IMG/VR virus record: IMGVR_UViG_3300031963_000864
Location: 1-25,327 of that record
Source of the DNA: a virus
Taxonomy: Duplodnaviria > Caudoviricetes
Direction: 5' to 3' (one strand)
DNA: 25,327 nucleotides
Shown here: one piece after another, positions 1-25,327 of the stretch
Position numbering within the stretch: position 1 is the stretch's first letter
Layout of the letters: each line of letters begins with the position of its first letter
Notes under the pieces: generated by a model
Seen by the model: only the letters and a program-made list of their open reading frames with translations
What the model was told of the DNA's origin: nothing
Databases searched by the model: none
Made by a program: the position numbers and the translations under genes

Positions 1-2
1 AG

Positions 3-158
3 AACCGTGTATGGGGCTTCCAGAGAGACATCACTGTAAACCGTGAATACAAGCCAAAGAAAGACACAATTGAATACACAGTATTCGTACGCTTTGGTAT
101 CCAATGGGAAGAACTAGATGCAGTCGCATATGTTGACTCAGATAGCGCTGATTCCTAA
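3..158 (+). CDS. Major capsid protein, C-terminal fragment (5' truncated by window edge)
   Basis: Not in the ORF track. Frame 3 reads NRVWGFQRDITVNREYKPKKDTIEYTVFVRFGIQWEELDAVAYVDSDSADS* (TAA 156-158), resembling HK97-fold capsid C-termini. It is followed by a terminator-like hairpin and neck genes. Confidence 0.8.
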   Translation, partial: NRVWGFQRDITVNREYKPKKDTIEYTVFVRFGIQWEELDAVAYVDSDSADS

Positions 159-177
159 AATATAACAATCACGTACT

Positions 178-207
178 AGGGAGGGCGGTATAAAAACCGT
201 CCTCCTT
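178..207 (+). terminator. Putative intrinsic terminator / mRNA-stabilising hairpin after the capsid gene
   Basis: GGAGGGCGGT (180-189), loop ATAAAA, ACCGTCCTCC (196-205) with one G:U pair, followed by a weak U tract (TTATT). Confidence 0.7.
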
Positions 208-220
208 ATTGTCATTCTGG

Positions 221-229
221 TGGTATAAT
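221..229 (+). promoter_or_regulatory. Extended -10 promoter motif TGGTATAAT
   Basis: Perfect TGnTATAAT in intergenic DNA just after the hairpin, with no -35 match; SD-like AGGAGA precedes ATG 252. Confidence 0.65.
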
Positions 230-251
230 TACAAATGAGTACAGGAGAATT

Positions 252-608
252 ATGAATACAACAATGGAAGAATTGTCAACTAAGAGTGTATTAGCATTAA
301 AAGCATATGCTAAAAAAAATAATATAGAATTGTTTGAAGCAAGTACTAAACTTGAAATTTTGGAAATTATTGCTAGTTGGTTTCCACCAGAAAATAAAGA
401 AGAGCGTGTAGAAGAAGCAGATAAGGCTGAAAATATAACAAACAAGGTGGCTCTATATTCAGATAAAAATCTTCATATGGACAACCTTGGTGCTTTAAAG
501 GTGGGGTATAACATAGTGTCAAAGGAGGCATCGGAGAAGTGGCTAACTCATAGGCTTGTACGCATAGCGTCACCTGAAGAGGTAGCATCTTATTACCGTA
601 AAGATTAA
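252..608 (+). CDS. Hypothetical protein with N-terminal Rho-N/HeH-like helix-extension-helix motif
   Basis: 118 aa with an SD. LSTKSVLALKAYAKKNNIELFEASTKLEILEII fits the L..lsv.eLk..Ak..gi......K.eLi..I pattern. Lies directly downstream of the capsid gene. Confidence 0.6.
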   Translation: MNTTMEELSTKSVLALKAYAKKNNIELFEASTKLEILEIIASWFPPENKEERVEEADKAENITNKVALYSDKNLHMDNLGALKVGYNIVSKEASEKWLTHRLVRIASPEEVASYYRKD

Positions 609-1609
609 TGTCAACAGTACTTCGTTTACCACCATACCCGCTTTCAGTAACCTATAAGGTTCCAAATGAAGCAGCAGATTATATTCTTGTTATTGAAGAT
701 GTCCCAGAGCAAACAGAAATTGAAGAATTTATTAGTGCAGAATCTGGACTAACATCTTCTTCAGAAGGAACTATTACATATGAACTAAGCGGGGACTTTA
801 TTAAATATGATAAATCCTATGCAGTGACTATATATGAAGATATTGATGGGGAACGTGGAGATATAGTAGTTGAAGATAACTTACAAATTGAACGTCCATA
901 TATAGATCCGACAGAGTTGGCAATTGCAAATGGTGAAACCTCTGCCACAGATATTGCTAAATATAAAGAATATGAATCTTTAGCAAGAGCAATTATTGAC
1001 ACAATGGTTGATGGTTTTTACTATACTCGTAAATATCTTGAAATAGTTGGTCAAGAAACAGATTACATTCCTCTTTGGGATAGAACACATAAAATATTAA
1101 AAGCATATGAAAATGCAGAGTTAGTTTATGATATTGATGATCCAGACGGTCCAGCATTGGGAGATTATAATTATTTAATTACTAAAGATAAAACTGCAAT
1201 TACAAAAGATCCAGTGCAAGCAACAGACTCTCTTAATAGAGCAGAAAGACGTCCAGCAAGAATTCCAGTGGCTTCCTCAGACTCGTTTGCAATATTTGAT
1301 ACAGAAGATAGTGGAAATGTTCAAACTATTACGGCTGGCGTAGGATTTCCAAATGGAACAGATTACATTTTCTTAGTAGAAACAGGATACAAGGTAGTTC
1401 CTATTGATATTCAAGATGCCACAAAATTATTAATTAATGACATTAAATGTGGCAAATTAGATTATTACAAGAGATATGTAAAAAACTACAGCACTGATCA
1501 ATTTAAAATTGAATACGATAAAAGAATGATTGAGGGTACTGGAAATATTATTGTAGACAAGATTTTGTCTAAATATGTTAATAATATTGTTCGTCCTGGA
1601 GTTTTGTAA
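608..1609 (+). CDS. Putative head-to-tail adaptor (neck protein)
   Basis: 333 aa, TAATG overlap with the upstream gene. Segments ESLARAIIDTMV and GYKVVPIDIQDATKLLI resemble adaptor motifs (Gy..vP.di..A...l); synteny agrees. Confidence 0.6.
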   Translation: MSTVLRLPPYPLSVTYKVPNEAADYILVIEDVPEQTEIEEFISAESGLTSSSEGTITYELSGDFIKYDKSYAVTIYEDIDGERGDIVVEDNLQIERPYIDPTELAIANGETSATDIAKYKEYESLARAIIDTMVDGFYYTRKYLEIVGQETDYIPLWDRTHKILKAYENAELVYDIDDPDGPALGDYNYLITKDKTAITKDPVQATDSLNRAERRPARIPVASSDSFAIFDTEDSGNVQTITAGVGFPNGTDYIFLVETGYKVVPIDIQDATKLLINDIKCGKLDYYKRYVKNYSTDQFKIEYDKRMIEGTGNIIVDKILSKYVNNIVRPGVL

Positions 1610-2058
1610 TGAACTCATGTGAAGTTACAGACTTTATGTACCCAATGAAGGCTGATATATATTTCCCAATTCTTACACAAGGTGAATATGGTCAACCCAA
1701 AAAAGACTGGGTTTATGATAGAACTATAGTATGTAATGCAACACCAGTTGGTGGCTTAGGAACAGAAGATATTAAACCAGAAGCATTTTTACAATATGAA
1801 AACAAACTTATTGCAAGGACCCAAAATGACCCCAGATTATCTTCAAATAATGCAAATAATGCAACAACAAATATACTTGTAACTAATGTAAGAAACGCTA
1901 GTGATAGCATTATTTATAAGGAAACTGCTGGCCCAAGATCTGGTAGAGGAACAATATATGAAATAGCAACAGTTGAGCCATTTACTGGACCATTTGGATC
2001 TGTAGAGTATTATAAAATGCTATGGCGTAGAACTGAAAATCAAACCGTAGGCGACTAA
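1609..2058 (+). CDS. Putative head closure / stopper protein
   Basis: 149 aa, TAATG coupling, beta-rich, with a GEYGQPKKDW hairpin pattern; follows the adaptor. Confidence 0.5.
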   Translation: MNSCEVTDFMYPMKADIYFPILTQGEYGQPKKDWVYDRTIVCNATPVGGLGTEDIKPEAFLQYENKLIARTQNDPRLSSNNANNATTNILVTNVRNASDSIIYKETAGPRSGRGTIYEIATVEPFTGPFGSVEYYKMLWRRTENQTVGD

Positions 2059-2735
2059 TGATAGTAAACACTAATACGCTTTCTTTTACTAAACAAATGA
2101 ATAACATAGTAAATTATTCCCTTGGATTTTTAGAGGGTGTAAATCGTGGTAAAAAAATATTTCTTGATAATTTGGGATTAGGAGTTATTCAGTCATTATC
2201 ACAATATATTGATGTGCAGGCAAGGTCAAACCCAAAAGCATTACATCACGTTTACGAATGGAATCAAACTGGTAGTCCAACTGCAAGATTATTTGATTTA
2301 AGATATACCGTTAGCAATCTAGGATTATCTATTAATTCTACCTTTAGACAATCAAGAAGCGTATCAGAAAATATGACAGCCCCGTTTTATGATAAAGCAA
2401 GAATAATGGAAAATGGAATTCCAGTTACAATTGCACCAACCAAGTCTAAAGTATTGAAATTTAATGGACCTAGCGGAGAAGTTTTTACAAGTAAGCCAAT
2501 TAAAATTGAAAATCCAGGTGGAGATGCAGTATATAAAGGTTTTGAATCAACATTTGATGAATTTATGACAAGATATTTTAAACAATCATTTTTGAGAGCA
2601 TCTGGTTTATACGACTATATTAAAAAACCAACTTTATACAAAAAGAATTTTAAAGCAGGATCAAAAATGGGTAAAAGTAAAGGTGTTGATACAGGCTTTA
2701 AGTGGATTACTAATGCAACAATTGGGGTAGAATAA
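2058..2735 (+). CDS. Putative tail completion / neck protein
   Basis: 225 aa, basic. PVTIAPTKSKVLKF...VFTSKPIKIENPG resembles the I.P...k.L.F....vf.k.V.hPG motif of phage neck proteins; synteny agrees. Confidence 0.55.
   Translation: MIVNTNTLSFTKQMNNIVNYSLGFLEGVNRGKKIFLDNLGLGVIQSLSQYIDVQARSNPKALHHVYEWNQTGSPTARLFDLRYTVSNLGLSINSTFRQSRSVSENMTAPFYDKARIMENGIPVTIAPTKSKVLKFNGPSGEVFTSKPIKIENPGGDAVYKGFESTFDEFMTRYFKQSFLRASGLYDYIKKPTLYKKNFKAGSKMGKSKGVDTGFKWITNATIGVE
2728..2733 (+). promoter_or_regulatory. -10 motif TAGAAT positioned for a leaderless transcript
   Basis: GGGG-TAGAAT followed by 6 nt and then ATG 2740; no clear SD at normal spacing. Confidence 0.4.
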
Positions 2736-2739
2736 GACT

Positions 2740-3312
2740 ATGGCTATACTAACAGACACTGGTTTTCCACCTACCTTTTTAAATAGATATGTTTTATCTG
2801 AGTTAGCATTCTATGGGCTTGTTGCAGAATCAGACCTTGTTAATCCAACCCCAATGGTTCCAGCACAATTTCCAACAAACATTGAAGATTTATATAACGA
2901 TAGTATTCAAATAAGACAAACAGAAAGCCCAGTTCTTATTGTTTATGACAGACTTATGAGGTTTAGACCTACTCCATTTTATGCTCACAAAAGAGAGCAA
3001 CTTATATATTTTATATATTCTACAGATGTGGGTAAGTTAATAGATTCTGTGCGTGTGATTTCAAATGCCCTTGATCGTGAAGACGCTTCAGCCCAGGATA
3101 TAAACTCTTATAGCATTTCAAACCCTATACTAAACTCTGCTGGAGAGGTGTCTATACCATATAACATTTATTTCCATAACACAAGGGTGTACCAGGCAGA
3201 TGAAAGCAGGGACGTAGCAGAATTGGCATCAGCCAGAACCCTGTTTGTAAATAAATTAATCATTGAGTACGACTACCATATAAAGACTGAGCCAGACTCT
3301 AGATACACATAA
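2740..3312 (+). CDS. Putative tail terminator protein
   Basis: 190 aa immediately upstream of the major tail protein gene; function assigned mostly from synteny. Confidence 0.5.
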   Translation: MAILTDTGFPPTFLNRYVLSELAFYGLVAESDLVNPTPMVPAQFPTNIEDLYNDSIQIRQTESPVLIVYDRLMRFRPTPFYAHKREQLIYFIYSTDVGKLIDSVRVISNALDREDASAQDINSYSISNPILNSAGEVSIPYNIYFHNTRVYQADESRDVAELASARTLFVNKLIIEYDYHIKTEPDSRYT

Positions 3313-3316
3313 ACAG

Positions 3317-3325
3317 CGGTATAAT
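3317..3325 (+). promoter_or_regulatory. -10 promoter motif (CGG)TATAAT upstream of the major tail gene
   Basis: TATAAT at 3320-3325 in a 71-nt intergenic gap with no -35 match; SD GAGGTG at 3371-3376. Confidence 0.6.
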
Positions 3326-3383
3326 TAGTTTTGAGGAAACACGCCAAACAACTTAATATACTTTATGAAAGAGGTGAATAAAT

Positions 3384-4016
3384 ATGCCATATAGCCGTGG
3401 TACGTCAAACAACATTATCGTTGGTGCAGCAGCACTTTTCGTTGCAGATACTACCCTTACACCAGGCACACTAGAGTCTTTTGATTCCAGTGAGTCTTTT
3501 AAGGATACTCTGACAGCAGATGCAGCGTACACTAACGTAGGTTATACCATGAACGGTTTAGAATTACAATTCCAACCAGACTTCGGTGAAGTCCAGGTAG
3601 ATCAAATTCTTGACGTTGCAAAACTATATAAGCAAGGTATGCAAGTTAATCTTGCTACCGCTTTTGCTGAAGCAACCCTAGAAAACTTGCTTCTTGCATT
3701 AGCATTCTCTGATGCACAACTTACAGGAAACAAGGCAGCATCTACAGGTCAGACACTTAATCTATCTGCAGGTGAACTTGGAGAATGTCCAGTAGAACGA
3801 GGAATCGTTGCTGTTGGACCAGGAACTGGAGATTGCGACAACTCTGACTCTGTTGAGCGTGTCTACACAGCATATCGTGCTCTATCAATTGAGAACGTAA
3901 CTGTATCCGCAAAGCGTGACGAAGCGTCAATGTTTGAAGTTTCATTCCGTCTTCTACCAGAAGATGCGTCAGGATCATATGGAAAGATCGTAGATCGTAC
4001 ATTTGGTCAATCATAA
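3384..4016 (+). CDS. Major tail (tube) protein
   Basis: 210 aa. NIIVGAAALF, VGYTMNGLELQFQPDFGEVQVDQ and AEATLENL are typical of siphovirus tail tube proteins. Strong SD, downstream terminator, and position before the chaperones and tape measure gene. Confidence 0.85.
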   Translation: MPYSRGTSNNIIVGAAALFVADTTLTPGTLESFDSSESFKDTLTADAAYTNVGYTMNGLELQFQPDFGEVQVDQILDVAKLYKQGMQVNLATAFAEATLENLLLALAFSDAQLTGNKAASTGQTLNLSAGELGECPVERGIVAVGPGTGDCDNSDSVERVYTAYRALSIENVTVSAKRDEASMFEVSFRLLPEDASGSYGKIVDRTFGQS

Positions 4017-4030
4017 TCTAACTTTAGATT

Positions 4031-4071
4031 AAAACAAAGGCCCACCTTTTATTAGGTGGGTTTTTTGTTTT
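4031..4071 (+). terminator. Rho-independent terminator, probably bidirectional
   Basis: AAAACAAAGG-CCCACCT (4041-4047), loop TTTATT, AGGTGGG (4054-4060), then TTTTTTGTTTT. Confidence 0.9.
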
Positions 4072-4076
4072 GCCTA

Positions 4077-4085
4077 TGATAGAAT
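4077..4085 (+). promoter_or_regulatory. Extended -10 motif TGATAGAAT
   Basis: Lies immediately after the terminator and 9 nt before ATG 4095; no SD and no -35. Confidence 0.55.
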
Positions 4086-4094
4086 AGATAAATC

Positions 4095-4790
4095 ATGGCA
4101 ACAACCGTTTATCAAAATAAAATAATAAAACTTATTGATGGCACAGAACTAGAGATTATGCCACTAAAAATAAAATATCTACGTGAGTTTATGGAAGCAT
4201 TTGAATATGTTAAAAAAGCCAAAAATGATGATGAGGCCGTAGATTATTTAATAGAATGTGTAAGAATTACAATGAAGCAATACTATCCAGAAATAATATT
4301 AACAAAATCTGATATAGAGGATAGTCTTGATATGCCAACAATATATACAATTTTAGATATTTCGGCGGGAATTAAAATAAATGAAAAGTCAAGTCAGACA
4401 GTTAAAAACCAAGCAGAGGATAGTGGTGCCACATGGTCAGACTTGGATTTAGCAAAAATTGAGGCTGAGGTATTTCTAATAGGTATTTGGAAAGATTACA
4501 AAGAGTTAGAAGAATCACTATCTATGCCAGAACTTATGGCAACCCTTTCTAGTCGTAGAGAACTTGACTATGAAGAAAAAAAGTTTCTTGCTGCAATTCA
4601 AGGGGTAGACTTAGATAAACAGTCTGGATCTTCAAGGGGTCAAAAAGAATGGGAAGACATGAAAGCCAGGGTATTTAGTAAAGGTAAAACAAGTGATAGT
4701 AAAGACATATTGGCTCTTCAAGGTCAAAATGCCAAGAGTGCAGGGTTTGGTATTGGCATGGGCTTAGAGTACGAAGATTTAACAAAATAA
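4095..4790 (+). CDS. Tail assembly chaperone, long form (in-frame GT-like fusion)
   Basis: 231 aa between the tail tube and tape measure genes. The first ~100 aa are paralogous to the next gene; the ~130-aa C-terminal extension occupies the place of the T moiety. Confidence 0.75.
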   Translation: MATTVYQNKIIKLIDGTELEIMPLKIKYLREFMEAFEYVKKAKNDDEAVDYLIECVRITMKQYYPEIILTKSDIEDSLDMPTIYTILDISAGIKINEKSSQTVKNQAEDSGATWSDLDLAKIEAEVFLIGIWKDYKELEESLSMPELMATLSSRRELDYEEKKFLAAIQGVDLDKQSGSSRGQKEWEDMKARVFSKGKTSDSKDILALQGQNAKSAGFGIGMGLEYEDLTK

Positions 4791-4814
4791 TACAATAAAA
4801 AATTAGCACCTCCG

Positions 4815-4823
4815 TGCTATAAT
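4815..4823 (+). promoter_or_regulatory. Extended -10 promoter motif TGCTATAAT
   Basis: Perfect TGnTATAAT in a 57-nt gap; strong SD AGGAGG at 4837-4842. Confidence 0.7.
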
Positions 4824-4847
4824 TGACATAACCTATAGGAGGAAATA

Positions 4848-5177
4848 ATGGCAACAACTACGTATGAGGAAAATACTCTTACATTGATTGATGGCACAAA
4901 GGTTACAGTACGTCCTCTAAAAATCTCTCTACTTCGTCCGTTTATGAAGAAGTTTGAGGGTGTGGGAGCAGTGGCGGAAGATAACGGGAAATCTATGGAC
5001 ATTCTTATGGAATGTGTACAGATTGCAATGAAACAATACAAGCCAGAACTCTCTGAAGACGTAAAGAAACTAGAGGAGAATATTGATCTCCCAACTGTTT
5101 ACAAGATCGTAGAAGCAGCATCAGGTATTAAACTTGCTGAAGTTTCAGACGTTCTTGGCGTAACTATGGCTGAATAA
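4848..5177 (+). CDS. Tail assembly chaperone, short form (G-like)
   Basis: 109 aa, the size and position of a gpG-like chaperone; ends 22 nt before the tape measure start; strong SD. Confidence 0.75.
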   Translation: MATTTYEENTLTLIDGTKVTVRPLKISLLRPFMKKFEGVGAVAEDNGKSMDILMECVQIAMKQYKPELSEDVKKLEENIDLPTVYKIVEAASGIKLAEVSDVLGVTMAE

Positions 5178-5199
5178 TTTAAAAGAGGTGTGAAACTAA

Positions 5200-8100
5200 A
5201 TGGCTGATGTTAATGCTAATATTGACATTAATATTGATTCGTCTAATGCATTAGCACAGTTAAAAGCATTACAACGTCAGATATCACAGTTTCACACCTC
5301 AATAGCCAAATCAAGTGAAGCAGCAGCCCTTGCTCAAAGAGGCTTACAGAAAAATCTTTTAAATAGTATTAACGCTATCGGTTCATTTACTGCCGAAATG
5401 CGTACAGTTAAAACATCTGCAGAATCATTTACCGACTCATTAGAAAAAAATAAATTTTCAATGCGGGAATACTTCCGCTATGCGGGAGCATCTACAAAAA
5501 CATTTGGTAGATTATTTAGGTCAGAGTTTGACACAATTGGCAAGGTAGCCGAAGAACGTGTAAAAAGACTACAAACACAATATATTAAGATGGGCCGTGA
5601 TACTAACGGTGCAATGAAAGCAATGGCTGTTATGCCAACTCAGTTGAACATGGATGATTATACAACTAGAGTTCAAATAGCAGCACAGAAGCAGGCATTA
5701 TTTAATCAATTAATGAAGCAGGGTTCCACCAATCTTTTAAATTTTGGTAAGAATACACAATGGGCTGGTCGTCAGTTAATGGTTGGTTTTACATTACCAT
5801 TGATGGCAGTAGGCACAGCAGCAACCAAAACATTTATGGACATGGAAGCACAGGCACTTAGATTTAGAAAAGTTTATGGAGACTTATTTACACCACAGGC
5901 AGAAACACAGGCAGCACTAGATAATATTACAGAATTAGGAAAGCAGTTTACAAAGTATGGCGTAGCAGTTTCTACTACTGTTGGATTAGCAGCAGAGGCT
6001 GCAGCAGCAGGCTTCCAAGGACTAGATTTACAACGTCAAACAACAGAAGCAACACGACTTTCTATTCTTGGTCAAGTTGATAGTCAAAAAGCACTTGAAA
6101 CAACTATTTCTTTACAAAATGCCTTTGGTATGTCATCTGACAGACTTGCAGATTCTATTAACTTTTTAAACGCAGTAGAAAACCAAACAGTTGTATCTCT
6201 TGATGATATCACTACTGCTATTCCAAAGGTAGCACCAGTTATTCAACAATTGGGTGGAGATGTAAAAGACTTAACATTCTTTATGGCTGCTATGAAAGAA
6301 GGCGGTATTAATGCATCAGAAGGCGCTAACGCATTAAAGTCAGGTCTTGCAGCATTAATTAATCCAACTGAAAAAGCATCAGACATGCTTGCAAGGTTCG
6401 GTATTAATGCAACTGCAATTGTTGAAAAAAATAAAGGAAATTTAAAAGCAACAGTTGTAGAATTTGCAAATGCTTTAAATGCTTTAGATCCACTTTCTAG
6501 AGCAAGAGCAATTGAACAAATGTTTGGTAAGTTTCAATTTGCTCGTTTGTCAACATTGTTTGCTAACGTAGCCAGAGATGGAAACCAGGCTGCCCGTGTT
6601 CTTGATTTAGCAAATGCCTCAGTAGAAGAACTATCTGCTCTGTCTGAGCAAGAATTAGGCATGACAGCAGACTCTGCAATGAATAAATTTAGAAAAACAG
6701 TTGAAGACTTAAAGGTTTCCCTTATACCAGTTGGCAAGGCATTTTTAGAAGCAGTAACACCAATTGTAGAATTTGTTGGAAATATATTAGAAAAATTTTC
6801 TAATCTTTCAGATGGAACTAAAAGACTTATTACTTTACTAACAGTAGGTATTGGAGCAGTAGGCCCTGTCCTTCTTATGACATTTGGTTTGCTTGCAAAC
6901 GGTATAGCAAATATCATTAAACTATTTTTAACATTACGTGGCGGGTATCAAAGATTAACTGGTCAAACACAAATACTTGGAGAGCAAACCCAGTATATGA
7001 CAAGTGAGCAGTTAGATGCAGCAGCAGCAGCCCATTCTCTTAATCAAACACACGCTACACTAACTCAAACCTTTACAGCAGAAACGGCACAAATCACTAA
7101 ACTTATTGCAGCATATAACTCTGCAGCAGGAGCAGCAAGAAACTTTGCAATGAATAATCCTGGAATGATGATGCCAGGAAGAGGTGCTAGAAAATTAGCA
7201 AGTGGTATTGTTTCAGTTCCTGGACCAAAAGGAGCAGGGGATATAGTTCCAGCAATGCTATCTCCAGGAGAATCAGTTATTCCAGCAGACATGACAAAGA
7301 AATATGCTCCACTAATTCAAGGAATGATTGCAGACAATATTCCTGGATATCAAAAAGGAAGAAGTTTAGGAACAGCGGTTGATGTTCCAGGTGGAATGGA
7401 TGTATCACACTTTGGAACAAAAAGTTCTAGAACTGGTGCAGAACTATTTTCAATGGTTGAAGGACTAGAAACATCCGCTGCTAGAAATATTAGAAAAATG
7501 GTTGCGTCTTTTGAAAATGGATTAACTAGAGTATTCACAACTTTTGACAATCAGGTGGTTGCACAGTTTACTGAAATAAATAGATTAATGCAAACACAAG
7601 GAAAAGCAAGCACACAAAAAGTTAAACAAAATTTAGTTGGTGCAGGATTTGCTGAAACACGAGACATAGAGTTACAAAGACAATTAGTACAGTCTGGAAC
7701 ATCTATTGATGAATTTAAATTAATAAATAAACAAATAACAGATGAAATTATTATAGGTTTTGATGCTTTAGGAGATAAAACAGAAATTACCTCTGAAGAA
7801 CTAAATAATCTTTTAAGAAAGGCTTATGAAGAAGTAGCAAAAACAGATGCTCGTGTTGAAAAAGCATACAACAACATGAAGCAGGTCTCAAGTGTCTTTA
7901 GTCCAGATAGAGCAGGAGTTAGAGGATCAAGAATTCCAATAACAGAAGAATCTTATATCAAACAAAAAAAGAGTACGCAAAGAACTCCAAGTCAATATAG
8001 AAAAATGCAAGGGCAGATGGTTGGTGCTGAAAACATTCCATATGCACAATCTAGTAGATTTGTTGTTACAAATAGTATTGCTAAAGAATTAGACCTCAGC

Positions 8101-11100
8101 AGTAAACAAGCAGCAGATATATATAACAAGATGTCTGCAGATGCTAAAGTAACTTTGTCAAGAATGAGAAATGACCTTACAGCATTTAAAAAAGAATTTA
8201 TTATAGAAGCAGCCAAAGTTGGAGAGATGGTTGGTACATCAGCAGTTAACGCAACTGCCAAGGCAGCAGGAACTGCATCAGCATCAAGAAAAACAAGAAG
8301 AATTGGCGAAGATGTTGGTCGTGGTCTTGAAGAAGGAATGAAGAGCAGGCAAGACGACGTTGCTTTAGTTGGATCTCAATTAGGAAATGCTGCAATAGGT
8401 GGAGTTAAAGGCGCAGTCCCACCAGTTACATTTCAATCAGCAGGACAACCAGGATTCGTAGCAGCAAATGCACCAAAACCAGGTGTTCCAATGTCTGTTT
8501 TAAATGCAGCGTATGAAGAAGATGCTATGAGAGATTTAATGAAAAAACAACAACAAAAAATAGCAATTACTAATCAAAGAATGAATTCATTAAATAAAGC
8601 ATTTATGAGTGGCACATTTGCACTATCTGCTTTATCTGGTGTTGCTTCAATGGCTGGCGGAAACCTAGGAAAATTCTCTCAAATAATATTTACTTTAACT
8701 GGTCCATTATTTGCTTTATCGTCAATACTTCAATTGCTAACTGGATCAAAAATATTACAAATTATTTCAAATTTTGGTAAACTTAAATTTGGACTTATTT
8801 CTGTTGGCATAACCGCACTAGTTACTGGATTTTCAATGTATAGAAAATCACAAGAAGAAACAAGAAGAAAACTTTTATCATTTAAAGATGCATTAACAAT
8901 AACCGAAAAACAAGCAAAAGCCACTGCTGATTATTTTGGAGTTGTTCGTAAAAAGGGTGCTTTAGAAACTGGCTCTAGAGCAACTGCAGCAACAGCAAAG
9001 ACTCCAAATTTTAGAGATAAGGTTAATCAGTTTATAGATTCTGACGAGTTTAAGAATAATTATGAAAGTAGTATAAAAAGTTTAAGTGAACAAACAGACA
9101 ATGCAGCAAGAACAGCATTATTTATTAGAGCACAAGAATTATTGGCTACAGGTTATTCTGAAGAACAAATAAATATTATTATTTCAGCACTTCAGCAACA
9201 AGCAGGAAAGCAAAATTTAAATTTATTATTTAAAGATATCAAAATTGACGCTTTGAATAAAAATATTATGGATGGCCTAAAAGAACAATTGGCTGATTTA
9301 GGAAAATTTGCTGAAAGTAAAAGGTTTAGAAAAATAATTACAGAAGTGTTTAATCCCGACACTCAAAAATTTGATCAAATTATATCAGTTGTTCCATTAA
9401 AAGGTTTTCAGACAGCAGTTGACAATGTTGCAGCAGGAATTAATTCATTTTTAAAGAGTGTTACATTATTAAGAGAAAATGGAAAAATAAGTGTACAAGA
9501 CGTAGAAAAATCATATAACTCATTAATGTATACAATTAATACCAGCACACCAGATTCACGAGTTAAAATTGCTTTATTAAATAGCGCATTAAAAGACTTA
9601 AAAGATCCTGTTGCAATTGCAGCAATGCAAACTGAAAATTTAGCCAAAAAGACAAAATTATTAGAGGCTGCAATGTTTGGTGCAATAATTCCTGTAGAGT
9701 TACTTAATGAATATTTAAGAACAGATAGTGGAAACCCCAACCTATATGCTTCAGGACAAACAGAAGCAAGAATAAATGCTTTAATTGAGGCTGCTAAAAA
9801 ATCAACAAAGGCAGTTTATGACGCAGTAAAGGCTAGCGAAGCAGCAGCCGCTGCTGATGGAAAAACAAATCCATTAAAAGAAAGAATTAAAGCAATTCAA
9901 AATCAAACTAAGGCATATATTATATTACGTAATGCAAAAGTTGATGAGGCAACTGCAACAGAATTAGCAAATGATGCAGAAATAGCATCTCTTGTTATTG
10001 CAAATAGTAAAGGTAAATCGTTAACACAAATTATTGCATTAATTAACGAATATAAAGCAGCAATCAAGGGACAAACTGATGCTGAATTAAAATATATGGA
10101 AAAGCCAAATTTGTTTAAAAAGCAATTGGAGCAGTATCAAGCACAGGCAGAACTTAGAGAAAAATTAATTGATGTTCAGTTTGCATCAAGAATAAAGGCA
10201 GAAAATGATGCTTTAAAGGTTCAAGAACAAAATTTGCAAAACGTAAATAATGAAATTCAAAAAATTACAGATTCTCAAATTAAACCAATTCAGGCTGTTA
10301 TTGATGCAAATAACTTTGCTCTTGAATCAATATCTTTACAAGAAGATGCAATTAATGAAAAATATAATACACAAATAGAATCTTTAGATAAAATTGCAAC
10401 CCTTAATCAAAATATTGCAAATATTCAAAAACAAAGACTTTCTATTGCTGATGCACTTACTCGTGGAGATATATCTGCTGCTGCACAACTTGCTCAAGAA
10501 GCAAGAGCAGAAAATGCAGCCTCTGCTGTAACTGGACAAAAAGAGGCTTTAACTATTACTCGTGATGCTCAAATAAAAGCACTTGGAAGAGTTGAAATTG
10601 AAAAGCAAAATAAAAAACTTCAATTAGAAATTAATACAATTGAAAGAGGATCATTACTAACCTTACAACAAAAGAAAGACACAATTGAAAGCACTATTGA
10701 TTCAATTAATAGAAACATTCAAGCATTAAATTCTCAAGTTGATGCATTAAAAAATGGCGCTTACTATGCTGGACAAACCAGAACAGAGATAGATAGTCTT
10801 GCTGGACTTATTGATGCAGCAGAAAAAGCAGGCATTCCATTTAGCAATCAACTTTTAAGTCAAGCAGGATCTGCTGCAGCACTTGCAAAATCACTTTCAG
10901 ATGCTGTTACCGCTCAAAAGTCTTTAGCCTCATTATCAGGTCTTGTGTCTGGAGCAGGACCTGGCACAGGAACTGGCACAGGAACTGGCACAGTCACTGG
11001 TACAGGTGCGGGATCAACCGTCACTGTAAAGTCTGGTAATACATTAAGTGGAATTGCAAAGGCAGCAGGAGTTAGCCTTTCAGATGTAATTAAAGCCAAT

Positions 11101-11550
11101 CCACAAATTACTAATCCTAATTTAATTAAACCAGGACAAATAATTAAAATACCAGGAAAAATGTATGGTGGCAAAATTAAGTCAATGAACATGGGTGGAA
11201 TGGTTCCTAAATACCTTGCTCGTGGTGGTGGTATAGGTTCTGATACCGTGCCAGCAATGCTTACTCCTGGAGAGTTTGTAATGAATAGAAGAGCAACTGA
11301 GCAATTTGGTCCATTGCTATCAATGTTAAACGAGTCAAAATATCCATCAATGATTGGTAACAGGGTTGGTGCACAAGTTCCAGTTAATAATGTTTCAACA
11401 TCTATGAGCGATAACTCAACGGCAGTGTATAATTATAACTTAGGCTTTAATATTAGTGGAACTAACTCAAATCCAAATGATATTGCTAGAGCAGTAATGA
11501 GAGAAATTAAAAATGTTGACTCACAAAGAATTAGGGGGCAAAGAGTATAA
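5200..11550 (+). CDS. Tape measure protein with C-terminal LysM domain
   Basis: 2116 aa, Ala/Gln/Lys-rich and helical. It has a TP901-like core (..GGINASEGANALKSGL..AIEQMFGK), hydrophobic stretches, two D.VPAML[ST]PGE motifs and a LysM at about aa 1940-1985. SD GAGGTG at 5185-5190. Confidence 0.93.
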   Translation: MADVNANIDINIDSSNALAQLKALQRQISQFHTSIAKSSEAAALAQRGLQKNLLNSINAIGSFTAEMRTVKTSAESFTDSLEKNKFSMREYFRYAGASTKTFGRLFRSEFDTIGKVAEERVKRLQTQYIKMGRDTNGAMKAMAVMPTQLNMDDYTTRVQIAAQKQALFNQLMKQGSTNLLNFGKNTQWAGRQLMVGFTLPLMAVGTAATKTFMDMEAQALRFRKVYGDLFTPQAETQAALDNITELGKQFTKYGVAVSTTVGLAAEAAAAGFQGLDLQRQTTEATRLSILGQVDSQKALETTISLQNAFGMSSDRLADSINFLNAVENQTVVSLDDITTAIPKVAPVIQQLGGDVKDLTFFMAAMKEGGINASEGANALKSGLAALINPTEKASDMLARFGINATAIVEKNKGNLKATVVEFANALNALDPLSRARAIEQMFGKFQFARLSTLFANVARDGNQAARVLDLANASVEELSALSEQELGMTADSAMNKFRKTVEDLKVSLIPVGKAFLEAVTPIVEFVGNILEKFSNLSDGTKRLITLLTVGIGAVGPVLLMTFGLLANGIANIIKLFLTLRGGYQRLTGQTQILGEQTQYMTSEQLDAAAAAHSLNQTHATLTQTFTAETAQITKLIAAYNSAAGAARNFAMNNPGMMMPGRGARKLASGIVSVPGPKGAGDIVPAMLSPGESVIPADMTKKYAPLIQGMIADNIPGYQKGRSLGTAVDVPGGMDVSHFGTKSSRTGAELFSMVEGLETSAARNIRKMVASFENGLTRVFTTFDNQVVAQFTEINRLMQTQGKASTQKVKQNLVGAGFAETRDIELQRQLVQSGTSIDEFKLINKQITDEIIIGFDALGDKTEITSEELNNLLRKAYEEVAKTDARVEKAYNNMKQVSSVFSPDRAGVRGSRIPITEESYIKQKKSTQRTPSQYRKMQGQMVGAENIPYAQSSRFVVTNSIAKELDLSSKQAADIYNKMSADAKVTLSRMRNDLTAFKKEFIIEAAKVGEMVGTSAVNATAKAAGTASASRKTRRIGEDVGRGLEEGMKSRQDDVALVGSQLGNAAIGGVKGAVPPVTFQSAGQPGFVAANAPKPGVPMSVLNAAYEEDAMRDLMKKQQQKIAITNQRMNSLNKAFMSGTFALSALSGVASMAGGNLGKFSQIIFTLTGPLFALSSILQLLTGSKILQIISNFGKLKFGLISVGITALVTGFSMYRKSQEETRRKLLSFKDALTITEKQAKATADYFGVVRKKGALETGSRATAATAKTPNFRDKVNQFIDSDEFKNNYESSIKSLSEQTDNAARTALFIRAQELLATGYSEEQINIIISALQQQAGKQNLNLLFKDIKIDALNKNIMDGLKEQLADLGKFAESKRFRKIITEVFNPDTQKFDQIISVVPLKGFQTAVDNVAAGINSFLKSVTLLRENGKISVQDVEKSYNSLMYTINTSTPDSRVKIALLNSALKDLKDPVAIAAMQTENLAKKTKLLEAAMFGAIIPVELLNEYLRTDSGNPNLYASGQTEARINALIEAAKKSTKAVYDAVKASEAAAAADGKTNPLKERIKAIQNQTKAYIILRNAKVDEATATELANDAEIASLVIANSKGKSLTQIIALINEYKAAIKGQTDAELKYMEKPNLFKKQLEQYQAQAELREKLIDVQFASRIKAENDALKVQEQNLQNVNNEIQKITDSQIKPIQAVIDANNFALESISLQEDAINEKYNTQIESLDKIATLNQNIANIQKQRLSIADALTRGDISAAAQLAQEARAENAASAVTGQKEALTITRDAQIKALGRVEIEKQNKKLQLEINTIERGSLLTLQQKKDTIESTIDSINRNIQALNSQVDALKNGAYYAGQTRTEIDSLAGLIDAAEKAGIPFSNQLLSQAGSAAALAKSLSDAVTAQKSLASLSGLVSGAGPGTGTGTGTGTVTGTGAGSTVTVKSGNTLSGIAKAAGVSLSDVIKANPQITNPNLIKPGQIIKIPGKMYGGKIKSMNMGGMVPKYLARGGGIGSDTVPAMLTPGEFVMNRRATEQFGPLLSMLNESKYPSMIGNRVGAQVPVNNVSTSMSDNSTAVYNYNLGFNISGTNSNPNDIARAVMREIKNVDSQRIRGQRV
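10961..11008 (+). repeat. 12-bp tandem repeat encoding a Gly-Thr linker
   Basis: CTGGCACAGGAA twice exactly, then two degenerate copies (CTGGCACAGTCA, CTGGTACAGGTG); encodes PGTGTGTGTGTVTGTGA. Confidence 0.85.
11017..11154 (+). other. LysM peptidoglycan-binding domain within the tape measure protein
   Basis: TVTVKSGNTLSGIAKAAGVSLSDVIKANPQITNPNLIKPGQIIKIP matches the LysM consensus (yTVk.GDTL..IA...gvs...l...N....p..I.pGq.l.iP). Confidence 0.92.
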
Positions 11551-12185
11551 TGGCTACTAGTGCCTATTTAGCGGGTAGACGTAGATATACAAGACCCCAG
11601 GGTATATTATGGGCAAACAACCCTGGAACCCTCTCTAATGGCCTTTATGTGCCTAATGGCATAGAGGTAGGGGCAGACACACAAGAAACAAACCCAGACC
11701 TATTAGATCAGTTTATTATTTTATCTGACCATAATAGAGGGGATATGCAATTTAATACCCAAAGAATTGAACAAAGACAAAGAACGATTAATGGTCGTAT
11801 GCGTTCATATCATATTGCAGATAAACTAAACATGTCTGTATCTTGGAATATGCTACCTTCACGAGGATATTCAGGACTAGCCAATTTTGATGAAGCAACA
11901 GGTATAGCACCAAATGAAGGGTCTCAACTAGAATATACAGCAGATGGTGGTGCAGGTGGAGTAGAACTGCTTGACTGGTATGAAACACATCAGGGGCCTT
12001 TCTGGATGTATCTTGCTTATGATAAATATACAAACCTAGAAGGACAAGGTTATGAGTATACTGGTTTAAATAGATACAATCAAATAATTCAAGTTTATTT
12101 TGCAGATTTTAACTATTCCGTCGTAAAGCGTGGAGCAACAAATCATGATCTTTGGAACATATCGGTAACACTGGAAGAAGTTTAA
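11550..12185 (+). CDS. Putative distal tail (Dit-like) protein
   Basis: 211 aa directly after the tape measure gene (TAATG). RTINGRMRSYHIADK..SVSW and the terminal WNISVTLEEV resemble Dit/gpM-like proteins. Confidence 0.65.
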   Translation: MATSAYLAGRRRYTRPQGILWANNPGTLSNGLYVPNGIEVGADTQETNPDLLDQFIILSDHNRGDMQFNTQRIEQRQRTINGRMRSYHIADKLNMSVSWNMLPSRGYSGLANFDEATGIAPNEGSQLEYTADGGAGGVELLDWYETHQGPFWMYLAYDKYTNLEGQGYEYTGLNRYNQIIQVYFADFNYSVVKRGATNHDLWNISVTLEEV

Positions 12186-15100
12186 ATGTTTGAAAGTACC
12201 GAATTAAAAGATCACTTTGAAACATCTGCAACAATACAAACAGAGTCACTAGTTCTGGCTGAGTGGAATATGAATATGCCAGATAACATATCCAAACTTG
12301 GTAACTATAGGTATAGGCCTCAAGAACAAAATTCTCAATTTTTAACGCTAATAAATACTTTTGATCCAGCAGATATTGGTTTGTTCTATACAGGTGCAAC
12401 AGATGCTGATGTTGTTATTGATGGAGGGTTTGAAAATAATGGAACACCACAACTTTTTACTTCAACAAAAGAAAAAGTTAAATTATTATATTCTTTAGAA
12501 GATTGTATAAAACCATTTAGACCAAGATCTGGTATTAATAAGGCAGCATTTTTTAACGGTAGATATTTAGCAAATTCTGGCAAGGATATTGCAAGAAGGC
12601 CAAGATATTATATGCCATCTAGATATGATCAATTTAAATATTGGACTTCTTTTAGAACTGAAAACGGTATTGAAAGAGGTATTGCTAAAACAATAGTTAA
12701 TGGAAACTATTATATAGATGATGCTGTGCCATTTGTTGTGTATAAAAAAAATGTCCCAACAAATAGAATTATTGTAAAAATGCAAACAAATGTTGGTGAT
12801 ATAGACCTTGGAGATTTTACAGATATCTCTAGAACGTTTCCAGATCCACTTTATGGCAATGCAAATAAAACAACTCCAACAAGATGGAGAGTTCAATATC
12901 TTGAAGAAAATAACTGGACTGATGCATATATTTTTAATGAAAACGATTTAAGAGAAGATGGCTCTGCAATTATTTCTAATGATGGATACGTTGAATTACA
13001 GTATGCGTTAAAAAATATTCCAGACAATTTTAAAGATACTTTTGTTATAGCAGAAACAATCTCTTCCTCAACACTTTTACCAACAGAATCAATTAATGGA
13101 TATGCATATTTAGTTATTGAAAATGAGGGTAGTGTTGGAACATTTCATGTTTGGAATTCAACCACAGAGGAATATGAAACATTTGTACCCGCCTATGGTT
13201 GGATTTTAGGAAGTGAAAAAATTGACAATAAAACAAGTTTTGTAACAGATTTAACATCTCCGTTATCTTTTATAGAAACAACAAATGGAAAGACAATATA
13301 TAGGGAATTTCAAGATATTCGTGGATTAAGGATTGTTGTAGAAAGAATGAATAAGTTTGATTCTACTTTTGATTTAATTGAAATGTCTCCAAGGCTTGTT
13401 GTTAATATATCTGACAAAGTTATAGAATATAGTATTAAAAAAATACTTTCAGACTTAGGAAACTCTGCTTTACCAGTGGGACAATTGCTGGCTTCAACTG
13501 GAAATTTGTCCATATTTGACGATGACCAAGCATTTAATGACAATAATACTAATAGCATTATTAGTGATTATATTCGTAAAAATATAAAATTTAATTTTTA
13601 TGAAAAAATATTAAATGTAAGCGGATATGATTATTGGGTACCAATTAAAACTTTATATTCAGACGGATTCCCGCAAGCAAATGTAACTGCTGGAACATTA
13701 GATTTATCCCTAAGAGATTTTTATTTCTTTTTAGAATCTATGCCAGCACCAAGAATGTTAGTAACAGAAGTATCACTTAGTTATGCTATTACATTAATTC
13801 TTGACTATATTGGATTTAGCAACTACGCTTTTTATAGAACAACAAATGAGCCAGAACCAATAATTCCATATTTTTTTATTGCACCAGATCAAACCGTAGC
13901 AGAAGTTTTAAATCAACTGGCAGTATCAACACAAACTGCAATGTTTTTTGATGAATATAATAACTTTATAGTAATGAGTAAAGATTATATGTTGCCAACA
14001 ATAGATGATAGAAGCACCAATATTATTTTATCTGGTTCAAATAATCAGTCTGCTAGTGGAATAATTGAAAATCAAACCTCTGGAACACTGCCAAACATTT
14101 TATCAATAGCATCTGAAGATAAAAAAGTTTATAATAATGGAAAAATTAATTATACAACTAGATATATTCAAAGATCATATGGCAACGTTCGTCAGGCAAG
14201 TATGATTGATAAAGAAAAAACTTGGATATATAAACCAGCCTTACTTTGGGAAGTTTCTGGAACAGACTCAACAAAAACAATTAATGAGGTTGCATCTAAA
14301 CAATCAAAATATGTTCTTGGAGCAATGCCAATAAATTCAGACTTATCCAATAGTGTTCCAACAGTGGTTAATCATCAAATTCAAAATAACGTAATAGATC
14401 TTGGAGAAAATGTTTATTGGCTTACCAGATATCAAGGTTATTTTTATTCTAACGGAGAAATTATTAGATATGATGCTGCTCAATTTAATGTTACCCTTGC
14501 AATTTGGTATCCTATTCAATCAGATGGCTCATTGCTAGATTCCTCTCCACAAATTGTCTTGCCTGGAAGACTAGCGCCAACTAGTATTATTGACAATTTA
14601 GATAAAAAAGTTGCAAATGGCGAAATTACAGAAGCACAAAAAGGTGAAGCAATCCAGGGTTGGAGAACATCACATAGACAGGGTAGTAGTAATGTTTGGA
14701 TTACAAATAATCAAGAGTATCAAAACTATTTTAAGTCATTACCATTTAATGGAAAAATATATCCTACAGGATTAGTTAGAATTTATACCGTTCCATTTTA
14801 TGAAACAATTGATGGAATTACTCGTTTACAAAATGGTTCAGTTTACGAACATGGGCGTGCACAATTTGGAACACAGGTTACGACACATTCTGCAGGTATA
14901 AATTCATATTGGTCCAACAATGATTATGTCAAAGGATGTGAGATGAAAACAGAGTATTTGTTTACAACCACACTACTTGAAGACATATCCCTTCCATCAA
15001 CATCAACTGGAGCAGCAGGCGTTAACAACACTAAAGCAAGACAGACATCAAGAAATGGAACTATAAAAAACTTCATGTCCTCAAGTTATTCAACTGAAAC

Positions 15101-16691
15101 ACCAGTTAATAATACAACGTCAACACAATCTGGAACAATCCAGTCATCTGCTTTGGTTATGAATGGTCCATCATTTACAACAACAGAAAAACCAATTGAC
15201 TTAGTTTCATATGTTTATAAAGAATTAAATAATGCATATAAACATTTTGGAACTAGAATAAGAATTATTGGTAAAATTGAAAACAACGAAAGTCGTAGTC
15301 AGACTCCAACAGGAAGCGTAACATACTACCAGGTCGCTGGAGTTAAACCAGATCAAAATGTAAACATTGGTGGTGGTTCTGGAGGTTTAGCAGTATTGCT
15401 TAATCCAGAAACAAATAATGGATATTATTTTGAAATTGCTGCCTTAACAGAACAAAATATAGAATCATATTTAAAATTAGATAAAAATAACAAATCTAGT
15501 ATTTCAATTAATAACGTAGTATTTTATAAAATCAAAAAAAATTCTTCAAATACAGAAGCCATTCCAGTAAAACTTTGGGGAGGGCTATCAAAAATTACAG
15601 TTGACGACGGTAGATTTACTGGACAATATAGAATGTCTAGTGAAGAAAATCCAACAGTATATGATCTAGCAGTAGAATATCAAGATATAGGAAAAATTAG
15701 AAGATTTTTCTTATATATAAATAATCAACTAATTCAGGTTGTAGACGATACAGATCCGCTACCAGTATATAACAATATGGCTCTATTTGTTCGTGGATCT
15801 TCTAGAGTTATGTTTGAAAATATTTACGCACTATCTGAAAACTATTCTCAAAATAGCGTGTTTACAGTTGGAGAAACACTTTCATCAGCATTTGGCGATA
15901 AAGAAATAAATGCTAGTGAGTCTTTTAGAAAATATGCAATGAGTGGCATTGTTCAGTCAACGTATTTATCAGGAATTAGTTCTCAACAACCACCTAAATA
16001 TAATATGTATTTTGAAGAATTTGGCTCAATTATGAGAGAGTGTTCTTATTTTGATATTAAATATGATCGTGCATATCCTGCTCTTTACGCTCAACTATCT
16101 CCAACTTTTAATAAAATAAAAGGATATATCACATCTGGATTTTATGCTGATTCATACGGCGCAGAGTTTTTAGTTTTTAATGCTACAGATACAGCAATTA
16201 ATCTTGACGAAACCAGTGGCAACTATTTAAGAATTCAGGGAATTACTTTTACACAGGACACAACTCACGAACTAACTGTTGATGAGTATTTTAAAAAACG
16301 TAGCAATTTTTCTAATCCACAACTAACTAGTTCTTCTCAAATTATTTCTCCGCTTGTTGAAAAAGAAAAATTTGATAATATAAAATTAAGTAGAATGATT
16401 TATGGAAATAATGAATTTACTCTAGACACTCCATATATTCAAACACAAGACGATGCTGAAAGTTTGATGGGCTGGATTATAGATAAGTTAATGGAACCTA
16501 AAAAATCAGTTGGTATAAAAATATTTGCAACTCCAACTATTCAACTTGGAGATATTGTAACAATTAATTATAAAGACTCTAATAATTTAGACTTAGTCAC
16601 AAAAAATACTTCTAGGTTTGTAGTATATAATATTGAATATGCAAGAAAAATAAATGGTCCAGATATGACTCTTTATTTGGCGGAGGTGTAA
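12186..16691 (+). CDS. Large tail tip / baseplate hub (Tal- or gpJ-like) protein
   Basis: 1501 aa following Dit. It has hub-like segments (TVAEVLNQLAVSTQTAMFFDEYNNFIV; PTIQLGDIVTI near the C-terminus) and a possible ConA-like beta-sandwich. Confidence 0.65.
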   Translation: MFESTELKDHFETSATIQTESLVLAEWNMNMPDNISKLGNYRYRPQEQNSQFLTLINTFDPADIGLFYTGATDADVVIDGGFENNGTPQLFTSTKEKVKLLYSLEDCIKPFRPRSGINKAAFFNGRYLANSGKDIARRPRYYMPSRYDQFKYWTSFRTENGIERGIAKTIVNGNYYIDDAVPFVVYKKNVPTNRIIVKMQTNVGDIDLGDFTDISRTFPDPLYGNANKTTPTRWRVQYLEENNWTDAYIFNENDLREDGSAIISNDGYVELQYALKNIPDNFKDTFVIAETISSSTLLPTESINGYAYLVIENEGSVGTFHVWNSTTEEYETFVPAYGWILGSEKIDNKTSFVTDLTSPLSFIETTNGKTIYREFQDIRGLRIVVERMNKFDSTFDLIEMSPRLVVNISDKVIEYSIKKILSDLGNSALPVGQLLASTGNLSIFDDDQAFNDNNTNSIISDYIRKNIKFNFYEKILNVSGYDYWVPIKTLYSDGFPQANVTAGTLDLSLRDFYFFLESMPAPRMLVTEVSLSYAITLILDYIGFSNYAFYRTTNEPEPIIPYFFIAPDQTVAEVLNQLAVSTQTAMFFDEYNNFIVMSKDYMLPTIDDRSTNIILSGSNNQSASGIIENQTSGTLPNILSIASEDKKVYNNGKINYTTRYIQRSYGNVRQASMIDKEKTWIYKPALLWEVSGTDSTKTINEVASKQSKYVLGAMPINSDLSNSVPTVVNHQIQNNVIDLGENVYWLTRYQGYFYSNGEIIRYDAAQFNVTLAIWYPIQSDGSLLDSSPQIVLPGRLAPTSIIDNLDKKVANGEITEAQKGEAIQGWRTSHRQGSSNVWITNNQEYQNYFKSLPFNGKIYPTGLVRIYTVPFYETIDGITRLQNGSVYEHGRAQFGTQVTTHSAGINSYWSNNDYVKGCEMKTEYLFTTTLLEDISLPSTSTGAAGVNNTKARQTSRNGTIKNFMSSSYSTETPVNNTTSTQSGTIQSSALVMNGPSFTTTEKPIDLVSYVYKELNNAYKHFGTRIRIIGKIENNESRSQTPTGSVTYYQVAGVKPDQNVNIGGGSGGLAVLLNPETNNGYYFEIAALTEQNIESYLKLDKNNKSSISINNVVFYKIKKNSSNTEAIPVKLWGGLSKITVDDGRFTGQYRMSSEENPTVYDLAVEYQDIGKIRRFFLYINNQLIQVVDDTDPLPVYNNMALFVRGSSRVMFENIYALSENYSQNSVFTVGETLSSAFGDKEINASESFRKYAMSGIVQSTYLSGISSQQPPKYNMYFEEFGSIMRECSYFDIKYDRAYPALYAQLSPTFNKIKGYITSGFYADSYGAEFLVFNATDTAINLDETSGNYLRIQGITFTQDTTHELTVDEYFKKRSNFSNPQLTSSSQIISPLVEKEKFDNIKLSRMIYGNNEFTLDTPYIQTQDDAESLMGWIIDKLMEPKKSVGIKIFATPTIQLGDIVTINYKDSNNLDLVTKNTSRFVVYNIEYARKINGPDMTLYLAEV

Positions 16692-16692
16692 A

Positions 16693-17526
16693 GTGGCAAG
16701 CGAAAATTCAGGTGGTGGTACATCCAAAATAATTAGGGCTAATACAAGAGAAGACAGAGTTATATCTACAACAAAAAAAGAACCCGAATTTACTGGTCCT
16801 TCAAAATATAGTCCATACGTTCCGCCTGTAGTTAAATCAGAACCACCTAAAAAATCTTCTGTTTCTTATAAAGCAATCGCAGATGCTTTTCAGCCAGCAG
16901 TTTCAAATGGATTATTTATTGGACCAATACCATTAGGAACTGTTCGTACAGAAACTGGATATAAAAAAGAACCAATTACAGAAGAGGTTATAATTACAGG
17001 TGCAGGACCAACTAGTTTTATAACAAGTAGCATAGTTGCAACACCATCAACGCCAACTTTGCCAGTAATAATTTCTACTCCACCACCACCAGTTAAAACT
17101 GCAACCTTAGATATTATTTTATTTGATGATGAAACAACGCCAATAGATACAATGGCAGATTTAATATTTGAAAATATTGGTGGACAAGAATTAATTAATA
17201 TTACAAGGTCTGATATTGTGAATGGTCAAAAAATATCATACCAACCTATTAAAAATTTATCATCAATACAGCAGCGATATAATCCTAATAATATTCTTAG
17301 TCTTCAACAAACCTCAGATAAATATTTTGCTGGATTTTCAATAAAACTAGAAGACAAAATTCCAAACCAAGGAAATGGTATAAATGGAGAAAATATCTAT
17401 ATTGAGGAAAGCACGGGAGACTTGATTATTGAGTTTATTAATATAAACAGTGATGAGCAGATTGAATTACAAATTACCACAGATGGTACAATATATGAAG
17501 CAGATCTTGGAGAAATAGCCTCATGA
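16693..17526 (+). CDS. Minor tail protein, hypothetical, with Pro/Thr/Ser-rich N-terminal half
   Basis: 277 aa with a GTG start preceded by SD GGAGGT; low-complexity N-terminal half and acidic globular-looking C-terminal half; lies in the tail-tip cluster. Confidence 0.55.
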   Translation: MASENSGGGTSKIIRANTREDRVISTTKKEPEFTGPSKYSPYVPPVVKSEPPKKSSVSYKAIADAFQPAVSNGLFIGPIPLGTVRTETGYKKEPITEEVIITGAGPTSFITSSIVATPSTPTLPVIISTPPPPVKTATLDIILFDDETTPIDTMADLIFENIGGQELINITRSDIVNGQKISYQPIKNLSSIQQRYNPNNILSLQQTSDKYFAGFSIKLEDKIPNQGNGINGENIYIEESTGDLIIEFININSDEQIELQITTDGTIYEADLGEIAS

Positions 17527-18668
17527 TAACTAATACTGGCAAAACCATTATTGCAAAATATTTGCTTGGTCAAGCACCAGCCTATGCCTCTTATCTTGCT
17601 ATTGGTTGTGGTGCTACACCATTAACTACTGGAGATCCTCTTGGAAATTATTCAGCAAAACAAAATTTAGATTTTGAAATGTTTCGTGTTCCAATCTCTT
17701 CAAGGGGATTCGTAAATGAGGGTGGATTAGATAAAATTGTTTTAACCGCAGAACTTCCAACAGAAGAAAGGTATGAAATTTCAGAAATTGGAATTTATTC
17801 TGCAGGATCAAATCCATCTGCTGGAGCATATGATAGCAAAACAGTATTTGCTTTTACACAAACAGAAAATTGGCAATACGTTACTGGTGGATCAGCAGTA
17901 GCAATTGACACATTTTCTAGTGCATTAGATGAGCCTGAGTATGATAATATTATTGCAGTTGCAGATCCAGTTTTTCAAACAAGCGCAGATAATCCAATAT
18001 TTTTTAAATCTCCAAGAGTAGAAAGATATGAAAGACCAAGATTTTTAAATAATACAATTTTAATAAAGGGTAATGAGTCAGATCTTGACATAGAGTCTGA
18101 TAGTGGTCCAGCGCAAGATACTTTTGAAATAAGTGCAGGATCAAATTATATTAAACTAAGCGGTGCAACAGTTGATTTTACAAGAAACTCTCCAACAGAT
18201 GAACTAAGATTGGCGTTTTCAATAGTAAACAGGGATGGAACTTACGGATCTGGCACACAGCCAGAAAGGGCTAGAGTTTTGGTTTCATTTGAAAATACAA
18301 ACGGAACACAGTTTGCAAGACTTGAAGCAGAGGTTATTGATGATAGTAGTGGTGGACAATATGATTTTGCAACAGAAAGATATTTTGTTGTAACAAAGCA
18401 ACTTCAACAACTATATAGAACATCTGAATTTGATTGGAATGCAGTTTCAGTGGTCAAAATATATGCGTGTGTTATTGATGGAGTCAATCCATCTGGCAAC
18501 TATTATGTGGCGCTGGATGCTTTAAGACTAGAAAATATTGGTACAGTAAATCCACTTTATGGTTTAACTGGATATTCAGTAGTTCAAAACATAGACGCAT
18601 CAACTATTGTAAAAAGTCCTAATACTAGCAATTATATTGAGTTTAGATTTTCAGTTGGTGTAACATAA
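17523..18668 (+). CDS. Minor tail / baseplate protein
   Basis: 381 aa, ATGA overlap. The N-terminus MITNTGKTIIAKYL..YLAIG.G..ISEIGIY resembles tail-collar/fibre attachment domains. Confidence 0.6.
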   Translation: MITNTGKTIIAKYLLGQAPAYASYLAIGCGATPLTTGDPLGNYSAKQNLDFEMFRVPISSRGFVNEGGLDKIVLTAELPTEERYEISEIGIYSAGSNPSAGAYDSKTVFAFTQTENWQYVTGGSAVAIDTFSSALDEPEYDNIIAVADPVFQTSADNPIFFKSPRVERYERPRFLNNTILIKGNESDLDIESDSGPAQDTFEISAGSNYIKLSGATVDFTRNSPTDELRLAFSIVNRDGTYGSGTQPERARVLVSFENTNGTQFARLEAEVIDDSSGGQYDFATERYFVVTKQLQQLYRTSEFDWNAVSVVKIYACVIDGVNPSGNYYVALDALRLENIGTVNPLYGLTGYSVVQNIDASTIVKSPNTSNYIEFRFSVGVT

Positions 18669-19168
18669 TGGCGGATGCAGGAATTAAAAAGATAAGAATA
18701 AAACAAGGAAATCTTCCTACAATAAATGTGAATGAAGAAGGATATGTTTTAAAGTACAGGGTAGTTTCCGAAGACAAAAATAGAACATCTCAATGGTCAC
18801 CAATATCAGTCATTCAACCAGGATATACATATGTTGGTGGTGATATATCTTTTAACAAATCAGGACAAGTTGCAACCTTTGCTTGGGATTCTGTTTCAAT
18901 ACAAATAGATGGAAATCAAATTAGAAGATCACATGAATTTGATATATGGTTAAAATGGGATAGAAGCGATGGGGGAGATTGGATTTATAAACAAAGAATT
19001 GATGGCACCAATGCTTCTTTTCCAATTCCAAGTACATATACAATAAATGGAGTAGTTCAAGGTTCTGCACCTAATAAACTTTCAATAGAAGTATATTTAA
19101 AAGGAACACCAATCACTAGAGATTCTTCTTTTTTATTAGTCTATGAAGATGGTCCACACACCGTTTAA
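18668..19168 (+). CDS. Minor tail protein, hypothetical (possibly FN3/Ig-like beta fold)
   Basis: 166 aa, TAATG coupling. YRVVSEDKNRTSQWS and FAWDSV are FN3-like patterns. Confidence 0.5.
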   Translation: MADAGIKKIRIKQGNLPTINVNEEGYVLKYRVVSEDKNRTSQWSPISVIQPGYTYVGGDISFNKSGQVATFAWDSVSIQIDGNQIRRSHEFDIWLKWDRSDGGDWIYKQRIDGTNASFPIPSTYTINGVVQGSAPNKLSIEVYLKGTPITRDSSFLLVYEDGPHTV

Positions 19169-19177
19169 TGATATACT
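19169..19177 (+). promoter_or_regulatory. Extended -10 motif TGATATACT
   Basis: In a 25-nt gap and followed by SD AGGAGG (19183-19188). Confidence 0.55.
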
Positions 19178-19193
19178 TTAATAGGAGGAAATA

Positions 19194-19634
19194 ATGGCTA
19201 AGGTACCACTACCAGAAAGAGGACAACCTCTTGATGTTACATATTTATATAGTTTAGTTGATGCTGTAAATGACCTTTCTACACAGGTTGCGTCTACAAC
19301 TACTAACAAAACTGTTATAGATACAACTAGCGCTGGCAAACAAGAAATTAAAACTTCTAATTCAAGAATAATTGGTGGCTATGTTGAAGTTGCTAATAAC
19401 TCAACAGTTTCTGCTGGAAATGAAAAAACTTTTACATATGACTTTAAAGACTTTAAGTATCCACCAATTGTTTCGGCTACTCCAGTAAATATTGGACAAA
19501 CACCAGCAGGACAAAACGTAAATGTTATTTTAAAGAGTGTTACAGAAACAAGAGTTGAAGGCATTGTGAGATTTGGGGCTTCTGGCGACTTATCTTTAGC
19601 AGTACATTTGATTATTGTTGGAATTCCAAACTAA
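19194..19634 (+). CDS. Small tail-associated protein; C-terminal beta domain resembling H-type lectin / fibre-tip folds
   Basis: 146 aa with a strong SD. TFTYDFKDFKYPPIVSATP...VHLIIVG matches the F...F..pP.V..t...v.wia.G pattern of phage fibre C-terminal domains. Confidence 0.5.
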   Translation: MAKVPLPERGQPLDVTYLYSLVDAVNDLSTQVASTTTNKTVIDTTSAGKQEIKTSNSRIIGGYVEVANNSTVSAGNEKTFTYDFKDFKYPPIVSATPVNIGQTPAGQNVNVILKSVTETRVEGIVRFGASGDLSLAVHLIIVGIPN

Positions 19635-19644
19635 TAATAAACTT

Positions 19645-19836
19645 ATGATTTTTTGTAAAAAATGTAGGGGTAGAACTTTTGTTGATAGACAATACAGCAG
19701 TATTCAACATATGGAAACATATTGTGTTGTGTGTGGATTAAGAAGATTTTTTCATCCTCCGACAGAAAGTGAAGAAGGAAAATGGTTACTAGCAAAGGAA
19801 TTATCCAGGGCGAAATTTACAATAACGAAACTGTAA
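19645..19836 (+). CDS. Small Zn-ribbon protein (CxxC...CxxC)
   Basis: MIFCKKCRGR...YCVVCG. ATG 19645 is preferred over the track start at 19615, which overlaps the upstream gene. Confidence 0.65.
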   Translation: MIFCKKCRGRTFVDRQYSSIQHMETYCVVCGLRRFFHPPTESEEGKWLLAKELSRAKFTITKL

Positions 19837-20324
19837 TAAAAGGAAATAAAAAAATATGGTTTCTAAATAATGACTTGGTAAGGCTTCACCATAGTTCACG
19901 ATCTACTGGAATGGTTTCTGTTTATAACATAACCAAAGATAGAATTGAAACTTGTTTACGTTCAGATTTTAGAAAAAAAAGAGAAAGAGCATATACAGTT
20001 GCAGAGACTGCTAAATTAATTAATCGTCATAGAAAATATATGCCAAAATTAATTAAAACTGGAATGATTCCACCACCAGTTGGTGCAAGGCTAAATGGTG
20101 AAAGAGGTTGGCAAATTAGATCTTATTATTCAGAAAGCATGGTAAGAGAGATCCGTGCTATACTGGCTACTATACATATAGGACAACCAAGAAAAGATGG
20201 ACTTATAACAAATAATATGACACCCACAAGCCAAGAATTGACACGGCGAATGGGAGACGGTATACTTACATATACAAAGACAGAAGATGGTAGATTTATT
20301 CCTGTTTGGGCAGAGAATATTTAA
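19782..20324 (+). CDS. DNA-binding protein with MerR/excisionase-type winged HTH
   Basis: 180 aa. YTVAETAKLINRHRKYMPKLIKTGMIPPP...RSYYSESMVREI fits the MerR-like HTH pattern; there is an extra ~65-aa N-terminal segment. Confidence 0.65.
   Translation: MVTSKGIIQGEIYNNETVIKGNKKIWFLNNDLVRLHHSSRSTGMVSVYNITKDRIETCLRSDFRKKRERAYTVAETAKLINRHRKYMPKLIKTGMIPPPVGARLNGERGWQIRSYYSESMVREIRAILATIHIGQPRKDGLITNNMTPTSQELTRRMGDGILTYTKTEDGRFIPVWAENI
20238..20266 (+). promoter_or_regulatory. Consensus sigma70/sigmaA promoter TTGACA-N17-TATACT inside the HTH gene
   Basis: TTGACA 20238-20243, 17-nt spacer, TATACT 20261-20266; about 80 nt upstream of ATG 20344 at the head of the replication genes. Confidence 0.75.
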
Positions 20325-20343
20325 TAGCAGAAATGGTGGGGTA

Positions 20344-20556
20344 ATGGAAAACGAAAACACAAAAATATCAGTAGCACTTGGATATACTCTTAATTTAGGA
20401 AATTTTCAATCACTAAGGTTTGACTTTGGAATAGTTGACTCTAAGCGTGATGGCGAAAATACAGAACAGGCCTTTGAAAGAATATACAAATTTGTTGAAG
20501 ACAAATTAACAGAAAAAGTTAAAGAGGCAGAAGCAGAGTCTGATAGCAAAGAATAA
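20344..20556 (+). CDS. Small phage hypothetical protein
   Basis: 70 aa from ATG 20344, preceded by G-rich GGTGGGG; preferred over the track start at 20287. Contains ISVALGYTLNLGNFQSLRFDFG followed by a helix. Confidence 0.65.
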   Translation: MENENTKISVALGYTLNLGNFQSLRFDFGIVDSKRDGENTEQAFERIYKFVEDKLTEKVKEAEAESDSKE

Positions 20557-20864
20557 TGGCTGAACGCAAAGACCGAATGGCTTTGCTAAGTAGATATAAC
20601 AAACTACATCTACAAAAGTACGAAGCCAAAAGCAACATGAATCTCAATGTTGAGCAATGGGCTGCAGATGCACTTGTTGAATCTTATGGAATAGGAATAT
20701 GTTATGACTTATTGGATTATTATTTTAATATTGCTTCTTCCCCTTCTTGGAATTACTTTGCATACAATGCGGAAAAAATATTGGAAGCAAAATTAGAAGT
20801 AGAACAAGATATTAAAGAAAGACAGGAAAGAAGAAAATTAGCAAGAAGGTGGATTAGTGAATAA
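20556..20864 (+). CDS. Hypothetical protein upstream of the helicase
   Basis: 102 aa, TAATG-coupled upstream and overlapping the helicase start; helical and aromatic-rich. Confidence 0.6.
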   Translation: MAERKDRMALLSRYNKLHLQKYEAKSNMNLNVEQWAADALVESYGIGICYDLLDYYFNIASSPSWNYFAYNAEKILEAKLEVEQDIKERQERRKLARRWISE

Positions 20865-22080
20865 TACAGAAGCAAAATTAATTAGTGCCGTATTAAATGA
20901 TAAACAAATTCATGTTTTGCTGCAAGCCAACATTGACAATCTTTTAAGAACTCACAATGATGTATGGAATTTTATTAGATTGTATTCAGAAAACAACCAA
21001 TCAGTTCCACCAGCATCTTTGGTAGTAGAAAAATTTAGAGATTTTGTTCCAGTAGATGGCGTTGGAGCAACAAAGCATCACCTTGAAGAACTACAAGCAG
21101 AATATTTAAATGATAGCCTAAAAGATATTTTGCGTAATGCAGCATCTGAAGTTCAGGTTGGCAATGGCTCAAATGCTCTTGAACATTTAATTACAAAAAC
21201 ATCAGAGTTAAAAAAGAATACTGCTGCAATTAGAGATATTGAAGTTACGGATTTAGAGTCAGCAGTTGCATATTTTGAAAATGTAAAGAAAATGCAAGAT
21301 CTTGGACATATTGGTATTAAGACAGGTTTACCAGGATTTGATAACTATTTACCTTCTGGAATTATGCCAGGACAACTTGGTGTGTTCTTAGCATACCCAG
21401 GTATTGGTAAATCTTGGCTAGCATTATATTTCGCAGTACAAGCATGGAAACAAGGTCGCAGTCCACTTGTTATAAGTCTTGAAATGTCTGAAACGGAAGT
21501 TCGTAATCGTGTATTTGCAATTATGGGTGAAGGCTTATGGTCTCACCGCAAACTTAGCAATGGAGAAGTAGAAATTGATATGCTTAAAAAATGGCATGCT
21601 GAAAAGTTAGCGGGTAAACCAGAATTTCACATCATCTCAAATGATAATGGCGGAGATGTAACTCCATCTGTTATACGTGGAAAAATTGATCAATATAGAC
21701 CAGACTTTGTTATCGTAGACTATTTACAACTTATGTCTCCAAACCAAAAATCTGATAATGAAACAGTACGTATGAAAAACTTATCTCGTGAACTTAAATT
21801 AATGTCAATTAGTGAAGAGGTTCCTATTATTGCTATTTCTTCTGCTACGCCTGATGATGTTAAAGATCTTTCTACACCGCCAACTTTAGGACAAACTGCA
21901 TGGTCTAGACAAATTGCTTATGATGCTGATTGGGTAATGGCACTTGGTCGTGCTACGAATAGTGATATTATTGAATGTGTATTTAGAAAAAATAGAAATG
22001 GTTTTATGGGAGACTTTTTAGTTCAAGTAGACTTTGATAGAGGATATTATAGATATAAAGACTATGAGGATAAAGCATGA
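20857..22080 (+). CDS. dnaB: DnaB-like (SF4) replicative helicase
   Basis: 407 aa, GTG start. IKTGLPGFD, Walker A AYPGIGKS, H1a SLEM, Walker B IVDYLQLM, LSRELK, YDAD and KNRNG are present. Confidence 0.95.
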   Translation: MNNTEAKLISAVLNDKQIHVLLQANIDNLLRTHNDVWNFIRLYSENNQSVPPASLVVEKFRDFVPVDGVGATKHHLEELQAEYLNDSLKDILRNAASEVQVGNGSNALEHLITKTSELKKNTAAIRDIEVTDLESAVAYFENVKKMQDLGHIGIKTGLPGFDNYLPSGIMPGQLGVFLAYPGIGKSWLALYFAVQAWKQGRSPLVISLEMSETEVRNRVFAIMGEGLWSHRKLSNGEVEIDMLKKWHAEKLAGKPEFHIISNDNGGDVTPSVIRGKIDQYRPDFVIVDYLQLMSPNQKSDNETVRMKNLSRELKLMSISEEVPIIAISSATPDDVKDLSTPPTLGQTAWSRQIAYDADWVMALGRATNSDIIECVFRKNRNGFMGDFLVQVDFDRGYYRYKDYEDKA

Positions 22081-22802
22081 AAAATAAAAAAATTATTTTT
22101 GAAGCATCAAGCCAACATTCAGAAATTTTATTAAGTCCACCAACTCCTGCAACTAATGTTGTGCCTGAATGGTTTAAAAAACAAAAAAATTACTCAAATG
22201 ATGAAAACAATATATTAAAAGCACATAAAAAAAGAAATAATTTTAGTACATATAAAATGTGTGTTCCAATAACAGACAGCATAACTAGTGGATATATGAT
22301 GTTAAGCCCAGCAGATATACTTATAGAAAATGTTGGAAATGAAACACACTATGTTCCATATATTAACTGGAAAACAACTTTTGAAGTTGTTGATTTGCAG
22401 CCACCAGAGGCAGTTGCAAACTATCCAATACCAGTAGGATTTAGTTCGGAATCTTTTAGATGGATGAATGATTGGAAAGTAACAACTCCAAATGGATATA
22501 GTTTATTTATTACACATCCATTACATAGACATGATTTGCCATTTTTTACATTAAGTGCAATAGTTGATGCAGACAAACACCCTAATAAATTGTTATTGCC
22601 ATTTTTTGTTAAAAAGGGTTTTGAAGGTATAATTCAAGAAGGAACTCCAATTGCACAAATTATGCCTTTTAAAAGAAATAATTGGAAATCAGAAAAAAAA
22701 TCATTTAAAAATGAAACAACTATATTTTATGATAATTTTATTAAATTAAATTTTGCAAGAACTTATAAAAATAAAATTTGGACTAGAAAAAAGTATACGT
22801 AA
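22077..22802 (+). CDS. Hypothetical protein, dUTPase-fold-like (possibly DUF6065-related), paralog 1
   Basis: 241 aa, AT-rich. Motifs PEWFK, KMCVP..D..SGY, TPNGYS, HPLHR.DLPF, SAIVDAD and EGTPIAQIMPFKR are shared with 24419..25162. Confidence 0.6.
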   Translation: MKNKKIIFEASSQHSEILLSPPTPATNVVPEWFKKQKNYSNDENNILKAHKKRNNFSTYKMCVPITDSITSGYMMLSPADILIENVGNETHYVPYINWKTTFEVVDLQPPEAVANYPIPVGFSSESFRWMNDWKVTTPNGYSLFITHPLHRHDLPFFTLSAIVDADKHPNKLLLPFFVKKGFEGIIQEGTPIAQIMPFKRNNWKSEKKSFKNETTIFYDNFIKLNFARTYKNKIWTRKKYT

Positions 22803-23726
22803 ATGATTAAAGATTCATATACAGCAGAACAAGTTAAACGTATCTTAACTGGCTCTGGTATTGATATTGAAGCAGAGTACGGAACTGATTATATTATTTT
22901 TTGTCCGTATCACAATAATAATAGAACTCCTGCTGGAGAAGTGTCAAAAGATCACGGAATGTTTTTTTGTTTTGGATGTCAAACCACAAAAACTTTAATT
23001 GAATTTGTAATGTATACATCAAATAGAACATACTTTGAAGCAGTTAGATATATTAAAAGCAAAGAACAAGAAACAAGTATTGAAGAATCTATTAACAAAA
23101 CATTAATAAATAAACCAGAGTTTATTCAATATGACGAGTTATTAATTAAAAGATTAAATAATCAAGCATTAGAATCTCCTAGGGCAATTAGATATTTTGA
23201 AGGAAGAAAAATCACTAAAGACTCAATAGATAAATTTAGTCTTGGATATTCTGAAAAGCAGGATTCTGTAACTATTCCAATTCATTCTCCAGACGGAATG
23301 TGCATAGGGTTTGTTGCTAGAACTGTTGAAGGCAAAGAATTTAAAAATACACCAGGCTTGCCAAAAGGAAAGATTCTTTTTAATTTACATAGAATTAAGA
23401 CGTCAAATATTGTTTATGTAGTAGAATCATCTTTTGATGCAATAAGATTGGATCAAGTAGGTTTCCCTGCCGTTGCTACGTTGGGGGCTAATGTTTCTGC
23501 AGCACAGATAAGACTATTAGAAAAATATTTTAATAGTATTGTTTTAATTGCAGATAACGATGATGCAGGAGTAATCATGAGAGACAAGTTGATTGAAAAA
23601 CTTGGACCCATTGTTACTTCTGTTTATATAGATAAAAAATATAAAGATATAGGCGATATGGATGATGAGGCAATTAAAAAATTGGAGTTTCAGTTTGACA
23701 ATTCTATCATCGGCATGTTAAAATAG
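22803..23726 (+). CDS. dnaG: DnaG-like DNA primase
   Basis: 307 aa with a CHC2 Zn finger (CPYH...CFGC), GFVAR, and TOPRIM motifs VVES.FDA, VATLG and IADNDDAG, plus KDIGD. Confidence 0.93.
   Translation: MIKDSYTAEQVKRILTGSGIDIEAEYGTDYIIFCPYHNNNRTPAGEVSKDHGMFFCFGCQTTKTLIEFVMYTSNRTYFEAVRYIKSKEQETSIEESINKTLINKPEFIQYDELLIKRLNNQALESPRAIRYFEGRKITKDSIDKFSLGYSEKQDSVTIPIHSPDGMCIGFVARTVEGKEFKNTPGLPKGKILFNLHRIKTSNIVYVVESSFDAIRLDQVGFPAVATLGANVSAAQIRLLEKYFNSIVLIADNDDAGVIMRDKLIEKLGPIVTSVYIDKKYKDIGDMDDEAIKKLEFQFDNSIIGMLK
23695..23724 (+). promoter_or_regulatory. Sigma70/sigmaA promoter TTGACA-N18-TAAAAT with extended TG, inside the primase 3' end
   Basis: TTGACA 23695-23700, TG 23716-23717, TAAAAT 23719-23724; SD AAGGAG lies upstream of ATG 23756. 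Confidence 0.7.
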
Positions 23727-23755
23727 ATAAAAGCATACAAGGAGAAAAAAATAAT

Positions 23756-24412
23756 ATGACTATAGTAAAGGGACTAAAAAACATTAATGCCCTAGTTGAC
23801 AAACCAAAATATGATGAAAACTCTCCAAAGGTAAGATGGTTAAAACTTGCCGACGGACAATCAGCAAAAATCAGATTCATTGAAGAACTTGATGAAGATT
23901 CTGCAAACTATAATCCCGAAAGAGGGTTAGCACTTGTTGTAAAAGAACACGTAAATCCAAAAGACTATAAACGCAAGGCTGTAGACACAATGGAAACAGA
24001 AGGTCGTGACTGGGCAGAAGAAATGCACCGTAAAGATCCAAAGGCTGGCTGGAGAGCACGTCTTCGTTTTTACTGCAATGTTCTAGTAGACGACGGCATT
24101 GAGGCACCATATACCGCTATTTGGTCAATGGGTGTTAGCAAGCAATCAGCATTTAATACAATTCGTGAGTATGCTCTTGAAACAGGCAGCATCTCAAATG
24201 TAAACTGGAAATTAAAGCGTAATGGTCAGGGTACTGAAACAAGTTATACATTAATTCCATCTGCACCAGATACAGAACCATATGATTGGTCAGCAGTTAA
24301 GCCTTATCCGCTTGAGTTAGCACTAAAGAAAATTCCTTATGCTGAACAAGAGGCATTTTATTTAGGGTTTGATACTCCATCTTTAACTTCATCAAGTAAT
24401 GCAGATTGGTAA
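23756..24412 (+). CDS. Single-stranded DNA-binding protein (T4 gp32-like / phage OB fold)
   Basis: 218 aa. WLKLADGQSAKIRF, RFYCNVLV and WKLKRNGQGTETSYTL match phage gp32-like SSB patterns; the tail ends in an aromatic residue (..ADW); lies between primase and polymerase. Confidence 0.75.
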   Translation: MTIVKGLKNINALVDKPKYDENSPKVRWLKLADGQSAKIRFIEELDEDSANYNPERGLALVVKEHVNPKDYKRKAVDTMETEGRDWAEEMHRKDPKAGWRARLRFYCNVLVDDGIEAPYTAIWSMGVSKQSAFNTIREYALETGSISNVNWKLKRNGQGTETSYTLIPSAPDTEPYDWSAVKPYPLELALKKIPYAEQEAFYLGFDTPSLTSSSNADW

Positions 24413-24418
24413 AAATAC

Positions 24419-25162
24419 TTGAAAAAAATTAGTTTTGTTCCAGTTAATGCAAGGGTAGAAAATAATATACCTATGCCAAAACCAGCAAAACTATATATTC
24501 CAGAATGGTATAAGGAATCTCATTCGTTTTTTAATTTTGAAAATAATTCTTATGTAAATAAGTTATCTTTTTCAAATTATGGGGTTCCTTCTACTACTAT
24601 GAAAATGTGTATGCCATTTTTAGATACTTTTTCTTTTGGATACATACAAGAAACTTGGTCTGATATTTTTATAGAATATAAAAACAATAAGGTTATTTAT
24701 CATTATGCCTATAGTCCAGAACCAGAGTTTCCAATTATTCAGGAAAGACCATTAGAACTTTTAGGTAAAATACCAGTTCCAGTTGGTTTTAGAGGAGATA
24801 TTTTTTTTAATTGGCCAAGGGTTTGGAATCCAATTTTACCAAAAGGTTATAGTTCAATAATTACTCATCCACTTAATAGAGACGACTTACCATTTAAGTG
24901 TTTATCTGGAATTATTGATTCTGATAGATATTTTTCTCCTGGAAAAGTAGGATTTTTTATAAAAGATGGATTTACTGGATTAATACCAAAAGGAACTCCT
25001 ATGTATCAAATAGTTCCCTTTAAAAAAGAATCATGGGAAACCAAAAAACTTAGTAATAAAAATAAAATTTTAAAATCTTTAGAAATTCAAAAAAATAATA
25101 TTTTTTCTACTTTTTATGGTGGATATAAAAAAAATTATTGGAATAAAAAAAGTTTTAAATGA
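24419..25162 (+). CDS. Hypothetical protein, dUTPase-fold-like (possibly DUF6065-related), paralog 2
   Basis: 247 aa, TTG start with no SD, very AT-rich. Motifs PEWYK, KMCMP..D..FGY, LPKGYS, HPLNR.DLPF, SGIIDSD and KGTPMYQIVPFKK. Confidence 0.6.
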   Translation: MKKISFVPVNARVENNIPMPKPAKLYIPEWYKESHSFFNFENNSYVNKLSFSNYGVPSTTMKMCMPFLDTFSFGYIQETWSDIFIEYKNNKVIYHYAYSPEPEFPIIQERPLELLGKIPVPVGFRGDIFFNWPRVWNPILPKGYSSIITHPLNRDDLPFKCLSGIIDSDRYFSPGKVGFFIKDGFTGLIPKGTPMYQIVPFKKESWETKKLSNKNKILKSLEIQKNNIFSTFYGGYKKNYWNKKSFK

Positions 25163-25327
25163 TGAATAGTAAATATGTAGGCTTACATGTACACACTCAT
25201 TATTCATTATTTGATGGTGTTGCTACTCCAGAAGAATATATAGACCGAGCAGTTGAACTTGGTATGCCAGCATTGGCTATCACAGATCACGGAACCTTAT
25301 CTGGGCATCGGGAACTGTACCGAATTG
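25159..25327 (+). CDS. dnaE: DNA polymerase III alpha subunit (PHP domain), N-terminal fragment (3' truncated by window edge)
   Basis: Not in the ORF track. From ATG 25159 (ATGA overlap) it reads MMNSKYVGLHVHTHYSLFDGVATPEEYIDRAVELGMPALAITDHGTLSGHRELYRI, with the hallmark LHxHTxYSxxDG and AITDHG motifs. Confidence 0.9.
   Translation, partial: MMNSKYVGLHVHTHYSLFDGVATPEEYIDRAVELGMPALAITDHGTLSGHRELYRI

Follow-up and report, generated by a model that had tools for sequence, protein, structure and literature searches.

The window, by which we mean the whole stretch of DNA analysed here (25,327 nt), is a 25.3-kb virus record fragment, about 23% complete. A gene for the major tail (tube) protein lies on its plus strand (3384..4016; 210 aa), with matches to phrog_2175 (E 4e-34) and to phrog_885, major tail protein (E 0.015); the product is ~45% identical to annotated major tail proteins that occupy the same position in Streptomyces phages. 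An intrinsic-terminator-like hairpin (4036-4065) with a T run follows (4036..4075 in all, plus strand), and after it an extended -10-like box (TGATAGAAT; 4077..4085, plus strand) that ends 9 nt 5' of the next start codon, with no Shine-Dalgarno (SD) sequence between them; the mRNA made from this box is predicted to be leaderless or near-leaderless. The gene that starts there (4095..4790, plus strand; 231 aa) is a fused GT, or TAC-NC, gene, which matches phrog_10504 (aa 1-104) and phrog_10474 (aa 131-222) and encodes a G domain (~aa 1-96), a linker (~97-113) and a T domain (~114-231). Next come a second extended -10-like box (TGCTATAAT; 4815..4823, plus strand), 24 nt 5' of the start that it precedes, the SD sequence AGGAGG read at 4837..4842 (plus strand), and a stand-alone G, or TAC-N, gene (4848..5177, plus strand; 109 aa), which matches phrog_10504 only (E 2e-21) and is 45% identical to the N-domain of GT. 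The plus-strand tape measure protein gene (5200..11550; 2116 aa; PF10145, E 2e-24) completes the module, with an in-frame TAA at 5197-5199 immediately 5' of its ATG.

An earlier note, made from the sequence of this DNA, had placed two ORFs of 231 and 109 aa between the tube and tape measure genes and read them as paralogues that replace a programmed frameshift. The coordinates were borne out, and BLASTP finds the first 100 aa of both proteins alike, with 45/100 identities and one gap (E 4e-29), which equals the count made by hand in that note. The DNA traces that it listed, ATGGCAACAAC at 4095 and 4848 and ATTGATGGCACA at 4134 and 4887, are present in the sequence, as is the 22-nt gap between the stop codon of the short gene and the tape measure ATG. 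Moreover, we found a further repeat of 42 nt and 81% identity between the paralogues (4251/5007). The window's G gene contains no in-phase XXXYYYZ site, as the note had said of the end of this gene.

An assembly indel could have joined two separate frames into an apparent GT gene, a danger that the earlier note itself had raised. Three public runs supplied contigs that cross the G-T junction gap-free: two of these (4108-4586 and 4126-4565) show 0 differences from the window, and the third (3677-4844) shows 15 substitutions. The best-matching run may be the window's own source sample. No indel is listed inside 4095-4790, as judged from contigs, not raw reads, and the long gene is one open frame. 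Because contigs from three runs cross the junction with no indel listed, we conclude that the fusion is not an assembly artefact. An in-frame fusion with a second G gene is also kept in 210 loci of the survey described below, and we give an indel, ruled out at contig level, a negligible chance.

The short and long forms share a homologous N-terminal domain and lie between the tube and tape measure genes, as tail assembly chaperones (TACs) do. AlphaFold models of GT and G (mean pLDDT 69.9 and 65.7) both show a beta-hairpin plus helices. Compared with 48,161 PDB chains, the GT model matched YqbN first (3klu; Z 4.7, rmsd 4.2, 87 aligned) and the HK97 TAC second (2ob9; Z 4.3, rmsd 3.7, 78 aligned); the G model also matched 3klu best (Z 5.8, rmsd 3.4, 82 aligned), with 2ob9 outside its top 50. 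These Z values of 4.3-5.8 fall below the tool's threshold for trust. YqbN and the HK97 TAC are like the window's G domain in having a beta-hairpin followed by helices, but share only 6-10% identity with it. In the available part of PMC9603447 both structures are named as TACs, and similar Z values are given for another TAC. Foldseek on viral models returned chaperones and GT proteins among its top rows (E 5e-4 to 0.11), with a TAC match at E 5e-4 and the N15 GT protein at E 0.11.

Feature leads were of the same kind. Atlas pointed to the gpG (PF06894) and gpT (PF06223) families at 0.88, below the Atlas threshold; for the C-terminal domain the PF06223 lead came from 23% of cluster members. Clear homology of the T domain is confined to the ORF that Streptomyces phages carry in the -1 frame. 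No Pfam TAC family rose over threshold for the two proteins, for 56 alignment members or for 64 of the 150 listed distant homologues (PF23857 appeared below threshold, with E 0.033, in 2/56 alignment members), and a PDB sequence search with both proteins gave chance matches only. The structural check proposed in the earlier note thus came out in part: the best matches are tail assembly chaperones, but their scores are weak. Singly the fold and feature leads are weak; together they are concordant. A chaperone identity for both proteins is indicated by where the genes lie, by annotated homologues and by fold matches that, though weak, rank first.

In phage lambda, a -1 frameshift yields gpG and gpGT at a molar ratio of 30:1, with G binding the tape measure and T binding the tube protein (PMC5009743, available part). 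The window resembles lambda in placing G/GT between the tube and tape measure genes and in encoding short and long products with homologous N-termini; the leads in the window to lambda gpG and gpT and to N15 GT are the weak ones given above. Unlike lambda, the window has two genes with ~45% identical G domains, in the order GT then G and with no slippery site, and promoters and initiation signals are predicted to set its product ratio. Where lambda has T out of frame behind a slippery site, G and T here lie in one frame.

We compared the interval between tube and tape measure genes across 331 loci, drawn from four IMG/VR scans (the best 80 matches of each), Streptomyces phage records and the window, and assigned to classes with HMMs of the tube, G, T and tape measure proteins. 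With the best 80 taken per scan, the following counts are not frequencies. In 210 loci (150 distinct sequences around T) the GT gene is fused and a separate G gene comes after it; these include 12 that end before the tape measure and one with a broken second G. A single G gene with T in the -1 frame occurs in 104 (79 distinct around T), and the other 17 end too early for classing. Among the 331 loci we found no fused GT directly before the tape measure, no out-of-frame T together with a second G, and no intermediate state between the two arrangements. The survey that the earlier note had suggested therefore finds the two-gene arrangement kept in 210 loci, with the reversed order, GT then G, seen both in the window and in its two-gene relatives. 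The broken copy, at locus L120 (3253-3581), is a stand-alone G gene that a shift of frame by one base interrupts; it occurs in one contig only and probably reflects an error of assembly.

All five long two-gene contigs (three of them at least 90% complete, at 104-110 kb) carry exactly two G domains. All five also carry a WhiB gene, which points to actinobacterial hosts for the two-gene phages; the window fragment lacks this gene. The runs with matching contigs come mostly from lake, freshwater or aquatic samples, and others are labelled fungus or marine metagenome. MAG labels of nine genome_contigs loci (five two-gene, four frameshift-type) are taxonomically mixed and were left out of the host assignment.

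The frameshifting outgroups expected by the earlier note are present among these loci. All 104 frameshift-type loci have an in-phase slippery heptamer within the G-T overlap: GGGAAAC in 57, CCCAAAT in 21, CCCAAAC in 15, CCCGGAA in 9 and two others. The heptamer is of the XXXYYYZ type in 95/104; the nine CCCGGAA sites were accepted only after this motif had been seen in the loci, and it is described as a common one in the part of PMC10274946 available to us. In 45/47 frameshift-type loci the T frame has no start codon before a conserved Trp.

A tblastn search with the 231-aa protein matched 127 phage records, all of Streptomyces phages, in two pieces and at ~40% identity in every row listed. 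We examined ten such records (loci L161-L170; nine Stanwilliamsviridae and one unclassified). The Stanwilliamsviridae phages, including MulchMansion, BillNye, Sham, Yaboi, Emma1919 and others, carry clear sequence homologues of the window's G, T, tube and tape measure genes, arranged as they are in the window; unlike the window, they have a single G gene with T in the -1 frame, no second copy, and an in-phase CCCAAAT or CCCGGAA. In all ten records the T region lacks a start codon before the conserved Trp. Tail assembly chaperones are annotated, with a joined CDS in 3/10; other Stanwilliamsviridae records annotate T as a separate gene that starts 3' of the conserved Trp, which is too late. Judged by its sequence and phase, the CCCAAAT or CCCGGAA heptamer is likely the -1 site in Stanwilliamsviridae, which supports re-annotation of their T ORFs as -1 frameshift extensions.

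We counted recoding signals in 77 two-gene representatives that share less than 90% identity. Only 13/77 fused genes have an in-phase heptamer in the 30 codons preceding T, at scattered positions, and the window is not among them; the sole in-phase heptamer in the window's long gene is A-AAA-AAG at codon 162, inside T. Among the short G genes, 8/77 have an in-phase heptamer within their last 25 codons and 0/77 a frame that stays open for 60 codons past the stop; in 77/77 the tape measure frame is already closed before the G stop. On the last two counts we rejected a G-tape measure fusion or readthrough.

The fused gene could nevertheless still yield a second product, either truncated and G-like or T-only, by hidden recoding or internal initiation, so that recoding would be reduced and not abolished. 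Such a product might explain why codon 128 of GT is TTG in 42/77 representatives (background ~10%) and codon 129 is CTG in 37/77 (background ~3%), a skew absent from the frameshifters that possibly marks an internal start of a T-only product, or possibly inheritance. An SD core with a start codon lies near T in 34/77 fused genes, and the A-AAA-AAG at codon 162 of the window is in phase. The window itself, however, has CTA ATA at codons 128-129 (4476-4481) and so lacks the skew, and no heptamer is conserved in the linker. Nor was a hairpin behind the skew supported, the divergent sequences showing none that covaries (127/1000 shuffles). As for a dnaX-like truncating slip at codon 162, A-AAA-AAN occurs at the Lys-Lys pair in 28/65 genes against 21.8 expected, not clearly more than codon usage would give. 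Overall, we consider a hidden second product improbable. The earlier note's 'no recoding' is supported in so far as no conserved signals were found in the 77 representatives.

We next turn to the history of the two-gene phages. They form one clade in a concatenated tube, T and tape-measure tree of 84 rows (SH-aLRT 100) and in the tape-measure tree (SH-aLRT 98), and under a midpoint root this clade is nested among frameshifting lineages that include the Streptomyces Stanwilliamsviridae. Four changes are needed on the tube-only tree and two on the T-only tree; one two-gene clade is not rejected by the tube alone (p-AU 0.376). A sparser earlier tree placed one long-branched frameshifter inside the two-gene clade. 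In G-domain trees, the GT copies form one clade (96; 96/97 in a 61-row tree of about every second row, from which three long branches were left out) and the stand-alone copies form another, weakly (80/0), agreeing with the separate fused and stand-alone clades that the earlier note had predicted.

The stand-alone G is 59% identical to sister frameshifting G proteins and the GT domain 42%, with the same order in 31/31 comparisons; this would be expected had G retained the bulk role of the ancestor while the GT copy drifted. Within-group identity is 49% for the GT G-domain and 62% for G, the former evolving faster. The same frameshift-free two-gene system could also have arisen by recombination, with one copy acquired from a related phage. 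This would fit the best G-domain tree, in which the GT clade joins eight frameshifting rows (96/86) and not the stand-alone G clade, and also the low identity between the paralogues (only ~40% across the survey) and the lack of any intermediate state among the 331 loci. However, the faster rate of the GT G-domain makes long-branch attraction plausible, the 99 alignment columns carry little resolution, and sisterhood of the GT and G domains is not rejected (p-AU 0.45). We favour duplication of G in place from these sequence comparisons, and regard acquisition as unlikely, though the most credible of the alternatives. Of the earlier note's claim of paralogues made by gene duplication, the two homologous G copies stand, and duplication in place is more probable than acquisition.

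The two genes differ in their start signals across the clade. For GT we counted 76 upstream regions, one of the 77 loci having no upstream DNA. An SD core precedes GT in 0/76, an extended -10-like box lies 5-9 nt before the ATG in 71/76, and 2/76 offer another start in the same frame that has an SD core. A hairpin of -10 kcal/mol or lower occurs in 76/76 tube-GT gaps and in 4/76 GT-G gaps, though the latter gaps are shorter. All 77 G genes are preceded by an SD core and, 23-42 nt from the start, by a -10-like box, which reads exactly TATAAT in 76 of them; the G start was picked by best SD, which makes the SD count partly circular, and coincides with the conserved N-terminus. G genes of the frameshifters resemble the short G gene: 40/47 have an SD, and in 44/47 a -10 box lies 22-43 nt before the start. 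The plus-strand motif TG.TA[TG]AAT occurs at three sites in the whole window, two of which precede the GT and G genes. A sigma-70 scan of the window detected neither -10 box, because the scan requires a -35 element.

In the part of PMC3160421 available to us, TANNNT ~12 bp before the start is given as a mark of leaderless genes, which are common in Actinobacteria. The corresponding distance is 12 in the relatives' 6-nt group and 15 in the window, where the 9-nt spacing of the box implies a leader of 2-3 nt and not a strictly leaderless mRNA. Because no SD core precedes GT in any of the 76 upstream regions and 71 of them have the close -10 box, the fused gene is likely leaderless or near-leaderless. 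On the assumption that leaderless initiation yields the rarer product, the GT and G start signals probably set the G:GT ratio. In four metatranscriptome runs, contigs covered the tube and G genes but not GT. This pattern fits low GT expression, yet we do not count it as evidence, since contigs give no ranking of genes and GT is the faster to diverge. Insertions of ~650-720 nt separate the GT and G genes in loci L135 (3196-3978) and L341 (~1250-1880). The L135 insertion contains an ORF with what we take to be a methyltransferase-like glycine motif, and the G gene there retains its own -10 box and SD. The two genes are separable, since an insertion between them leaves G with its own start signals.

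The conservation of these signals also bears on whether the 109-aa paralogue has acquired a new role, leaving GT alone to act as the chaperone. The function of G is predicted only, and its fold matches are weak, which leaves some room for such a change. Yet of the two copies G lies nearer the ancestral G in 31/31 comparisons; it also keeps the ancestral promoter-SD layout, stays beside the tape measure gene, and is present with every fused gene whose locus reaches the tape measure. We consider a new role quite improbable, a little more so than a hidden second product.

Our main reading, to which we assign a probability of roughly 0.8, is that an in-frame GT gene and a separate G gene likely supply a rare long and an abundant short chaperone without frameshifting, at a ratio likely set by their start signals. 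The ancestor would have frameshifted; G would then have been duplicated once, and the upstream copy would have become permanently in frame with T. This copy would have lost its SD leader and be left with a -10 box, degenerate in most cases, from which would come a leaderless or near-leaderless mRNA and little protein. In the downstream copy, the ancestral -10 and SD layout would persist, with a consensus TATAAT; being read from the upstream promoter as well, this copy would give much protein. By analogy to lambda, G may coat the tape measure protein while T may recruit tube subunits.

The chaperone genes of phage T4 are genes 26 and 51. Some T4-like phages have one short TAC gene and one fused long gene, according to the available part of PMC10274946, which cites Vladimirov, Gautam and Davidson (2022). 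By that description the window is like the T4-like type in having separate short and fused long genes in place of a frameshift; unlike T4-like phages, it belongs to a lineage allied to Streptomyces phages, with close frameshifting sisters. Its adjacent genes, their position directly before the tape measure gene, and the contrast between leaderless and SD-led starts are features to set beside the T4-like type. Because the two-gene clade is nested within frameshifting lineages, an origin separate from that of the T4-type system is likely. The earlier note had left open whether the arrangement was already described: a two-gene solution has been reported for T4-like phages, but a description of this lineage's system was not found in the literature covered, in which subscription papers were few. 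The T4-like phages are thus a precedent for the principle, which limits its surprise, and the system found here is a variant in an unrelated lineage.

Few recoding events are as widely conserved in tailed phages as the G/GT frameshift. Natural cases of its loss offer the best place to ask whether what matters is the frameshift itself or only the product ratio, and here the states before and after are found in alignable relatives, including culturable Streptomyces phages. We lean slightly toward a broader interpretation, in which a large clade of freshwater actinobacterial phages independently dropped the G/GT frameshift once and rebuilt the essential skewed ratio from initiation signals alone, the rare fused chaperone being translated from a leaderless mRNA and the abundant one expressed through a consensus promoter and strong SD. 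The clade and its sisters would then form a natural experiment in which selection keeps the ratio and not co-translational linkage, and would illustrate how stoichiometry can be tuned by replacing SD-led with leaderless initiation.

Finally, a perfect 13-nt inverted repeat (5185-5197 / 5288-5300) flanks the start of the tape measure gene, and could act as a sequestering element for its ribosome binding site. The repeat is present in 10/77 two-gene representatives; as a conserved element, a 13-nt complement to the tape measure SD region was rejected, occurring in only 1/37 divergent loci. The tape measure protein itself contains a LysM domain (aa 1942-1985) behind a Gly-Thr repeat, and genes for a DnaB-like helicase and a DnaG-like primase follow the tail module (20857-23726).
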